Positions 1 to 64,000 of a DNA stretch of 64,000 bases are shown here, piece after piece. Within the stretch, counting starts at the first letter, position 1. Each line of letters opens with the position of its first letter. The stretch comes from an uncultured Candidatus Saccharibacteria bacterium (GTDB taxonomy: Bacteria > Patescibacteriota > Saccharimonadia > Saccharimonadales > UBA10212): NCBI GenBank assembly GCA_964624785.1, contig CAZUXR010000002.1, forward strand, positions 363 through 64,362, given 5' to 3'. The position numbers and the translations under genes are program-made. A model generated the notes under the pieces. That model was given only the letters and a program-made list of their open reading frames with translations. It did not search any database and was not told where the DNA came from.

Positions 1-462
1 ATTGTTCGGGTCGTAGTTAATGTCAATTGTTTGCCCAGTCGTTAGCGCACAGGCACTACTGGATCCACTAGATGCTGTCTGTGTATATTCTTTGCCATTT
101 ACTGTATATTTAGCCCTTGCCGTACACGAACCACCAGAATTATCTGTACCGTTTGTACTACTTGTCGGCTGGCTAACATTTACTACTGTAGCTGTTGTGG
201 CCGAAGTTAGTTTGTTTATGCCGAATAAGTTCCCAATTAAACCTATTCCAAAAACAAAGACTAAGCCGACCACAATACCAATCAGCGATCCAAAAACACC
301 GCTGCGTCTCTCGCCGCCTAAAGGATTATCAATACCAATGAAACCATCCAAGATAAGCAGCCCGCCGACTGCTTGCTGAGCAGCTGCAAAGGTTGCCGGA
401 TTATTTTGTTCGTAACCGTTCAAAAATTGCTGAGCATGGTTTTTAATTTTTGTGTAAAGCAT
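1..462 (-). CDS. Hypothetical membrane protein (partial; C-terminus lies beyond window start)
   Basis: Minus-strand reading frame from ATG (complement of 460-462) with AAGGAA RBS 7 nt upstream, open to position 1. Translation MLYTKIKNHAQQF...GIVVGLVFVFGIGLIG... contains a TM helix. The listed + ORF 20..379 is its shadow. Confidence 0.4.
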   Translation of the reverse strand, partial: MLYTKIKNHAQQFLNGYEQNNPATFAAAQQAVGGLLILDGFIGIDNPLGGERRSGVFGSLIGIVVGLVFVFGIGLIGNLFGINKLTSATTATVVNVSQPTSSTNGTDNSGGSCTARAKYTVNGKEYTQTASSGSSSACALTTGQTIDINYDPNN

Positions 463-507
463 TTTTATTTCCTTGTTAACTTACTTTGCGTCCTATTACT
501 TTTGTTT

Positions 508-1551
508 CTAATAAAGCTCAAATATAGCCAGCTTTGGGCTAGTGGTATCATATGTACTATCATGCCAGATCAACTTGCCTTTATCGCCCTGTGGAATTTG
601 GAAAATCAATGAGTGAGTGTCATCTGTCTGCTGTGGTTTAAGAGAGACCGCAATAAGCAGTTCGCGGCCAGTAATAGAAACATTTTTGTTCGGTGATCTA
701 TCGCCAAAAGTATTAGCCGTAATAAGCTCTTTGCCGGCCGCAGTTTGGTAGTAGAAGCCACCCGGTACGAAACCCTCCTGGCTTCCAGCATTGGTAACCG
801 AGAAATCAATTTCTATGTACTGCATGCCTGCATCTGGTTTATCGCCAGTTGTTTGAGGATTTGGAACTACTTTTGTAACCTTAACCACAAAACTCTGCGC
901 GGTGGCGGCAGAACCTAGTGGCGTAGAAGTTGTTACGGACGGAGTTGTTTGTTTTTTGGTAGTGGTACAGACCTCACCATTACAGGAAATAGTCGCTCCG
1001 TTTAGATTACTGATATCGTGGACTGCTTTTTTAAGAACCAAAATATCATATGCACCGAAGGACGCCATACAAAGTAGCCAAACTACCAAGATAACAAGCG
1101 CTGCCTTCCGATTCTTGTTATATCCCCGCAACGGAGTACCGTCTTTAGCTTTCGTGTGGTTACTAAGTATCATAACAATGTCGATTACCGCCCAGATACC
1201 AAAACCACCAAAGGTCATTAGTTTTAGAATACCCGTTCCAGTCTTGCCTAAATAAAATCTATCGACGCCTAACATACCCAGAAATAGAGATAATAGGAAA
1301 GCCGCCAAGAACGATTTTTCGCCAGCATTAGCAGAAGCCTGTTCATGGATTGCTGCTAGTGGGCTGGCGGCAGAAGAAGGTATGGCCCTGGGTTGATATT
1401 GATTAGTGGGTTGACTTGGCATTGTGGGTGACGGATTGAAGAAACTATTATCGGGTACGGTGGGGTTAGGACTCGGTTGGGGGGAATAAACTGTTGGTTC
1501 GGGTGGTGTAGGAGGATTTTGAGCTGGCTGTGTTGGCGATTGAGGATCCAT
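508..1551 (-). CDS. TM2-domain membrane protein with Pro-rich N-terminus and extracellular C-terminal (DUF4352-like) domain
   Basis: Motif FLGMLGVDRFYLGKTGTGILKLMTFGGFGIWAVIDIVMI is typical of a TM2 domain. The N-terminal 60 aa are P/Q/T-rich. A second TM follows, then a ~200-aa beta-rich domain. Confidence 0.6.
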   Translation of the reverse strand: MDPQSPTQPAQNPPTPPEPTVYSPQPSPNPTVPDNSFFNPSPTMPSQPTNQYQPRAIPSSAASPLAAIHEQASANAGEKSFLAAFLLSLFLGMLGVDRFYLGKTGTGILKLMTFGGFGIWAVIDIVMILSNHTKAKDGTPLRGYNKNRKAALVILVVWLLCMASFGAYDILVLKKAVHDISNLNGATISCNGEVCTTTKKQTTPSVTTSTPLGSAATAQSFVVKVTKVVPNPQTTGDKPDAGMQYIEIDFSVTNAGSQEGFVPGGFYYQTAAGKELITANTFGDRSPNKNVSITGRELLIAVSLKPQQTDDTHSLIFQIPQGDKGKLIWHDSTYDTTSPKLAIFELY

Positions 1552-1695
1552 TTTTATTTTTCCTATCTTTTTAAATTTACCTTCAAGTTATCATAACGCT
1601 TACGCTTTTCAAACTTTACGCTATAGTTAACCCCTCTTTAGATTTTACGGGTTAAGGCCTATACTTCTTATGGTAAGCGTTAAGTATAAGGACTA

Positions 1696-3138
1696 TTGTT
1701 GACCGTGCAGCATACTCATACGGCACCGCATGTGCCATTAAAAAACTTTAAGCGAACCAAGATTATCGCCACCATTGGTCCGTCTACACATAGTTATGAT
1801 TCAGTACTTAGCCTAATTAAAGCTGGTGCCAATGGAATCCGGCTTAACTTTAGCCACGGTACGCAGGAAGAACGCACTATGCAGATTGGCTGGATCCGCA
1901 GGGCAAGTCTGGAGCGTGGCAAACCAGTGGCGATTATCCAGGATTTACAGGGACCCAAAATCCGACTAGGCGATTTTGATGGGATTATTAATGTTGCTAA
2001 AGGCCAGGAGTTAGCTTTTGAGTATAAGGCAGATTACGCTGTTAGCGGAAACATCCCAACTCAGTACGACTTGAGCAAAAAAGTTAAAAAAGGCGAGCGG
2101 ATTTATATTTACGACGGCAAAGTGCATACCACTGTAACTGGTGTACAAGCCGGCGTGGTGCACGTGATTGCACAAAATGCTGGGATTCTAATAAAACGCA
2201 AAGGTATGAATCTGCCGGATACCGATTTTGCCGGCGATATTATTACTGCCAAAGATCGCTCAGATATTCTGTATGGATCGACCGAGGATATTGACTATGT
2301 GGCGCTAAGTTTTGTCCAAACCGCGCAAGACATTAGAAACCTACGCGAGCTACTTAAAGGCTTAAACAGCACCGCCCGGATTATTGCCAAAATAGAAACC
2401 AAGGCAGCCGTAGATAATATGGAAGAAATAGTCAAAGTAAGCGACGTTGTTATGATTGCCCGCGGCGACCTGGGAGTAGAAACTCCCTCGGAAAGCGTAC
2501 CCATCGTGCAGCGCAAAATTATCGGCCTTGGGCTGCGACATGCCACTCCTACGATTGTAGCGACGCAAATGCTGGCAAGTATGAGCGAGACCCCGGAACC
2601 TACTCGCGCCGAAGTTTCTGATGTCGCTACAGCGGTATTAGTTGGTGCCGATTGCGTAATGCTAAGCGACGAAACGGCGAGCGGCCAGTACCCGTTAGAA
2701 GCTGTAGAAGTTATGAAAAAAGTCGTGCTGTATACAGAGGGTCACCCTCCGCTCAAGGTTAGCTGGCCCGGTAATGAAGACCACAGTGTACAAAGTGTGA
2801 TCAGTAAGGCTGTGTTGAGCTTAGCCGAGGAAGTCAAAGCCAGCGCAATAGTGGCAGAAACTAAGTCAGGCGCTACAGTGAGGCAAATTGCCTCACTTCG
2901 CCCCAATATCCCGCTAATTGCTGTCGCCAGTGAACTACGGGTCGCCCAACAACTGTCGATAGTGTATGCCGCAAAAAGTTACGTTCGACCAGTCGATGCT
3001 ATGGCCGCCACTAAATTGACTAATTGGCTGCAAGAGAACAAGGTGCTAGCAAGCGCCGATGTAATTGTTACCGCGTCTGGCCGCCATCCAGGAGTAGTGG
3101 GCACAACCGACACTATTAAAGTACGTGTACTCGAATAA
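1696..3138 (+). CDS. pyk: Pyruvate kinase
   Basis: KRTKIIATIGP, NFSHG, MIARGDLG and the C-terminal regulatory domain. Start uncertain (TTG 1696, GTG 1705 or GTG 1729). Confidence 0.9.
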   Translation: MLTVQHTHTAPHVPLKNFKRTKIIATIGPSTHSYDSVLSLIKAGANGIRLNFSHGTQEERTMQIGWIRRASLERGKPVAIIQDLQGPKIRLGDFDGIINVAKGQELAFEYKADYAVSGNIPTQYDLSKKVKKGERIYIYDGKVHTTVTGVQAGVVHVIAQNAGILIKRKGMNLPDTDFAGDIITAKDRSDILYGSTEDIDYVALSFVQTAQDIRNLRELLKGLNSTARIIAKIETKAAVDNMEEIVKVSDVVMIARGDLGVETPSESVPIVQRKIIGLGLRHATPTIVATQMLASMSETPEPTRAEVSDVATAVLVGADCVMLSDETASGQYPLEAVEVMKKVVLYTEGHPPLKVSWPGNEDHSVQSVISKAVLSLAEEVKASAIVAETKSGATVRQIASLRPNIPLIAVASELRVAQQLSIVYAAKSYVRPVDAMAATKLTNWLQENKVLASADVIVTASGRHPGVVGTTDTIKVRVLE

Positions 3139-3174
3139 AACGTGCTAATATAGAGTCAATAAAATCGAGGTGGG

Positions 3175-4476
3175 ATGTTCACTAAAAAAACAATTCGCGA
3201 TATTGACCTTCAGGGCAAAACGGTGCTACTGCGCGCCGATTATAATGAGCCGGAAAAAAACGGTAAAATTAGCGACGATTACCGTATAAAAAAATCTTTA
3301 CCAACAGTTAAATACATCCTGGATCAGCCTGGGGCTAAACTTGTAATTATCTCTCATCTTGGGCGGCCAAAAGACGCTAACGACAAAGAATTTAGCTTAA
3401 AGTCCGTGGCTGTACGGTTAGGTGAATTGCTGGATAAAAAAGTACAGTTTGCACCTGATTGTATTGGCGAGCAAGCCAAAAAAGCGGCCACTGAACTCGG
3501 AGCAGGCGGCGTGCTACTACTAGAAAATGTACGGTTCCACCCGCAGGAGGAAGCTAACGACAAAGACTTTGCCCAAGCTATCGTGGATGCCACAGGGGCT
3601 GATGTATTCGTGCAAGACGGATTTGGTGTAGTGCACCGCAAACATGCTACCACCGACGCTATTGCCCACTTATTACCTTCGGTCGCAGGCTTGCTTGTAG
3701 AAAAAGAAGTAGACGTTATTACTGATGTTATGAGTAATCCAACGCGCCCGTGGGTAACAGTTGTTGGTGGTGCAAAAATTAGTGACAAAGTTGATTTTTT
3801 GAACCAGTTGATTGATAAAGCCGACTGCGTTGCAGTGGTTGGGGCGATCGCCAATAATTTTTTGCTGGCCGAAGGGTTTAAAATGGGCAGCAGCATGGTG
3901 GAACCCGAAGCAATGGATATTACTCTAGAAGTTTTGGAACGGGCGCGGATAGCCGAACGTGAGCGTAACTTTCATTTTATGATTCCCGTCGACGTAGTAG
4001 TCTCTAAGCGCAAAGACGGACTTGGCCCAACGCGCATTGTAGACTTAGCAAGCCACTCAATCGATGACATAGAAGCCTACCCTAAAAAGCCAGAACATGC
4101 TGCATATACAATCGCATCAGATGAGATGATGCTGGATATTGGTCCGGTTAGCGCAGCATATGTGGCGGGCGCAATAAAAATGTCTAACACGGTGGTTTGG
4201 AATGGAACAGCGGGCATAACAGAAGTTGCTGGAATCGGCGGGGCGGCTGCTCCGTATACCCACGGAACTCAAATTATAGTTAGTGCCATGATGGGCGCGA
4301 GTAATCGGCACAAAAACAAATCATTTACACTTGTTGGCGGCGGCGACACAGCCGCGTATGTAGAAGGCGAAGGATTGGTTGACGACTTTAGTCACGTTTC
4401 TACAGGAGGTGGGGCTAGTTTGGATCTAATGGCCGGACGCCCCTTGCCTGGTGTAGATGTGTTGCAGGATAAATAG
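3175..4476 (+). CDS. pgk: Phosphoglycerate kinase
   Basis: RADYNEP, ISHLGRP and GGGDTAA motifs. The full-length two-domain PGK is present. Confidence 0.95.
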   Translation: MFTKKTIRDIDLQGKTVLLRADYNEPEKNGKISDDYRIKKSLPTVKYILDQPGAKLVIISHLGRPKDANDKEFSLKSVAVRLGELLDKKVQFAPDCIGEQAKKAATELGAGGVLLLENVRFHPQEEANDKDFAQAIVDATGADVFVQDGFGVVHRKHATTDAIAHLLPSVAGLLVEKEVDVITDVMSNPTRPWVTVVGGAKISDKVDFLNQLIDKADCVAVVGAIANNFLLAEGFKMGSSMVEPEAMDITLEVLERARIAERERNFHFMIPVDVVVSKRKDGLGPTRIVDLASHSIDDIEAYPKKPEHAAYTIASDEMMLDIGPVSAAYVAGAIKMSNTVVWNGTAGITEVAGIGGAAAPYTHGTQIIVSAMMGASNRHKNKSFTLVGGGDTAAYVEGEGLVDDFSHVSTGGGASLDLMAGRPLPGVDVLQDK

Positions 4477-4545
4477 GCTGGTATGAGCGGGTGTTTACAG
4501 TTACAATAAAATCAGATAAAACATAAGCAATAAGCGAGTGGGCCA

Positions 4546-5325
4546 ATGCAAAAACTTTTAATTGTCGGAAACTGGAAAATGCATATGAATGCAAGCCAGG
4601 CTAGTTTGCTTTTGCACCGTTTGCAAGAGCGCATTAGAATCCACACCGACATAGAAGTAGTTTTGGCGCCGCCGATGCTAACCCTGCAACCACTAAGCGT
4701 CCAGCTCGATAGGCGCAAATTCCGGCTGGCGTCACAAAATGCCTATCACCGGGATGAAGGCGCGTTCACCGGCGAGGTTAGCTTTACTATGCTGCGCGAT
4801 CTGGTGCATTACGGGATTGTTGGCCATAACGAACGCCGCCATATTTTTAACGAAGATTTGCCGATGATCCGCGACAAAGTGGCGGCCGCTACTCGCAATG
4901 GCATCACCCCAATTTTGTGCGTAGGCGAAACAAAGCACGAAAGGCAACAAGGCGAAACCAAAAGGGTGTTGCATGATCAAATCATGAGTGGCCTTAGCAA
5001 TTTAACTGCCCGAGAAGTTCAGTCGGCAGTTATTGCCTACGAGCCAGTCTGGGCAATCGGTAGCGGCGAAGTAGCCACCCCAGACCAAGTAACAAGCGCC
5101 GTTGATTATATAAGAAGTTACGTCCGTGACGTATTCGGTCCAAAAGCCGCAAAATACCTACGCGTTCTTTACGGCGGCGACGTTGAAGAAGAAGTAGTTA
5201 GTGGTATGTTGGATGTCCCCGGCGTAGACGGGTTTTTGGTTGGTCACGCCAGTCTTAATTATCTTAGTTTTGAAAGTATTGTAAGTGCTGCCCGCAAATG
5301 GCAAAGAAACAAAGGAGAAGAATAG
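4546..5325 (+). CDS. tpiA: Triosephosphate isomerase
   Basis: GNWKMH, VGHNERR, AYEPVWAIGSG and YGGDV motifs. Confidence 0.95.
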   Translation: MQKLLIVGNWKMHMNASQASLLLHRLQERIRIHTDIEVVLAPPMLTLQPLSVQLDRRKFRLASQNAYHRDEGAFTGEVSFTMLRDLVHYGIVGHNERRHIFNEDLPMIRDKVAAATRNGITPILCVGETKHERQQGETKRVLHDQIMSGLSNLTAREVQSAVIAYEPVWAIGSGEVATPDQVTSAVDYIRSYVRDVFGPKAAKYLRVLYGGDVEEEVVSGMLDVPGVDGFLVGHASLNYLSFESIVSAARKWQRNKGEE

Positions 5326-5327
5326 TA

Positions 5328-6737
5328 ATGCCAAGAGACGACGACATAAAAGTATTCGATGTGAGCAAACCTCATAAAAGCGAGCCAAGTGCCAGCAGCC
5401 GGCCGGTAATCGTAGGTCACCACCCAACCATGGCCGACCCAATGGTTAGAGAGGCTTTTAAGAGTCACCACGGCGATGGGCCAAAAATAGAAGTTAAAGG
5501 TGATGAGGATAACGAGGAAAAAATCGAAACTCATCACACTTTTGGCAAATTCCCGCTCGGCCTAGAAGAAAGCGCCTTTGGCGAGCACAGTAACTTTGGC
5601 AATAAAGAGCATTCGGATCATGAAGATCACGATGACCATATGTCTGAGCACAAAACCTTCGGTGATCATAGTGACCACAAAGAACCAGAGCCACCGTACA
5701 AAATAGAGATGCCTGGCAGTGACGATGATGGTTTGTATAACAATAAGCCTGCTGGACACAATACTCCATTGTTTGCCGATAAATCAGAAGACGAGCCAGA
5801 ATCCCCCAAGCCAAGTCACACTTTTAACACTCCTAAAATGTCCGACTCTGACCATTCCCTGTTTGGTGGGCACAAATCAGATAGCGATATGGGTTCCAAT
5901 ACTCACCACCCTACCGTAAGAGCCGAAGATTGGGTAGAGCCTTCGCCGTTGCATATACCGCATGGTGCCGGGCCATATCGCCGTTGGCCAAAAGTAATAA
6001 GTTGGGTTTTGATACTTTTACTTCTCGTGGTAATCGGTGGCTATCTGGCAATCGATGCTGGAATTGTAAAATCCAACATGAAGCTACCCTTCCATATTTT
6101 TAACAAGCAAAAAACTTCCACTGTTGCCGAACCTGCGCCAGCTCCAGCGCCGGTAGCTAAAGCTGCTACTCCCGCAGCTTCCGCCCTACCTCAAGGATTT
6201 ACTAAATACTCTGTGCCAGACACGACTTTGTCGTTTGCCTACCCAACCGCTTGGGGGGCACCGACTACAACGGCAGATCCTGGGTTTAGCCAGCGCAGCA
6301 CCAAAGGCAAATCAGACGGCACTTATGCCTATGTCATAAATTTTGCTACCAGCAAAGACGTTCAAATTGCCATTAGCTCATCCAAATACCTATTCACGCA
6401 TCCCGACGCTCATTACTACGATTATCTAAAATGGTGTGTTGGTACAAACGACGGTAAATTCTACAAAGAAAGCTTGCACTTTAATACGACCGCCGGCGTA
6501 GACACTCCAAGTACAGTAGCTTGCGACAAAGGTCCGCTAGACACCGCTGTCAAAGTAGACGCCACTACAATCATGCAGCCTAAATACAAAGAATCCGCCA
6601 AAGACATAACAGGCGATCTTTACACCAAAAACCTAAAAGCCAGCGATTTAACCGTGCTGCGTGTCATGGACCTGGCAATGACCAACGGTGCCCAGGTTAA
6701 ACAGCTTCTTGGCACGGTCAAAGAAACCGCTCAATAA
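5328..6737 (+). CDS. Hypothetical membrane protein with His/Asp-rich FG-repeat N-terminal region
   Basis: ATG 5328 is preceded by AAAGGAGAAG and follows the tpiA stop; the track ORF start at 5298 overlaps tpiA. The N-terminal ~220 aa is acidic and His-rich with repeated xFGxHSDH units, followed by one TM (VISWVLILLLLVVIGGYLAI) and a ~240-aa extracellular domain. Confidence 0.6.
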   Translation: MPRDDDIKVFDVSKPHKSEPSASSRPVIVGHHPTMADPMVREAFKSHHGDGPKIEVKGDEDNEEKIETHHTFGKFPLGLEESAFGEHSNFGNKEHSDHEDHDDHMSEHKTFGDHSDHKEPEPPYKIEMPGSDDDGLYNNKPAGHNTPLFADKSEDEPESPKPSHTFNTPKMSDSDHSLFGGHKSDSDMGSNTHHPTVRAEDWVEPSPLHIPHGAGPYRRWPKVISWVLILLLLVVIGGYLAIDAGIVKSNMKLPFHIFNKQKTSTVAEPAPAPAPVAKAATPAASALPQGFTKYSVPDTTLSFAYPTAWGAPTTTADPGFSQRSTKGKSDGTYAYVINFATSKDVQIAISSSKYLFTHPDAHYYDYLKWCVGTNDGKFYKESLHFNTTAGVDTPSTVACDKGPLDTAVKVDATTIMQPKYKESAKDITGDLYTKNLKASDLTVLRVMDLAMTNGAQVKQLLGTVKETAQ

Positions 6738-6789
6738 ACTCAACCACCGCCCCGACTCTGTGTTTCATAGTCTACTTTGCTACAATTAG

Positions 6790-8952
6790 ATGATGGATTT
6801 AGAGGGTGCAAACCAATATACAGCGTTATTTGAAGGGTTAAATCCCGAACAAAAACGCGCTGTGCAGACAACGGAAGGACCGCTATTGATATTGGCGGGC
6901 GCTGGTAGCGGCAAAACCAAAACTCTAACTCACCGCATCGCTTATTTGCTGGCTACAAAAAAAGCTACGCCTTACAATATTTTGGCCGTAACTTTTACCA
7001 ACAAAGCTGCTGGAGAAATGCGCGAACGCGTTGCTAAACTAACCGGCCATAGCGCCGCCAGCCGTGGATTTATGCCGTTTATGGGCACCTTTCACTCCAT
7101 TTGCGTGCGACTGCTTAGGCAAGATGGCCAAGCGGTGGGGATTCCGCACAACTTTGTGATTTGGGATGAGGGCGACCGGACCGCCGCCGTAAGACAGGCC
7201 AGCAAAAAAGCCGGGATCAACGAAAAGACTTTCCCGCCGCGCATGATCGGGAGTTTAATTAGCAGTGCAAAAAACGCTATGGTTAGTCCTAGTGAGTATG
7301 CTTCCACGGCAAACAGCCCAGCTGCTAACGCTGTTGCCAAGGTTTACCCAATCTACGAAGCCAGTTTGCGCGAATGTTCGGCGCTGGATTTTGACGACCT
7401 AATTAGCCGTATGGTTGATCTACTAAAGGGCCAAAAAGAAATCAGACAGAAATGGCAGGACCAATTTAAGTATGTAATGATTGATGAATACCAAGACACT
7501 AACGCCGCGCAGTACGCTCTGGTCAAATTACTTACCAACAACCAGCGCAATATCGCCGTAGTAGGCGACGATTGGCAGAGCATTTACAGCTGGCGCGGAG
7601 CGGATTTTCGCAATATCTTGAACTTTGAGAAAGATTATCCGGATTGCCAAACTATTAAACTAGAACAAAATTATCGCAGCACAAAAAATATTCTTCGTGC
7701 TGCGCATAACGTTATAACTCGCAACGAAAAACGCAGTGACAAAAAATTATGGACGGCCAGCGCGGATGGTTCGCTCGTGCAAGTTGTGTCCGCTGCCAGC
7801 GAACGATCAGAGGCCGAGACAATCGCCCGGCACCTGCAAAGCCATGTCGACATCGGCGCCCGCGCCTACAAAGATTTTGCGATTTTGTACCGCACTAACG
7901 CCCAAAGCCGTGCAATCGAAGAGGTTCTAATTAACTACGCTATTCCGTACCGTATTGTCGGCGGAGTGCGCTTTTACGATCGCAAAGAAGTCAAGGATTT
8001 GGTGGCGTACTTGCGTTTAATTTACCAGCCAGAAGATTACGCCAGTTTTGAGCGAATTGTTAATGTACCAACTCGCGGGGTGGGGACGCGCTCGGTTCAA
8101 GTTTTTAATTCGTGGCGCGAAGCTAACGGATATAGTTTGAACGAAGCGCTGGGCAAAGTCGGCGCTTGCGGCGACATAACTCCCAAAGCTCGCACGGGAC
8201 TGGCCCAAATTGCCGATATTGTAAATACTTTCCATGAACAGATGGAAGACCTAACTCCCGCGGCACTGATCGACACATTAATTCGCCGCCTGGACTATCA
8301 AAAGTATCTGCAAGACGGATCGGTCCAGGGCGAAGCCCGCGTAGAAAACGTCCGCGAACTTTTGAGTGTTGCCGGGCAATATCAGGATTTAGGCCTATCT
8401 GGATTCTTAGAAGAAGTTTCGTTAATTAGCGACTTAGACAAAGCAGATCTAAATGCCAATTCTGTAACCTTAATGACATTGCATGCCGCCAAAGGCCTAG
8501 AATTCCCCGTCGTATTCATTACTGGGCTGGAAGAGACGGTATTCCCACACAGCCGCGCCCTGTACGACGCCGCAGAGATGGAAGAAGAGCGCCGTTTAAT
8601 GTATGTTGGCATGACTCGTGCCCGGGAAGAGCTATATTTACTGCACGCCGTACAACGAATGCTCTATGGCGGCCGCTTGGCCAATCCGCCCAGCCGTTTT
8701 TTGGCCGACATCGGGCCAGAAGCCAGTATGGCGGGATCACCAGCTTACGGTTTGTCGTCGGCTACCACGCCCAAATTCGCTAGCAATGAGCCACGCTACA
8801 TCCCGGAACTAGCCGAAGGTGACGGAGTAAAACACAATATTTTTGGTATAGGTACAATATTGGAACTAAGCGGAGATATCGCCACAATTTATTTTAAGGG
8901 CAAAGGAACTAAAAAGTTGGATATAGGCTTCGCCCCCTTAGAAAAACTATAA
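6790..8952 (+). CDS. pcrA: ATP-dependent DNA helicase, UvrD/PcrA family
   Basis: Walker A GAGSGKTKTLTHR, the DEYQDTN motif, and a UvrD C-terminal region (VGMTRAREELYL). Confidence 0.9.
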   Translation: MMDLEGANQYTALFEGLNPEQKRAVQTTEGPLLILAGAGSGKTKTLTHRIAYLLATKKATPYNILAVTFTNKAAGEMRERVAKLTGHSAASRGFMPFMGTFHSICVRLLRQDGQAVGIPHNFVIWDEGDRTAAVRQASKKAGINEKTFPPRMIGSLISSAKNAMVSPSEYASTANSPAANAVAKVYPIYEASLRECSALDFDDLISRMVDLLKGQKEIRQKWQDQFKYVMIDEYQDTNAAQYALVKLLTNNQRNIAVVGDDWQSIYSWRGADFRNILNFEKDYPDCQTIKLEQNYRSTKNILRAAHNVITRNEKRSDKKLWTASADGSLVQVVSAASERSEAETIARHLQSHVDIGARAYKDFAILYRTNAQSRAIEEVLINYAIPYRIVGGVRFYDRKEVKDLVAYLRLIYQPEDYASFERIVNVPTRGVGTRSVQVFNSWREANGYSLNEALGKVGACGDITPKARTGLAQIADIVNTFHEQMEDLTPAALIDTLIRRLDYQKYLQDGSVQGEARVENVRELLSVAGQYQDLGLSGFLEEVSLISDLDKADLNANSVTLMTLHAAKGLEFPVVFITGLEETVFPHSRALYDAAEMEEERRLMYVGMTRAREELYLLHAVQRMLYGGRLANPPSRFLADIGPEASMAGSPAYGLSSATTPKFASNEPRYIPELAEGDGVKHNIFGIGTILELSGDIATIYFKGKGTKKLDIGFAPLEKL

Positions 8953-8976
8953 AAATGGTATAATTAGAACTGTTAA

Positions 8977-10203
8977 ATGAGTTTGAAAAATACCAGTATC
9001 TTTAGCGGCTACCACCTTATAAAAGGTCACGGCGCACGACATATAAAAAAACGGCCTTACTTGTTGCCGGTTTTTGGCGCGTTGCTTGGGTTGGTTATTG
9101 TTGCCGGAGTTGTTTCGGCTAACGGCGGGCAAACTTATCAGGCGAATTCTTCCCATGTAGTTTTTTTGTACGATAAGGGTAAAAAGCAAACGCTGGACAC
9201 CAAAGCCAAAACGGTCGGCGAACTTATCAATAAACTAAACATGCATCTTATTCCGCAGGATGTTGTCGAGCCCTCGCGCGATAGCCAGATTGTAGAAGAT
9301 AACTTTAGGGTAAATATTTACCGCGCTAGGCCTGTAACTATTGTGGACGAGGGCGGCAATAAACAGGTTGCCGTAACAGCTCAAAAAAGCCCAAGAGTTG
9401 TTGCCCAAGATGCCGGGTTAAAGGTGTATCCAGAAGACACAGCCTCGTTTGCTCAAGGGTCTTTGCGCGATAATATTGTTGGCGAAAAAGTGGATATTGC
9501 GCGTTCTAAACCAATATTCTTTAATCTTTATGGCACGCCCGTAACGCTGCGTACTCAAGCCAAAACCGTGGCTGATCTGCTTAAAGAAAAGAACGTAAAA
9601 ATCGACAGTCAAGATCAAGTTCACCCCTTGCCAGACACACCTGTAATACCCAGCATGCAAATATTTGTTGTTCGTGCTGGTATGCAAATTGCCATGACCG
9701 AAGAGTCAGTGCCCCCACCAACCCAAACCGTACAAGACGCTAATCTGAGCTTGGGCGCCACCGCTACCCGCCAGACCGGAGCACCTGGGAAAAGAGTCGT
9801 AACTTACCAAGTGCAAAAAGATCCATCGGGCAAAGAAATAGGTCGTTCGATTATCCAAAATGTGGTCGTTCAAGAACCTGTGCCCAATATCATTGTTCGC
9901 GGCACACGAGTGCTGGTTAACGGTGATAAATCGTCATGGATGGCAGAAGCCGGAATTTCGGCCAGTGACTATGGTTATGTAAACTTTGTGATTAGTCACG
10001 AATCCAACTGGAATGTGGGCTCGCTGAACGGTAGCGGGTGTGCCGGGCTGGGGCAGGCTTGCCCGGGGTCTAAGTTAGCGGCCGCTTGCCCTGGCTGGCA
10101 AGGCAATCCAGTTTGTCAGCTTAAGTTCTTTAGCGGCTATTCAAGTAGGTATGGTGGTTGGGGTGGATCGTATAATTTTTGGCTCTCGCACCACTACTGG
10201 TAA
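8977..10203 (+). CDS. DUF348/G5-domain cell-wall protein with C-terminal Rpf/Sps-like transglycosylase-like domain (RpfB/YabE-like)
   Basis: An N-terminal TM is followed by repeated ~60-aa DUF348-like units (KTVGELINKLN..., KTVADLLKEKN...), a G5-like segment (TRQTGAPGKRVVTYQV) and a C-terminal ESNWN...NGSG...GLGQ...YGGWGGSYNFWLSHHYW region. A TATAAT box lies 12 nt upstream of the ATG. Confidence 0.55.
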   Translation: MSLKNTSIFSGYHLIKGHGARHIKKRPYLLPVFGALLGLVIVAGVVSANGGQTYQANSSHVVFLYDKGKKQTLDTKAKTVGELINKLNMHLIPQDVVEPSRDSQIVEDNFRVNIYRARPVTIVDEGGNKQVAVTAQKSPRVVAQDAGLKVYPEDTASFAQGSLRDNIVGEKVDIARSKPIFFNLYGTPVTLRTQAKTVADLLKEKNVKIDSQDQVHPLPDTPVIPSMQIFVVRAGMQIAMTEESVPPPTQTVQDANLSLGATATRQTGAPGKRVVTYQVQKDPSGKEIGRSIIQNVVVQEPVPNIIVRGTRVLVNGDKSSWMAEAGISASDYGYVNFVISHESNWNVGSLNGSGCAGLGQACPGSKLAAACPGWQGNPVCQLKFFSGYSSRYGGWGGSYNFWLSHHYW

Positions 10204-10208
10204 ACTCT

Positions 10209-10997
10209 ATGGCCATAGCAAAAAAATCTTTAGGGCAGCATTGGTTGAATGATCCAGCTAGTTTACAGGCGATGTGTAGCGCTGTTGAACTTAATAACCA
10301 AGACACGGTTTTAGAGATTGGTCCCGGCCTTGGTTCGCTCACAAAGTTTCTTGTTAGGGCCGCCAAACAAGTAATAGCAATTGAGCTGGATGAAGAATTA
10401 GGCAGCATATTGCCGCACATTATCGGTGCGGATAATTTAAAAGTTACTTCCGGCAACATACTAGAATTCAACTTGTCCGAGCTTCCTGCCGGCTATAAAG
10501 TCGTAGCCAACATTCCATATTACCTAACGGGTAAAATTCTGCGCATGTTTGCGGACGCCCATAATCAGCCAGCAATAATTGCGCTCTTGGTCCAAAAGGA
10601 AGTCGCCCAGCGGATCGCTGCAGGCGCGGATCAGATGAGCATATTAAGCGTGGCCGTTCAGCTTCATTACGAAGTTAGGCTAGATAAACTAGTACTGGCA
10701 AAACTATTTAGCCCACCGCCAAAAGTTGATTCTCAAATTATCGTTCTAAGCCAAAGACTCCAACCATTGTTCGATGATATTGATGTAGCTATATATATGC
10801 GGCTAGTCAAAGCGGGTTTTAGCTCTCCGCGCAAAAAGCTGCGCAGTTCGCTAAGCGCCGGCCTTGGAATAGATAAATCTCAGGCCGAGCAGCTGCTGGG
10901 CAAAGCCGGAATTAGCCCGGACGATCGAGCACAAAACTTATCGGTTAGTGATTGGTATAGCCTTTATAAGGCGCACGGGTCGACTGATATAATTTAG
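10209..10997 (+). CDS. rsmA: 16S rRNA (adenine1518/1519-N6)-dimethyltransferase
   Basis: KKSLGQHWL, LEIGPGLGSLT and NIPY motifs. ATG 10209 is chosen so the gene does not overlap the upstream gene, which ends at 10203. Confidence 0.9.
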   Translation: MAIAKKSLGQHWLNDPASLQAMCSAVELNNQDTVLEIGPGLGSLTKFLVRAAKQVIAIELDEELGSILPHIIGADNLKVTSGNILEFNLSELPAGYKVVANIPYYLTGKILRMFADAHNQPAIIALLVQKEVAQRIAAGADQMSILSVAVQLHYEVRLDKLVLAKLFSPPPKVDSQIIVLSQRLQPLFDDIDVAIYMRLVKAGFSSPRKKLRSSLSAGLGIDKSQAEQLLGKAGISPDDRAQNLSVSDWYSLYKAHGSTDII

Positions 10998-10999
10998 GT

Positions 11000-11440
11000 A
11001 TGGAAATAAGTGCAAGTGCCGGGGGTATAATTGTTAGCCCAAAAGGACTGATTGCCGTTACTAATCAAGACGGAGTAAGTTGGTCGCTGCCAAAAGGTCG
11101 CTTAGAGGTTGGTGAAGATGAGCTAACCGCAGCTAAACGCGAAATTCTGGAAGAAACAGGGATTGAGCAGGTAATTCTTATAAAAAAGCTTGGCACCTAC
11201 GAACGTTATAAAATCGGCAAGGGCGGCAAAGGTGAAAACAAAACTATTAAAAAAATAATTACGCTATTTCTTTTTACGACTGACCAGGAAAAATTAGAAC
11301 CCCAAGATCCAGACAACCCCGAAGCCCGGTGGGTGAGTCCGGATAAAGTAACAGAATTTTTAACGCACCAAGCAGACAAAGATTTTTATAACAGCAAATT
11401 ACCAGAAGTTGCCAGATTAATCAAAGCACGTAGGCTGTGA
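11000..11440 (+). CDS. NUDIX hydrolase
   Basis: Nudix box GRLEVGEDELTAAKREILEETGI. Confidence 0.85.
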   Translation: MEISASAGGIIVSPKGLIAVTNQDGVSWSLPKGRLEVGEDELTAAKREILEETGIEQVILIKKLGTYERYKIGKGGKGENKTIKKIITLFLFTTDQEKLEPQDPDNPEARWVSPDKVTEFLTHQADKDFYNSKLPEVARLIKARRL

Positions 11441-11441
11441 T

Positions 11442-11462
11442 GTGCGAGGCCAGGCCTCACAC
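11442..11462. repeat. REP-like palindromic repeat GTGCGAGGCCAGGCCTCACAC (copy 1, intergenic)
   Basis: The same ~21-bp palindrome (core GTGAGGCC/GGCCTCAC) recurs at 50020, 50068 and 52518. Confidence 0.7.
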
Positions 11463-11564
11463 AAAAAAAGAGGGTTAGCTTGGTCTTATGGTATAATATA
11501 CTTAGTTTGATAATTACAATGGTTCATCCGCCGGAAGTGGCTGCAAGAAAATGCAGGGTTTCCG

Positions 11565-11971
11565 GGGGCTGAATTTTAAGCTCGACGTTGGACTTTAACA
11601 ACTTTGCATGGCAGGCCGGGTTGATCTGCACGTTAGCCGGATCAAAAAGATAGTTGCAAAAACTCTATCTCAGCGTGTAAACGCTGCTGCTGCGAACTTG
11701 TTTGCGGCATGTAGCTTTGCACCAACAGCGGCTTAAGTTATATAGGTTGCCGCTGCTCGATCGACACCAGATGAGTCGAAGTAGCGCCATATTATCTGGT
11801 TGCAGGTCTAGGAGTTTATCCGCTCTTGGGCTCTAAGATTTTAGGGTTGCGGAAATCACGCTTTTTGTTTGTTTAACAGCATGGTTACCAAAGATTTTTA
11901 AACAGACTAAGCCTGTAGTCATTAAGGAAGTTAACCGACGGACGCGGGGGAAGTATCCGCCAGCTCCACCA
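11565..11971 (+). ncRNA. ssrA: tmRNA (transfer-messenger RNA)
   Basis: The 5' end GGGGCUGAAUUUUAAGCUCGACG and 3' end GGACGCGGG...CCGCCAGCUCCACCA closely match the E. coli tmRNA acceptor and T-arm, including the G3:U pair. An internal tag frame starts at GCA 11656 (preceded by AAAAAGAUAGUU, as in E. coli AAAAAAUAGUC-GCA) and ends ...FAPTAA at TAA 11734-11736. The T-loop (GGAAGUA) is non-canonical. Confidence 0.8.
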
Positions 11972-12003
11972 AAAAAACACCAATTTGTTTTGGTGTTTTT
12001 TTG
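11972..12003 (+). terminator. Rho-independent terminator of ssrA
   Basis: AACACCAA / TTGGTGTT stem followed by a T7 run. Confidence 0.6.
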
Positions 12004-12161
12004 ATTTCTTTAGCTTTTGCAACAGATAGTTATGTAAGATTTTACTCTTGACTTATGGGAAAGCATATGGTAAAGTTAGAATCAAGAATGCTTTAGTGTT
12101 CTAAGGTCGCACTCCTAACGAGTGCGAGCACATCCCCAACTAGAAAAGTGGTGAAAACGCG

Positions 12162-12542
12162 ATGGAATATCCTCGCCGCAACAGCGACCAGCGCTACACC
12201 CGCAAGGTGACCCTGCCGTCCGGGAAGATCATCGAGATCATCGAGGACACCCCGACAACGGCGGCAGACCTGCACGTCTGCCCCGAGTGTCACTCTGAGC
12301 TCGTGTATCCCGTCGACTGGGACGAGGCCGGTCCCACCAGCTGGGAGGTTAGCCTCCGCTGCCCCAACTGCGAGTGGACGCTCACCGGGATATTCGACGA
12401 GGAATCCATCCAGCGCTTCGACGACATCCTCGACGCCGGCACCGAGGAGCTCGTCGCGCTCGATCGGGCGAACATGGGTAGGGACGTCGGGCTCCTCATC
12501 TCAGCGCTCAGCTGCGACCACCTCCTCCCCGAGGACTTCTAG
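12162..12542 (+). CDS. Hypothetical Zn-ribbon protein encoded in an anomalously GC-rich segment
   Basis: GC-rich codon usage (GCC/GAG/CGC/CTC), unlike its flanks. The protein has a CPECH...CPNC four-Cys motif. The gene sits directly 3' of ssrA and is followed by a hairpin terminator. Confidence 0.5.
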   Translation: MEYPRRNSDQRYTRKVTLPSGKIIEIIEDTPTTAADLHVCPECHSELVYPVDWDEAGPTSWEVSLRCPNCEWTLTGIFDEESIQRFDDILDAGTEELVALDRANMGRDVGLLISALSCDHLLPEDF

Positions 12543-12580
12543 GTCGCCCGCCACCAATGCCCAACCACAATAGGGGATCG

Positions 12581-12639
12581 CCCCCGGAAAGAAGCTAGAG
12601 CTATAACAGCTCGCTACCTCCGGGGGCTTCTTTCTTTTT
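12581..12639 (+). terminator. Hairpin plus T-rich tract downstream of the GC-rich ORF
   Basis: CCCCCGGA...TCCGGGGG stem with an inner GAAAGAAGC/GCTTCTTTC pairing, followed by CTTCTTTCTTTTT. Confidence 0.4.
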
Positions 12640-12651
12640 AAAACCTAAATT

Positions 12652-13515
12652 TTAATGAATCCAAAAATAAACAGACAGCACAAAACCGGCGCTTAGGCAG
12701 TAAATTGCGAAAGGCTTTAGAGTGTTGGTCTGGAAGAATTTAAGCAAAAAGCGGATTGATAAATACGCGGTAACGGCTGCACACAATGCGCCAACTAACG
12801 CTGCTGTGCGCAAATCTGCTGCTTCTGGCTTAAATAACCCCGGCAGTTTAAGCAGTGCTGCCGCGCCAATGATTGGTGTAGCCAGCAAAAAGCTGAATCG
12901 GGCGGCGTTTTCGTTATTAAGTCCCGCTAGCAAACCACCAGCCATAGAAGAACCGGAGCGCGATATTCCTGGAATTAATGCGGCGGCTTGGGCGGTGCCA
13001 ACTAGCGCAGCTTTGCGCCACCCGAGTTTTGAAATTTCTTTGTCGCTACTAGCAGCATCTAGCTTGCCCCGGCTATTATTGCGTCGTAGGGCCTCTGCGC
13101 CCAGTAGAATAAATCCATTGATAAACAAAAATATGGCCGCGCCCTGAGCCGATGAAAATAGCGTTCGTAGTTTATGTTCTAGTCCTAGCCCAATAATTCC
13201 AGCTGGAATAGAACCAACAACAAGTAACCAGCCTAGTTTGGCGTAGGTGTCATCTGCTTTAATACGGCGAGAAACTGCAGATCTAACCAGACCCTGAATG
13301 ATCTTTAGCCAGTCTTTCCAAAAGAACAAAAACAAAACGATGGCGGTAGCCAGGTGGGTGGCAACTAAGAAAGTTAAAAAGTTGGAGTCGTTTTGCTGGA
13401 TGTTCCAGCCAACAAGCTTGGGGAAAATAACGCTGTGGCCCAAGCTAGAAATAGGGAATAGTTCGCTCACCCCTTGCAGGAGCCCTAATATTATCGCTTG
13501 AAAAATCGATATCAT
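12652..13515 (-). CDS. uppP: Undecaprenyl-diphosphate phosphatase
   Basis: BacA/UppP family: SELFPISSLGHS, an eight-TM protein, and the PGISRSG motif. Confidence 0.9.
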   Translation of the reverse strand: MISIFQAIILGLLQGVSELFPISSLGHSVIFPKLVGWNIQQNDSNFLTFLVATHLATAIVLFLFFWKDWLKIIQGLVRSAVSRRIKADDTYAKLGWLLVVGSIPAGIIGLGLEHKLRTLFSSAQGAAIFLFINGFILLGAEALRRNNSRGKLDAASSDKEISKLGWRKAALVGTAQAAALIPGISRSGSSMAGGLLAGLNNENAARFSFLLATPIIGAAALLKLPGLFKPEAADLRTAALVGALCAAVTAYLSIRFLLKFFQTNTLKPFAIYCLSAGFVLSVYFWIH

Positions 13516-13557
13516 TTATGCTTAGCATAGCATACGTTTTTTACAGCAAAAAAAGTA

Positions 13558-13586
13558 TTGATTTTAGGGAGGACAAAGAGTATAAA
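13558..13586 (+). promoter_or_regulatory. Sigma70-like promoter (TTGATT-17-TATAAA) with no annotated gene downstream
   Basis: TTGATT (13558-63), a 17-nt spacer, and TATAAA (13581-86). It faces away from uppP. Confidence 0.35.
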
Positions 13587-13703
13587 ATTAACTATGGTCG
13601 CAAAGCGTATTACAATCTGCCCAATTATGCTCACTCAAGTGAGCTAGTTGCAGTTGTTTGTAAATACGTTTTAAACCAGAATTAAACCAAGAAAACTTAC
13701 AAA

Positions 13704-13738
13704 AGGACTGCAAATCAAACTGCGGTCCTTTTTCTTTG
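13704..13738 (+). terminator. Rho-independent terminator ending a ~145-nt orphan transcript
   Basis: AGGACUGCA / UGCGGUCCU 9-bp stem (one G-U pair), an 8-nt loop, then UUUUUCUUU. Confidence 0.45.
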
Positions 13739-13990
13739 CCACCCGGCCAGTAGACTTTTACTAAAAAAGTTTAGCGGCGGGGCGGTTGCGAAGGTGTCCT
13801 GTATGGCGAAAGCATATCGCTGTATGGGGAACCCTTGGTAAACGTCCCGACCATTTTCGTCTCTTGCGACCTGTGGCTAATCAGGCAGCAAGAGTTAACA
13901 ATTAGGGAGAAGAAAAGCAGCAAAGAAGGCAGTCCCAGAAGTAAAATTCCTGGCGTCAGTGCCCATCTATCATCAAAGGAGAATGTAGCT

Positions 13991-14257
13991 GTGAGCTCGT
14001 TGGTACTCGAAGTAAGCACCGAGGTGGACTTGAAGCGGCAATTGAGGCGTTGTCTAAAGACAGGCGACACTGATGGCGTACTCGGTCTTGCTGGCGCCTA
14101 TGTCGGCTTCTGTACTTCTGAGTCGGAGCACAGAATGTTTCTGCGTAGCATGCGAAAAGTGATATACGATCTTGGGCTTGAGCGCGAGGCCAGAGAGGAA
14201 CTGCTACGGCATTTGTACAGCATGTCGAGCTACGAGGAGTTCTTCCCGGGTGTATGA
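13991..14257 (+). CDS. Hypothetical small protein in a GC-elevated patch
   Basis: GTG 13991 is preceded by AAAGGAGAA at 6-nt spacing; the track ORF 13835..14257 is in the same frame. Product not recognised. Confidence 0.3.
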   Translation: MSSLVLEVSTEVDLKRQLRRCLKTGDTDGVLGLAGAYVGFCTSESEHRMFLRSMRKVIYDLGLEREAREELLRHLYSMSSYEEFFPGV

Positions 14258-14490
14258 CGATAATCTTTCCAAGGAGGGCTGTGCGGTCTGCGAGATCCGC
14301 GGGCTACATTAGTAAGTGCGGCTGGGGGAGATCCCCCCAGCCGCCCCGTCGGGATTACCGCCAGCCTTTGCGGGAATTAGCGCTTTTATAGCTCACCCTA
14401 GCGATAATATCGCTCGGGAGGCTTTTTAAGCATAAAACCGTTACTAATCTTTATCTTCTCCCTCTCTCAACTTTTGATACAATTAAACCA

Positions 14491-14658
14491 ATGAACAAAA
14501 GCCTAATGTATTTAATGATATTCGTAGGCGGAGCAATAGGTTCTTATCTGCCCGTTCTACTTGGTCAGAGTGCGTTTTCGCTAGCTAGTATTATGGGCGG
14601 ATTTATCGGCAGTATTGCAGGTGTTTGGGCGGCTTATAGAATAAATAGTTCAATTTAG
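14491..14658 (+). CDS. Small two-TM membrane protein, GlsB/YeaQ/YmgE-like (Gly-zipper)
   Basis: 55 aa: MNKSLMYLMIFVGGAIGSYLPVLLGQSAFSLASIMGGFIGSIAGVWAAYRINSSI. Not in the ORF track because it is under 60 aa. Confidence 0.45.
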   Translation: MNKSLMYLMIFVGGAIGSYLPVLLGQSAFSLASIMGGFIGSIAGVWAAYRINSSI

Positions 14659-14708
14659 ATCGTTTGATCTATTGACTGGTCCCTGCTTTGTAGCATAGGC
14701 TGGAGCTT

Positions 14709-15983
14709 ATGGTTATCGCAAAAGTCAAAGACTTAAAAGACAAAATTCTATTAAAGGGCCGGCATGATATTTTGACTGCTCATGATGTGCAAACTGCCCG
14801 TAATTATATAGATGGTTATTGGGCTAAGTTGACTCGCAATCACCCCAAGGACGATGACAGTTTGCTGGGTTTGCCGCACCCATATTTGGTACCTGCTCAC
14901 GAAGAAGGCCACGAATTTGACTTTAACGAACTCTATTATTGGGATAGTTATTTTATGGTCCAGGGAATGCTCAAAGACAAAAGACAAAAAGAGTTAGTTG
15001 TTGGCATCTTGGAAAATCTACTAAGTCTTTATGCGCGGTTCAAAATTATTCCTAACGCCTCACGCACGTATTTAACCGGACGGTCGCAGCCACCGCTATT
15101 AACTACTTTTATCCTAGATGTCTACAAGGCTTATGATATGGACAAGAAGTGGTTGAACGAGCACATAGACATTGCTAAAGACGAATATCAGCGCGTCTGG
15201 ATGGGGACTCGCAAACCAAATGTTCGCCAAGTTTACGAAGGTTTAAGTCGTTATTACGATATTAATCACTTGAACGATCTAGCAGAGGCCGAAAGCGGCT
15301 GGGATCACACGACTCGTTTTAACCGCAAATGCCTAAACTACTTACCGGTGGATTTAAATGCGTTGTTGTTTAAGTACGAAATGGATTTTGCGCAGGTCGC
15401 TTTACTGCTTGGTAAAAAAGAAGAAGCCGCCGAGTGGGAAGAAGCCGCACGCTGGCGTCAAGTTACGATGAATAAGCTGATGTGGAGTGATTTTAAAGGC
15501 CTGTATTACGACTACAATTACGCCAAAAAACAGCGAGGCAGCGTGGATTCTTTGGCCGCATACTTTCCGATGTGGGCAGGAATGGTTACCGAAAAACAAG
15601 CCGCCCAGCTAGTGAGTTCGCTGCGAAGATTCGAAGAAAAGGGAGGGCTCGTCACGACAAACTCTACAGCGTTAAGCCAGCTAACACCAAGTCCGATTCC
15701 CGCACAGTGGGCGCATCCGAACGGTTGGGCTCCTTTGCAGTTCATTGCTGTCAAGGGCTTGCAGCGTTATGGCTACCATGACGATGCCCGCCGAATTGCC
15801 CACAAATGGCTTAAATGCAACCTGGACTGGTTTAATGAGCACGGTGTATTTTTGGAAAAGTATAACGTAGTGGCCCCGGATAAACCGCCCGCAAAAGGCG
15901 TTTATCCGTCGCAAGTCGGCTTTGGTTGGACGAACGCAGTTTTTGAAAAACTTTGCCAAGATTTTATAGACCATAAAGGATAG
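14709..15983 (+). CDS. Alpha,alpha-trehalase (GH37), cytoplasmic form
   Basis: Trehalase signature 1 FNELYYWDSYF and signature 2 QWAHPNGWAPLQ. No signal peptide. Confidence 0.85.
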   Translation: MVIAKVKDLKDKILLKGRHDILTAHDVQTARNYIDGYWAKLTRNHPKDDDSLLGLPHPYLVPAHEEGHEFDFNELYYWDSYFMVQGMLKDKRQKELVVGILENLLSLYARFKIIPNASRTYLTGRSQPPLLTTFILDVYKAYDMDKKWLNEHIDIAKDEYQRVWMGTRKPNVRQVYEGLSRYYDINHLNDLAEAESGWDHTTRFNRKCLNYLPVDLNALLFKYEMDFAQVALLLGKKEEAAEWEEAARWRQVTMNKLMWSDFKGLYYDYNYAKKQRGSVDSLAAYFPMWAGMVTEKQAAQLVSSLRRFEEKGGLVTTNSTALSQLTPSPIPAQWAHPNGWAPLQFIAVKGLQRYGYHDDARRIAHKWLKCNLDWFNEHGVFLEKYNVVAPDKPPAKGVYPSQVGFGWTNAVFEKLCQDFIDHKG

Positions 15984-15989
15984 ACTGGA

Positions 15990-16517
15990 ATGGCATTAAT
16001 AAGTTGCGGGATTTTGCTTTATAAGAAAGCAGGTGATGAAGTCGAAGTTTTACTAGTTCATCCTGGTGGTCCTTTTTGGGCTAAAAAGGATTTGGGTGCT
16101 TGGTCATTGCCAAAAGGAGAGAGCGAACAGGGCGAAGACTATCTGAACGCTGCAAAGCGTGAGTTCCAAGAAGAACTGGGTTTTGCCGCACCCGCCGGCG
16201 AGTATCAGGAGCTTGGCGAAACCAAGCTGAATAGCGGCAAAGTTATACATGTTTGGGCGATCAAAGGGGACTTGGACGCCAGTAAAATTACGAGCAATAA
16301 AATTCAAATAGACTGGCCACCCAAAAGCGGTAAAAAAATAGAAATCCCAGAAGTGGACCGGGCGGAGTGGGTAAACATAAATAATGCAATTCCAAAAATG
16401 CATAAAGGACAGGGGGTGTTCGTTGAACGCCTAGCCGGCAAACTGGACATTATTCTAGAAGGATCAAAAGACACGACGACAACGGGGGTCCTTAAAACCC
16501 AACAAACACTCTTCTAA
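15990..16517 (+). CDS. NUDIX hydrolase
   Basis: Nudix box GESEQGEDYLNAAKREFQEELGF. Confidence 0.85.
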   Translation: MALISCGILLYKKAGDEVEVLLVHPGGPFWAKKDLGAWSLPKGESEQGEDYLNAAKREFQEELGFAAPAGEYQELGETKLNSGKVIHVWAIKGDLDASKITSNKIQIDWPPKSGKKIEIPEVDRAEWVNINNAIPKMHKGQGVFVERLAGKLDIILEGSKDTTTTGVLKTQQTLF

Positions 16518-16640
16518 TCTTTTCCACGCAGTACATAATATACATAATCTTGGCATATGTCTTTTTTATGTATCAAATTGCTATGGTGATTATTAACTTT
16601 GGGGCTGATAAAGAGCCAAAAACAGGGTACAATATGTGTA

Positions 16641-18086
16641 ATGAGTAATTTTTATGTGACAACTTCTATTCCGTATGTAAATAGTCCGCCGCATGTTGGA
16701 TTTGGTATGGAGCTAGTAATGGCCGATGTTATCGCGCGCTACGCTCGCGCCCATGATATGCAAGTTTTGTTTTCTACCGGTACCGACGAGCACGGTGGCA
16801 AGATTGCCGAAAAAGCTGTAGAAAATAAAATGACCCCAAAAGAATACGCCGACCAAATCAGTCAGCGGTTTCGCGATTTGTCCGAAAGTCTAAATATTAG
16901 TAATGACTTTTTTATCAGAACTACGGACTCCGGCCATGAACAGCGCGCCCAAAAAATCTGGAAAAACCTAGGCGAACACATATACAAAGGCACATACACC
17001 GGCTGGTATTGCACCGGGGACGAAGAATATTTTCCCGAGCAGGTCGTTAGAGCTAACAAGGGTGTATGCCCAGATCATAAACGTCCCTACGAAGAGTTAA
17101 AAGAAGAAAATTATTTTTTTAAACTTAGCGCCTTTGCTCCAAAGATTAAAGAGGCGATAGAAAGCGAAACCTTGCGCATTGTACCAGGGACCCGCAAAAA
17201 CGAAATTATGTCCGTGATTAACGACGGCCTGGACGACATCAGCATTAGTCGGCCAAAAGATAAAATTTCTTGGGGAGTACCGATTCCAGGCGACTCCGAT
17301 CAGGTTATGTATGTTTGGTTCGAGGCTTTAATGAACTACATCACAGTGCTTGGATATCCGGAAAGTGATAATTTTAAAAAGTTCTGGCCAGCTGACGTGC
17401 AGGTAATCGGCAAAGGAATCCTGCGTTTTCATGCCGCTATCTGGCCGGGAATTTTACTGGCACTTGGGCTCGATCTGCCAAAGAATCTTTATGTACACGG
17501 ATACGTTACCGTAGATAATTCAAAAATGAGCAAGAGCTTGGGCAATACTGTGGCGCCGAATGAAGTGGTAGAAAAGTACGGCGCCGATGCCTTTCGTTAT
17601 TTCTTCCTGCGCCACGTTCCATCTTACGGAGACGGGGACTTTACCTGGGACAAGCTGGAAGCCGCGTACAATAATGAGCTAGCCGACCAACTAGGCAACG
17701 CCGTAAGCCGCACCAGCGCTATGATCGCCAAGTATCAGAATGGATTGATTGGCGATATTCCAGATCCCGATCATGATATTGCCGGCTACGAACAAGCTAT
17801 GGAAGACTTCCATTTTGACCGGGCGCTAAGTGATATTTGGGAACAAGTCAAAGGATTAAACCAATACATAGAAGAGACTAAGCCATGGGAAATTGCTGCC
17901 AGTAACGACCCAGACCATCTGCGCGAAGTACTCGCGTATCTAACCGCTAGTTTGCTGGAAATCGCTGAACTTCTGGCGCCGTTTATGCCCACGACCGCAG
18001 AAAAAATCCAAAGTGTTTTTGCCAGCGGCATACTAAAACCCTTGCCAGAATCTCTGTTCCCAAAGCACGATCAACCAAAAAAATAA
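16641..18086 (+). CDS. metG: Methionine--tRNA ligase
   Basis: PYVNSPPHVGFG (HIGH-like), KMSKSLGN, and an anticodon-binding domain. ATG 16641 is preferred over the track start at 16599. Confidence 0.9.
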   Translation: MSNFYVTTSIPYVNSPPHVGFGMELVMADVIARYARAHDMQVLFSTGTDEHGGKIAEKAVENKMTPKEYADQISQRFRDLSESLNISNDFFIRTTDSGHEQRAQKIWKNLGEHIYKGTYTGWYCTGDEEYFPEQVVRANKGVCPDHKRPYEELKEENYFFKLSAFAPKIKEAIESETLRIVPGTRKNEIMSVINDGLDDISISRPKDKISWGVPIPGDSDQVMYVWFEALMNYITVLGYPESDNFKKFWPADVQVIGKGILRFHAAIWPGILLALGLDLPKNLYVHGYVTVDNSKMSKSLGNTVAPNEVVEKYGADAFRYFFLRHVPSYGDGDFTWDKLEAAYNNELADQLGNAVSRTSAMIAKYQNGLIGDIPDPDHDIAGYEQAMEDFHFDRALSDIWEQVKGLNQYIEETKPWEIAASNDPDHLREVLAYLTASLLEIAELLAPFMPTTAEKIQSVFASGILKPLPESLFPKHDQPKK

Positions 18087-18090
18087 TAGT

Positions 18091-18888
18091 ATGACCCAGA
18101 TTGCCGCTGAACTTTTTGATACGCACTGCCATATTCATTTTGATGATTACGGTTTGGACAAGAACGAGGTTATTCAAAGCGCGCACAACGCTGGAGTAAA
18201 CAAGATGATCTGTGTCGGAACAACTCTAAAAGACAGTGCTATAGCTGTGAAATTTGCTTTTGTTCATGACAATATTTGGGCGAGTGTTGGCATCCATCCC
18301 CACGAAGCAGATGATTTTGACGATTCTTCCGCAGAGATGCTAAAGGATTTAGCTGCACAGGATAAAGTTGTGGCAATCGGCGAGATCGGCCTTGATTATT
18401 ACTATCAAAATAGCAGCAAACAAGCGCAGCTGGACGTTTTAAAAACTCAGATAGAGGTTGGTATTAAGGCAAACTTACCGCTTATTTTTCATGTACGTGA
18501 CAACAAAGAAAACACAGGGGAAGTCTGGCGGGATTTTTGGCGGATTTTTGATTCTTATTCAAACTTGCGGGGAGTGGTCCATAGTTTTAGCGCACATCAA
18601 TCGCAATTGGATCAAATTTTAGGCCGTAATTTATATGTTGGACTGAACGGAATAATGACATTTACTCATGATGAGCGCCAGCTTGCGGCGGCCAAAAAAG
18701 TGCCGCTTGATAAATTAGTTTTAGAAACCGATGCGCCGTTTTTGACTCCCAAACCGTTCCGCGGCAAGGTTTGCGAACCAAAACACGTAGCCAACACGGC
18801 CCGATTCTTAGCGGAACTGCGAGAGGAATCTTACGAAGAACTGGCCAAAGCCACCACAAAAAATGCACTTAATCTGTTTAAACTATAG
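18091..18888 (+). CDS. tatD: TatD-family metal-dependent DNase
   Basis: FDTHCHI, GEIGLDYY, and His/Asp metal ligands. Confidence 0.9.
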   Translation: MTQIAAELFDTHCHIHFDDYGLDKNEVIQSAHNAGVNKMICVGTTLKDSAIAVKFAFVHDNIWASVGIHPHEADDFDDSSAEMLKDLAAQDKVVAIGEIGLDYYYQNSSKQAQLDVLKTQIEVGIKANLPLIFHVRDNKENTGEVWRDFWRIFDSYSNLRGVVHSFSAHQSQLDQILGRNLYVGLNGIMTFTHDERQLAAAKKVPLDKLVLETDAPFLTPKPFRGKVCEPKHVANTARFLAELREESYEELAKATTKNALNLFKL

Positions 18889-18895
18889 TCATAAT

Positions 18896-20035
18896 ATGAA
18901 GAAAATATATATGGACTACGCTGCAGCAACCCCGATGAACAAGCGCGTTGTGGCTGCCATGAAACCCTATTTTAGCGAGCAGTTTTATAACCCGTCCGCA
19001 ACCTATTTAGACGGCCGGGCTGCCAAGCGGTCGCTAGAAGAGGCTCATGGAGTGATCGCTAGTTGGTTAGGCTCAAGACCTTCAGAAATAACTTTCACAG
19101 CAGGCGGAACAGAAGCTAACAACCTAGCTATTCAAGGTGTAATGCGAGCTTATCCAGACGGGGAATTATTGGTAAGCGCCGTGGAGCATGATTCGGTTTT
19201 GGCTCCGGCAAAATTATTTAAGCACAAACAAATTCCGGTAGATGCTCGGGGTATTGTAGATCTAAAAAAATTAGAAAGTATGATTACGCCGTCCACTGTC
19301 ATGGTAAGTGTAATGCAAGTTAATAACGAACTTGGTTCCGTTCAGCCTATAAGAGAAATTTCTAATATCCTTGGCAAAATAAAAAGCGACCGCAAGAGGC
19401 GAGCAAATGCGACGCCGCTCTACTTGCACACAGATGCAGCGCAGGCAGCTAATTTTTTTGATTTGCACATCAGCCGTCTTGGCGTAGATTTACTTAGCTT
19501 AAATGGCGGTAAAATATACGGCCCGAAGCAGACCGGCGCGCTTTATGTAAAAGCCGGCATTGTGCTGCAACCGCTTATCTTGGGCGGCGGCCAGGAACAA
19601 TCTTTGCGCAGTGGTACACAGAATGTAGCAGGGGCGGTCGGACTAGCTAAAGCGCTTGATATAGCTCAAAAAAGCAAAGCCACAGAGGCTGAAAGGCTAA
19701 GAAAACTGCGCAACCTATTTATTGATCTGTTAGAAAAAAATCTCCCAAAAAGCATTATTAACGGATCTACAAAACATTTTTCCCCACATTTGCTGCATAT
19801 TTCGTTTGGGGGGCAGGATAATGAGCGGTTGATGATGCAGCTGGACGAAGCTGGCGTAATGGTGGCTGTGGGCAGCGCATGTAGTGCAAGTTCTAACGAA
19901 CCGTCGCATGTGCTTAAAGCAATTGGCATGAGCGACGAGCAAGCAAGATCAAGCCTGAGATTCAGTTTTGGTAGAAACACTAGCGCTAAAGATATCAAAC
20001 GAACAGTATCACTCCTACAAAAATTTTGTAATTAA
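18896..20035 (+). CDS. Cysteine desulfurase (class V aminotransferase, NifS/IscS-like)
   Basis: YMDYAAATP, a PLP Lys region, and an active-site Cys loop (GSACSA). Confidence 0.85.
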   Translation: MKKIYMDYAAATPMNKRVVAAMKPYFSEQFYNPSATYLDGRAAKRSLEEAHGVIASWLGSRPSEITFTAGGTEANNLAIQGVMRAYPDGELLVSAVEHDSVLAPAKLFKHKQIPVDARGIVDLKKLESMITPSTVMVSVMQVNNELGSVQPIREISNILGKIKSDRKRRANATPLYLHTDAAQAANFFDLHISRLGVDLLSLNGGKIYGPKQTGALYVKAGIVLQPLILGGGQEQSLRSGTQNVAGAVGLAKALDIAQKSKATEAERLRKLRNLFIDLLEKNLPKSIINGSTKHFSPHLLHISFGGQDNERLMMQLDEAGVMVAVGSACSASSNEPSHVLKAIGMSDEQARSSLRFSFGRNTSAKDIKRTVSLLQKFCN

Positions 20036-20075
20036 CTTATAAATAACTATTTTTGCGTTATACTAAAGCTTATAT

Positions 20076-20864
20076 ATGAAGCGGCGGCTAGGTTTACTTT
20101 TACTGATTGTCTCCACGGTTATCGGCCTTGGTTCGGTAGCTAACGCCGACACCATAGTTCGCGGCTTTAAATCACACGGCACGTTGCAGCCAGGAATAGT
20201 AGTCGCGCTGGATAAAAGTGGTTCCGACACCGTTACTCCGGCATCTGCCGATCAGTTAGAAGAAATATACGGAGTAGTTATTGACCCCAACAAAGCTCCT
20301 GCCACAATCCGCCAAACCGGCGAGCAGGTTTTTGTGGCGTCTACAGGGGTATATCCGGTACTTGTAAGCGCCCAGGCTGGCAACATTAGCCCCGGTGACT
20401 ACATATCGTTATCTTCTACCAATGGAATCGGCGCTAAAGCTTCCGACAAACAGTCGACTGTTTTGGGGCGAGCATTAGAGGCATTCGATGGTAAGACGGG
20501 TGCAATAACGACTGGCGCAGATGGTTCCGCTATCGGCCAGGTGGCCGTGAACATCGTTCCAGGCAAAAACCCGCTAGCAAAAGGCGATGTTGCTATTCCA
20601 CAACCCCTTAAGCGGATAGGCGAGGCAATAGCGGGCAAAAATGTCTCTGCTATCAGAATTTACGCATCGTTTGCCGTATTTACCATCACGGCGATCATTG
20701 CAATGGGTGTGCTGTGGATTGGGATAAAAAGCGGCATGATTGCCATTGGGCGTAATCCCTTGAGTCGCAATTCAATCATAAAAAGTTTAATACAGGTAGT
20801 CTCTGTCGCAGTTTTGGTTTTCGCAATTGGCCTTTTTGCGGTATATTTACTACTGAAGCTATAA
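20076..20864 (+). CDS. Hypothetical secreted protein with C-terminal two-helix membrane hairpin
   Basis: A signal peptide, a ~180-aa Gly/Ala/Ser-rich domain, then a helix-RNP-helix hairpin (IAMGVLWIGIKSGMIAIGRNPLS...VSVAVLVFAIGLFAVYLLL). It sits directly upstream of atpF. Confidence 0.5.
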   Translation: MKRRLGLLLLIVSTVIGLGSVANADTIVRGFKSHGTLQPGIVVALDKSGSDTVTPASADQLEEIYGVVIDPNKAPATIRQTGEQVFVASTGVYPVLVSAQAGNISPGDYISLSSTNGIGAKASDKQSTVLGRALEAFDGKTGAITTGADGSAIGQVAVNIVPGKNPLAKGDVAIPQPLKRIGEAIAGKNVSAIRIYASFAVFTITAIIAMGVLWIGIKSGMIAIGRNPLSRNSIIKSLIQVVSVAVLVFAIGLFAVYLLLKL

Positions 20865-20877
20865 GGATAAGAGGATT

Positions 20878-21507
20878 ATGAATACGGGTGGGTTGGTACT
20901 AGTTATAGGATCGTTAACCGCGGCAACAGCGGCTTTCATGTGGTTAGCATGGAAGATCGGTGGCAACAAAAACGCTAAGCATTCAAAGGCAAAATCCGGC
21001 TTGAGTCTGGAAAAATCTGCCGACCAAGATGTAGAACATATATTTAACGATGAATTCCGTGAAGAGCTTCGCAACCGCGGTCGCCTGCACTTTGAAAAAA
21101 TTATTGGCGAAAACGCTATGTTCTTACAACAGGATCTTCGCCAAACTACCAGCCAACTTAACGAGTATATGCGCTCAGAAATTACCCGCACACTGCAAGA
21201 TGAATTTAAAAAATACGAACAATCAATCACAGATGCTAAGCAAATAGCGCTTGGTTCTATCGAAAAGACCATAACCACCATCGACCAACAGCGGGAATTT
21301 ATGGAGCGGCAAATGCAAACACAGGCCGAAAATCAAAAGGTCCGGATTATTGCTAGGTTCGAAGAAGAAATGGCCGGCATTATTAACCACTATGTACTGC
21401 GGGCAATCGGCAACCAAATAGACGTATCTGACCAACTGGAGTATATCCTTGCCGAACTGGAATCCAACAAAAGCGCCATAATCGAGGACGTTAAGCGTGG
21501 AACTTAA
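20878..21507 (+). CDS. atpF: F0F1 ATP synthase subunit b (divergent)
   Basis: An N-terminal TM plus a long charged helix, located before delta/alpha. Assignment rests on operon position and architecture. Confidence 0.55.
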   Translation: MNTGGLVLVIGSLTAATAAFMWLAWKIGGNKNAKHSKAKSGLSLEKSADQDVEHIFNDEFREELRNRGRLHFEKIIGENAMFLQQDLRQTTSQLNEYMRSEITRTLQDEFKKYEQSITDAKQIALGSIEKTITTIDQQREFMERQMQTQAENQKVRIIARFEEEMAGIINHYVLRAIGNQIDVSDQLEYILAELESNKSAIIEDVKRGT

Positions 21508-22012
21508 ACTACCCGCATCTGTAATTAGTCAGATCGATGTTGCTCGCATTTTGCGCGAACTCAATAATTTGAACGATTTTTTTGTAAGTTCCAAGGTTCG
21601 AGTCAGTGGCACGCCTGTGCAGCCGCCGCGACTGAGTCGTTCGTTGGACCTGCTAGCAAGTGATAATAAATGTAACTTGCTAGACGAAAACGACCGCAGG
21701 CAGCTAACCGCTTATCTCAATGTGATATTAGGGCGGGCGCCGCTGCTGCACATAAGTTTTGCGGTCGAGCCTTCGCCCAAAAGCGTAGAAAGAATTTTGA
21801 CGTGGTTTAGGCAAAATATTCATGCCCAAGCACTTCTGCAGGTTGGTTTGCAGCCTTCTATTGCTGCGGGTTGTGTTTTGCGTACACCCAATAAATTCTT
21901 TGATATGAGTATGCGCGCTAACTTAAAACAGCAAGAACCCTACTTGGTTAAATTAATTGCAAGCGCAGCTAGCCGTGGAACTGATTCAGCAAGGAAGGCT
22001 GCCGCCGCATGA
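21497..22012 (+). CDS. atpH: F0F1 ATP synthase subunit delta (divergent)
   Basis: GTG start overlapping atpF. The C-terminal LQVGLQPSIAAGCVLRTP...MSMRANL resembles the delta DPSLIGG...DGSV...L motif. The N-terminal half is divergent. Confidence 0.5.
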   Translation: MELKLPASVISQIDVARILRELNNLNDFFVSSKVRVSGTPVQPPRLSRSLDLLASDNKCNLLDENDRRQLTAYLNVILGRAPLLHISFAVEPSPKSVERILTWFRQNIHAQALLQVGLQPSIAAGCVLRTPNKFFDMSMRANLKQQEPYLVKLIASAASRGTDSARKAAAA

Positions 22013-22168
22013 ATACACTGAACTCATCCCAACTCTCCTCATTACTGCAAAATCCCCTGGCGGCACCAGCCGCCGGTTTTGTTCGTCAATATAACTATGG
22101 TTACACTTCCTCACAAGAACCAGCAGCTGGCACTCACCAGGTAGTTTTTTGCTATAGCGGGGAGAATT
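22009..22168 (+). CDS. Possible 53-aa small ORF filling the atpH-atpA gap
   Basis: Its ATG overlaps the atpH stop (ATGA), and its stop lies 3 nt before the atpA ATG. No similarity recognised. Confidence 0.2.
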
Positions 22169-22171
22169 GAA

Positions 22172-23603
22172 ATGGGTTCAGAGGCAAAACAGCATTTTCA
22201 GCGCTTTGTAGAATCCGGTCAACCAGTCGGCGAAGTGGTGGCAATAAACAGCTTTTTAGTAGAAGCGCGTGGGCTTCAGCCTGTTAATGTCCATGCGCTA
22301 GTTATTTTTGAAGACGGCAGCAAGGGTTTTGTTCAGCATATTTTAGAAGACAAAGTCGTAATCTTGCACCTTGGTGCCGGCGGGCTGCGGGTTGGGATGG
22401 TAGTGGTGTTGCATATGGAAAAGCTTGTTACTAGTGTCGGCAAAGATTTTGTAGGCAGAGTCATATCGGTCACCGGCGATCCTTTGGATGGCAAAGGCGC
22501 TATTGCCGGTGATGCCTCTTGGCCGATATTTAACGAAGCGCCGCCAATTTATGAACGCGAACTTCTAAACGATCAGCTAGAAACAGGCGTAACAATGCTT
22601 GATACTTTGTTCCCGATTGTCCGCGGTCAGCGTTTGGCGTTGCTCGGCGACAGTAAGTCAGGCAAATCTACACTTGCTACTCAAATTGCCATCAACCAAC
22701 GCACCACCGATCAGATTGTTGTCTATGTGTTGATTGCTAAAAAACGTAGCGATATCGACATATTATTGACTCGGCTAGAAGAAAACGACGCTCTGGATAA
22801 GGCGATTGTAGTCGTTTCTACTGTCTTTGAATCTTTGGCGGTGAGTTATTTAGCGCCGTATGTTGGCTGTGCATTGGCCGAATATTTATGGCAGGTGGCG
22901 GGCGTTGATACGATCGTGGTCTACGACGATCTAACCGCCCACGCCCAAATTTACCGCGAAATTGCTTTAATATCCGGTACAACCCCGGGTCGTGATTCTT
23001 ACCCGGGCGATATGTTCCACGCGCATTCGTCTTTGCTTGAACGTGCCGGTAGGCTCAAGAAAAATAAAAAATGCCTAACAGCTATTCCGCTGGCTTTGGC
23101 TTACGGTGGTGACATTACAGCCTATTTACCGACCAACCTAATGTCTATAACCGACGGGCAGTGGATTTTGGATATGGAGATATTTAGGCAAGGGTTGCGT
23201 CCGGCAATCAACGCGGGCTTAAGCGTTACGCGTGTAGGTGGGCGCGGGCATAACGACCGGCAAAAAAGGCAAAACAGCCAGACACTTAAGGCGCTAATTG
23301 GTTATGCTCAGGCTTCGGAATTCGCGCACTTTGGTTCGGAACTTGCCCTGAATACCAAGCAAGATATAACGCTTGGCGAACTGTTATATACTTTGCTGAC
23401 CCAAATTCCCGGGGAAACCTACAGTCTAATGGCTCAGCAGATGATGCTGGATATTATCCTGGCGTTGCCGACCAACGGCACGGTAGATATTGCTAAGCTT
23501 AAGGACGTTGTAATACAGGCCGCTCCAATGGCTAAGAGTGATGCCGATTACGACAATGTCCTGATGGAACTTAAAAGGCAAGTAAGTACAGAGGTAAAAG
23601 CAG

Positions 23604-23617
<14 letters not shown>
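22172..23617 (+). CDS. atpA: F0F1 ATP synthase subunit alpha (divergent P-loop GDSKSGKST)
   Basis: Aligns along its length with alpha ([40 protein letters not shown]). Confidence 0.85.
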
Positions 23618-26025
<2,408 letters not shown>

Positions 26026-26101
26026 CCATCTAGACATCTAACCCAACCACCCAAAATTATCACTAATTCATGCGGCCGCACCAAAGTGTTATAATTGTGG
26101 G

Positions 26102-26692
26102 ATGAAGATGGATCAGAGGGCCAAGGATAATACGGCAGCAGTTATAGATGGGATTTTAAAGTTTGTGGCTGTTGGTGGTTTTGTAACCACAGCCTTGGTG
26201 TTGCAAAATTCCGCTCAGATGTTCGATAAGCCGCTGGACAAAATGCTAAAGATTATGGATAAACGTCAGCAGGAGCGAGAGTTACGCCGGATTATTTATT
26301 ACATGAAGCAAAAAGGCCTTGTAAGATATCAAGCGGGTGATTACGAACACGGCATACAGCTTACCCAAAATGGCAAGCAGCGCTTAAAAAAAGCAAACTT
26401 CGTTGATTTACAAATCCCCAAGCCGTCAAAATGGGATGGCCAGTGGCGACTGGTGTTTTTTGATATACCCGAGACATCAAAGAAAAAGCGCGATTACCTG
26501 ACTTTCAAACTAAAAGAGTTAGGGTTTAAGATGTTGCAGCAAAGTATATGGGTGCATCCTTTTTCTTGTCGCCCCGAGATAGAAATGGTTGGCGAATTTC
26601 TGGGCGTTCGCCGCTATATCAGTTATGTCGAAATAAACCAAATAGACTCCGAGCACATTCTGCGAGAAAGATTTAAAAACCTAATAAACTAA
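26102..26692 (+). CDS. PaaX-family-like transcriptional regulator (wHTH plus PaaX C-terminal-like domain)
   Basis: KWDGQWRLVFFDIPE...KRDYLTFKLKELGFKMLQQSIWVHP parallels the PaaX motif WDGKW..L...K.L...GFG.L..S. Leaderless, with TATAAT 6 nt before the ATG. Confidence 0.55.
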   Translation: MKMDQRAKDNTAAVIDGILKFVAVGGFVTTALVLQNSAQMFDKPLDKMLKIMDKRQQERELRRIIYYMKQKGLVRYQAGDYEHGIQLTQNGKQRLKKANFVDLQIPKPSKWDGQWRLVFFDIPETSKKKRDYLTFKLKELGFKMLQQSIWVHPFSCRPEIEMVGEFLGVRRYISYVEINQIDSEHILRERFKNLIN

Positions 26693-26699
26693 GCACTCT

Positions 26700-27713
26700 C
26701 TAATTGATGATAATATAGTCAAAGATGTAGGTTGTGGCGGCGGTGGGCGGTGTGGCGGTGCAGATGCTCATGCTGCTATTTGTCCTATTGGTGTAATAGT
26801 TTAAAAGTCCAGCACTAGAATTGCTGGGGCTAACTACGGCGTGCGGCACACCGCTAAAAGCTCGCACGAAATTTATAGTCACAAAACACCCGGCTGGCGG
26901 GCTGCCACCGGTATTTATGGTTACAGTTCCGGCAGTGTCGCCGCCACTAACAGATACGGTGCCGCCGCCGCCAACCGCAGATCCTGCTGTGCGTCCAGGT
27001 GTGCCGCCGCCAGCAGTCAAGTGCCGGTTTATAACTAAGTCGCCCGAAAGTTGCAAGTTAGATACATTTAACACCCCGGCAGACAAAGACCCATTGATAG
27101 TCGCGGACCCAGCTACGGTGAGGTTCTTCTGCACATTTAGCTGCCCTTGCAAGTTGGTTGTGCCATTAACCGACAAGCTATCCGTAACTTGAATTTGCCC
27201 AAAACTGCTAGACCCACCAACCGTTATCGCTGGCAAAGACAAAGTTCCGCCAACTTTTATAGACCCGGCTACATCCAAATTATTACGCATCAATACCTGG
27301 CCTTCAAATACAGAGTTACCTTGTATGTCCAGTACGCCCTGTGCATCGCCCACAATCGTTGTGCTGCCTTTTAAAGCCGCTAGTTGCTTATCGGTCAGCG
27401 ACTGGGTTTTTTGCTGTTTAACTGTCGTGTCTTTTTTTGCGGCTTTGGACGCGGCATAAACCATCCCGGCAACGATTAATATTAGGACTACAAAAACCAC
27501 AAGGTAAAAGTTGCCAAAATTCTTGATACGCTTTAGCAAACCCGGGTGTTTTGGGGCGTCTTCTGTATTTTTGGTTTTGGGTTCTTTTTCTGCCTTGGGG
27601 TCGCTGGGCACGTTACTGTCTGGCTGACTTTCTTGCTCCCCACCGTTAGATGGCTCGACAATTGTCGAACTTTCTTCTAGCGACTGCTCTTCTAGCGACT
27701 TATTTTCTTCCAT
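26700..27713 (-). CDS. Hypothetical membrane-anchored protein with beta-solenoid-like repeats
   Basis: An acidic N-terminus, one TM, then repeated L.V.G...V.G.L.V units (LDIQGNSVFEGQVL..., LSVNGTTNLQGQLNVQKNLTVAGSATINGSL...). Confidence 0.5.
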   Translation of the reverse strand: MEENKSLEEQSLEESSTIVEPSNGGEQESQPDSNVPSDPKAEKEPKTKNTEDAPKHPGLLKRIKNFGNFYLVVFVVLILIVAGMVYAASKAAKKDTTVKQQKTQSLTDKQLAALKGSTTIVGDAQGVLDIQGNSVFEGQVLMRNNLDVAGSIKVGGTLSLPAITVGGSSSFGQIQVTDSLSVNGTTNLQGQLNVQKNLTVAGSATINGSLSAGVLNVSNLQLSGDLVINRHLTAGGGTPGRTAGSAVGGGGTVSVSGGDTAGTVTINTGGSPPAGCFVTINFVRAFSGVPHAVVSPSNSSAGLLNYYTNRTNSSMSICTATPPTAATTYIFDYIIIN

Positions 27714-27789
27714 AACTACTGCATAAATAATATACGAACCAAGCTATAAAGCGTAATCATTAATGACTATTATTGATATAATAACAAGC

Positions 27790-28527
27790 ATGAGGGGTTT
27801 ATTGGCGAGTTTGGCATTATTAGCAGTGGCGGTTTTTTTGCCAGCAGGCGAAGCCTACGCACAGTACACGTCCCCCAGCTACAAAGTCAACGAGGCATTT
27901 TTTGGAGTCGGCGGCGAACTAAGCGACGCTTCTGCCAACTACCAGGCAAAAATCGCCTTGGGCGAACTTGGCATAGATCATTCATCTAGCGCCAACTTCC
28001 AGGTTTATTCCGGATTCAACACCACTGACAGGCCCTTGCTAGAAGTTGCCGTAACCGGTGGCACCTTTGATTTTGGTCAGCTTAGCTCTACTACGGTGTC
28101 GGCAATAACTACTGTTTTTACAGTGCGGAACTACCTATCTAGCGGCTACACCGTGCGCTTAGGTGGCACCCCACCAAAGAACAGCGGCACAAGTTATACA
28201 CTAAGCAACATGAGCAGTTCTAGCGCCTCTGCCCCAGGCACGGAACAGTTTGGTGTTAACCTGGCAGCTAACACTCTGACTGGTCCGGGTACCTTTGGCG
28301 CCGTGCCCGCTCAGGTGCCGGATTCCACATTCGGTTTTGGTGTGGCAAATGCCGGGTACAATACCACCAACCTATTTAAATATGTAGAAAACGACCCCTT
28401 CGCCAGCAGCCCAAAAAGTAGCGGCACAACTCAGTACACCATGTCGGCAATAGCCAATATTAGCAAAACTACCCCGGGGGGCAGTTACGGAACGTCCCTA
28501 TTTGTTAACGTCCTCCCCACGTTTTAA
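27790..28527 (+). CDS. Secreted Ser/Thr/Gly-rich beta-rich protein (paralog family A-1)
   Basis: Sec signal peptide (MRGLLASLALLAVAVFLPAGEAYA). The C-terminal strand ends ...TSLFVNVLPTF. Paralogous to the 28951 and 30302 genes. Confidence 0.5.
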   Translation: MRGLLASLALLAVAVFLPAGEAYAQYTSPSYKVNEAFFGVGGELSDASANYQAKIALGELGIDHSSSANFQVYSGFNTTDRPLLEVAVTGGTFDFGQLSSTTVSAITTVFTVRNYLSSGYTVRLGGTPPKNSGTSYTLSNMSSSSASAPGTEQFGVNLAANTLTGPGTFGAVPAQVPDSTFGFGVANAGYNTTNLFKYVENDPFASSPKSSGTTQYTMSAIANISKTTPGGSYGTSLFVNVLPTF

Positions 28528-28604
28528 GTCCAGTTAATCCGAATTTCTAAATCCTAAACAAAACTTCAAATCATAAGTTTTAAAATCCAAACTTTTCCGA
28601 GCTA

Positions 28605-28774
28605 AGAGCTAATCCACATCTATCCGTTGATAGCGAATCTCAAGCAGCTGCCATGATTTGTCATTTGTTTTCTCGGCTTTTGGTCGTAGCCATAGCTACG
28701 AACCGAAAATGAAAAACAGATGGCAAGTGGCAGACCTTGGGATTCTAGCCGACAGATAGATGTGGATTAGCTCT
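28605..28774. repeat. 170-bp palindromic element with 20-bp perfect terminal inverted repeats
   Basis: AGAGCTAATCCACATCTATC (28605-24) and its exact reverse complement (28755-74). The arms are imperfectly palindromic throughout, with a central GGTCGTAGCCATAGCTACGAACC palindrome. Confidence 0.6.
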
Positions 28775-28950
28775 AAGGCTGTTTGAAAATTAGAATTTAT
28801 AGTTTGGATCCCGCCGAACCGTTTACAGTGAGCCTGTCGAACTGTGGATAACTTGCCTATAAAATTATTAGATTATGCTTGCGTTTAATATACATTTAAT
28901 GCTACGATCGGTTTGAGTAATAAAAATAAACGTTTTAAAGAGTAAAAAAT

Positions 28951-30261
28951 ATGAATAAAATTATTGATTTATCTAAGCGCGCTTCATCATTATTCGCAGC
29001 AATCCTGTTGGTGGTAGGCGTATCGATCCCTGTATTTGTGCCACAACAAGCCCACGCCGCCCAATTAACTTCGCGCAAATTGTCGCTTAGTTCTTCTGCG
29101 AATGGCAGCATAAGCACAGACGCCGGCGGTAATGCCGTCACGGCTGGAGCGGGCGGTAACGGTACTAAAGCCCAGCATGTAGTGACTTTTACTATGGCTT
29201 CCTCGGGCGCTACAGTTGGCTCGATAGTAATTATGTATTGTACTAGCCCGATAGCTCAAACTACTTGTACAACTCCTACTGGATTAAACGCCGCGAACCT
29301 GACTAGTGCTACGGTGGCCGGACTTACTGGGGCCGGCGGATTCGCTCTAGATACAACCACAGCTAACACCTCATTAGCGCCAGCGGCAATGGGTGTTTGT
29401 AACGGTGCTGGTACTACCAGAACTAACTGTGTAGCGGTAAAGCACGCGAGCGGCCAGGTTCAAACTGCTACACCAACAGCAACGATTACTTATGGTGGCG
29501 GATCAAGCAACTATATTACCAACCCAACCACAGATAACTACAGCTTCTATGCACGTATAGCAGTATTTTCCGACACAGCCTTCACTACCCAAGTTGACTA
29601 CGGCGGAGTAGCGGCTTCTACCGCTCAGCAGATCGACATTACGGCTAAGGTACAAGAAGTTTTAAACTTCTCTGTAGGTTCAACCGTTACTGCCCCCAGT
29701 ACGACTTGCGTACCATTTAGTGATACTGGTGCGCTAACACTTGGTGATGCAAATGGGGTATTGAGTACTAGTACCGCATTCGATAATCACTCATACTTTA
29801 GAGTCAATACCAACACTTTAAATGGTACGGTTGTGTATTATTCCGGCGATACGCTTAAGAGTGGCTCCAACTCTATAACTTCTGTCGGTCTTGGCGGCGG
29901 CGGCGGAGTTAACGGTGTAAGTAGCACGCCTGGTACTTCACAGTTTGGCTTGGCCCTTGACTCTAGCGACACACAGAGTGGCAGCGGCTACAGTTTTACT
30001 AATCTTGCAGCTAACGATGGAACCAACATAGCATCACACCTATTCAAGTATAGTGCTGGAAACGGAACAATAACCACCGCCGGTACAGCAAAATTCCAAT
30101 TTGATACTGCTAGCACTACCACTCCTAGGCCAATAGCATTTTCAACCGGGGGAATAACTTGTGACACCGGCTCAGTACGCTACTTGGGCAACATCAGCAC
30201 AGCAACCGTAGCCGGCATTTACACCACTACAATAACCTACATAGCCACCGGCACTTACTAG
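28951..30261 (+). CDS. Secreted Ser/Thr/Gly-rich beta-rich protein (paralog family A-2)
   Basis: A signal peptide, a 400-aa T/S/G/N-rich sequence with no Trp, and a C-terminal ...TTTITYIATGTY. Confidence 0.55.
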   Translation: MNKIIDLSKRASSLFAAILLVVGVSIPVFVPQQAHAAQLTSRKLSLSSSANGSISTDAGGNAVTAGAGGNGTKAQHVVTFTMASSGATVGSIVIMYCTSPIAQTTCTTPTGLNAANLTSATVAGLTGAGGFALDTTTANTSLAPAAMGVCNGAGTTRTNCVAVKHASGQVQTATPTATITYGGGSSNYITNPTTDNYSFYARIAVFSDTAFTTQVDYGGVAASTAQQIDITAKVQEVLNFSVGSTVTAPSTTCVPFSDTGALTLGDANGVLSTSTAFDNHSYFRVNTNTLNGTVVYYSGDTLKSGSNSITSVGLGGGGGVNGVSSTPGTSQFGLALDSSDTQSGSGYSFTNLAANDGTNIASHLFKYSAGNGTITTAGTAKFQFDTASTTTPRPIAFSTGGITCDTGSVRYLGNISTATVAGIYTTTITYIATGTY

Positions 30262-30301
30262 AGTCGTATCAACAAATCCTGTTTTCCGTTATGCTTATTG
30301 T

Positions 30302-31321
30302 ATGAGTTTAAAGTTAACATTGCCAATTGTCTTATTTGTAGCTTGGTTATGTTTGAGCGCGCAATCTGTAGTTAGTGCGGTGTATTTGCCGCAGCGTAGT
30401 TTGGATATTAGGAGTTCTACGGCCAGTGTTACTACCCAGCATACTGTAAGCTTTACTTTTCCGGGCAGTGCCAGCGTGGGGTCAATTAAGTTCGAATATT
30501 GCGACAGCCCACTAGAGGTGCTGTCCTGTGTTGCTCCGCCGGGCGTGGACGCTGCCGCAGCCGTATTGACTGCCCAGTCTGGCGAAACGGGCTTTAGTGT
30601 ATTATCTCAAACATCAAACGAAGTCGTGCTAACCCGCGTGCCAGCTGCCACGGGGTCTCAACTTAATTCTTACACCTTAAACGGCGTAAAAAACCCCAGC
30701 AATATAGGATCGTTTTATTTGCGCATAAGTTCTTATGCCAGCATCAACGCCACCGGACCCAGCATAGACTTTGGCGGTACCGTTGGCGCTATAACCCAGG
30801 GCATTAGCATTAATACAGAGGTCCCGCCTATTCTGGAATTTTGCGCAGCCGTGAGCATAACCTCTACTTGCGCGTCGGCCAGCGGCAATTTTGTAAATTT
30901 GGGCACGTTTAGTTCTAATTCTACGGCTACTGGCACAACTCAATTTTTAGTTGGCACGAACGCCAACTTTGGTTACGTGGTAACGCTTAATGGTAACACT
31001 TTAACTTCTGGTAACGATGTTATTGCGGCACTTAGCACGTCTGGCTCAAGCCAAAAAGGTCAATCGCAATTTGGTATGAATTTGCGGGCAAATTCTAATC
31101 CGCCGGTGGGTTCTGACCCGGCTGGCGGCAGCGGCAGCCCCACCGCAAATTACGGTACGCCGAACATCTTTAGATTTAATAACGGAGAAATCGTGGCTAG
31201 CAATTCTACCGTGTCGGATATTCAAATATATACGGCAAGCTATATTGTGAATATAGGCGGCGGCCAAGCGCCCGGAGTATATAACACTACACTAACCTAT
31301 GTAGCAACAGCCACTTTTTAG
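30302..31321 (+). CDS. Secreted Ser/Thr/Gly-rich beta-rich protein (paralog family A-3)
   Basis: A signal peptide, shared internal motifs (QFG.NL.AN, NTT.TY.AT.TF), and a C-terminal ...TTLTYVATATF. Confidence 0.55.
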   Translation: MSLKLTLPIVLFVAWLCLSAQSVVSAVYLPQRSLDIRSSTASVTTQHTVSFTFPGSASVGSIKFEYCDSPLEVLSCVAPPGVDAAAAVLTAQSGETGFSVLSQTSNEVVLTRVPAATGSQLNSYTLNGVKNPSNIGSFYLRISSYASINATGPSIDFGGTVGAITQGISINTEVPPILEFCAAVSITSTCASASGNFVNLGTFSSNSTATGTTQFLVGTNANFGYVVTLNGNTLTSGNDVIAALSTSGSSQKGQSQFGMNLRANSNPPVGSDPAGGSGSPTANYGTPNIFRFNNGEIVASNSTVSDIQIYTASYIVNIGGGQAPGVYNTTLTYVATATF

Positions 31322-31323
31322 AC

Positions 31324-31445
31324 AGAAACTACGCATTTGGCACATTTTGGCCCAAAAACTGCGCTCCGCGCTCACCGTACTATTTAGTACGATTCGCTTA
31401 CGGTGCTCTTTTTTGAACCAAACTGCACTCAAATGCGTAGTTTCT
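31324..31445. repeat. MITE-like element, short copy (16-bp perfect TIRs AGAAACTACGCATTTG)
   Basis: The termini are inverted repeats. Its internal sequence is shared with the 59053-59337 copy (GGCACATTTTG..AAAACTGCG..CGTACTATTTAGTACG..TTTTGAACCAAACTGCACTCAA). Confidence 0.65.
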
Positions 31446-31553
31446 CGGTTGCTATAGTTATGTTTTTTCATGCATCGGCCCAAATCTGCACATACAGAAC
31501 AAGTAATTCTTGTGTTAGAATGGGTAGTAATTATGTTTAAACGAGGGAGTTCT

Positions 31554-32564
31554 ATGAAATTTAGATTGGTACGAATTGTTGTTCCTGTTTTATTATTCAC
31601 AGTACTTTTAGTGCACGATCTGCCGGCCGCTGCTCAGTCCAACGGCCTGGGGATTACGCCAAAACTAAGCTACACAGTTAACGCTGGGGAACAGCGCAGC
31701 GACACTCTGTATGTAAATAACCTTAGTACTTCGCAAGTTCTTAACCTTAAACTCAAAGTTATAGACTTTAAGCCGCAAGACGAAACAGGCGCTCCAAAAC
31801 TTTTGCAAGCTAGTGATGAACCGCTTACTCCGTGGTCGCTAAAACCATACATGACCCTTCCGGACAGAGTAACTATCGAACCCGGTAAATCCAAACTTAT
31901 ACCATTTACGATTAAAATTCCAAAAAGCGTAGGGGCAGGCAGCTACTACAGCGCCGTTCAGTACACCGCTGTGAGCGATTTTGACCAAGAAAAGGTGAAC
32001 GTTGCCGCTAGCAGTGCTTCGCTGATATTCGTAACAGTTCCTGGTGACGCTTCTGAGCTGCTTAACCTGGTCCAGTTCGGGCCATATGAGGGCGGTAAGT
32101 TCCAGACTATGTTTGCATCTAAACCCCCGGCCAGCTTTGCCTACCGAATTAAAAACAGCGGCAATATTAGCGAAAGTCCTAGCGGCAGCATTGTGGTCAA
32201 AAACTTTTTTGGCCATGTGGTGCGCAGTATAGACAACGCCAACCCGCTAGGCCAACTGGTTATTATCGGCCAAACCCGCCGGTTTGAAGTCTGCGCTCCA
32301 AAAAGCGACAAGCAAGAAGACCTAGGCAAGCCATCTAACTGCAAGCCGCTAAAACTTATGCCCGGCAGATACACCGCTCAGATAGAACTGCTATACGGTC
32401 AAAACGGCAAAACTAACCGCCAAATTGGCGCTACAAGTACATTTTGGTATTTGCCAATTTGGTTTGTGATCCTGGCGCTGATTGTGTTGACTGCTATAGT
32501 CTACGGTGGTTGGCGCTTGTACAAAAAGCTCGTTGCTCCGCGCCACCGTCGCACCAAACGATAA
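31554..32564 (+). CDS. C-terminally membrane-anchored two-domain surface protein (DUF916/DUF3324-like architecture)
   Basis: ATG 31554 follows GAGGGAG. A signal peptide is followed by two Ig-like beta domains, a C-terminal TM (WYLPIWFVILALIVLTAIVYGGW) and a basic tail (RLYKKLVAPRHRRTKR). Confidence 0.5.
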   Translation: MKFRLVRIVVPVLLFTVLLVHDLPAAAQSNGLGITPKLSYTVNAGEQRSDTLYVNNLSTSQVLNLKLKVIDFKPQDETGAPKLLQASDEPLTPWSLKPYMTLPDRVTIEPGKSKLIPFTIKIPKSVGAGSYYSAVQYTAVSDFDQEKVNVAASSASLIFVTVPGDASELLNLVQFGPYEGGKFQTMFASKPPASFAYRIKNSGNISESPSGSIVVKNFFGHVVRSIDNANPLGQLVIIGQTRRFEVCAPKSDKQEDLGKPSNCKPLKLMPGRYTAQIELLYGQNGKTNRQIGATSTFWYLPIWFVILALIVLTAIVYGGWRLYKKLVAPRHRRTKR

Positions 32565-32608
32565 GCACTTAACTTGTAAGCCCGGTTAATCTGTATTATG
32601 GTTATGTT

Positions 32609-33496
32609 ATGACTTTTAAGCTAAAGCTAGCGGTTGTTTTTGCGCTGAGTATTTTGGGGGTTGGCACGAGCATTTCCGTGGTGCAAGCCGCCGCACCGCC
32701 AGCGCCCAACCCACAAGCAGGATCGTTAGGTCTGGAGGGCCAAGTTGGCGGTGGTCCGCCTACAACACCCGCCACTATTACGGTTCCCGGTAATGGCCAG
32801 GTGTTTAACAGTGTGCCTATAACTGTTTCGGGCATTTGTACTAAAGGGCTACTGGTGGAGGTTTTTAGTAACGGCGTCTTTGTGGGATCGGCGCAGTGTA
32901 GCAGTGGCAGCTTTTCATTACTTATCGATCTATTTAACGGCCAAAATGATTTAGTTGTCCGTCAGTACGATGCGCTTAATCAATCTAGCCCAGATTCTAA
33001 CACCGTGAGCGTAACTTACAATAGCCCTTCGCCTTCCGGAGTTTCGCGCCCAACGCTTACGACCGCCTATGCCAAGCGTGGAGCCGATCCTAAGACCTCG
33101 TTATCGTGGCCAATGACAATAAGTGGTGGCAGCGGCCCATACGCCATTAGTATTGACTGGGGCGACAAAACTCAACTGGATCTGCTTAGCCGCAAAAGTG
33201 CAGGGGGATTTAGTATAGAACACACTTACAATCAGTCGGGTATTTTTAATGTAACGGTCAAAGCTGTAGATTCTAACGGAGCGGCAGCGTTTTTGCAGCT
33301 AGTAGCTATTGCTAACGGGCCGATTCAGCAAGGTGGGGTTAATAGTAGTTCTGCTCAACCCAAAGCTGAGCGCGTGTTTGTTTGGTGGCCGGTGGCATTA
33401 ACTTTTTGTCTAACCTTCGTAGCTTTTTGGCTTGGTAAAAAGCACCAGCTAGAAACAATTCGCAGTCGTTTGCGCCGCGGCGAGCGCCCCATCTAA
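32609..33496 (+). CDS. Membrane-anchored surface protein with PKD-like domain
   Basis: A signal peptide, Ig-like segments, a PKD-like motif (ISIDWGDKT...HTYNQSGIFNVTVKAVDSNG), and a C-terminal TM plus basic tail. Confidence 0.55.
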   Translation: MTFKLKLAVVFALSILGVGTSISVVQAAAPPAPNPQAGSLGLEGQVGGGPPTTPATITVPGNGQVFNSVPITVSGICTKGLLVEVFSNGVFVGSAQCSSGSFSLLIDLFNGQNDLVVRQYDALNQSSPDSNTVSVTYNSPSPSGVSRPTLTTAYAKRGADPKTSLSWPMTISGGSGPYAISIDWGDKTQLDLLSRKSAGGFSIEHTYNQSGIFNVTVKAVDSNGAAAFLQLVAIANGPIQQGGVNSSSAQPKAERVFVWWPVALTFCLTFVAFWLGKKHQLETIRSRLRRGERPI

Positions 33497-33544
33497 GATC
33501 CGTTTAACTTCTCAACAACAGATAAATATCCTATACTTACCTAG

Positions 33545-34648
33545 ATGAATAAGGGTAAAGCGGTTTTTGTTGGGCTAAGTGGGGGAGTAGACAGTTCCGT
33601 TAGCGCCGCGCTGCTTAAGCGGCAGGGCTACAACGTTATTGGCGTGTACATGAAGAATTGGAGTCGCGACTTGCCAGGAATGCCCTGCCCATGGCAAGAC
33701 GACTACCAGGACGCTAAGCGCGTGGCCGTTCAGCTTGGCATAGGCTTTAAAGTTTACGATTTTCAAAAAGATTATCAGCAACGAGTGGTCGATTACATGA
33801 TTGATGGGTTTAAAAAAGGCCTTACGCCAAATCCGGATGTGATGTGCAACCAAGAAATCAAGTTTAAATTGTTTTTGGACACCGCTCTAGAAGACGGTGC
33901 CGATATGGTAGCTACCGGCCATTACGCTAAAGTAGCAACTAGAAATCAGGAAACAGCAAATAGCAAACTCCAGACCAAATCGGGCAAACTTAACCACCAA
34001 CCACCACATCTTTTGTGTGCAAAAGATGTGAGTAAGGATCAGACCTACTTTTTGTACCGGATTACGGCCGAGGCTTTGGCTAAAACCATTTTTCCGCTCG
34101 GCGATTTAACCAAACCAGAAGTCCGCAAACTAGCAGCTAAATACAAGTTGGTGACAGCTACCAAAAAAGAAAGCATGGGAATCTGCTTTGTTGGTAAGGT
34201 TGGAATAAAAGAATTTTTGCAGCAGTTTGTAGAAACTTCGCCAGGAGCAGTAATTGATCAATCCGCTGGCCAGCGGAGGCAAATTGGCGAGCACGATGGG
34301 GCGATATTCTACACAATCGGTCAACGCCACGGTTTAGAGGTTGGCGGGGGTTTGCCGTATTACGTCACCGGCAAAGATATGGATAAAAACGAAGTTTACG
34401 TCACCACCAACTTGGATGATAAAAAACTTTGGAGCAAAGAGTTCAATATTACAAGCGTTCATTGGATCAATCCGCCCGCAGCAGAACAAAAACTATCTGT
34501 ACGCTTACGGCATCGTGGCCAACTTATTTCGTGCAAACTCGAAGGTAGTAAAGTAACTCTAGACGACGAACAACGTGCCCTAACGCCTGGCCAATCCGCC
34601 GTATTCTACGCGGACTCGGAATGCCTGGGCGGCGGGATAATCTGTTAA
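33545..34648 (+). CDS. mnmA: tRNA-specific 2-thiouridylase
   Basis: PP-loop VGLSGGVDSSV, with MnmA central and C-terminal domains. Confidence 0.9.
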   Translation: MNKGKAVFVGLSGGVDSSVSAALLKRQGYNVIGVYMKNWSRDLPGMPCPWQDDYQDAKRVAVQLGIGFKVYDFQKDYQQRVVDYMIDGFKKGLTPNPDVMCNQEIKFKLFLDTALEDGADMVATGHYAKVATRNQETANSKLQTKSGKLNHQPPHLLCAKDVSKDQTYFLYRITAEALAKTIFPLGDLTKPEVRKLAAKYKLVTATKKESMGICFVGKVGIKEFLQQFVETSPGAVIDQSAGQRRQIGEHDGAIFYTIGQRHGLEVGGGLPYYVTGKDMDKNEVYVTTNLDDKKLWSKEFNITSVHWINPPAAEQKLSVRLRHRGQLISCKLEGSKVTLDDEQRALTPGQSAVFYADSECLGGGIIC

Positions 34649-34659
34649 AATAGTTAGTA

Positions 34660-36600
34660 ATGACAGCGGAAGAAATTAGACGAGCTTATTTGGATTTTTT
34701 TGCCAAGCGTGGGCATACGGTGATTCCGCGAGCTCTTTTAGTACCGCAAGATGATCCAACTACTTTATTTACAGGCTCCGGCATGCAGCCGATGGTTCCG
34801 TATTTACTGGGAGAAACCCACCCCGAAGGCAAACGAATCACCAACAGCCAAGTGTGTTTTCGTGCTCAGGATATAGAAGAAGTCGGAGATAGCGAACATA
34901 CAACAACATTCGAAATGCTTGGCAACTGGAGTTTGGGCGACTATTACAAAACCGAGCAAATCGCTTGGATTAGCGAGTTTTTATTTGACGTTGTGGGGTT
35001 AGACCCGCAAAAATTTTATGTGTCGTGCTATATCGGCAACGAAAAGTACAGTATTCCGCGGGACGACCAGGCAATTGAACTGTGGCAGCAAGAATTTAAA
35101 AAACGCGGCATAGACGCCAAAGTGGTAGAAATCGGCTCGGCAGAAAACGGCTCTAAAACTGGCATGCAGGGCGGGCGAATATTCTTATACGACGGAAAAG
35201 AAAACTGGTGGAGCCGCAGCGGCGACGAAGAAGGTACGATGGTGGGCGACCCGTGCGGGCCAGACAGCGAGATGTTTTACGATTTTGGGCAGCAGTACCA
35301 CGATGAGCAAAAGTGGGGCAAAGCTCACCCGGCCAGTGATTCGCCTAGATTTTTCGAAATAGGCAACAACGTTTTTATGGGTTATCGAAAAACGAGTGAT
35401 GGTTTCGAAAAACTGGAACACCCCAACATTGACCACGGGTCGGGCTTGGAACGAATCGCGGCCGCCAGTCTTGATAATCCAGACGTGTTCAAAATTAGCT
35501 TATTCAAGCCAATTATTCAGAAGATTGAAGAAATTTCTGGCAAAAATTATGAAAACCACAAAGAAGCTTTGCAGGTTATTGCCGATCACCTGCGCGGCGC
35601 GGTATTTTTGGCCGTTGATGGCGTAGCGCCCAGCAACAAAGAGCAGGGATATGTGGCCCGCCGGTTGATGCGCCGTGCAATGCTAAAGGCGCACAATCTG
35701 GGTATAGTAAATGTTTTTATAGAGAAAATTGTTCCAGTGATTGCTGATCTGTACCAGGACGATTACCCAGAGATAGTCCAAAAACGTCAACAAATCATCG
35801 ACATTCTTGCAAAAGAAGAAAAGATTTTTTTGGTTACGCTAAAAAAAGGAGTTGCCGAACTTCAAAAATACATTAAAAATAATCAGGCAAAATACGGCAA
35901 AAACAAAGTCGTTATCCCCGGGGATGTAGTCTTTTTTCTTTACGACACCTGCGGTTATCCGCCCGAATTAACCCAGGAAGTGGTGGCCATACTTGATAAC
36001 GGAGTGTTGTCTACAGATTGGAAACAAGATTTCGACCGGCTAATGAAGCAGCAGCGCGAGCGGAGTCAGACGGCTGGCAAAGGCGTGTTTAAGGGAGGGC
36101 TAGCAGATCATTCGGATGAGACTAAAAAATTACATACCGCCACGCACTTGATGTACGAGGCCTTGCGCCGGGTTTTGGGTGACCATGTGGTTCAGCGCGG
36201 ATCCAATGTAACCGCAGAACGCACTCGCTTTGACTTTAGCCATGACCAAAAAGTCACTCGCGAGCAATTGGACGAAGTAGAAAAAATCGTAAACGAACAG
36301 ATCGACAAAGACCTTACAGTAAGCTGGCAAGAACAGCCAACCGACGAAGCGTTTGCTAACGGTGCCAAAGGCGCGTTTGGCGACAAATACGGCGACAAAG
36401 TAAAAGTCTACACCATGGGAATTCCTGGCGAAAAACCATATTCCATAGAAATTTGCGGCGGGCCACACGTAGAACACACTGGCCAGCTAGCCGTGGATTC
36501 GATAAACTCACCATCTGCGAAAGGCAAAAGAAGGTTCAAAATAACCAAAGAAGAAGCCAGCTCCGCCGGAGTCCGAAGAATAAAAGCGATTCTACAGTAA
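34660..36600 (+). CDS. alaS: Alanine--tRNA ligase, short form lacking the C-Ala domain
   Basis: N-terminal class II catalytic motifs (FTGSGMQPMVPY, GNWSLGDYYK) and the editing-domain HxxxH (HTATHLMYEALRRVLGDHVVQRGS). 646 aa, compared with ~870 for canonical AlaRS. Confidence 0.85.
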   Translation: MTAEEIRRAYLDFFAKRGHTVIPRALLVPQDDPTTLFTGSGMQPMVPYLLGETHPEGKRITNSQVCFRAQDIEEVGDSEHTTTFEMLGNWSLGDYYKTEQIAWISEFLFDVVGLDPQKFYVSCYIGNEKYSIPRDDQAIELWQQEFKKRGIDAKVVEIGSAENGSKTGMQGGRIFLYDGKENWWSRSGDEEGTMVGDPCGPDSEMFYDFGQQYHDEQKWGKAHPASDSPRFFEIGNNVFMGYRKTSDGFEKLEHPNIDHGSGLERIAAASLDNPDVFKISLFKPIIQKIEEISGKNYENHKEALQVIADHLRGAVFLAVDGVAPSNKEQGYVARRLMRRAMLKAHNLGIVNVFIEKIVPVIADLYQDDYPEIVQKRQQIIDILAKEEKIFLVTLKKGVAELQKYIKNNQAKYGKNKVVIPGDVVFFLYDTCGYPPELTQEVVAILDNGVLSTDWKQDFDRLMKQQRERSQTAGKGVFKGGLADHSDETKKLHTATHLMYEALRRVLGDHVVQRGSNVTAERTRFDFSHDQKVTREQLDEVEKIVNEQIDKDLTVSWQEQPTDEAFANGAKGAFGDKYGDKVKVYTMGIPGEKPYSIEICGGPHVEHTGQLAVDSINSPSAKGKRRFKITKEEASSAGVRRIKAILQ

Positions 36601-36693
36601 GCTATTTTTGGCGATTATATATTTAACACACCTAAGCAGATAAAAATAATAATAGCACTTGACACACCCATTCTTGTTTGATACACTGTATAT

Positions 36694-37581
36694 ATGCAAG
36701 AGATGACAAACCTAATCGAGTTTTATAACCGCTTTAATGATGAGCAAACTTGTAGAGATTACCTCGAGAAGGCACGTTGGGGTGACAAGATAACTTGCCC
36801 TCACTGTGGAATTATCGGGAATGCCTATAAATATAAGGACGGACGGCTGTTTAAGTGTAAGGACTGCCGAAAGCAGTTTACTGTTCGTGTTGGCACTATC
36901 TTTGAGGACAGCAAACTACCCCTGCAAAAGTGGTTTCTAGCTATTTACTTGGCTACCAGTTTGAAAAAAGGCATTAGCTCAATTCAGCTTAGTAAATACT
37001 TAGGCATCACTCAAAAAACCGCGTGGTTTATGCTTCACCGTATTCGCCACGCTGTTGAAACCAACAATTACGATAAGCCGTTAGATGGTGATGTTGAAAT
37101 GGACGAAACGTATATTGGCGGTAAGACCACCGTGAAGAAAAAGTTTGATAACAAAACGCCTGTAGTCGGCGCAGTTGAGCGTAAAGGACGTGTGGTCGCA
37201 AAAGTTACTGATGACGCGTCATCAACTACCTTACAGAGCGTAATACGCGAGCGTGTTCCGGCAGATGCAAACCTGTACACAGACGACTGGAAAGGCTATC
37301 ACAGGGCAAGTCGCTTAGTGTTCATGCACCGTGCGGTCAATCACTCTAAGAAACAGTGGGCTGTTGGACAGGCGCACACCAATACAATTGAGGGCTTTTG
37401 GGCACATCTTAAGAGAGGTATAGACGGTATTTACCACCACGTTAGCCCCAAGCATCTGCAACGCTATTGCGATGAGTATCAGTATCGCTACAATACTAGA
37501 GAGATGAGTGACGGTGAACGCTTTAACGACTATTTCGCGAGCATACACACTAGACTAGAATATAAGGAGCTATTAGCATGA
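36694..37581 (+). CDS. IS1595-family DDE transposase
   Basis: N-terminal Zn-ribbon (CPHCG...CKDCRK), DDE region (MDETYIGG, YTDDWKGY), and a C-terminal HTNTIEGFW..LKRG..G.YHHVS.KHLQRY..E...RYN motif. Confidence 0.9.
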   Translation: MQEMTNLIEFYNRFNDEQTCRDYLEKARWGDKITCPHCGIIGNAYKYKDGRLFKCKDCRKQFTVRVGTIFEDSKLPLQKWFLAIYLATSLKKGISSIQLSKYLGITQKTAWFMLHRIRHAVETNNYDKPLDGDVEMDETYIGGKTTVKKKFDNKTPVVGAVERKGRVVAKVTDDASSTTLQSVIRERVPADANLYTDDWKGYHRASRLVFMHRAVNHSKKQWAVGQAHTNTIEGFWAHLKRGIDGIYHHVSPKHLQRYCDEYQYRYNTREMSDGERFNDYFASIHTRLEYKELLA

Positions 37582-38558
37582 AAAAAGAAGTTAGAAATAC
37601 TAGTAACCAGAGCGTGGGCAAGAAAATTCCGCGAGCGACTTTTAGCGGAACTTTGGAAATTGGCGACACCAACTCGTTACCTTGTTATGTACTTGAAGAT
37701 GGCCGCCGGATTTTTAGTACCAAGGGTATGATAGAAAGCCTCGGATATAAAGGAAACGCGAACGCGAACGAGATTTTCAGCAATAGAACCTTAGTACCGT
37801 ACCTCATGGCGCACGGCGACCCTTATCATTCTGGCAACTTGGTTGACTTTATTACTGACAGAGGAACTCCGGCCAAAGGTATTGATGTAGAGAAGTTCAT
37901 GGATGTTTGCCATGCTTACTCCGAGGCTTTGGACAGTGGAACACTGAAAGGCAGGAACGCGGACGCGGCCTTGCAAGCCAACGCCATTATCCGTGCTTCA
38001 TCTAAACTAGGTATTGTCGCTCTCGTTGATGAGGTTACAGGCTACCAGTATGTTCGAGCCGAGGACGCACTGCAATTCAAGCTAAAACTGTTTTTGGCAG
38101 AAGAAATGCGCGGTTGGGAAAAGACATTCCCCGATGAACTATGGATAGAGTTTGCACGCTTAACCCAATGGGAAGGACAACCAACTAAAAACCGCCCACG
38201 CTACTGGGGTTATTTAGTTATGGACTTGATATACCGTTATTTAGACCCCGAAGTCGCGAGCTATATAAAAGAGAATAAACCCAAGCCACGCAAGGGTCAG
38301 AATTATCACCAATGGTTTAACGATGACTACGGCATGAAACGACTGATTGAACATATCAACCGTGTCATCGGTATGGCTCAAGGCTGTGACACAATGGACG
38401 AGCTGAAAAAGAAAATGCACCACCGCTATGGTGGTCAACCGATACAGCTTGAAATGTTTATAGATGACCACGATAAGCGTGAGATACCCACTAAGATTGA
38501 TATGCCCTTTGATGAAGCTCTAGCAAAAATTGCCAAAGCCGACCCACCGAAGAAATAG
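37578..38558 (+). CDS. IS passenger protein of unknown function (possibly phage-related; P63C-like resemblance is unverified)
   Basis: Its ATG overlaps the transposase stop (ATGA). 326 aa with motifs VDEVTGYQYVR and W.KTFPDELW.EF.RL..W...RPRYWGY. No transposition motifs. Confidence 0.45.
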   Translation: MKKEVRNTSNQSVGKKIPRATFSGTLEIGDTNSLPCYVLEDGRRIFSTKGMIESLGYKGNANANEIFSNRTLVPYLMAHGDPYHSGNLVDFITDRGTPAKGIDVEKFMDVCHAYSEALDSGTLKGRNADAALQANAIIRASSKLGIVALVDEVTGYQYVRAEDALQFKLKLFLAEEMRGWEKTFPDELWIEFARLTQWEGQPTKNRPRYWGYLVMDLIYRYLDPEVASYIKENKPKPRKGQNYHQWFNDDYGMKRLIEHINRVIGMAQGCDTMDELKKKMHHRYGGQPIQLEMFIDDHDKREIPTKIDMPFDEALAKIAKADPPKK

Positions 38559-38795
38559 TTACCGCTTTATGCCGAGAATTGCGCCGAGTACAAACGAGCC
38601 GATGAGTAGAAGTATAGCGTGTGAGAGTTTATAGCTAAAGAACGCCCAGACAACACCACCAAGCCATACAATGCCACCTAATGAGCTGAGATATAGATTT
38701 AACTTGGGTTTACGGTGAGCGTCAGGCTGTAGCTTGTCAGAGAAGGCTACCAGTACAACCCCGATGATAATCAATGCGATTGGCATAACTGACAT
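38559..38795 (-). CDS. Small two-TM membrane protein encoded inside the IS (antisense orientation)
   Basis: 78 aa, hydrophobic (MSVMPIALIIIGVVLVAF...ILLLIGSFVLGAILGIKR). Lies wholly within the TIRs. Confidence 0.35.
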   Translation of the reverse strand: MSVMPIALIIIGVVLVAFSDKLQPDAHRKPKLNLYLSSLGGIVWLGGVVWAFFSYKLSHAILLLIGSFVLGAILGIKR

Positions 38796-38878
38796 TATAC
38801 ATTAGGTGTGTTAAATATATAATCGCCCTATTTTTCATAATCCCGACAGAGAGCAAATGTGCTATAATCAATCTGATT

Positions 38879-39292
38879 ATGCCCAGTAGTAGACTTTCGA
38901 GTTATTCCGCTGAAGCGGAATCTGCGTCTCGCCAAAAACGAGTCGGTCTCGAAAGGTCACTACCGGGCCAACCTAGTAGTGAGCTTTCTGTAACGTTCTG
39001 TTACGTCTACATTTTAAGATCATTCTCTACCGGCAATTTTTACATTGGATTTACTCATGATTTACGAAGGCGGGTAACAGAACATAAAAAAGGTTTAAAT
39101 CGTTCGACTAAAGCATATGCATCATCGTGGGAACTGGTATACTATGAAGCACATAGAAGCGAAATCGACGCGCGTAGGCGCGAGCAGTATCTCAAGACTA
39201 CGGCGGGCAATAGAGCGCTTAAGAAAATGATGCGAGAACAGTTACTAATGTACGATTTAAACAACAGAAAGTCTACTACTAGGTATGCTTGA
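38879..39292 (+). CDS. GIY-YIG nuclease family protein (small, UPF0213-like) with ~45-aa N-terminal extension
   Basis: YVYILRSFSTGNFYIGFTHDLRRRVTEHKKG...WELVYYE is the GIY-YIG core. TATAAT lies 10 nt upstream of ATG 38879 (leaderless), and there is no in-frame alternative start before the core. Confidence 0.65.
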   Translation: MPSSRLSSYSAEAESASRQKRVGLERSLPGQPSSELSVTFCYVYILRSFSTGNFYIGFTHDLRRRVTEHKKGLNRSTKAYASSWELVYYEAHRSEIDARRREQYLKTTAGNRALKKMMREQLLMYDLNNRKSTTRYA

Positions 39293-40586
39293 AAAGGCCA
39301 AAACTCTAAAAAGTAAATTACCAAGCGTTAAGGGATCGGGACGCCCCAGTCGTGCTATTGGCCAATACATCGTGGCGCTGGATATTGGCACGGAATTCGT
39401 AAAAGCGCTTGTTGGGCGCGTGGTTGGCGAGCAGATAGAAATTATCGGCGTGGGCAAAACCCATCAGCAGCTAACAGATATGCAAGCTGGGGCTATTGCC
39501 GACATCGCGGCGGTAGTTAATAATTGCGACAAAGCTTTAGCGGCCGCCGAACAACAAGCCGGTGTGAGCGTGCGTACAGCAGTAATTGGCATTGCCGGCG
39601 AACTAGTCAAAGGCACTACATCTACGGTTCGCTTTACCCGCAAAAATTCTAGCCAAGAAATTGGCATAGAAGAAATGGGCCGAATAATCGAACTCGTACA
39701 AGAACGCGCCGAAGCCAAGGCTCGCAAAGAGCTAGCTTGGGAACTTGGCGGCAAAGACGTGGATGTGCGATTGGTTAACAGCGCACTGGTGCGCATAGAC
39801 ATCGATGGTTACAAAGTAACTAATCCGGTTGGATTCCAGGGGCGAGACATAGTTGTAGAAATGTACACAGCGTTTGCGCCGATGATTCACATTGGAGCAT
39901 TGGAGCGAACCGCCGCGGAGCTCGACCTGGAGTTGCTTGCTGTGGCCGCAGAGCCATTCGCCGTAGCTAGGTCTATGGTTGGCGATGATCCAAACGCTAG
40001 TATTAGTGCGATTTTAATGGACGTAGGCGGTGGCACAACCGACATTGCCGTTATTAACGAAGGGGGCGTAGAAGGAACCAAGATGTTTGGCATTGGTGGC
40101 CGAGCCTTTACTCACGCCATTGAGCGTGAACTCGACATTGACTTTAATCAGGCAGAAGCCGTAAAAATCGCGCTGGATACTGACCGTGTAGGGCATAAAC
40201 AAAAAGAAGATTCCAAAAAAGCTCTAACCAAAACCTTGAATGTTTGGGCGAATGGGGTAGAACTGGCTCTGTCCGAATTCAACAAACTCGACCACCTGCC
40301 GCATCGCATGTTACTCTGTGGGGGAGGTTCCAGCTTGGAAATGTTGATGGAAAAACTAGATTCCGACGACTGGCACAAGGTGCTGCCATTTACCCGCAAA
40401 CCGATTATTCAGTATATTAAACCCGACGAAGTAGCAGGAATTACCGACACAACTGGCGACGTTACCGACCACACATTTATTACAGCGATGGGCTTGCTGC
40501 GAGTTGGCATGGACACGCTCAGCAATGGCGCAGCCGACAGCCCAGGAACAGTTAAGGATAAACTTAATAGAATATTAAAGATATAA
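39285..40586 (+). CDS. ftsA: Actin-like ATPase, FtsA-like (PilM-like not excluded)
   Basis: IVALDIGTEFVKALVG, MDVGGGTTDIAV, and LCGGGSS. Its 433-aa length fits FtsA. Confidence 0.6.
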   Translation: MLEKAKTLKSKLPSVKGSGRPSRAIGQYIVALDIGTEFVKALVGRVVGEQIEIIGVGKTHQQLTDMQAGAIADIAAVVNNCDKALAAAEQQAGVSVRTAVIGIAGELVKGTTSTVRFTRKNSSQEIGIEEMGRIIELVQERAEAKARKELAWELGGKDVDVRLVNSALVRIDIDGYKVTNPVGFQGRDIVVEMYTAFAPMIHIGALERTAAELDLELLAVAAEPFAVARSMVGDDPNASISAILMDVGGGTTDIAVINEGGVEGTKMFGIGGRAFTHAIERELDIDFNQAEAVKIALDTDRVGHKQKEDSKKALTKTLNVWANGVELALSEFNKLDHLPHRMLLCGGGSSLEMLMEKLDSDDWHKVLPFTRKPIIQYIKPDEVAGITDTTGDVTDHTFITAMGLLRVGMDTLSNGAADSPGTVKDKLNRILKI

Positions 40587-40589
40587 AAT

Positions 40590-42308
40590 ATGACTGCAAA
40601 TAAACCTACCCACTCCGCAAAACCCAGCAAAGACACGATTTATTTGGATGTAGACGACGAAGTAACTTCTATTATCGACAAAGTAGAAAGCGCCAGCCAA
40701 AAAGTTGTAGCCCTTGTGCTACCTAAACGTGCGACAAGCCTGCAGAGCATTGTTAACATGCGACTTTTAAAGCGCAGCGCGGACAATGCTGGCAAAAACG
40801 TGGTGCTAATTACAAGCGAGGCCGCTCTAATGCCGTTGGCCGGAGTTGCTGGTTTGCATGTTGCCAAAAGTCTGCAAAGCAAACCGGTTATTCCTCCGTC
40901 TCCGCTTGGTAGCGCTGTGCAGCCTGCGGTAATCGAAAATGCTAGCCTGGATGATCAGATCCCAGAAGAAGAGATAGATTTAGATAATGCCAAGCTAGAT
41001 TACGATCAACCAATTGGCGAACTGGCCGCAGTTCCTGCAGAAGAAGCCACTATTGCCCTAGGCGACGAAGCGTCAGAAGCTGCAGCGGCAAAACCGCCAA
41101 CCAAAAAGCCTTCTAAAAATAAAAAGTTAGGAGTACCTAATTTTGACAGGTTTAGATTATTACTGATTTTGGGAGGGGCTGGAATAGCCGGGCTATTCAT
41201 ATTTATCTGGTTGGCTGTTGGCGTTTTGCCGCACGCGAAGATTGTTTTGCATACGTCTAGTACGCCTGTTTCTGCTGATTTTAAGCTAACTGCTAGCGGA
41301 GCTGCCAAGACTCTGGATGAAGTCAAAAAAGTCATTCCATCTTCGCTTAAATCTGCCGATCAAATCAGCACTCAGCAAGCTCAAGCGACTGGCCAAAAGA
41401 ATCTCGGCGAGAAAGCCAGCGGCAGCGTCTCTATGTCCGCCACTAAATGCGCGCCAAATATTGGGCAACCGTCCGATGTTCCAGCTGGTACAGGCATTAG
41501 TTCGGGTAGTCTTACATACATAACCCAAACCACAGTAACATTTACGATTAACGGCGGATCGGGAAGCTGCGTAAATTACAAAGGAACTAGCTCAACTACA
41601 GTAACTGCTCAAAAACAAGGCTCCCAGTATAATATCGGAAAAAGTGACTTTACGGTTTCGGGTTATTCGGGGATCAGCGCTAATGGTGGGCCAATGAGTG
41701 GAGGCACCGATAATATCGTCACCGTTGTAACCGATCAGGATATTGCCACAGCCAAAGCTAAGCTAACAAGTGCGGATACCGACAAGTTCTCCAAAGACTT
41801 TCAAGACAAATTAGGGGACGATGTTTATGCGCTTACTTCTACTCTAAAAATTAGCGACCCGGCAGTTACATCTTCCCCAGCGGTTGGCCAGCAGGCTAGC
41901 ACTGCTACGGTAACAATAAAAATTACTCACACTATTTTGACTTTGCAAAAGGCCGACCTGGAAAAAATTCTAACCACCGAACTTACCAATCAAATAGATA
42001 AAACCAAGCAGCGCCTAAGCCCGGGCGATGTTCTTGATGGCATAAACATATCGATTCAAAACCAAGCTTCGCCTACCGATGCAGCACTTAGTGTTAGCAA
42101 AGACACAACTGCCGTTCCGATCATTGACGACGTTTCTATAAAGAATCAGGTAAAAGGCAAAAAGAGCGGCGATATAAAAACTATGCTCGCTAGCTACCCC
42201 GGCGTCAAGAGTGTAGATGTACACCTTAGCCCGTTTTGGGTTTCTAAGACTCCCAACAAAATCAGTAAAATAAAAGTAGTTTTACAAGAAGTTAAACAGA
42301 GCAAGTAG
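40590..42308 (+). CDS. Hypothetical bitopic membrane protein (cytoplasmic N-domain, TM, large T/S-rich extracytoplasmic domain)
   Basis: A single TM near residue 195 (FRLLLILGGAGIAGLFIFIWLAVGVL). No recognised domain. Confidence 0.45.
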   Translation: MTANKPTHSAKPSKDTIYLDVDDEVTSIIDKVESASQKVVALVLPKRATSLQSIVNMRLLKRSADNAGKNVVLITSEAALMPLAGVAGLHVAKSLQSKPVIPPSPLGSAVQPAVIENASLDDQIPEEEIDLDNAKLDYDQPIGELAAVPAEEATIALGDEASEAAAAKPPTKKPSKNKKLGVPNFDRFRLLLILGGAGIAGLFIFIWLAVGVLPHAKIVLHTSSTPVSADFKLTASGAAKTLDEVKKVIPSSLKSADQISTQQAQATGQKNLGEKASGSVSMSATKCAPNIGQPSDVPAGTGISSGSLTYITQTTVTFTINGGSGSCVNYKGTSSTTVTAQKQGSQYNIGKSDFTVSGYSGISANGGPMSGGTDNIVTVVTDQDIATAKAKLTSADTDKFSKDFQDKLGDDVYALTSTLKISDPAVTSSPAVGQQASTATVTIKITHTILTLQKADLEKILTTELTNQIDKTKQRLSPGDVLDGINISIQNQASPTDAALSVSKDTTAVPIIDDVSIKNQVKGKKSGDIKTMLASYPGVKSVDVHLSPFWVSKTPNKISKIKVVLQEVKQSK

Positions 42309-42309
42309 C

Positions 42310-42723
42310 GTGGAAGCAGACGAGTTTTTGAGCCTGGATGTGGGGTTAAAACGCACTGGTATTGCCCGCGGTTCAACACTAGCCAAAATGGCCGAACCGC
42401 TCGAAACTGTAGAAACAGAAAAAGTGATAACCAGGTTGGGCGAACTTGTGAATAACTATGGTGCGATAGGCATAGTTGTAGGCTTGCCGCGTAATTTATC
42501 CGGCAACGACACGGCGCAGACCAGCTGGGTTCGTGATTGGGTTAACCACGCAAAACGCAAAATCGACCTACCATTTTATTGGCAGGACGAGGCATTAACC
42601 AGCAAAATTGCCAACGCTCGCCAAAAAGTTTACAAAAAAATTCACGACATTGATTCGCTTGCAGCTGCTATAATTTTGCAAGACTTCCTCGATTCAGACG
42701 AAGCAAACAGGGTATTAGTATGA
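42310..42723 (+). CDS. ruvX: Holliday-junction resolvase-like YqgF/RuvX
   Basis: LSLDVGLKRTGIA, GIVVGLP.NL.G. GTG start. Confidence 0.85.
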   Translation: MEADEFLSLDVGLKRTGIARGSTLAKMAEPLETVETEKVITRLGELVNNYGAIGIVVGLPRNLSGNDTAQTSWVRDWVNHAKRKIDLPFYWQDEALTSKIANARQKVYKKIHDIDSLAAAIILQDFLDSDEANRVLV

Positions 42724-43760
42724 AAAAGTCGTATCAATTTGGTAAAAAGCGCAGCAGCCGGGTAGCAATTTGGCTGCTAGCTTTTGTTGCGGTTATTACA
42801 ATCGGAGCCGTTGGGGCATTCCATCACTCATACACCAATAACTTGCGTCCCGTTTCGAGCAGTCAGCAAACAGTATTTTTTACCGTTTCTTTTGGCGACA
42901 CAAAACATCAAATTGCCATGAACTTAAAAAATGCTGGTTTGATACGCAATACTCGCGCATTTGAGATTTATGTACGGGGCAGCGAGTTCCAGAATTTGCA
43001 GGCGGGGACTTATACGTTAAGCCCTTCAATGAGCGCTCAAAAAATCGTCAAAAAAATTGCAACCGGGGACGTTACAAAAAACTTAATCACAATTTTGCCC
43101 GGCAAACGACTAGATCAAATTAAAAAAGTATTTACGGACAACGGTTACAGCGCCTCGGATGTTGATCAAGCATTTAACCCAGCCACCTACGCGGGCCACC
43201 CGGCTTTAGCTAGTTTGCCAGCAAGTGCTTCGCTAGAAGGTTATTTGTATCCAGATTCGTTCCAAAAAGAAATTGGAACTCCAGCCACTAAAATTATCCG
43301 CGAATCGCTGGACGAAATGCAAAAAAAATTAACCAGCGACGTTATTGCTGGGTTTAGCGCCCAAGGGCTCGATACTTACAAAGGAATAACTTTAGCGTCG
43401 ATTGTTGCACAGGAGTCATCCGTTCCGGCAGACCAAGCAGTAATCGCCCAAGTATTCTTGCTGCGTTTAAAACAAGGGATGGCGCTTGGTTCTGATCCGA
43501 CTGCGGCATATGCTTCCGCGATTGCAGGTCAGCCACTAAGCTTTAAGATTGATTCGCCATATAATACTCGCGTTAGCGTTGGCTTGCCGCCTGGGCCCAT
43601 TGGAAATGTCACGCAAAACTCCTTGCAAGCGGTGGCTCACCCGTCTAATACTAGTTATCTTTATTTCTTGAGTGGTGACGACGATAAACTCTACCCATCA
43701 TATACAGAGCAGCAACACGAAACGATGATAGAACAGCATTGCCAAAAGAAGTGCAGTTAG
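42720..43760 (+). CDS. mltG: Endolytic murein transglycosylase MltG (YceG family)
   Basis: An N-terminal TM and a YceG domain (GTYTLSPSMSAQKIVKKIATGDV, ...LPPGPIGN). The alaS..ruvX-mltG neighbourhood is conserved in Firmicutes-like genomes. Confidence 0.85.
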   Translation: MKKSYQFGKKRSSRVAIWLLAFVAVITIGAVGAFHHSYTNNLRPVSSSQQTVFFTVSFGDTKHQIAMNLKNAGLIRNTRAFEIYVRGSEFQNLQAGTYTLSPSMSAQKIVKKIATGDVTKNLITILPGKRLDQIKKVFTDNGYSASDVDQAFNPATYAGHPALASLPASASLEGYLYPDSFQKEIGTPATKIIRESLDEMQKKLTSDVIAGFSAQGLDTYKGITLASIVAQESSVPADQAVIAQVFLLRLKQGMALGSDPTAAYASAIAGQPLSFKIDSPYNTRVSVGLPPGPIGNVTQNSLQAVAHPSNTSYLYFLSGDDDKLYPSYTEQQHETMIEQHCQKKCS

Positions 43761-43979
43761 CCCCTCGAATTGCCGATCAGCACAGGGATTTGCTATAATA
43801 AGGTGGCAATTTGCGGATAGAATTACCCATTAAGAGTGTGAGAGCTGCATTTTGCCCCCAACGGAAGCAAAGTTCCTTTAGGAGTCAATATTAGTAACAG
43901 ATCAAAATTTTCGATAATTAACCGCAAGAGTAAAGGTAATTCGCTTTCCGAACTGTCTATTCCTTCTTTTACTCCAAAA

Positions 43980-45014
43980 ATGAACAAACGCAGCAAGCGC
44001 AAACTAATCCGCTGGAGCATAATTAGCGGCAACGTCATGCTACTTTTAATAGTAGCTTTGTTTGTATTAGTTAACCGTACGGCAAGTCAAACTATCAGAA
44101 GCAGCACTTTGGGCGGCGCAACGGCAACAGCCAGTTCTCTGTCTAGTCCGCTCGACCAGCTATCGTCCGAGCAAATTGCCCTGCAAGCTGCGCAAATGGC
44201 TAAAATGCCCGAACTTACAATGGTGCGTAACCGCGCCGATTCCGCGACTGCCGTATTGGCTTCTGCTGCTAACGATTCAACGATTTTAGCAAAACCCCAG
44301 GTAGTATCCACCGCTCAAAAATCCAGAAGGGATATTATCACTTACACCTCGCAGCCGAACGACTCCGTAACTTCGTTGGCTGTAAAATTTGGCGTTAGCG
44401 CCAATGCTATCAAATGGTCCAATGGTTTAAATACGGATGCTATTAAACCTGGCACAAAACTCGTCATCCCCCCAGCCGAAGGAATCGTTTACATGGTTAA
44501 GGCGGGCGATACAGCAGATAGTTTGGTAACGCGCTATCAAGCCAACAAAGATACGCTTATAACTGTAAATGATGCCGAAGGCGGTTTGCCGGTGGGCCAA
44601 TACATATGGATACCAAATGCTATTCAGCCTATTACCACCGTCCGCGGTTTATCAATATCTTCGCTACCAAGTACCGGAGCGCACAGGTATGGTTCGTGCA
44701 GTTTAGGGGTTAATAATGGGTACTTTTGTGGCTGGTGTACTTGGTGGGCGGCATATCGCCGTGCTCAAATAGGCCATCCTGTACCGTCTAATCTGGGTGA
44801 TGCGTATACTTGGGGGCTTGGTCTGCCGCAAAGCCACAAGCCATCCGCTGGTGCAGTTCTTTGGCTTCCAAGAGTTAATCACGTTGGTTTTGTGGAATCC
44901 GTCGGGGCCGACGGTAGCGTATATGTTTCGGAAATGAATCATCAAGGATGGGACGTTGTTAGCTACAAAACTATCCCAGCCGATCAAGCCTCTTCTTGGA
45001 CATACCTTTACTAA
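43980..45014 (+). CDS. Peptidoglycan hydrolase, LysM-LysM-CHAP
   Basis: An N-terminal TM, two LysM repeats (YTSQPNDSVTSLAVKFGVSANAIKWSN; YMVKAGDTADSLVTRYQANKDTLITVN), and a CHAP domain with Cys (CTWWAAYRR) and His (NHVGFVESV). Confidence 0.75.
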   Translation: MNKRSKRKLIRWSIISGNVMLLLIVALFVLVNRTASQTIRSSTLGGATATASSLSSPLDQLSSEQIALQAAQMAKMPELTMVRNRADSATAVLASAANDSTILAKPQVVSTAQKSRRDIITYTSQPNDSVTSLAVKFGVSANAIKWSNGLNTDAIKPGTKLVIPPAEGIVYMVKAGDTADSLVTRYQANKDTLITVNDAEGGLPVGQYIWIPNAIQPITTVRGLSISSLPSTGAHRYGSCSLGVNNGYFCGWCTWWAAYRRAQIGHPVPSNLGDAYTWGLGLPQSHKPSAGAVLWLPRVNHVGFVESVGADGSVYVSEMNHQGWDVVSYKTIPADQASSWTYLY

Positions 45015-45031
45015 CCGTGTAGTGTGTAGAT

Positions 45032-46306
45032 ATGTTTGTAGATAGAGTTAGTTTAACATTACAGGCCGGCGATGGCGGCGACGGCATTGTTAGCTTTCAT
45101 CACGAAAAGTCTTTGTCTATGGGCGGACCAGACGGCGGCGATGGCGGCGATGGCGGCGACATTATCTTTAGATCAAGTCGCAACCAAGATACACTGGCAG
45201 CCTTCCGTTACAAAAAATTTGTAAATGCGGATAGCGGAAAGCCGGGCAGCAAGACAAAATGTCACGGCAAAAACGGCAAAGACTTAATAATAGATGTTCC
45301 GGTCGGAACAGCGGTAATGGATAAAGACGGAAAATTATTAGCTGATTTAGTTAACGACGACCAAGAAGCCAAGCTTGCCCAGGGCGGTAGAGGCGGATTC
45401 GGTAATGCACACTTTATAAGCTCTACACGTCAAGCTCCACGTATTGCGGAAAAAGGCGAAAAAGGCAGAATTATAGAAACCGTTATGGAGCTAAAAATGA
45501 TAGCAGATGTAGGGATAGTTGGGCTGCCAAATGCCGGAAAATCCACACTTTTATCAGTTATTAGTAACGCTAAACCAGAGATTGCTAATTATCCATTTAC
45601 AACCTTGCACCCCAACTTGGGCGTAGTGGATGTTGATGGCAAGACTAGCTTACTTGTAGCAGATATTCCAGGCTTAATCGAGGGCGCAGCAGACGGCAAG
45701 GGTTTGGGCGATGAGTTTTTGCGCCACGTAGAACGTACCAGTGTTTTAGTGCACCTAATAGATGCGTACAACGAAGATATAAAAGAAGCATACACGACCA
45801 TCATGCATGAACTGGCCGCTTACAGAGTAGACCTAAGCACCAAGCCGCAAGTGGTCGCTCTAACCAAAACAGAAGGTATGGACAAAGAGCAGATTGCCGA
45901 TTTGGTTAGTCAAGTCAGCCCATTGGTGCCAAAAGGAACAAAGGTAACCTCGATATCCAGTGCTAGTGGTGCAGGCGTTAAAGAGTTGCTGCGGACCTTG
46001 CAGAAAATCGTTATCGCTGATCGCCAGAAGCATGCTAAAACCGAAGAATCAAAGGTCCCAATAATAACTATAGAAGAAGACGAAGACACCTGGAAGATTA
46101 CAAAAACAGAAGAAGGCTACGTGATAACAGGGAGGAAGGTGGAACGCTTTGCATCCAGAACGCACTTTGATGATTATCACGGGCTGCAGCGCTTGCGCGA
46201 TATCTTGGGGAAAATGGGCATATTACGAGAGCTGCACAGGCAGGGAATCGAGGCTGACCAAAAAATCATAATCGGCAACCCCTCAATAGGCACCCTAGAT
46301 TACTAA
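45032..46306 (+). CDS. obg: GTPase Obg
   Basis: An Obg fold with Gly-rich repeats, G-domain motifs (GLPNAGKST, DIPGLIEGA, TKTE), and a C-terminal OCT-like domain. Confidence 0.9.
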   Translation: MFVDRVSLTLQAGDGGDGIVSFHHEKSLSMGGPDGGDGGDGGDIIFRSSRNQDTLAAFRYKKFVNADSGKPGSKTKCHGKNGKDLIIDVPVGTAVMDKDGKLLADLVNDDQEAKLAQGGRGGFGNAHFISSTRQAPRIAEKGEKGRIIETVMELKMIADVGIVGLPNAGKSTLLSVISNAKPEIANYPFTTLHPNLGVVDVDGKTSLLVADIPGLIEGAADGKGLGDEFLRHVERTSVLVHLIDAYNEDIKEAYTTIMHELAAYRVDLSTKPQVVALTKTEGMDKEQIADLVSQVSPLVPKGTKVTSISSASGAGVKELLRTLQKIVIADRQKHAKTEESKVPIITIEEDEDTWKITKTEEGYVITGRKVERFASRTHFDDYHGLQRLRDILGKMGILRELHRQGIEADQKIIIGNPSIGTLDY

Positions 46307-46350
46307 AAGTAGTCACAAAGTTCACCATCTTCTACCAGTATAATTAATAC

Positions 46351-46367
46351 ATAAAAAGAACATATGC
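46351..46367. repeat. Inverted repeat arm CATAAAAAGAACATATG (left) flanking the PaaX-like gene
   Basis: Its exact reverse complement is at 46978-46994. An extended imperfect match of ~35 bp includes a shared ATTATGTATA. It contains the AACATATG(TT) dyad. Confidence 0.6.
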
Positions 46368-46416
46368 AGGATTATGTATAAAATTATAGCTTGTTATAGA
46401 AATGTTGAAACGTAGG

Positions 46417-46968
46417 TTAACTCAAGTCGGGGAAGTGTTTAATTAGTCTGCGAGTAGAAAGCTCGTCAAAACTGCTGATCTCTACAAGAGAACAGTGCCT
46501 CAGCACATTATAATGTCCGGCAAGCTTTTCTATTTGCTTAAAACATGGGTAGGGGTGGACCCAAACACTTTTTTGCAGCATTACAAAACCCAATGACTTT
46601 AATTTGGCTGCGAGTATTACTCGGCTGCGTGATTGGCTAACGGGCACATCAAACATCACCGCTCTCCATGTCCCATCCCATTTTGCAAGCTTTGGAATTT
46701 CTATTTCGTCAATTGCGACTTGCTGTAAACGGTAGGCGCCAGCAGGAGTTAAGCCAAATGTTATCTTATCCCCGTTCTTAGAAATATGCACAAGATCCTG
46801 GCGCCGTAGCTCGGCCAGGATACGATGATTCTGGGGACCCTTGTTGCCCAGAAGGCTATTTAATCCTGCCGCGGTACTAGTAGCCCTAGCACTAACACCA
46901 GAAAATCCAGCCATACCGATAACTTTTAGTGCAGAATTAATTTCTTGAGTCATTCTAGCCATATACAT
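46417..46968 (-). CDS. PaaX-family-like transcriptional regulator (paralog of 26102..26692)
   Basis: KWDGTWRAVMFDVP...RVILAAKLKSLGFVMLQKSVWVHP, with an N-terminal wHTH. Confidence 0.55.
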   Translation of the reverse strand: MYMARMTQEINSALKVIGMAGFSGVSARATSTAAGLNSLLGNKGPQNHRILAELRRQDLVHISKNGDKITFGLTPAGAYRLQQVAIDEIEIPKLAKWDGTWRAVMFDVPVSQSRSRVILAAKLKSLGFVMLQKSVWVHPYPCFKQIEKLAGHYNVLRHCSLVEISSFDELSTRRLIKHFPDLS

Positions 46969-46977
46969 AATTTTAAC

Positions 46978-46994
46978 ATATGTTCTTTTTATGT
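46978..46994. repeat. Inverted repeat arm CATATGTTCTTTTTATG (right), in the divergent promoter region between the PaaX-like gene and sbcB
   Basis: Reverse complement of 46351-46367. Contains the perfect 10-bp palindrome AACATATGTT. Confidence 0.6.
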
Positions 46995-47054
46995 AGATAT
47001 TCAGTCAATATATATTTGGATGATTTGGGCTTTGTGTCATATTCTTAAGTAGGT

Positions 47055-48479
47055 ATGACTTTTTATTTTTATGACTTAGAAACTAGCGGGTTTGATCCGC
47101 GCAGAGCTAGAATTATGCAATTTGCCGGGCAGCGAACAGATATGGATCTAAAGCCGGTTGGCGACCCGGACAATATTTTAATAAAGATGACACCAGATGT
47201 ATTGCCAGAACCCGATGCAGTATTGGTGCACGGAGTCACTCCGCAGCAGACCCTAACTGACGGTTTGAGCGAAGTAGAATTTGTCAAATATCTGAACAAG
47301 GACGTATTTAAGCCCGACACGATCTTTGTAGGCTATAACAATATACGCTTTGACGATGAGTTTATGCGCTTTACCTTGTGGCGTAATTTTAACGATTCAT
47401 ATGAATGGCAATGGAAGGATGGGCGTAGTCGATGGGATATGCTGGATGTGGCCCGAATGATCCGCGCGCTTAGACCAGAAGGAATTGAGTGGCCATTTGC
47501 AAGCGACGGTTCACCCAGTAATCGTTTGGAACTTCTAGCGTCAGTCAACAAGCTGGATCATGAATCGGCGCATGATGCGTTAAGCGATGTTCAGGCAACA
47601 ATAGCACTAGCCCAGTTATTTAAAGATAAACAGCCAAAAATATTTGACTACCTATTAAACATTCGAGATAAAAATAAAGTTACCGCCTTAGTAAATAGTG
47701 GACAGTCATTTGTATATACTAGCGGTCGCTACCCCGGTGATTACGAAAAAACTACAGTCGTAATAAAGGTCGGAGAAAACTCTACCAAAAATAACGCGCT
47801 TGTTTACGACCTTAGAATCGACCCAACGCCATTTTTAAAAATGAACATAGAAAAGCTAGCCGAGTTATGGGGGCTGCGGGGTCGTGAGGCACCGTATTTC
47901 CCAGTAAAACAGCTTAGCTACAACAAGGCTCCTGCAATTGCGCCTGTTAGCGTGCTTGATAAAAAAACCCAGGATCGACTAAAAATTGATATGCAAGAAA
48001 TTGAAAAAAATCGAAAAACTTTACTGGCGGATAAAGATTTTGGGACTAATCTTGCAGCGGCGCTGGATATCAATATGCCCGGAAAACAAGCCGCCTTAAC
48101 TGTTGATCCCCAAAAGGTGGACGAGCAACTATACGATGGTTTTGTTAGTTCGGAGGATAAGACAAAAATGAGCGCCGTGCGGGCAGCAGATGCACATGCG
48201 TTAGCTAAACTGCATTTAGATTTTAAGGACATGCGTCTTAAAGAGTTACTACCGCTATACAAAGCACGCAACTTCTCAACGGTGATAACGGACGAAGAAC
48301 AAGAAGCCTGGGAAAAATTTAAAGTAACAAGACTACTTAGTGGCGGCGAAGCTAGCGCGGCGGCTAAGTACTTTAAACGCATCGGTGAACTCGGCTCTAA
48401 CGGTGCGCTAGACGAACAAACCAGGTACCTGCTAGAAGAGCTAAACCTATACGGCCAGTCAGTCGTCCCGCTCGAATAG
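47055..48479 (+). CDS. sbcB: Exodeoxyribonuclease I
   Basis: FYDLETSG, GYNNIRFDDEFMR, SRWDMLDV, and ALRPEGIEWP closely parallel E. coli ExoI. Confidence 0.85.
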   Translation: MTFYFYDLETSGFDPRRARIMQFAGQRTDMDLKPVGDPDNILIKMTPDVLPEPDAVLVHGVTPQQTLTDGLSEVEFVKYLNKDVFKPDTIFVGYNNIRFDDEFMRFTLWRNFNDSYEWQWKDGRSRWDMLDVARMIRALRPEGIEWPFASDGSPSNRLELLASVNKLDHESAHDALSDVQATIALAQLFKDKQPKIFDYLLNIRDKNKVTALVNSGQSFVYTSGRYPGDYEKTTVVIKVGENSTKNNALVYDLRIDPTPFLKMNIEKLAELWGLRGREAPYFPVKQLSYNKAPAIAPVSVLDKKTQDRLKIDMQEIEKNRKTLLADKDFGTNLAAALDINMPGKQAALTVDPQKVDEQLYDGFVSSEDKTKMSAVRAADAHALAKLHLDFKDMRLKELLPLYKARNFSTVITDEEQEAWEKFKVTRLLSGGEASAAAKYFKRIGELGSNGALDEQTRYLLEELNLYGQSVVPLE

Positions 48480-48546
48480 CCAAATTACCCCGGATTACAA
48501 CCGCGGAAAGAACCTTATTTGAACTGTATTTTGCTATAGTTAGGTC

Positions 48547-49452
48547 ATGAAACATAGACCTACTCCCGGACAGGAATTTATCGGTCCTGCGAGTCTGCTT
48601 AGTGTTGGTGTGTTGTATGGTCTTTCAGCCGTAATAGTCAAGTATTTGTCAGATTCGATAGACGCATATCAGGTAGTCGAATACAGGTTTGGCATTGCAC
48701 TTATCGGGGCGCTATTTGTGCTCATTTTCTTTAAACAGAAGTTTGAGTTTAAGGAGCTCAATAAAAGGGTATTGGCGGCTTTCGCCATCACGTTTCCCGC
48801 TTCGGCTATATTGTTCACATTCTCTATTTTTCATGCATCTGTTGCACTTGCAGTATTTTCGTTCTACACGGCAAATCTGGTGACCCAATTTGTATTAGGT
48901 CGAATATACTTCGGCGAAAAAATAGATTTGTTGAGGCAGCTGGCGTTTGTGGCTTCGGTGTTGGCGCTTATTTCTTTTACGGATCCATTTAATAATTTCT
49001 CGGTAACGCTTGGTCTAGTTTTTGGTCTCATCTCGGGAGTGGTACAGGGCGTTGCATCGAGCTTCCAAAAACTACTCAGCAACTCTTCAAATAAGTGTAG
49101 CTTGCTCGTTATCCAAGCCTTTACGGGTGCCGCTATGGCTTTTACGATTTTACTGATAACCGGTCAACCCATAGCTCCGGATCTTAGTGGCATGCAGTGG
49201 CTTATTACGACGCTCTTTGGACTGAGTATGTTAGCAATTATGTATTTGTTCTTAGTCGGCTACAAATACACGAATCTAAACGTAGGTAGCATATTGGTAT
49301 CGAGCGAGCTATTATTCGGCCCCCTCTTTGCATTCCTGTTGCTATCGGAGCATGTATCGGCAAGTATTATTGTTGGCGGCATCTTTACAACTATTGCCGC
49401 AGTATTAGCAAGCATACGTCCACATGGTCAAAGATTACGGGCGACGGCTTGA
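48547..49452 (+). CDS. DMT-superfamily (EamA-like) transporter
   Basis: A 10-TM profile with duplicated EamA-like halves. Confidence 0.7.
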   Translation: MKHRPTPGQEFIGPASLLSVGVLYGLSAVIVKYLSDSIDAYQVVEYRFGIALIGALFVLIFFKQKFEFKELNKRVLAAFAITFPASAILFTFSIFHASVALAVFSFYTANLVTQFVLGRIYFGEKIDLLRQLAFVASVLALISFTDPFNNFSVTLGLVFGLISGVVQGVASSFQKLLSNSSNKCSLLVIQAFTGAAMAFTILLITGQPIAPDLSGMQWLITTLFGLSMLAIMYLFLVGYKYTNLNVGSILVSSELLFGPLFAFLLLSEHVSASIIVGGIFTTIAAVLASIRPHGQRLRATA

Positions 49453-49593
49453 GTATAACTATAGACTCCGTATCTGTTTTTAGTGTATAATTACCCAGCA
49501 CTAAAAACTTGAAATTCCACAATCTGATTACAGACTGCTCTATTCAGGTTTGTAATGCTTGGGCATGTTCGACTTATATTATTGGAGGTTTGA

Positions 49594-52473
49594 TTGACAG
49601 ATTTTATTTCTATAAAAGGGGCGCGGGAACACAATTTAAAAGACATTAGTCTTGATATTCCGCGTGGTCAATTGGTGGTTATAACTGGGCTTTCGGGATC
49701 CGGCAAGTCCAGCCTTGCTTTTGATACCATCTACGCCGAAGGCCAGCGGCGATATGTAGAAAGCCTGAGCGCGTACGCCCGGCAATTTTTGGGTTTGATG
49801 GAAAAGCCCGATGTCGACCAGATTGACGGTTTAAGCCCGGCGATTAGCATTGATCAGAAATCGACCAGTCGTAATCCACGCAGCACAGTCGCGACCGTCA
49901 CAGAAATTTATGATTATTTGCGTTTGCTTTTTGCTCGTGTTGGCACGCCGCACTGCCCAGTCTGCGACAAAGCTGTCACCCGCCAAACAACCGCGAATGT
50001 TATCGACCAAGTTGCGAATGTGCGAGGCCAGGCCTCACACCGTGGAGTGTCACCTCAAGAAAATGCGTTAGGCCAGGCCTCACACAAGGATTCCGAAGGG
50101 AGCAGATTAATCATTCTGGCCCCAGTTATTTTGGATAAAAAAGGCGCATTTGAACATATTCCGGAACAGTTCATGCGCGCTGGTTTTGCGCGCGCAAGAG
50201 TAGACGGAATAATCTACGCGCTAGACGAATTCCCAGAACTAGATAAAAACTATAAGCACAAAATAGAAATAGTAGTTGATCGGCTGGTAAATTCCACAGA
50301 AAACCGTGGCCGCTTGGCGCAGAGTGTCGAGCAAGCTTTTGATCTAGCCAATGGTTTGATGATCGTAAACGATGCCGATTCAAATAAAGACACCCTTTAT
50401 TCACTTAAATACGCGTGTGTTGATCATCCGGACGTGGCAATTCCAGAACTAGAGCCGCGTACATTTAGCTTTAACAGCCCCCATGGTGCCTGCCCAGTAT
50501 GTACTGGCCTGGGTAACCGGTTAGAAGTTGACCCCGAACTGGTCATACCAAATGGCCGGCTAACTTTGGCAGAGGGCGCAATCCGCCCATATAACCGTGT
50601 TAACACAGACGCTTGGTATATGAAGAAGCTGCAGGCCGTGGGTGATCGTTATGACTTTAGCTTGCATGTGCCAACTGCCGAACTAAGTGACAGTCAGCAA
50701 AATAAGATTCTTTATGGAACTGGTGACGAAAAGTACAAGATTAGGCTGGGTCATGGGCGGACTTTCGAGACAACCTACGAAGGTGTAATCCCAAACCTAG
50801 AACGCCGTCACAAAGAAACAGACAGTGATTTTATGCGCCGTGACATAGAACGATTTATGCAAGAGCGCCCGTGCCACACCTGCAAAGGCCGCCGCTTAAA
50901 GCCAGAGGTTTTGGCGGTTACAGTAGATGGGCAGAGTATTATGGATATTTGCGAACTCAACATCGATGAATCTATAGAATTCTTTAAAACTATCAAACTG
51001 GATACAACCGGTGTGAGCATTGCCAAGCAAATACTAAAGGAGATTAACGCTCGGCTGGAATTTTTGCGCGATGTCGGGCTAAACTATCTGAATCTTGCTC
51101 GGAGTGCGGTGAGTTTAAGCGGTGGCGAAGCGCAGCGGATTCGCCTGGCGACACAGATCGGTAGCGGCTTGCAAGGGGTTTTATATGTATTGGATGAACC
51201 TAGCATTGGCTTGCATCAGCGTGATAACGAGCGGCTGTTAAAAACACTGGAGCGCCTGCGAGATTTAGGCAATAGTGTGATTGTAGTGGAGCACGACGAG
51301 GAGACAATTCGGGCTGCTGATTTTTTAGTAGACATTGGTCCGGGAGCAGGAATACACGGCGGCAGAGTGGTGGCAAGCGGCACGCCGGCAGAGGTCGCTA
51401 AATCCAAAATAAGCATCACGGCACAATTTCTGCGCGGCGATAAAATTATAAGTACTCCAAAAAAACGCCGCCCGGGCAACGGAAATAAGCTATCGATTAT
51501 AGGTGCAGCCGAACACAATCTAAAAAATGTAGATGTGGATATTCCACTCGGCCAGCTGGTTGTAGTGAGTGGCGTCAGCGGATCCGGTAAGTCTAGCTTA
51601 ATTAACGATATTCTGGCACGCGAACTCAGCGCCAGACTCATGCGAGCCAATGCAAATCCCGGCCGCCACAAAGAGGTTCAAGGGATCAAAAATCTAGATA
51701 AGGCAATCGTGATAGATCAATCGCCGATCGGGCGTACACCGCGGTCCAATCCGGCAACTTACACAGGTTTATTTACGCCAATCCGCGATCTATTTTCGCA
51801 GATGCCAGAAGCTAAACTGCGTGGATACAACCCTGGCCGCTTTAGTTTTAACGTTAAAGGTGGGCGCTGCGAAAATTGCGCGGGCGACGGTGTTATAAAA
51901 ATAGAAATGCACTTTTTACCTGATGTTTACGTGCCGTGCGAAGTCTGCCACGGCAAACGCTACAACCGCGAAGCACTGGAGATTCACTACAAAGGCAAGA
52001 CAATCAGCGATGTGCTGGATCTGACCTGCGAACAAGCTCTAGATTTTTTTGAAAATATTCCGGCAATTGCTCGCAAACTGCAAACTTTGGTAGATGTGGG
52101 TTTGGGCTACATTGCGCTCGGCCAACCTGCCACGACTTTATCGGGCGGGGAAGCTCAGCGTATAAAGCTGGCAAGCGAACTATCGCGTCGACCAACCGGA
52201 CGCACACTCTACATCTTGGATGAACCAACCACTGGGTTACATATGGCGGATGTAGCTAAGCTGCTTGATGTTTTGCATGCGCTAGTAGACACCGGCAACA
52301 GTATGGTGGTGATCGAGCATAACTTGGATGTTATAAAGTCCGCTGATCACATCATAGATATGGGTCCAGAGGGCGGTGAGGCAGGCGGTCGGGTTGTAGC
52401 TAGCGGCACGCCAGAACAGGTAGCCAAGATTTCTGCCAGCTACACCGGCCAATACCTATCCAAAGTTCTCTAA
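49594..52473 (+). CDS. uvrA: Excinuclease ABC subunit A, carrying a 23-aa in-frame insertion encoded by two REP-like repeats
   Basis: Two ABC ATPase modules ([18 protein letters not shown]), Zn fingers ([12 protein letters not shown]), and signature LSGGEAQR twice. The extra segment [23 protein letters not shown] corresponds to 50020-50088. Confidence 0.95.
50020..50088. repeat. Two REP-like palindromes (GTGCGAGGCCAGGCCTCACAC ...30 nt... GGCCAGGCCTCACACAAG) inside the uvrA coding frame
   Basis: The sequence matches the intergenic copies at 11442 and 52518. The insert is 69 nt, which is 23 codons, so it stays in frame. Confidence 0.75.
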
Positions 52474-52517
52474 ACTACTAACTATTTGCGCAAAACCCAC
52501 ATTACTTTGCACTTTAC

Positions 52518-52545
52518 GCGTGAGGCCAGGCCTCACGCAAGGATT
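52518..52545. repeat. REP-like palindromic repeat GCGTGAGGCCAGGCCTCACGCAAGGATT (copy 4, intergenic after uvrA)
   Basis: It shares GGCCAGGCCTCACRCAAGGATT with the 50068 copy. Confidence 0.7.
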
Positions 52546-52606
52546 GTGATGCGCGAATCAGACTTGGGATTTTGCGGGTGATGAGTTGCTAGAGGGGTCT
52601 AAAAGT

Positions 52607-53257
52607 TTACTTTTTGCGTTTAAACAGTAGTTGCATCTCTTCGCGTAGCGCTTCTTTTAAGATTTCGCGCCGTTGTTTTGTGCGCAAAATTTCTAATAAT
52701 CCTCCGCCGGTGGTGATTAGCATTCCGCCAACCAGCAAAATAACTAAATATTTATCTAAGTTGGGGAGCCTGTGTCCAAGCCAGTAAGCTGCCAGAATCA
52801 CACTGGTTGTCCACATTACGCTACCAATGACATTATAAAAAAGGAACTTCTTCTTACCCATCTTGCCCATGCCCGCCATGAGCGGTAGGATTGTCCGCAC
52901 AATAACAATAAAGCGGGCTAACAAAATAGATTTGCCACCGTGCTTTTTAATAAAAGCTTCGGTACGGTCGCGATATTCTTTACGGAACAGGACCCCCTCA
53001 CTACGTTTAAACAGGCGTGGTCCGGCTCGCTCACCGATCAAATATCCGACTTGGTAACCTGCGATTGCCGCAATTGGCGCCAGTAGCAGAGTGGCTTCTA
53101 GTGGCAGTTTGTTTTGGCTTGCAAAAATCCCAGCGGCAACCAAAAGCGTATCTCCAGGTAGGAAAAATCCAATCAGTAGACCTGTCTCCGCGAAAAGTAT
53201 AAGCAGAATTGCTATTAGGCCGCCAGCTTGGATTATATGGTTTACATCTAGAAACAT
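52607..53257 (-). CDS. DedA-family (SNARE-associated) membrane protein
   Basis: LIGFFLPGDTLL and the GYQVGYLIGER motif of DedA/TVP38. Confidence 0.8.
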   Translation of the reverse strand: MFLDVNHIIQAGGLIAILLILFAETGLLIGFFLPGDTLLVAAGIFASQNKLPLEATLLLAPIAAIAGYQVGYLIGERAGPRLFKRSEGVLFRKEYRDRTEAFIKKHGGKSILLARFIVIVRTILPLMAGMGKMGKKKFLFYNVIGSVMWTTSVILAAYWLGHRLPNLDKYLVILLVGGMLITTGGGLLEILRTKQRREILKEALREEMQLLFKRKK

Positions 53258-53333
53258 AAGCTACGTTAATTGTACCATTCGGCGGCGATCTGGTATAATT
53301 GACGAAACACGCAAGTAATTAAGGAATTTACCA

Positions 53334-54002
53334 ATGACTGATGTGGACAAACCACTGCAACTGCAAAAACGCGAAATAGTAGGCAAGGGCCTAAGTGCTA
53401 TTCGCAGCCAAGGACTAGTGCCTGCTGTAATTCATAACCATGGCAAAGATTCGCTACATGTTATGTCTAGCGAAGTAGAACTTACAAAAATCTACAAAAT
53501 CGCTGGCAAGCACCACCCCCTAAATTTAGTTGTTGGGTCCGATAAGTTCCTAGCACTTATCAAAGACGCGCACTTTAACCCTATCAAGCGCCGCTTGCAA
53601 CATGTTGTGTTCCAGGCAATTCGCCAGGACGAAAAAGTTGAGGCAGAAGTTCCAATCCACCTAGAAGGCGAAATTCCAGCAGAAAAAGTTGGCCTAATGA
53701 TATTACACCAGTTAGACCATGTGCAAATAGAAGCGCTGCCAAAGGACTTGGTAGACGAACTAAAAGTGGACGCTACCAAACTAGTTGATTTACAAGACAG
53801 AATTACAGTCGCAGATTTGGTTGTTCCAAAAGGCGTGAGCGTTTTGACCGAGGCAGACCACCCAATAGCCGTAGTCGTAGAAACCAAAGCCCAAATGTCC
53901 GAAGAGGCAGAAGAAGCCGAATCCGCCGAGGGCGGAGAAGCTGCCGAAGGTGAACCTGCGAGCGAAGAATCCACCGACAAAAAACCCGAACCTAACAGCT
54001 AG
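53334..54002 (+). CDS. rplY: 50S ribosomal protein L25 / general stress protein Ctc
   Basis: An L25 N-terminal beta-barrel (REIVGKG..RSQGLVPAVI) plus a Ctc C-terminal domain and an acidic tail. Confidence 0.8.
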   Translation: MTDVDKPLQLQKREIVGKGLSAIRSQGLVPAVIHNHGKDSLHVMSSEVELTKIYKIAGKHHPLNLVVGSDKFLALIKDAHFNPIKRRLQHVVFQAIRQDEKVEAEVPIHLEGEIPAEKVGLMILHQLDHVQIEALPKDLVDELKVDATKLVDLQDRITVADLVVPKGVSVLTEADHPIAVVVETKAQMSEEAEEAESAEGGEAAEGEPASEESTDKKPEPNS

Positions 54003-55774
54003 TCTTCTAAAAATCCGCCCGACTGATGTGCCCAAAGCCCCGCGTATACACCTTCTTTTTTCAGTAATTCAGCGTGACTTCCATCTTCGACAACCTCTCC
54101 TTTATCAAAGACAATAATGCGGTCAAGTTTAGCGATTGTAGAAAGGCGATGAGCTATTACGATTGATGTACGCTGCTCCATCAGTTCAGCTAGCGAAGAC
54201 TGGATAAGCTGTTCACTCTCACTATCTAGCGAAGAAGTTGCTTCGTCCAGGACTAAGATGGGTGATTCTTTTAGAATAGCCCGTGCTATGGCGATGCGCT
54301 GGCGTTGTCCACCACTTAATTTTACTCCTCTTTCACCAACTAAGGTGTTGTATCCATCTTGCGTGGCAGAAATAAACTCATCTGCATGAGCTTTTTTGGC
54401 GGCATCTATAATTTCACTTATTGTAACTTCGCGATCTGCTGCATAAGCAATATTATCGGCTAAGCTGCGGTGGAACAGACTTGTATCCTGAGGTACGAAA
54501 GCGATTAATTTGGATAATTCAGAAGGGCTGATAATTGAGTTATCGAGTAGCACACCACCAGAACTGGGTGGATAGTACCCAAGTAGTATTTTGGTCAGTG
54601 TAGTCTTACCGCTACCACTTTTGCCAACTATTCCAATTTTTTCACCGTGACTTATCTTTAGGTTAATATCCGACAAAACCATTGTGTGGTTTTTATCGGG
54701 GTAGGCAAAACTAATGTTATCTAGCTGCAGTAGTTTATTGAACGCAGGCGTAGGTGTTTTATTCGGCTGTTTTTCCTGAAAAGCTTTGACGATGTTTGTA
54801 TTACCAAAAATATAACAGTGAGCTTCTTCTATACGAGCAACCTTTAAATTAAATGTTGAAATAGTCCACACCGTTCCCCATATAAAGTCTGAGAACAGAA
54901 CCATCACAGACAAAACGGTAGTGAACTCAGCTATGGAAATCATATGCCTGTTGAGTAGCCAAATGTTTAAAACGATTGTCACTGGCCAAATGAACAATCG
55001 GACAAATATACCGACGGAACCCCAAAAGATAATATTCCAAAAGAAAGATTGGTTTCCAATTTCAGCATTAATCTTGATTTGTTGGTTGATTACCTTGGTT
55101 TCGATATCTTCTTTCCTGAAAGACTTAACATTGGCGAAGTTCGCAATAATATCAACGACCTTACCAGTTTTGGTTGAGCTGGCGTCAGTTTCTTTTCTCT
55201 TATACTTTGCGCTGTTTTTTATGGTTATTCTGCCAGTGACAATCATGAGGAATATGCCAATAACGAACACTAAACCTGTCTGGATGTTCATACTGCTAAG
55301 AATAAGTACCACTGATATTAGTCGTACGATTTCGACCAGGTAGCTATAAAATATTGTTTGCAAGAAATCTTGAAATTCTTGATCAAGGATCGAAATATTC
55401 GCCGAGACTTTACCAGTAAATTTATCGATAAAGTATGGATACGGTTTGCGGATAACTTCAAAAAAAAGTATTTTTTCATATGCGTAACCAAGCGGTCGGA
55501 GAAGTTTCATGAATACAAACTCTGATCCGTGCCACGTTATCCAGTGCAGAGCACTGCAAGCAATTAATATGCCAGCATAAACCGTAACTAGGTGACTATC
55601 TGGTGCTGGTCGGGCCAACTGACCCACCAGAAGTCCTATGAATACGGGTATAATGGCTAGAAAAATGTTTGCAATAATAAAACAAATCGCAGTCACAAAC
55701 ACTCGTAGTTTATAGTCAGATAAGTATGTAAGGAACGATATTAAAGCAAAGTATTGTTTATTTTTTTTATCCAT
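53999..55774 (-). CDS. ABC transporter, fused permease/ATPase (exporter type)
   Basis: A 6-TM domain, then Walker A GKSGSGKTT, signature LSGGQRQRIAIARA, and Walker B ILVLDEATS. Confidence 0.85.
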   Translation of the reverse strand: MDKKNKQYFALISFLTYLSDYKLRVFVTAICFIIANIFLAIIPVFIGLLVGQLARPAPDSHLVTVYAGILIACSALHWITWHGSEFVFMKLLRPLGYAYEKILFFEVIRKPYPYFIDKFTGKVSANISILDQEFQDFLQTIFYSYLVEIVRLISVVLILSSMNIQTGLVFVIGIFLMIVTGRITIKNSAKYKRKETDASSTKTGKVVDIIANFANVKSFRKEDIETKVINQQIKINAEIGNQSFFWNIIFWGSVGIFVRLFIWPVTIVLNIWLLNRHMISIAEFTTVLSVMVLFSDFIWGTVWTISTFNLKVARIEEAHCYIFGNTNIVKAFQEKQPNKTPTPAFNKLLQLDNISFAYPDKNHTMVLSDINLKISHGEKIGIVGKSGSGKTTLTKILLGYYPPSSGGVLLDNSIISPSELSKLIAFVPQDTSLFHRSLADNIAYAADREVTISEIIDAAKKAHADEFISATQDGYNTLVGERGVKLSGGQRQRIAIARAILKESPILVLDEATSSLDSESEQLIQSSLAELMEQRTSIVIAHRLSTIAKLDRIIVFDKGEVVEDGSHAELLKKEGVYAGLWAHQSGGFLED

Positions 55775-56059
55775 AATGAAAAAGGTCCTTTTGTTAGTAT
55801 GACATTAGTTGGTTGGTCGTTTAGTTTAAATTAATTTTTGGGTTTTTGTCTAAAAAGAGGCGGAAGGGGCCGGCACTCTTATAGACGCAGTTTGGTTTGT
55901 AGCGATTTTTGACATTTTTTGGCGCAGCCCTTTCCTTTAAATCAGTAATATTGACCACAATTGTACCATTAACAACAACCATAAACCAAACAATTTTTAC
56001 TTTTCGTCCGATCGGACAAAAAAGGGAAATTTTATGGGGTTTGATATAATCTAGGATAG

Positions 56060-56938
56060 ATGAACAAGGTGATTTTGTATTATAAGTTTGTGCCGTTGGA
56101 CGATCCTGGTATGGTTATGCGCTGGCAGCGCGAGCTGTGCCAAAGATTAGACCTAAAGGGCAGGGTAATTGTTGGACCACACGGAATTAATGGCACGCTC
56201 AGTGGCGAGGTCGAAAATTTGCGCAAATACAAACGCGAAATGAATGCGTCTGGAACATTCCGCGGAATTATGTACAAATGGAGCGATGGAACCGGCCAGG
56301 AATTTCCGCGATTAAGCGTTAAAGTTCGTGATGAGTTAGTAACCTTTCGAGGATCGGACGAAATTGAAGTTGATGAGAGCGGCGTTAAAAACGGCGGCAA
56401 GCATTTAAAACCCGGGCAAGTTCATAAACTAATAGAAGAGCGCGGCGACGACGTGGTGTTTTTTGACGGCCGCAATGGCTACGAGGCGGCTGTTGGCAAG
56501 TTCAAAAACGCTGTAGTGCCAGATACTAAAACCACTCGCGATTTTATTAAAGAGCTAGATAGCGGCAAGCATGACAAGCTCAAAGACAAACCGGTTGTTA
56601 CATATTGTACCGGTGGAATTCGCTGCGAAATTTTGAGTGTTTTGATGAAGAATCGCGGTTTTAAAGATGTTTATCAAATGGACGGCGGAGTGGTAAAGTA
56701 TGGCGAAAAGTTTGGTGACGATGGTTTGTGGGAAGGGTCGTTATATGTTTTTGACGGCCGAATGAATCACCGATTTTCCGACAAGTCCATAGACATTGGG
56801 CAGTGTGTGCATTGCGCTGGTCGCACCAGCAACTACGAAAACTGCGCCGACAAATTATGTAATCGCCTTGTCCTAATGTGCGACAGCTGTAAGCAAAAAA
56901 ACACCTTTTGCGAGCAGCAACATACGGTCGCTGTATGA
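56060..56938 (+). CDS. trhO: Rhodanese-domain tRNA uridine(34) hydroxylase TrhO/YceA family
   Basis: ILYYKF, GINGT, YCTGGIRCE, and a C-terminal Cys cluster. Leaderless: TATAAT lies 9 nt before the ATG. Confidence 0.8.
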   Translation: MNKVILYYKFVPLDDPGMVMRWQRELCQRLDLKGRVIVGPHGINGTLSGEVENLRKYKREMNASGTFRGIMYKWSDGTGQEFPRLSVKVRDELVTFRGSDEIEVDESGVKNGGKHLKPGQVHKLIEERGDDVVFFDGRNGYEAAVGKFKNAVVPDTKTTRDFIKELDSGKHDKLKDKPVVTYCTGGIRCEILSVLMKNRGFKDVYQMDGGVVKYGEKFGDDGLWEGSLYVFDGRMNHRFSDKSIDIGQCVHCAGRTSNYENCADKLCNRLVLMCDSCKQKNTFCEQQHTVAV

Positions 56939-58431
56939 TATCCAAAAAGCTAGAAGAAAAGCTTAAAGGTTTGCCGAGCGGTCCTGGGATTTATTTTCAC
57001 AAGGATTCTAGCGGTGCGATTATTTATATTGGCAAGGCCGCGAATTTGCGCAATCGAGTGCGGCAGTATTTTCAGGCTAGCCGAACGCGTGATCTTAAAA
57101 CCGACGCGCTTGTGGCAGAAATTGCCGACACGGATTGGACAGAGCTAGAAACCGAAGTCGACGCTCTGGTTGTAGAGGCTGAAATGGTTCGCCGCTACCA
57201 ACCTCGTTACAATATTTTGCTACGCGACGACAAAAGCCAATCCTACATTCGCATTGATTATAAAAGCGATTACCCAACAGTTAAGCTAACTCGCCGTCCG
57301 CTGGATGATGGTGCCGAATATTTTGGGCCGTATTTTAATAGCTTTGCTATAAAACGGGCGCTACGGTATTTGCGTCGAGCGTTCCCATATGCGACGGCCA
57401 AGCCGGTTAATCAAAAAAGAGTTAGCCTGCATTATCACCTAAAACTCGATCCGGGGCTGGAAGAAGGCCGCACTAGCCTAGCGCAGTATCGCTCTAACTT
57501 GAGCAAACTCATGCAGTATTTGCGCGGCAAACGCCAGTCGATAATTAAAGAAATTGAACGAGATATGAAACGTGCTGCAAAAAATCAGCAGTTTGAAAAA
57601 GCCGCACATTTGCGCAACCAACTGGTTGCTCTGCGCCAACTAAGCCAGCAGTCTTTGTTTGGCGACCACGAAAGGCTAGACGCCAGCCTGGACCAGGCGC
57701 TTGTAGAGCTATCGTCGATTTTGGAATTATCAAAGCCCCCGCAAAAAATAGAAGGGTTTGATATAAGCCACATGAGCGGTACCGACACTGTTGCCAGCAT
57801 GGTTGTATTTGTGAATGGCTTGCCAGATAAGGCCGCTTACCGCAAATTTAAGATGATTTTAAAGGGCAATGACGATTTTGCCCATATGGCAGAGGTGATT
57901 ACCCGCAGATTTTCTGATCAAAATCGCAAAAAATGGCCGCTGCCAGATTTGGTTTTGATAGACGGCGGCAAAGGTCAATTGTCGGCTGCGCTGGGTGTGA
58001 TGGACGGGCTAGGCATAAATATTCCATGCATTGGGCTGGCTAAACGGTTCGAACAAATCATTGTCAATAAATTAGCAATTAGCGATCAGCAATTAGTAAC
58101 TAGCAATACAAAAAAATTGGGCGGTCACATGCATGATTCGGATAATTTTCTAACAATTGATCTGCCGCACAGCAGCAATGCGGTTAAATTATTGCAACGA
58201 ATACGTGATGAATCGCATCGTTTTGCCGTTAGTTACCATTCTACACTTAAAGTTAATCGCCAGACCGCCAGCGTGCTGGACGATATTCCTGGGGTTGGCC
58301 CCGCCACTCGCAAAAAGATGCTGCGCAAATTTGGATCTGTGCGGGGCATTAAAACGGCCAACTCAAAAGATCTAGAAGAAATTCTTGGCAAGGCAAAGGC
58401 CGAAATCGTGTCGGATTATCTTAAGGATTAA
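56935..58431 (+). CDS. uvrC: Excinuclease ABC subunit C
   Basis: GIY-YIG (GIYFHKDSSGAIIYIGKAANLRNR), a UvrBC-interaction region, an RNase H-like domain, and a C-terminal HhH (IPGVGPATRKKMLRKFGS). The ATG overlaps the trhO stop (ATGA). Confidence 0.9.
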   Translation: MISKKLEEKLKGLPSGPGIYFHKDSSGAIIYIGKAANLRNRVRQYFQASRTRDLKTDALVAEIADTDWTELETEVDALVVEAEMVRRYQPRYNILLRDDKSQSYIRIDYKSDYPTVKLTRRPLDDGAEYFGPYFNSFAIKRALRYLRRAFPYATAKPVNQKRVSLHYHLKLDPGLEEGRTSLAQYRSNLSKLMQYLRGKRQSIIKEIERDMKRAAKNQQFEKAAHLRNQLVALRQLSQQSLFGDHERLDASLDQALVELSSILELSKPPQKIEGFDISHMSGTDTVASMVVFVNGLPDKAAYRKFKMILKGNDDFAHMAEVITRRFSDQNRKKWPLPDLVLIDGGKGQLSAALGVMDGLGINIPCIGLAKRFEQIIVNKLAISDQQLVTSNTKKLGGHMHDSDNFLTIDLPHSSNAVKLLQRIRDESHRFAVSYHSTLKVNRQTASVLDDIPGVGPATRKKMLRKFGSVRGIKTANSKDLEEILGKAKAEIVSDYLKD

Positions 58432-58457
58432 GTTTCAAAGTCCTATATAATATAAGT

Positions 58458-58838
58458 ATGAAGAAAACGCAGCAACAAAGTTTTGCTACAAAATTTGCGG
58501 TTCGTTGGTTGGTATCTGGCTTAGGGCTTTGGATCGCGTCGGGTCTGCTTGGACCTGAGCGTTTGAGCGTGGGACATAACTGGGAAACGGTAGTTGCGGC
58601 CGGATTTTTCTTGGCATTGGTTAATATGTTTTTAAAGCCGATTTTACTGCTTCTTTCGATCCCGGCGATTTTACTGAGCCTGGGACTATTTGTATTAGTA
58701 GTTAATGGATTTTTAATAATGATTGCTAGCTGGCTGTATAATCCCTTCTACGTTAAAAACTTTGGCGTGGCAGTGATTGCGGGAATGATAGTTGGCTTGG
58801 TAAACTACTTAGTAACAAAGATATTGGAGGATCTATGA
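58458..58838 (+). CDS. Phage-holin-4_2 / DUF360 family membrane protein
   Basis: A 126-aa, four-TM protein with duplicated halves, each ending in an L.N.L motif. Confidence 0.55.
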   Translation: MKKTQQQSFATKFAVRWLVSGLGLWIASGLLGPERLSVGHNWETVVAAGFFLALVNMFLKPILLLLSIPAILLSLGLFVLVVNGFLIMIASWLYNPFYVKNFGVAVIAGMIVGLVNYLVTKILEDL

Positions 58839-59050
58839 CAATCTGGAACTATATAACAATTGTGAGCATGGCACTGCTGACTATTTTAATTTTGATTCAA
58901 ACTCGCGGGGCGAGCCTGGGCGCGGGGCTTGGCGGCGGCGGAGAAGTTCATACGGAGCGCCGCGGATCAGATAAAAGCATACATCAGCTAACTATAATTT
59001 TAGTTTTCATTTTTTGTGCAAGTATAATCATCAACATCGTAGCCAAATAG
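58835..59050 (+). CDS. secG: Preprotein translocase subunit SecG
   Basis: 71 aa. TM1-LLTILILIQTRGASLGAGLGGGGEV-...-TM2 is the SecG hallmark (Q..GKGxGLGxxFGGG). Confidence 0.7.
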   Translation: MTIWNYITIVSMALLTILILIQTRGASLGAGLGGGGEVHTERRGSDKSIHQLTIILVFIFCASIIINIVAK

Positions 59051-59052
59051 AA

Positions 59053-59337
59053 GGAGCTGCGCACTTGGCACATTTTGTCCTAAAATCTGCGATCCGCATT
59101 CAACGTACTTATGAGTACGCCTCATTTGCGGTTCTCGATTTTATAGCAACCCCAAAACAAAACTCGCATTTTGAACCGCGCCTCGCCAGCCAAAAATCGT
59201 CATTCCTCGTTCAACGTATCTACAGATATGCCTCTCTTGGAAATAACGATTTTTGGCTCAGACGATCCATCATTTCAAATTTACAAGTTTTGTCTTGGGA
59301 TTGCTATAGAACAAACTGCACTCAAGTGCGCAGCTCC
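59053..59337. repeat. MITE-like element, long copy (15-bp perfect TIRs GGAGCTGCGCACTTG)
   Basis: The same family as 31324-31445, with ~140 extra internal bp and internal duplicated modules (CAACGTACTTATGAGTACGCCTCATTTGCGG / CAACGTATCTACAGATATGCCTCTCTTGG). Confidence 0.65.
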
Positions 59338-59362
59338 TTATCGCGAACTATGGTGGCTAAAA

Positions 59363-61156
59363 ATGGTTAGTTTGGATACCAAAAAAACTCGCAAGAATTT
59401 GCGTAAGCGATTTAAGCATCACCACAAGGGCGCCGTAGAGTTGGGCCAGCAGGCCGACCAGCAGATAGAAAAGTTTTTGATTCGCCGATTTGACCGGCTA
59501 ATGTCTGTGCGGCGTTTTGTAATGTTATGGACAAGCCTGTTTGTTCTGCTTTTATTTTGCGCGGTAATGCAGCTTAAAGCACTTACACCGTATTATCAGC
59601 AACTCAAACCGGTTCCTGGCGGGATTTATAGTGAGGGGATTATAGGCAAATTCAACAACGCCAACCCGCTTTATGCTAGCAGCGCGCCAGATACAGCCGT
59701 AAGCCGCTTAGTATTTTCTGGCCTATTCAAGTTCGATAATAACAACAACCTCTCTGGGGATTTAGCTAGCGATTTCGCTCTAAGTACTTCCCAGACCCGT
59801 TACGTGGTTCACTTAAAAAAGAATATAACTTGGCATGACGGCGCGCAGTTTAAGGCCGACGACGTGGTATTCACCTACCAGACGATTCAAAATCTCGAGG
59901 CCCAGTCGCCGCTTTATGCTAACTGGCAAGGTGTAAAAGTAAGCAAACTAAACGATTATGCCGTAGTTTTTAATCTACCAAACCCACTTAGTTCGTTCCC
60001 GTATTCGCTCACGAATGGGATTTTGCCAGCACATCTTCTTAAAAATACTCCCGCCATCCAACTAAGAAGCGCGCAGTTTAATTCGCAGCCAATTGGTACC
60101 GGTCCGTTTAGGTGGAAGTTTGTGGAACTAAACGGCTCCAACGGTGTTGATCGTCGCCAGCATGTTGCGCTTTCGGCTTTTGAAGGGTATTCGGCAGGCA
60201 AACCAAAACTAGACGGAATTAACATAACAACATTTAAAGACGATCAGCAAATGCTAAGCGCATTCAAAAAAAAGCAGTTAAATGCGATGAGCGGGCTGGA
60301 ATCTTTGCCAGCCGATATGTCTAGCGACAATAGCATACACCCATACACTACTCCGCTAACCAGCGAGGTTATGGCGTTCTTTAATAACTCTCATCCGCCA
60401 CTTAGCGATTTAGCTGTACGCCAGGCTTTGGTTAGTGGCGCAAACCGCTCGCAAATTCCATCGCTTTTGCCCTACCCTGTAAATATAATCGGTTCGCCGC
60501 TGTTACGCGGGCAGCTCGGCTATGATTCCTCGATTATGCAGCCCGCCTATAACCAGGCTGCAGCCACTGCCGCGTTAGACAAAGCGGGTTGGGTGATCGA
60601 TCCGAGTACTGGGCAGCGGGCAAAAGGCGGTCAGCCTTTGCGTATTCTGATGGCTTCGCAAGATACGCAGGAATACACTCTTGTGGCGCATTTTTTGCAA
60701 AAAGAGTGGAGTAAGCTGGGGATAAAACTTGATGTGCAATATTACCCAAGCGACGATCTGCAGTCCCAAATAATCGCCAACCATGATTACGATATTTTGC
60801 TTTACGGAATCAACATTGGCACCGATCCCGACGTCTTCGCGTATTGGGACAGTAAGCAAGCAAGTGTAGGAACATCTGGCCACCTAAACTTGAGCGAGTA
60901 TAAATCAGCAGTGGCTGACCAGGCGCTAGAAGCCGGCCGGACCCGCGCGGATGCCAATCTTCGAGCGGCAAAGTACAAGGCTTTTCTAACTTCGTGGGCA
61001 GCAGATTCACCGGCACTGGCTTTATACCAACCCAATTATTTATACGTTACGCGTGGCAGCGTTTTTAATTACGAGCGCAAAGCAGACAATGTGGCTGCCG
61101 ATAGATTTTATAACGTAAACCAATGGATGGTCCGCCAACGCCACCAAAATTTGTAA
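59363..61156 (+). CDS. ABC transporter substrate-binding protein, family 5 (peptide/nickel type)
   Basis: SBP_bac_5 features (...NITWHDGAQFKADDVVFTYQ...) and an N-terminal TM/signal anchor. ATG 59363 is chosen because the track start at 59171 lies inside the MITE-like element. Confidence 0.8.
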   Translation: MVSLDTKKTRKNLRKRFKHHHKGAVELGQQADQQIEKFLIRRFDRLMSVRRFVMLWTSLFVLLLFCAVMQLKALTPYYQQLKPVPGGIYSEGIIGKFNNANPLYASSAPDTAVSRLVFSGLFKFDNNNNLSGDLASDFALSTSQTRYVVHLKKNITWHDGAQFKADDVVFTYQTIQNLEAQSPLYANWQGVKVSKLNDYAVVFNLPNPLSSFPYSLTNGILPAHLLKNTPAIQLRSAQFNSQPIGTGPFRWKFVELNGSNGVDRRQHVALSAFEGYSAGKPKLDGINITTFKDDQQMLSAFKKKQLNAMSGLESLPADMSSDNSIHPYTTPLTSEVMAFFNNSHPPLSDLAVRQALVSGANRSQIPSLLPYPVNIIGSPLLRGQLGYDSSIMQPAYNQAAATAALDKAGWVIDPSTGQRAKGGQPLRILMASQDTQEYTLVAHFLQKEWSKLGIKLDVQYYPSDDLQSQIIANHDYDILLYGINIGTDPDVFAYWDSKQASVGTSGHLNLSEYKSAVADQALEAGRTRADANLRAAKYKAFLTSWAADSPALALYQPNYLYVTRGSVFNYERKADNVAADRFYNVNQWMVRQRHQNL

Positions 61157-61169
61157 ACAAAGTTATCTT

Positions 61170-61256
61170 TGGTGGGGATGAGAGGACTTGAACCTCCACG
61201 AACAAATGTTCACTACGTCCTGAACGTAGCGCGTCTACCAATTCCGCCACATCCCC
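61170..61256 (-). tRNA. tRNA-Leu (anticodon CAG)
   Basis: Reverse complement: GGGGAUG-UG-GCGG-AAUUGGUAGA-CGCG-CUACG-UUCAGGA-CGUAG-UGAACAUUUGUUCGU-GGAGG-UUCAAGU-CCUCU-CAUCCCC-A-CCA. It has a class II long variable arm, is nearly identical in its arms to E. coli tRNA-Leu(CAG), and encodes its CCA. Confidence 0.9.
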
Positions 61257-61352
61257 GTGCCAATCTAAATAATTGTATCAGATATCCCTAATCAGTGGAC
61301 GAACATGTTATTATGAATAGTAGGAAATCATTAGAGTTATCAGGGGAACAAT

Positions 61353-62984
61353 TTGAGCAAAGTAGCTAATTATTTGCAGGAACACTTGATTGGCGAAGTT
61401 TCGTCTAGCCCAGAGGTACGCAAGCACTTTTCTGGCGATGCCAGTATTCTGCGCCTTGCGCCAGCCATTGTAGTATATCCACGAAACGAAAACGATATTC
61501 GCAAAACCGCCCGCTTTGCCTGGCAGCTGGCAGAACGTGGCAAAGTACTGCCAATTACAGCTCGCGGCGGTGGCAGCGACACATCTGGCGCGGCTATCGG
61601 TAGCGGCATCTTGCTAATATTTACCGCTCACATGAACAAAATCCTTAGCCTTGATTCAAAAAAAGAATTTACAACAGTAGAACCAGGTGTAACATACGAC
61701 AAATTAGAACAAACCTTGCATACTCACGGGCTATTCTTCCCGCCATATCCGGCGTCTAAACATTACGCTACAATCGGTGGCGGCTTAGCCAACAATGCAA
61801 TTGGCGAAAAGTCCGTTAAATACGGCGCTACAGGCGATTACGCTGAACGCTTACGCGTTGTGCTAGCTAACGGCGAGATTATAGAAACTGGCCCGCTAAC
61901 TAAGCGTGAACTCAACAAAAAACTGGGATTAACCACACTAGAAGGTGACATATATCGGGCCGTAGATAAACTCCTAGAAGAAAATGCTGATTTTATCGCG
62001 GAGCAAAAGCGTCGCCACCGCGCTGTTCGCAATGCTGCTGGTTACAATATTTTTGATGTCAAAAAAGGCAAAAGCTTCGACCTCACTCCGTTAATAGTTG
62101 GTTCTCAGGGGAGTTTGGGGATTATTACAGAGGCCACATTAACCGTTCGCGGCTACAATCCAGTTGCCAAACTAGCCATGGCCAGCCTAGAAGACCTTAA
62201 CGACTTACACGAAGTTTTGCCAAAAATCCTTGCTCTAAAACCCAGCATGTTCGACATGGTCAATCGTGCCGTGATCGACCAGGTGAACAAAGTTAATCCT
62301 AACCAGCTTGCTGGGCTACTGGGTAGGCCAAAAGCTGCCGTGCATCTGTTTGTGGAATTCGACGACCACAAAGAACTTACGCAAAAAAAATCCATGAAAC
62401 AGCTCAAAAAGATTATCAGCAAAGCCGGCGGCCACTGCGCAATCGCAGAAAATCCCGAAGATCAAGAAAAAATTCGCAAAGTTAGACAAAGCGTAACTAC
62501 AATTTTGACTCACCAGGTTGGCCAGAGCAAAGCCGTGCCGGTGGCAGAAGACGTTGCCGTGCCAATTGCTAACATGGTGGAATTTTTACATAAAGCCGCT
62601 GAAATTTATGCCGAGCAAGGCCTGGCTTCGCCCGCCTGGGGGCACGCAGGCGACGGAGTGATACGCATGCAGCCTGTTTTGGATCTTGGGCAACTTGGTG
62701 ACCGCCAAAAACTCTTTAAACTGTCAGACTCGATTTACAAGTCTATCATGAAGATGGACGGCAGCTTGTCGGCCAGCGCAGGCGACGGACGGACCAGATC
62801 ACCCTATACGCCGGATTATTACGGCACAGAACTCCACAGTCTAATGATGCAGGTAAAAAAAGCTTTTGATCCGCACGGAATTTTGAATCCAGGAGTAAAA
62901 ACAGCTAGCCTAAGTGATGTAAAAGCCTTGCTGCGCGGTGATTATAGTCAAGCGCACCGTCACGAACACCTTCCGAGAAGCTAG
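61353..62984 (+). CDS. FAD-binding oxidoreductase (PCMH-type; GlcD / D-lactate dehydrogenase-like)
   Basis: An FAD_binding_4 N-terminal region (PAIVVYPRNENDIRK...ARGGGSDTSGAAIG) and a C-terminal FAD-oxidase domain. Confidence 0.8.
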   Translation: MSKVANYLQEHLIGEVSSSPEVRKHFSGDASILRLAPAIVVYPRNENDIRKTARFAWQLAERGKVLPITARGGGSDTSGAAIGSGILLIFTAHMNKILSLDSKKEFTTVEPGVTYDKLEQTLHTHGLFFPPYPASKHYATIGGGLANNAIGEKSVKYGATGDYAERLRVVLANGEIIETGPLTKRELNKKLGLTTLEGDIYRAVDKLLEENADFIAEQKRRHRAVRNAAGYNIFDVKKGKSFDLTPLIVGSQGSLGIITEATLTVRGYNPVAKLAMASLEDLNDLHEVLPKILALKPSMFDMVNRAVIDQVNKVNPNQLAGLLGRPKAAVHLFVEFDDHKELTQKKSMKQLKKIISKAGGHCAIAENPEDQEKIRKVRQSVTTILTHQVGQSKAVPVAEDVAVPIANMVEFLHKAAEIYAEQGLASPAWGHAGDGVIRMQPVLDLGQLGDRQKLFKLSDSIYKSIMKMDGSLSASAGDGRTRSPYTPDYYGTELHSLMMQVKKAFDPHGILNPGVKTASLSDVKALLRGDYSQAHRHEHLPRS

Positions 62985-62991
62985 TTTAGAT

Positions 62992-63513
62992 ATGAGCGGC
63001 GGCGCGGAAAATTTTGATCCTAAACCAACATTCGAAGTTATTGAACAATTGCCAGAATTGGACGGGGAAGAGGCGCTAAAACTCGAACCTGATGCCAGGG
63101 TATGCTACATGCTGACTCGGTGCGAGCCCTTTGCCGATGTTGAATCGATGATTCAGACATTGATGGAGCGGACCGGGCTAGAGGAACCGGTGATTAGCTT
63201 TGCGCTGCGCAGCCTGGCAACCAGTGAGTTAAGAGAAATTCGCTGGGGAGTTGATGACGATGGTGAGCCGGTATTTTCTATAGTCTTAGAAAAGAGATTG
63301 CAGGCATGGTTAGAAGGTAGTATTAAGGAAGTTAAACCAAAACCCGCCGCGCCCAAAGTATCTGATCGTATAAAAAGACTTGCAGCAGAAACGCCTATAC
63401 CAGGATATAAGGGCGAGGTACCTTTGCGCATTCCTTCTGACCACATGCACTATAAACCTGGTGCAATTGGTGGCAAAAAGCAGCGCAAGTACAATCCACC
63501 CCCAGAATATTAA
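62992..63513 (+). CDS. Hypothetical protein
   Basis: ATG 62992 (MSGGAENF...) follows the upstream stop at 62984. No recognised motifs. Confidence 0.4.
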   Translation: MSGGAENFDPKPTFEVIEQLPELDGEEALKLEPDARVCYMLTRCEPFADVESMIQTLMERTGLEEPVISFALRSLATSELREIRWGVDDDGEPVFSIVLEKRLQAWLEGSIKEVKPKPAAPKVSDRIKRLAAETPIPGYKGEVPLRIPSDHMHYKPGAIGGKKQRKYNPPPEY

Positions 63514-63668
63514 AATTTATAGGTTATTAAAAAACATATAGTGACTATTGACAAATTACTCCTCCTCCTCCTCCTCTAGTATTTGTAACTAGCCCTGTGG
63601 GCTGGACCTGATATTTAGTCCAGCTAAGTACCGGAGCAGGAACATATCCTAGCAGGAGGTAGTTACAA

Positions 63669-64000
63669 GTGGCACGACAGCCCAAGAAGTTTGTGCGCGG
63701 ACCTGACAATCGAATGATCGCGGCCGGATCGGATCCTCGCGATTGGAAGCGGCCGATGACGGAGGACGCTGTTCGCGTGCTGGAGTACATCAACGAGCGG
63801 CACGGAGGCTGTCCGTTCACCGCCAACCGCAAGTGGCAGCTGGTGGCGGCGCAGCGTCTGCTGCTCGGTCCCGACTTCGTGGAGGGAGCCGATATGGAGG
63901 TGGTGGAGGAGGCGAAGCGCAAGGCGACGCGCCAGGCGCTGACCGTCCTCTTCGAGAACGGTCGCCTGTACCCCGTGTACAGCAAGACGGTGTCGGTCAC
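63669..64000 (+). CDS. Hypothetical protein (partial, 3' end beyond window) in GC-rich, foreign-looking DNA
   Basis: A strong SD AGGAGGT (63654-60) lies 8 nt before GTG 63669. The frame stays open to the window end with GC-rich codons (VARQPKKFVRGPDNRMIAAGSDPRDWKRPMTEDAVRVLEYINERHGG...). The listed minus ORF 63545..64000 is a high-GC shadow. Confidence 0.45.
   Translation, partial: MARQPKKFVRGPDNRMIAAGSDPRDWKRPMTEDAVRVLEYINERHGGCPFTANRKWQLVAAQRLLLGPDFVEGADMEVVEEAKRKATRQALTVLFENGRLYPVYSKTVSV

Follow-up and report, generated by a model that had tools for sequence, protein, structure and literature searches.

The uvrA gene of an uncultured Saccharibacteria bacterium, located in the 64-kb stretch of DNA that was analysed (hereafter the window), contains an additional segment built from two copies of a short palindrome (Table 1). 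The gene product shares 81–83% identity at 100% query coverage with 119 Saccharibacteria UvrA proteins and matches solved UvrA structures with an E-value of about 1e-113. The additional residues are missing in 116 of the 120 best UvrA homologues: 108 of the 120 have a length of 936–938 aa, and the remaining eight insert-less proteins deviate solely at their termini. Residues at this position are present in only four sequences, namely the query itself, P0002, P0005 and P0017. Codon alignment with the empty alleles displays a clean gain of 69 nt, with edges uncertain by a few nucleotides, in a loop that otherwise consists of seven codons. The 21-nt unit corresponds to seven codons and is stop-free in the uvrA register (V/A-R/L-G-Q-A-S-H), and the whole insert measures 69 nt, so that the uvrA reading frame survives. 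When the UvrA segment centred on the insert was used as a query, only short fragments were retrieved. The 23 extra in-frame codons of the original prediction are thus confirmed by the homologues; its description of uvrA as essential was overstated, uvrA being non-essential in most bacteria.

Table 1. Positions of uvrA, its insert and the palindrome copies in the window.
Feature	Position	Strand	Sequence or basis
uvrA CDS, 959 aa, TTG start, intact	49594..52473	+	ORF list, homologues, solved structures
Insert, 69 nt = 23 codons, residues 143-165	50020..50088	+	Protein and codon alignments with insert-less relatives
Copy A, intergenic	11442-11462	+	21-mer GTGCGAGGCCAGGCCTCACAC
Copy B, in uvrA	50020-50040	+	GTGCGAGGCCAGGCCTCACAC, read V-R-G-Q-A-S-H
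Spacer between copies B and C, 24 nt	50041..50064	+	RGVSPQEN
Copy C, in uvrA	50065-50085, with tail to 50092	+	GCGTTAGGCCAGGCCTCACAC + 7-nt tail AAGGATT
Copy D, intergenic	52518-52538, with tail to 52545	+	GCGTGAGGCCAGGCCTCACGC + AAGGATT tail

The palindrome, GYGNNAGGCC-A-GGCCTCACRC, is present four times in the window. A scan for its core, GGCCAGGCCTCAC, gave exactly four matches, all on the plus strand (positions 11448, 50026, 50071 and 52524), and all four copies are co-oriented, with the central A on this strand. Shuffled sequences contained on average 0.96 matches at up to two mismatches, and the observed number of four was reached in none of 100 shuffles. The flanks of the copies are mutually unrelated, indicating a dispersed short palindrome within the size range of REPs (20–40 bp). 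Two local subtypes can be distinguished, each of which also occurs singly in the window. Copies A and B (ATGTGCGAGG...) are identical over 23 nt when the AT in front of them is counted, while copies C and D (GCGT(T/G)AGG...CAAGGATT) agree at 26 of 28 nt and have the AAGGATT tail in common; copy D is a perfect 10+1+10 palindrome. The consensus GTGMGAGG that had been proposed for the repeat applies to copies A and B only, not to C and D, and the two uvrA copies, reported as 30 nt apart, are separated by 24 nt. The predicted intergenic copies behind the NUDIX gene and behind uvrA were found at both sites, and the palindrome is hence not confined to uvrA on this contig. A further palindrome in the pyruvate kinase gene (2877-2897), which has the outer arms in common with the repeat, was rejected as an insertion; it encodes a conserved motif.

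A single base separates the NUDIX stop codon from copy A, which begins 2 nt past this codon and is situated roughly 100 nt in front of the tmRNA gene. Copy D occupies the gap between two convergent genes, uvrA, whose stop codon precedes it by 44 nt, and the VTT/DedA (dedA-like) gene, whose end is 68 nt away. Both intergenic copies are therefore found just 3′ of ORFs, as is usual for REPs, in a set of only four copies of which two are intragenic. Hairpins of -12.9 kcal/mol and -18.7 kcal/mol (z = -3.25) are predicted for copies A and D, respectively. The first bases of the copies pair with the last ones. The GTAG, GT(A/G)G or CGTC tags are absent from the ends of the window copies, which start with GTGC, GCGT or GTGA, and the ends GTG-N-GAG ... 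CTC-N-CAC merely resemble a GTGG-type head. In a genome collection that does not include the source genome, the window palindrome gave 11 single matches in unrelated GC-rich genomes, which is about the chance expectation; a viral collection contained no match for the sister variant described below and a single, likely fortuitous one for the window variant.

Naturally competent bacteria carry an excess of DNA-uptake sequences in their genome-maintenance genes, uptake of DNA is presumed for Saccharibacteria, and the paired uptake sequences of Neisseria have a layout like that of a 10-mer followed by one nucleotide and the inverted 10-mer. The palindrome could on these grounds be regarded as an inverted pair of such sequences. 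Yet the half-site GGCCTCAC is confined to the four window palindromes, GTGAGGCC or GCGAGGCC are found elsewhere at the expected background level, and one palindrome per 16 kb is far below the density of uptake sequences. This very improbable reading was rejected because isolated half-sites are absent.

An origin of the doublet as a MITE of a DDE insertion sequence has a candidate source in the window itself, an IS1595-family transposase gene (36694-37581) in an element bounded by perfect terminal inverted repeats of 26 nt. These repeats (GGCGATTATATATTTAACACACCTAA) are however unrelated to the palindrome, solitary 21-nt copies occur, and comparison with the empty alleles revealed no target-site duplication flanking the uvrA insert; a derivation from such an element is accordingly hardly credible.

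A second Saccharibacteria lineage, represented by P0002, P0005 and P0017 and recovered as loci L001-L006 on no fewer than 20 contigs of several samples, contains a doublet of 24–27 codons in uvrA at a practically identical position. It has the form GTGAGAGGTCGGACCTCTCAC ... GTGAAAGGTCGGACCTCTCAC, and its building block is a sister palindrome, GTGAGAGGTC-G-GACCTCTCAC. Among these inserts, a variant exists that differs in length by 9 nt and stays in frame, and the nearest relative of the lineage, at 94% identity, is devoid of the doublet. The L001 doublet is predicted to fold into one long hairpin (z = -6.5). These data also bear on the possibility that the extra 69 nt are an assembly or sequencing artefact. 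The window version is known from one contig, but the frame is kept, the repeat is present at two further sites of the same contig, and the analogous insert, length variant included, recurs across contigs and samples, which makes an artefact very improbable.

The two lineages share the loop, the register and the two-copy layout of the insert, and the lengths are similar (69 versus 72 nt). A single ancestral insertion of the doublet, followed by many precise losses and by updating of the palindromes to the variant of each genome, would account for these similarities. On a neighbour-joining tree, though, a single gain requires at least 16 precise losses as opposed to two gains, and the two insert-bearing lineages were never nearest neighbours in 50 bootstrap resamples. 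The inferred insertion points differ by 1–2 codons in the codon alignment, and the spacers, 24 nt in the window and 33 nt in the L001-type lineage, are not significantly similar (p = 0.17). A single ancient insertion is thus improbable, and both lineages apparently gained their doublets separately. An exchange of uvrA sequence between the lineages was rejected as well, as the window and L001 show no locally raised DNA identity around the insert.

The sister variant is dispersed. The exact 21-mer is present on eight metagenome contigs at seven distinct places (L026 and L038 represent one site) with unrelated flanks, mostly in intergenic regions and also in frame within genes. One of the latter copies encodes VRGPTSH in a P-type ATPase gene; in one relative, the palindrome is kept by a paired C-G to T-A change, while it has decayed in another. 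The variants are almost always perfect palindromes that differ by changes in complementary pairs, a mode of maintenance also seen in Stenotrophomonas REPs. An intergenic inverted doublet with a 45-nt spacer was detected at L048, and dimers with short spacers, a feature of REPs, thus recur at this locus and in the uvrA doublets.

Three of the contigs with the sister variant, all of them short, also contain a Y1/HUH transposase gene that resembles RAYTs. The palindrome is located 20 nt upstream of this gene in L043, 78 nt upstream in L044, where the locus is cut by the contig end, and about 1.4 kb downstream in L038. The L043 copy in front of the ATG has a central G, and copies with a central C are found near the 3′ end. 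The L038 gene is bracketed by shorter, related palindromes, with AAAAGGTTCGACCTTTT in front of it and the exact reverse complement of this sequence 29 nt past the stop codon. The three transposases reach 29–37 bits with Pfam Y1_Tnp (PF01797, cut-off 23) and retain the HUH and Tyr motifs; their sole NCBIfam match is 'REP-associated tyrosine transposase' (REP_Tyr_transpos), with 32–40 bits, below the equivalog cut-off of 80. The original label 'REP-like' gains support from this association, which is provided by the sister variant and not by the window variant. Within the window, tblastn gave no match to a RAYT or Y1 gene at E < 10, a Pfam scan of 20 window ORFs showed none, and the RAYT-bearing contigs have no genes in common with the Saccharibacteria loci compared. 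The window variant would be mobilised by a RAYT encoded elsewhere in the genome. When the viral collection was searched with a RAYT profile, a single distantly RAYT-like gene emerged, and the palindromes that accompany it are different ones.

Compared with the REP/REPIN-RAYT systems (Nunvar et al. 2010, PMC2817692; Bertels and Rainey 2011, PMC3116915), the sister variant shows a similar arrangement, as it lies directly upstream of Y1/HUH genes on two contigs, inverted palindromes enclose a third gene of this type, and doublets can form a long hairpin. In contrast to these systems, the transposases score under the NCBIfam RAYT cut-off, one RAYT-like ORF holds three in-frame palindrome copies, the uvrA doublets are direct rather than inverted, as judged by the central base, and the window is without a RAYT.

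A different view would be that the palindromes are selected, immobile cis-elements, such as protein-binding sites, mRNA 3′-end stabilisers or unconventional terminators, and that duplication in place, combined with quasipalindrome template-switch correction, produced the doublet in uvrA. The near-universal perfect palindromy with complementary paired changes and the location of intergenic copies directly after genes agree with this view, as does a faint resemblance between the sequences that precede each second copy and the first one (in L001, GACCAAATT versus GACCAAAAT). However, identical 21–23-mers with unrelated flanks at many loci of several organisms argue for copying instead of convergence, and the adjoining RAYT-like genes offer a copying mechanism. 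Moreover, neither copy A nor copy D matches an intrinsic-terminator pattern (hairpin plus T-run), and the empty loop of the relatives comprises only seven codons, so that there is nothing to duplicate. Immobile cis-elements are thus an unlikely explanation, although a function of individual copies is compatible with mobility.

Since the sister variant is dispersed and adjoins RAYT-like genes, the window palindrome is best interpreted as a REP-type repeat that owes its mobility to a RAYT; one doublet of the repeat landed in uvrA and is most likely tolerated there. The probability of this interpretation is estimated at roughly 70%. Against it stand the missing GTAG or CGTC tag, the low NCBIfam scores of the transposases, the lack of a RAYT in the window and a search for a target-site signature that identified none. 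The short hairpin-forming repeat would be copied around the genome as a single strand by a Y1/HUH tyrosine transposase, and one doublet, consisting of one copy of each local subtype, would have been placed in the uvrA loop. As the frame was kept, UvrA would have acquired 23 extra residues, which most likely form a tolerated, disordered surface loop.

The position of the insert is consistent with such tolerance. According to structure alignment, it falls into a loop that connects a helix to a strand where the UvrB-binding domain begins; in M. tuberculosis UvrA, this domain corresponds to residues 129-255 (PMC3167621). The segment that takes the insert is the 7-residue loop after the helix ending in ...IDQV, equivalent to M. 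tuberculosis residues about 141-145 and to chain positions 162-165 of 3ZQJ and 9GXK. The PDB alignment is interrupted between query residues 141 and 167, solved UvrAs have two residues in place of the insert, between their chain positions 162 and 165, and the alignments to the isolated UvrB-interaction domains 3fpn and 4dfc begin at query residue 166-168. AlphaFold predicts residues 144-166 as coil with pLDDT < 50, between a confident helix and a confident strand. Because the whole-protein model is poor (mean pLDDT 57, pTM 0.33), it was used just for this local contrast, and it constitutes weak structural evidence for a disordered loop. The insert is probably neutral or nearly so for repair. 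Together with the insert-less relatives and the intergenic copies, the loop position supports the original proposal of an in-frame palindromic insertion, for which structure mapping had been suggested as a check.

In-frame insertion of REPs into uvrA has precedents, and its earlier designation as rare was overstated. The 2013 catalogue of in-frame REP dimers by Di Nocera et al. already includes uvrA along with other repair genes (PMC3733652). REPs are usually intergenic and downstream of ORFs, with a minority located in frame within genes. Dimers in uvrA encode 15–30 residues, commonly about 23, and single units about seven; examples are two uvrA genes of Opitutus terrae and the Thioalkalivibrio uvrA, with 23 residues, and an excess of REPs in repair and replication genes has already been remarked (PMC3733652). 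The Saccharibacteria repeat agrees with these intragenic GTAG/CGTC dimers in unit length, in the formation of in-frame dimers and in uvrA as a target. It differs in lacking either tag, in its near-perfect 10+1+10 symmetry without an asymmetric head and in its host, a CPR bacterium with a reduced genome. The insertion site also differs from those of O. terrae, where the REPs of Oter_3168 are located at residues 224-239 and 440-462 (PMC3733652), whereas the insertion described here affects the beginning of the UvrB-binding domain.

In-frame palindromic repeats in reduced genomes are likewise known from the Rickettsia palindromic elements, some of which have been equated with CGTC REPs (PMC3733652). 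These elements are found in many housekeeping genes and are thought to occupy permissive surface positions. The classic Rickettsia elements are about 100–150 bp long, encode a conserved peptide and have no known transposase, while the repeat analysed here is a 21-nt unit with spacers that differ between the lineages and a candidate transposase family. The joining of two repeat subtypes in the uvrA doublet of the window resembles E. coli BIMEs with their paired Y and Z units; BIMEs are, however, strictly extragenic and inverted and possess defined linker motifs, none of which is evident for the repeat analysed here.

No earlier description of REP-type repeats or RAYTs in Saccharibacteria was found in the literature searched. 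The behaviour of the repeat is already known from other bacteria; new are the phylum and the member of the repeat family. The present findings extend REP-type repeats, and probably also RAYT transposases, to Saccharibacteria and their very small genomes, and add two apparently independent cases to the old, unexplained pattern of in-frame palindromic repeats in nucleotide-excision-repair genes. Besides the published uvrA cases in Verrucomicrobia and Gammaproteobacteria, the UvrB-binding domain of Saccharibacteria thus has two doublets whose sites are only 1–2 codons apart, a recurrent insertion at one uvrA loop. It is conceivable, if rather doubtful, that REP doublets in uvrA are no accident, either because the RAYT prefers the gene or site or because a longer loop is selected for tuning UvrA-UvrB loading. 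Selected loop lengthening might then alter, for example, repair or the mutation rate in reduced genomes. Since one loop of the UvrB-binding domain is affected in both cases, a merely permissive loop can be tested against an altered UvrA-UvrB function in a concrete and cheap way. For annotation, the 7-residue motif V-R/K-G-x-T/A-S-H in proteins of these organisms is to be read as repeat-derived and not as a conserved protein feature.

The contig is from Saccharibacteria (TM7), the best named UvrA matches belonging to 'Candidatus Saccharibacteria' and 'Saccharimonadales' bacteria. Within the window, the 13-mer GGCCAGGCCTCAC is found at exactly four places, always on the + strand, a number never reached by dinucleotide-preserving shuffles of the window. 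It marks four copies (A-D) of a 21-nt palindrome, which share the same orientation, as the central + strand base is equal in all of them. Copies A and B have the two preceding bases (AT) in common and copies C and D the seven following bases (AAGGATT), indicating two palindrome subtypes, one of each being present in the uvrA pair B and C. Copy A starts 2 nt past the stop codon of the NUDIX gene (one base between), with the tmRNA gene about 100 nt downstream, and copy D is located where uvrA and the VTT/DedA gene converge. The pattern of an intrinsic terminator (hairpin plus T-run) is matched by neither of these intergenic copies, and isolated half-sites are not enriched in the window. Following copy D and its AAGGATT tail, GTGATGCGCGAAT (52546-52590) is similar to copy A in its left flank and arm (GTGATGTGCGAGG) and is possibly what is left of another copy that has decayed. 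A further perfect 10+1+10 palindrome in the pyruvate kinase gene (AGTGAGGCAAATTGCCTCACT, 2877-2897) has the same outer arms as the repeat (GTGAGGC/GCCTCAC). It was rejected as an insertion, because its translation, TVRQIASL, is a conserved motif that can be aligned gap-free with solved pyruvate kinases.

Coordinates of the palindrome copies and other features (window positions unless a contig is named)
Feature	Location	Strand	Remarks
uvrA	49594-52473	+	intact, 959-residue protein
Palindrome copy A	11442-11462	+	21-mer GTGCGAGGCCAGGCCTCACAC
Palindrome copy B	50020-50040	+	21-mer same as copy A
Palindrome copy C	50065-50085	+	21-mer GCGTTAGGCCAGGCCTCACAC
Palindrome copy D	52518-52538	+	GCGTGAGGCCAGGCCTCACGC, perfect 10+1+10 palindrome
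tmRNA gene	11565-11971		Rfam 87.6 bits
tRNA gene	61173-61256	-	
IS1595-family insertion sequence	36610-38827		perfect 26-nt terminal inverted repeats GGCGATTATATATTTAACACACCTAA
IS1595-family transposase	36694-37581		cargo of the element
P63C-domain passenger ORF	37578-38558		cargo of the element
GIY-YIG nuclease ORF	38879-39292		small, immediately adjoins the IS1595 element
Y1/HUH transposase ORF	L043 106-843 (metagenome contig Ga0233412_10017131)		Pfam Y1_Tnp 29 bits, cut-off 23

Within uvrA, copies B and C are separated by a 24-nt spacer; their in-frame translations are VRGQASH and ALGQASH, respectively. Aligned by codon with its nearest relatives, the gene has cleanly gained 69 nt inside a seven-residue variable loop, bordered by the motif ...(I/V)DQ(V/I) and the strand (R/K)L(I/M)ILAP. 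Among the 120 best homologues (81-83% identity along the entire length), 108 have a length of 936-938 residues and only four, including the query, contain residues at this position. Alignments to solved UvrA structures break between query residues 141 and 167, with only two solved-chain residues skipped, and those to the isolated UvrB-interaction domains 3FPN and 4DFC start at query residue 166-168. Together with the bounds of the UvrB-binding domain in Mycobacterium tuberculosis UvrA (residues 129-255; PMC3167621), this places the insert, by alignment, near the start of that domain, which is mobile and flexibly tethered according to cryo-EM (PMC12796330). An AlphaFold model, based on a shallow alignment and poor overall (mean pLDDT 57), locally predicts a helix (133-142) and a confident strand (171-182) with coil in between (144-166), for which pLDDT stays under 50, lending weak support to an exposed, unstructured loop. 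The original prediction, i.e. intergenic copies after the NUDIX gene and after uvrA, and two copies in the uvrA frame that add exactly 23 codons, is thereby borne out. Its reading as a palindromic element tolerated in frame is supported, the codons being absent from relatives and mapping to a loop.

The same UvrA loop contains 24-27 extra residues (RGRTSHTNSLENDQNSHVKGRTSH) in a second lineage, represented by the homologues P0002, P0005 and P0017, which occur on at least 20 metagenome contigs. Here the insert DNA contains another palindrome twice, as GTGAGAGGTCGGACCTCTCAC and GTGAAAGGTCGGACCTCTCAC, and its reading register matches that in the window; compared to the window palindrome, the inner pair C9-G13 is changed to T9-A13 and symmetry is retained. 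The doublet of L001, a DNA locus of this lineage, can fold as one long hairpin (z = -6.5). The insert is also polymorphic in length: immediately behind the second palindrome, P0017 has a 9-nt tandem duplication (TCTCACATC/TCTCACATT; contig L005, 1242-1280), which keeps the frame and makes the insert three residues longer than in P0005. With insert columns removed, identity is 83.5% between the two insert-bearing lineages, 94% between the second lineage and its nearest relative, and about 85% between the window UvrA and its nearest relatives; all of these relatives lack the insert. On a neighbour-joining tree, one ancestral gain would have to be followed by 16 or more precise losses. DNA identity between the two uvrA genes does not rise locally around the insert, and their spacers are not significantly alike. 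Two separate gains of the doublet are the economical reading of these sequences.

In the metagenome scan, the exact 21-mer of this sister palindrome was found with unrelated flanks on eight low- or mid-GC contigs, which represent seven distinct places, since L026 and L038 contain the same site; variants in GC-rich contigs occur at chance level. The majority of the copies are intergenic, and L048 contains an intergenic inverted doublet. In a P-type ATPase gene (L023, 2279-2299), a perfect palindrome reads in frame as VRGPTSH. A relative with 83% protein identity (L047, 1287-1307) carries GTGCGAGGTTCAACCTCTCAC at the same codons, with a paired C-G to T-A change, and another (L048, ~11100) a decayed, non-palindromic version; in more distant relatives, the loop is shorter by 2-5 residues. 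Together, these sequences make up a small time series of one intragenic copy. The exact sister 21-mer also occurs in another frame (ERSDLS) within a glutamyl-tRNA-synthetase-like ORF on a 59% GC contig (L039, 7290-7310).

A family-wide palindrome scan of all loci revealed four copies in the 2.9-kb contig L043, one located 20 nt before the start codon of a Y1/HUH transposase ORF and three inside it in frame, reading NVKGPTSH (twice) and VKGSTFH (once). The sole NCBIfam match of this ORF is 'REP-associated tyrosine transposase' (RAYT; 32 bits, under the model cut-off of 80). Homologues are encoded on two more palindrome-bearing contigs, L044 (44% identity; palindrome 78 nt upstream) and L038 (30%; sister palindrome ~1.4 kb downstream), and all three proteins retain the HUH and tyrosine motifs. 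The L038 gene additionally has a shorter, related palindrome on either side, the downstream one at a distance of 29 nt, and the two are exact reverse complements; such inverted palindromes are the defining arrangement of RAYTs (PMC2817692). Three genes of a normally single-copy family in ~30 kb of palindrome-bearing sequence would seem, by judgement, far beyond chance. A distant RAYT-like gene on L050 (IMG/VR contig, 31% GC) is flanked by its own ~31-nt palindromes (…ATACGATGAC…GTCATCGTAT…; 2922-2952 and ~3577-3607), apparently a REP-RAYT pair distinct from the others, although it comes from a collection of viral sequences.

The palindrome is accordingly most probably a REP-type element copied by a RAYT; for the window variant we infer this link, no RAYT/Y1 transposase gene being found in the 64-kb window. 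Because the unit is 21 nt long, a single copy would never shift the reading frame, and no stop codon occurs in the register in which uvrA and the ATPase read it. A doublet would be retained only when it adds up to a multiple of three nucleotides and falls in a permissive loop; in the window uvrA, the UvrB-binding domain would have been extended by a flexible loop of 23 residues. In-frame palindromes within genes are classically known from Rickettsia palindromic elements, and the intragenic REPs catalogued by Di Nocera et al. encode ~7 residues as single units and 15-30 as dimers, are in excess in repair and replication genes, and have entered uvrA in Opitutus terrae (both genes) and in Thioalkalivibrio (two dimers of 23 residues) (PMC3733652). 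The rarity initially claimed for such an insertion was therefore overstated. The essentiality claimed for uvrA was overstated as well. Full-text literature searches retrieved no publication describing REPs or RAYTs in Saccharibacteria or any other CPR bacteria. What is new is the host phylum, the form of the repeat, which as a near-perfect 21-nt palindrome differs from GTAG/CGTC-tagged REPs in lacking either tag, the repeated targeting of one UvrA loop, and a RAYT-like gene that itself bears in-frame copies.

The only transposase in the window belongs to the IS1595-family element, which was rejected as kin of the palindrome family, its terminal repeats being unrelated. The neighbouring GIY-YIG ORF is bracketed and preceded by a ~20-nt inverted repeat (CCCAGTAGTAGACTTTC-like) that is present in several copies.
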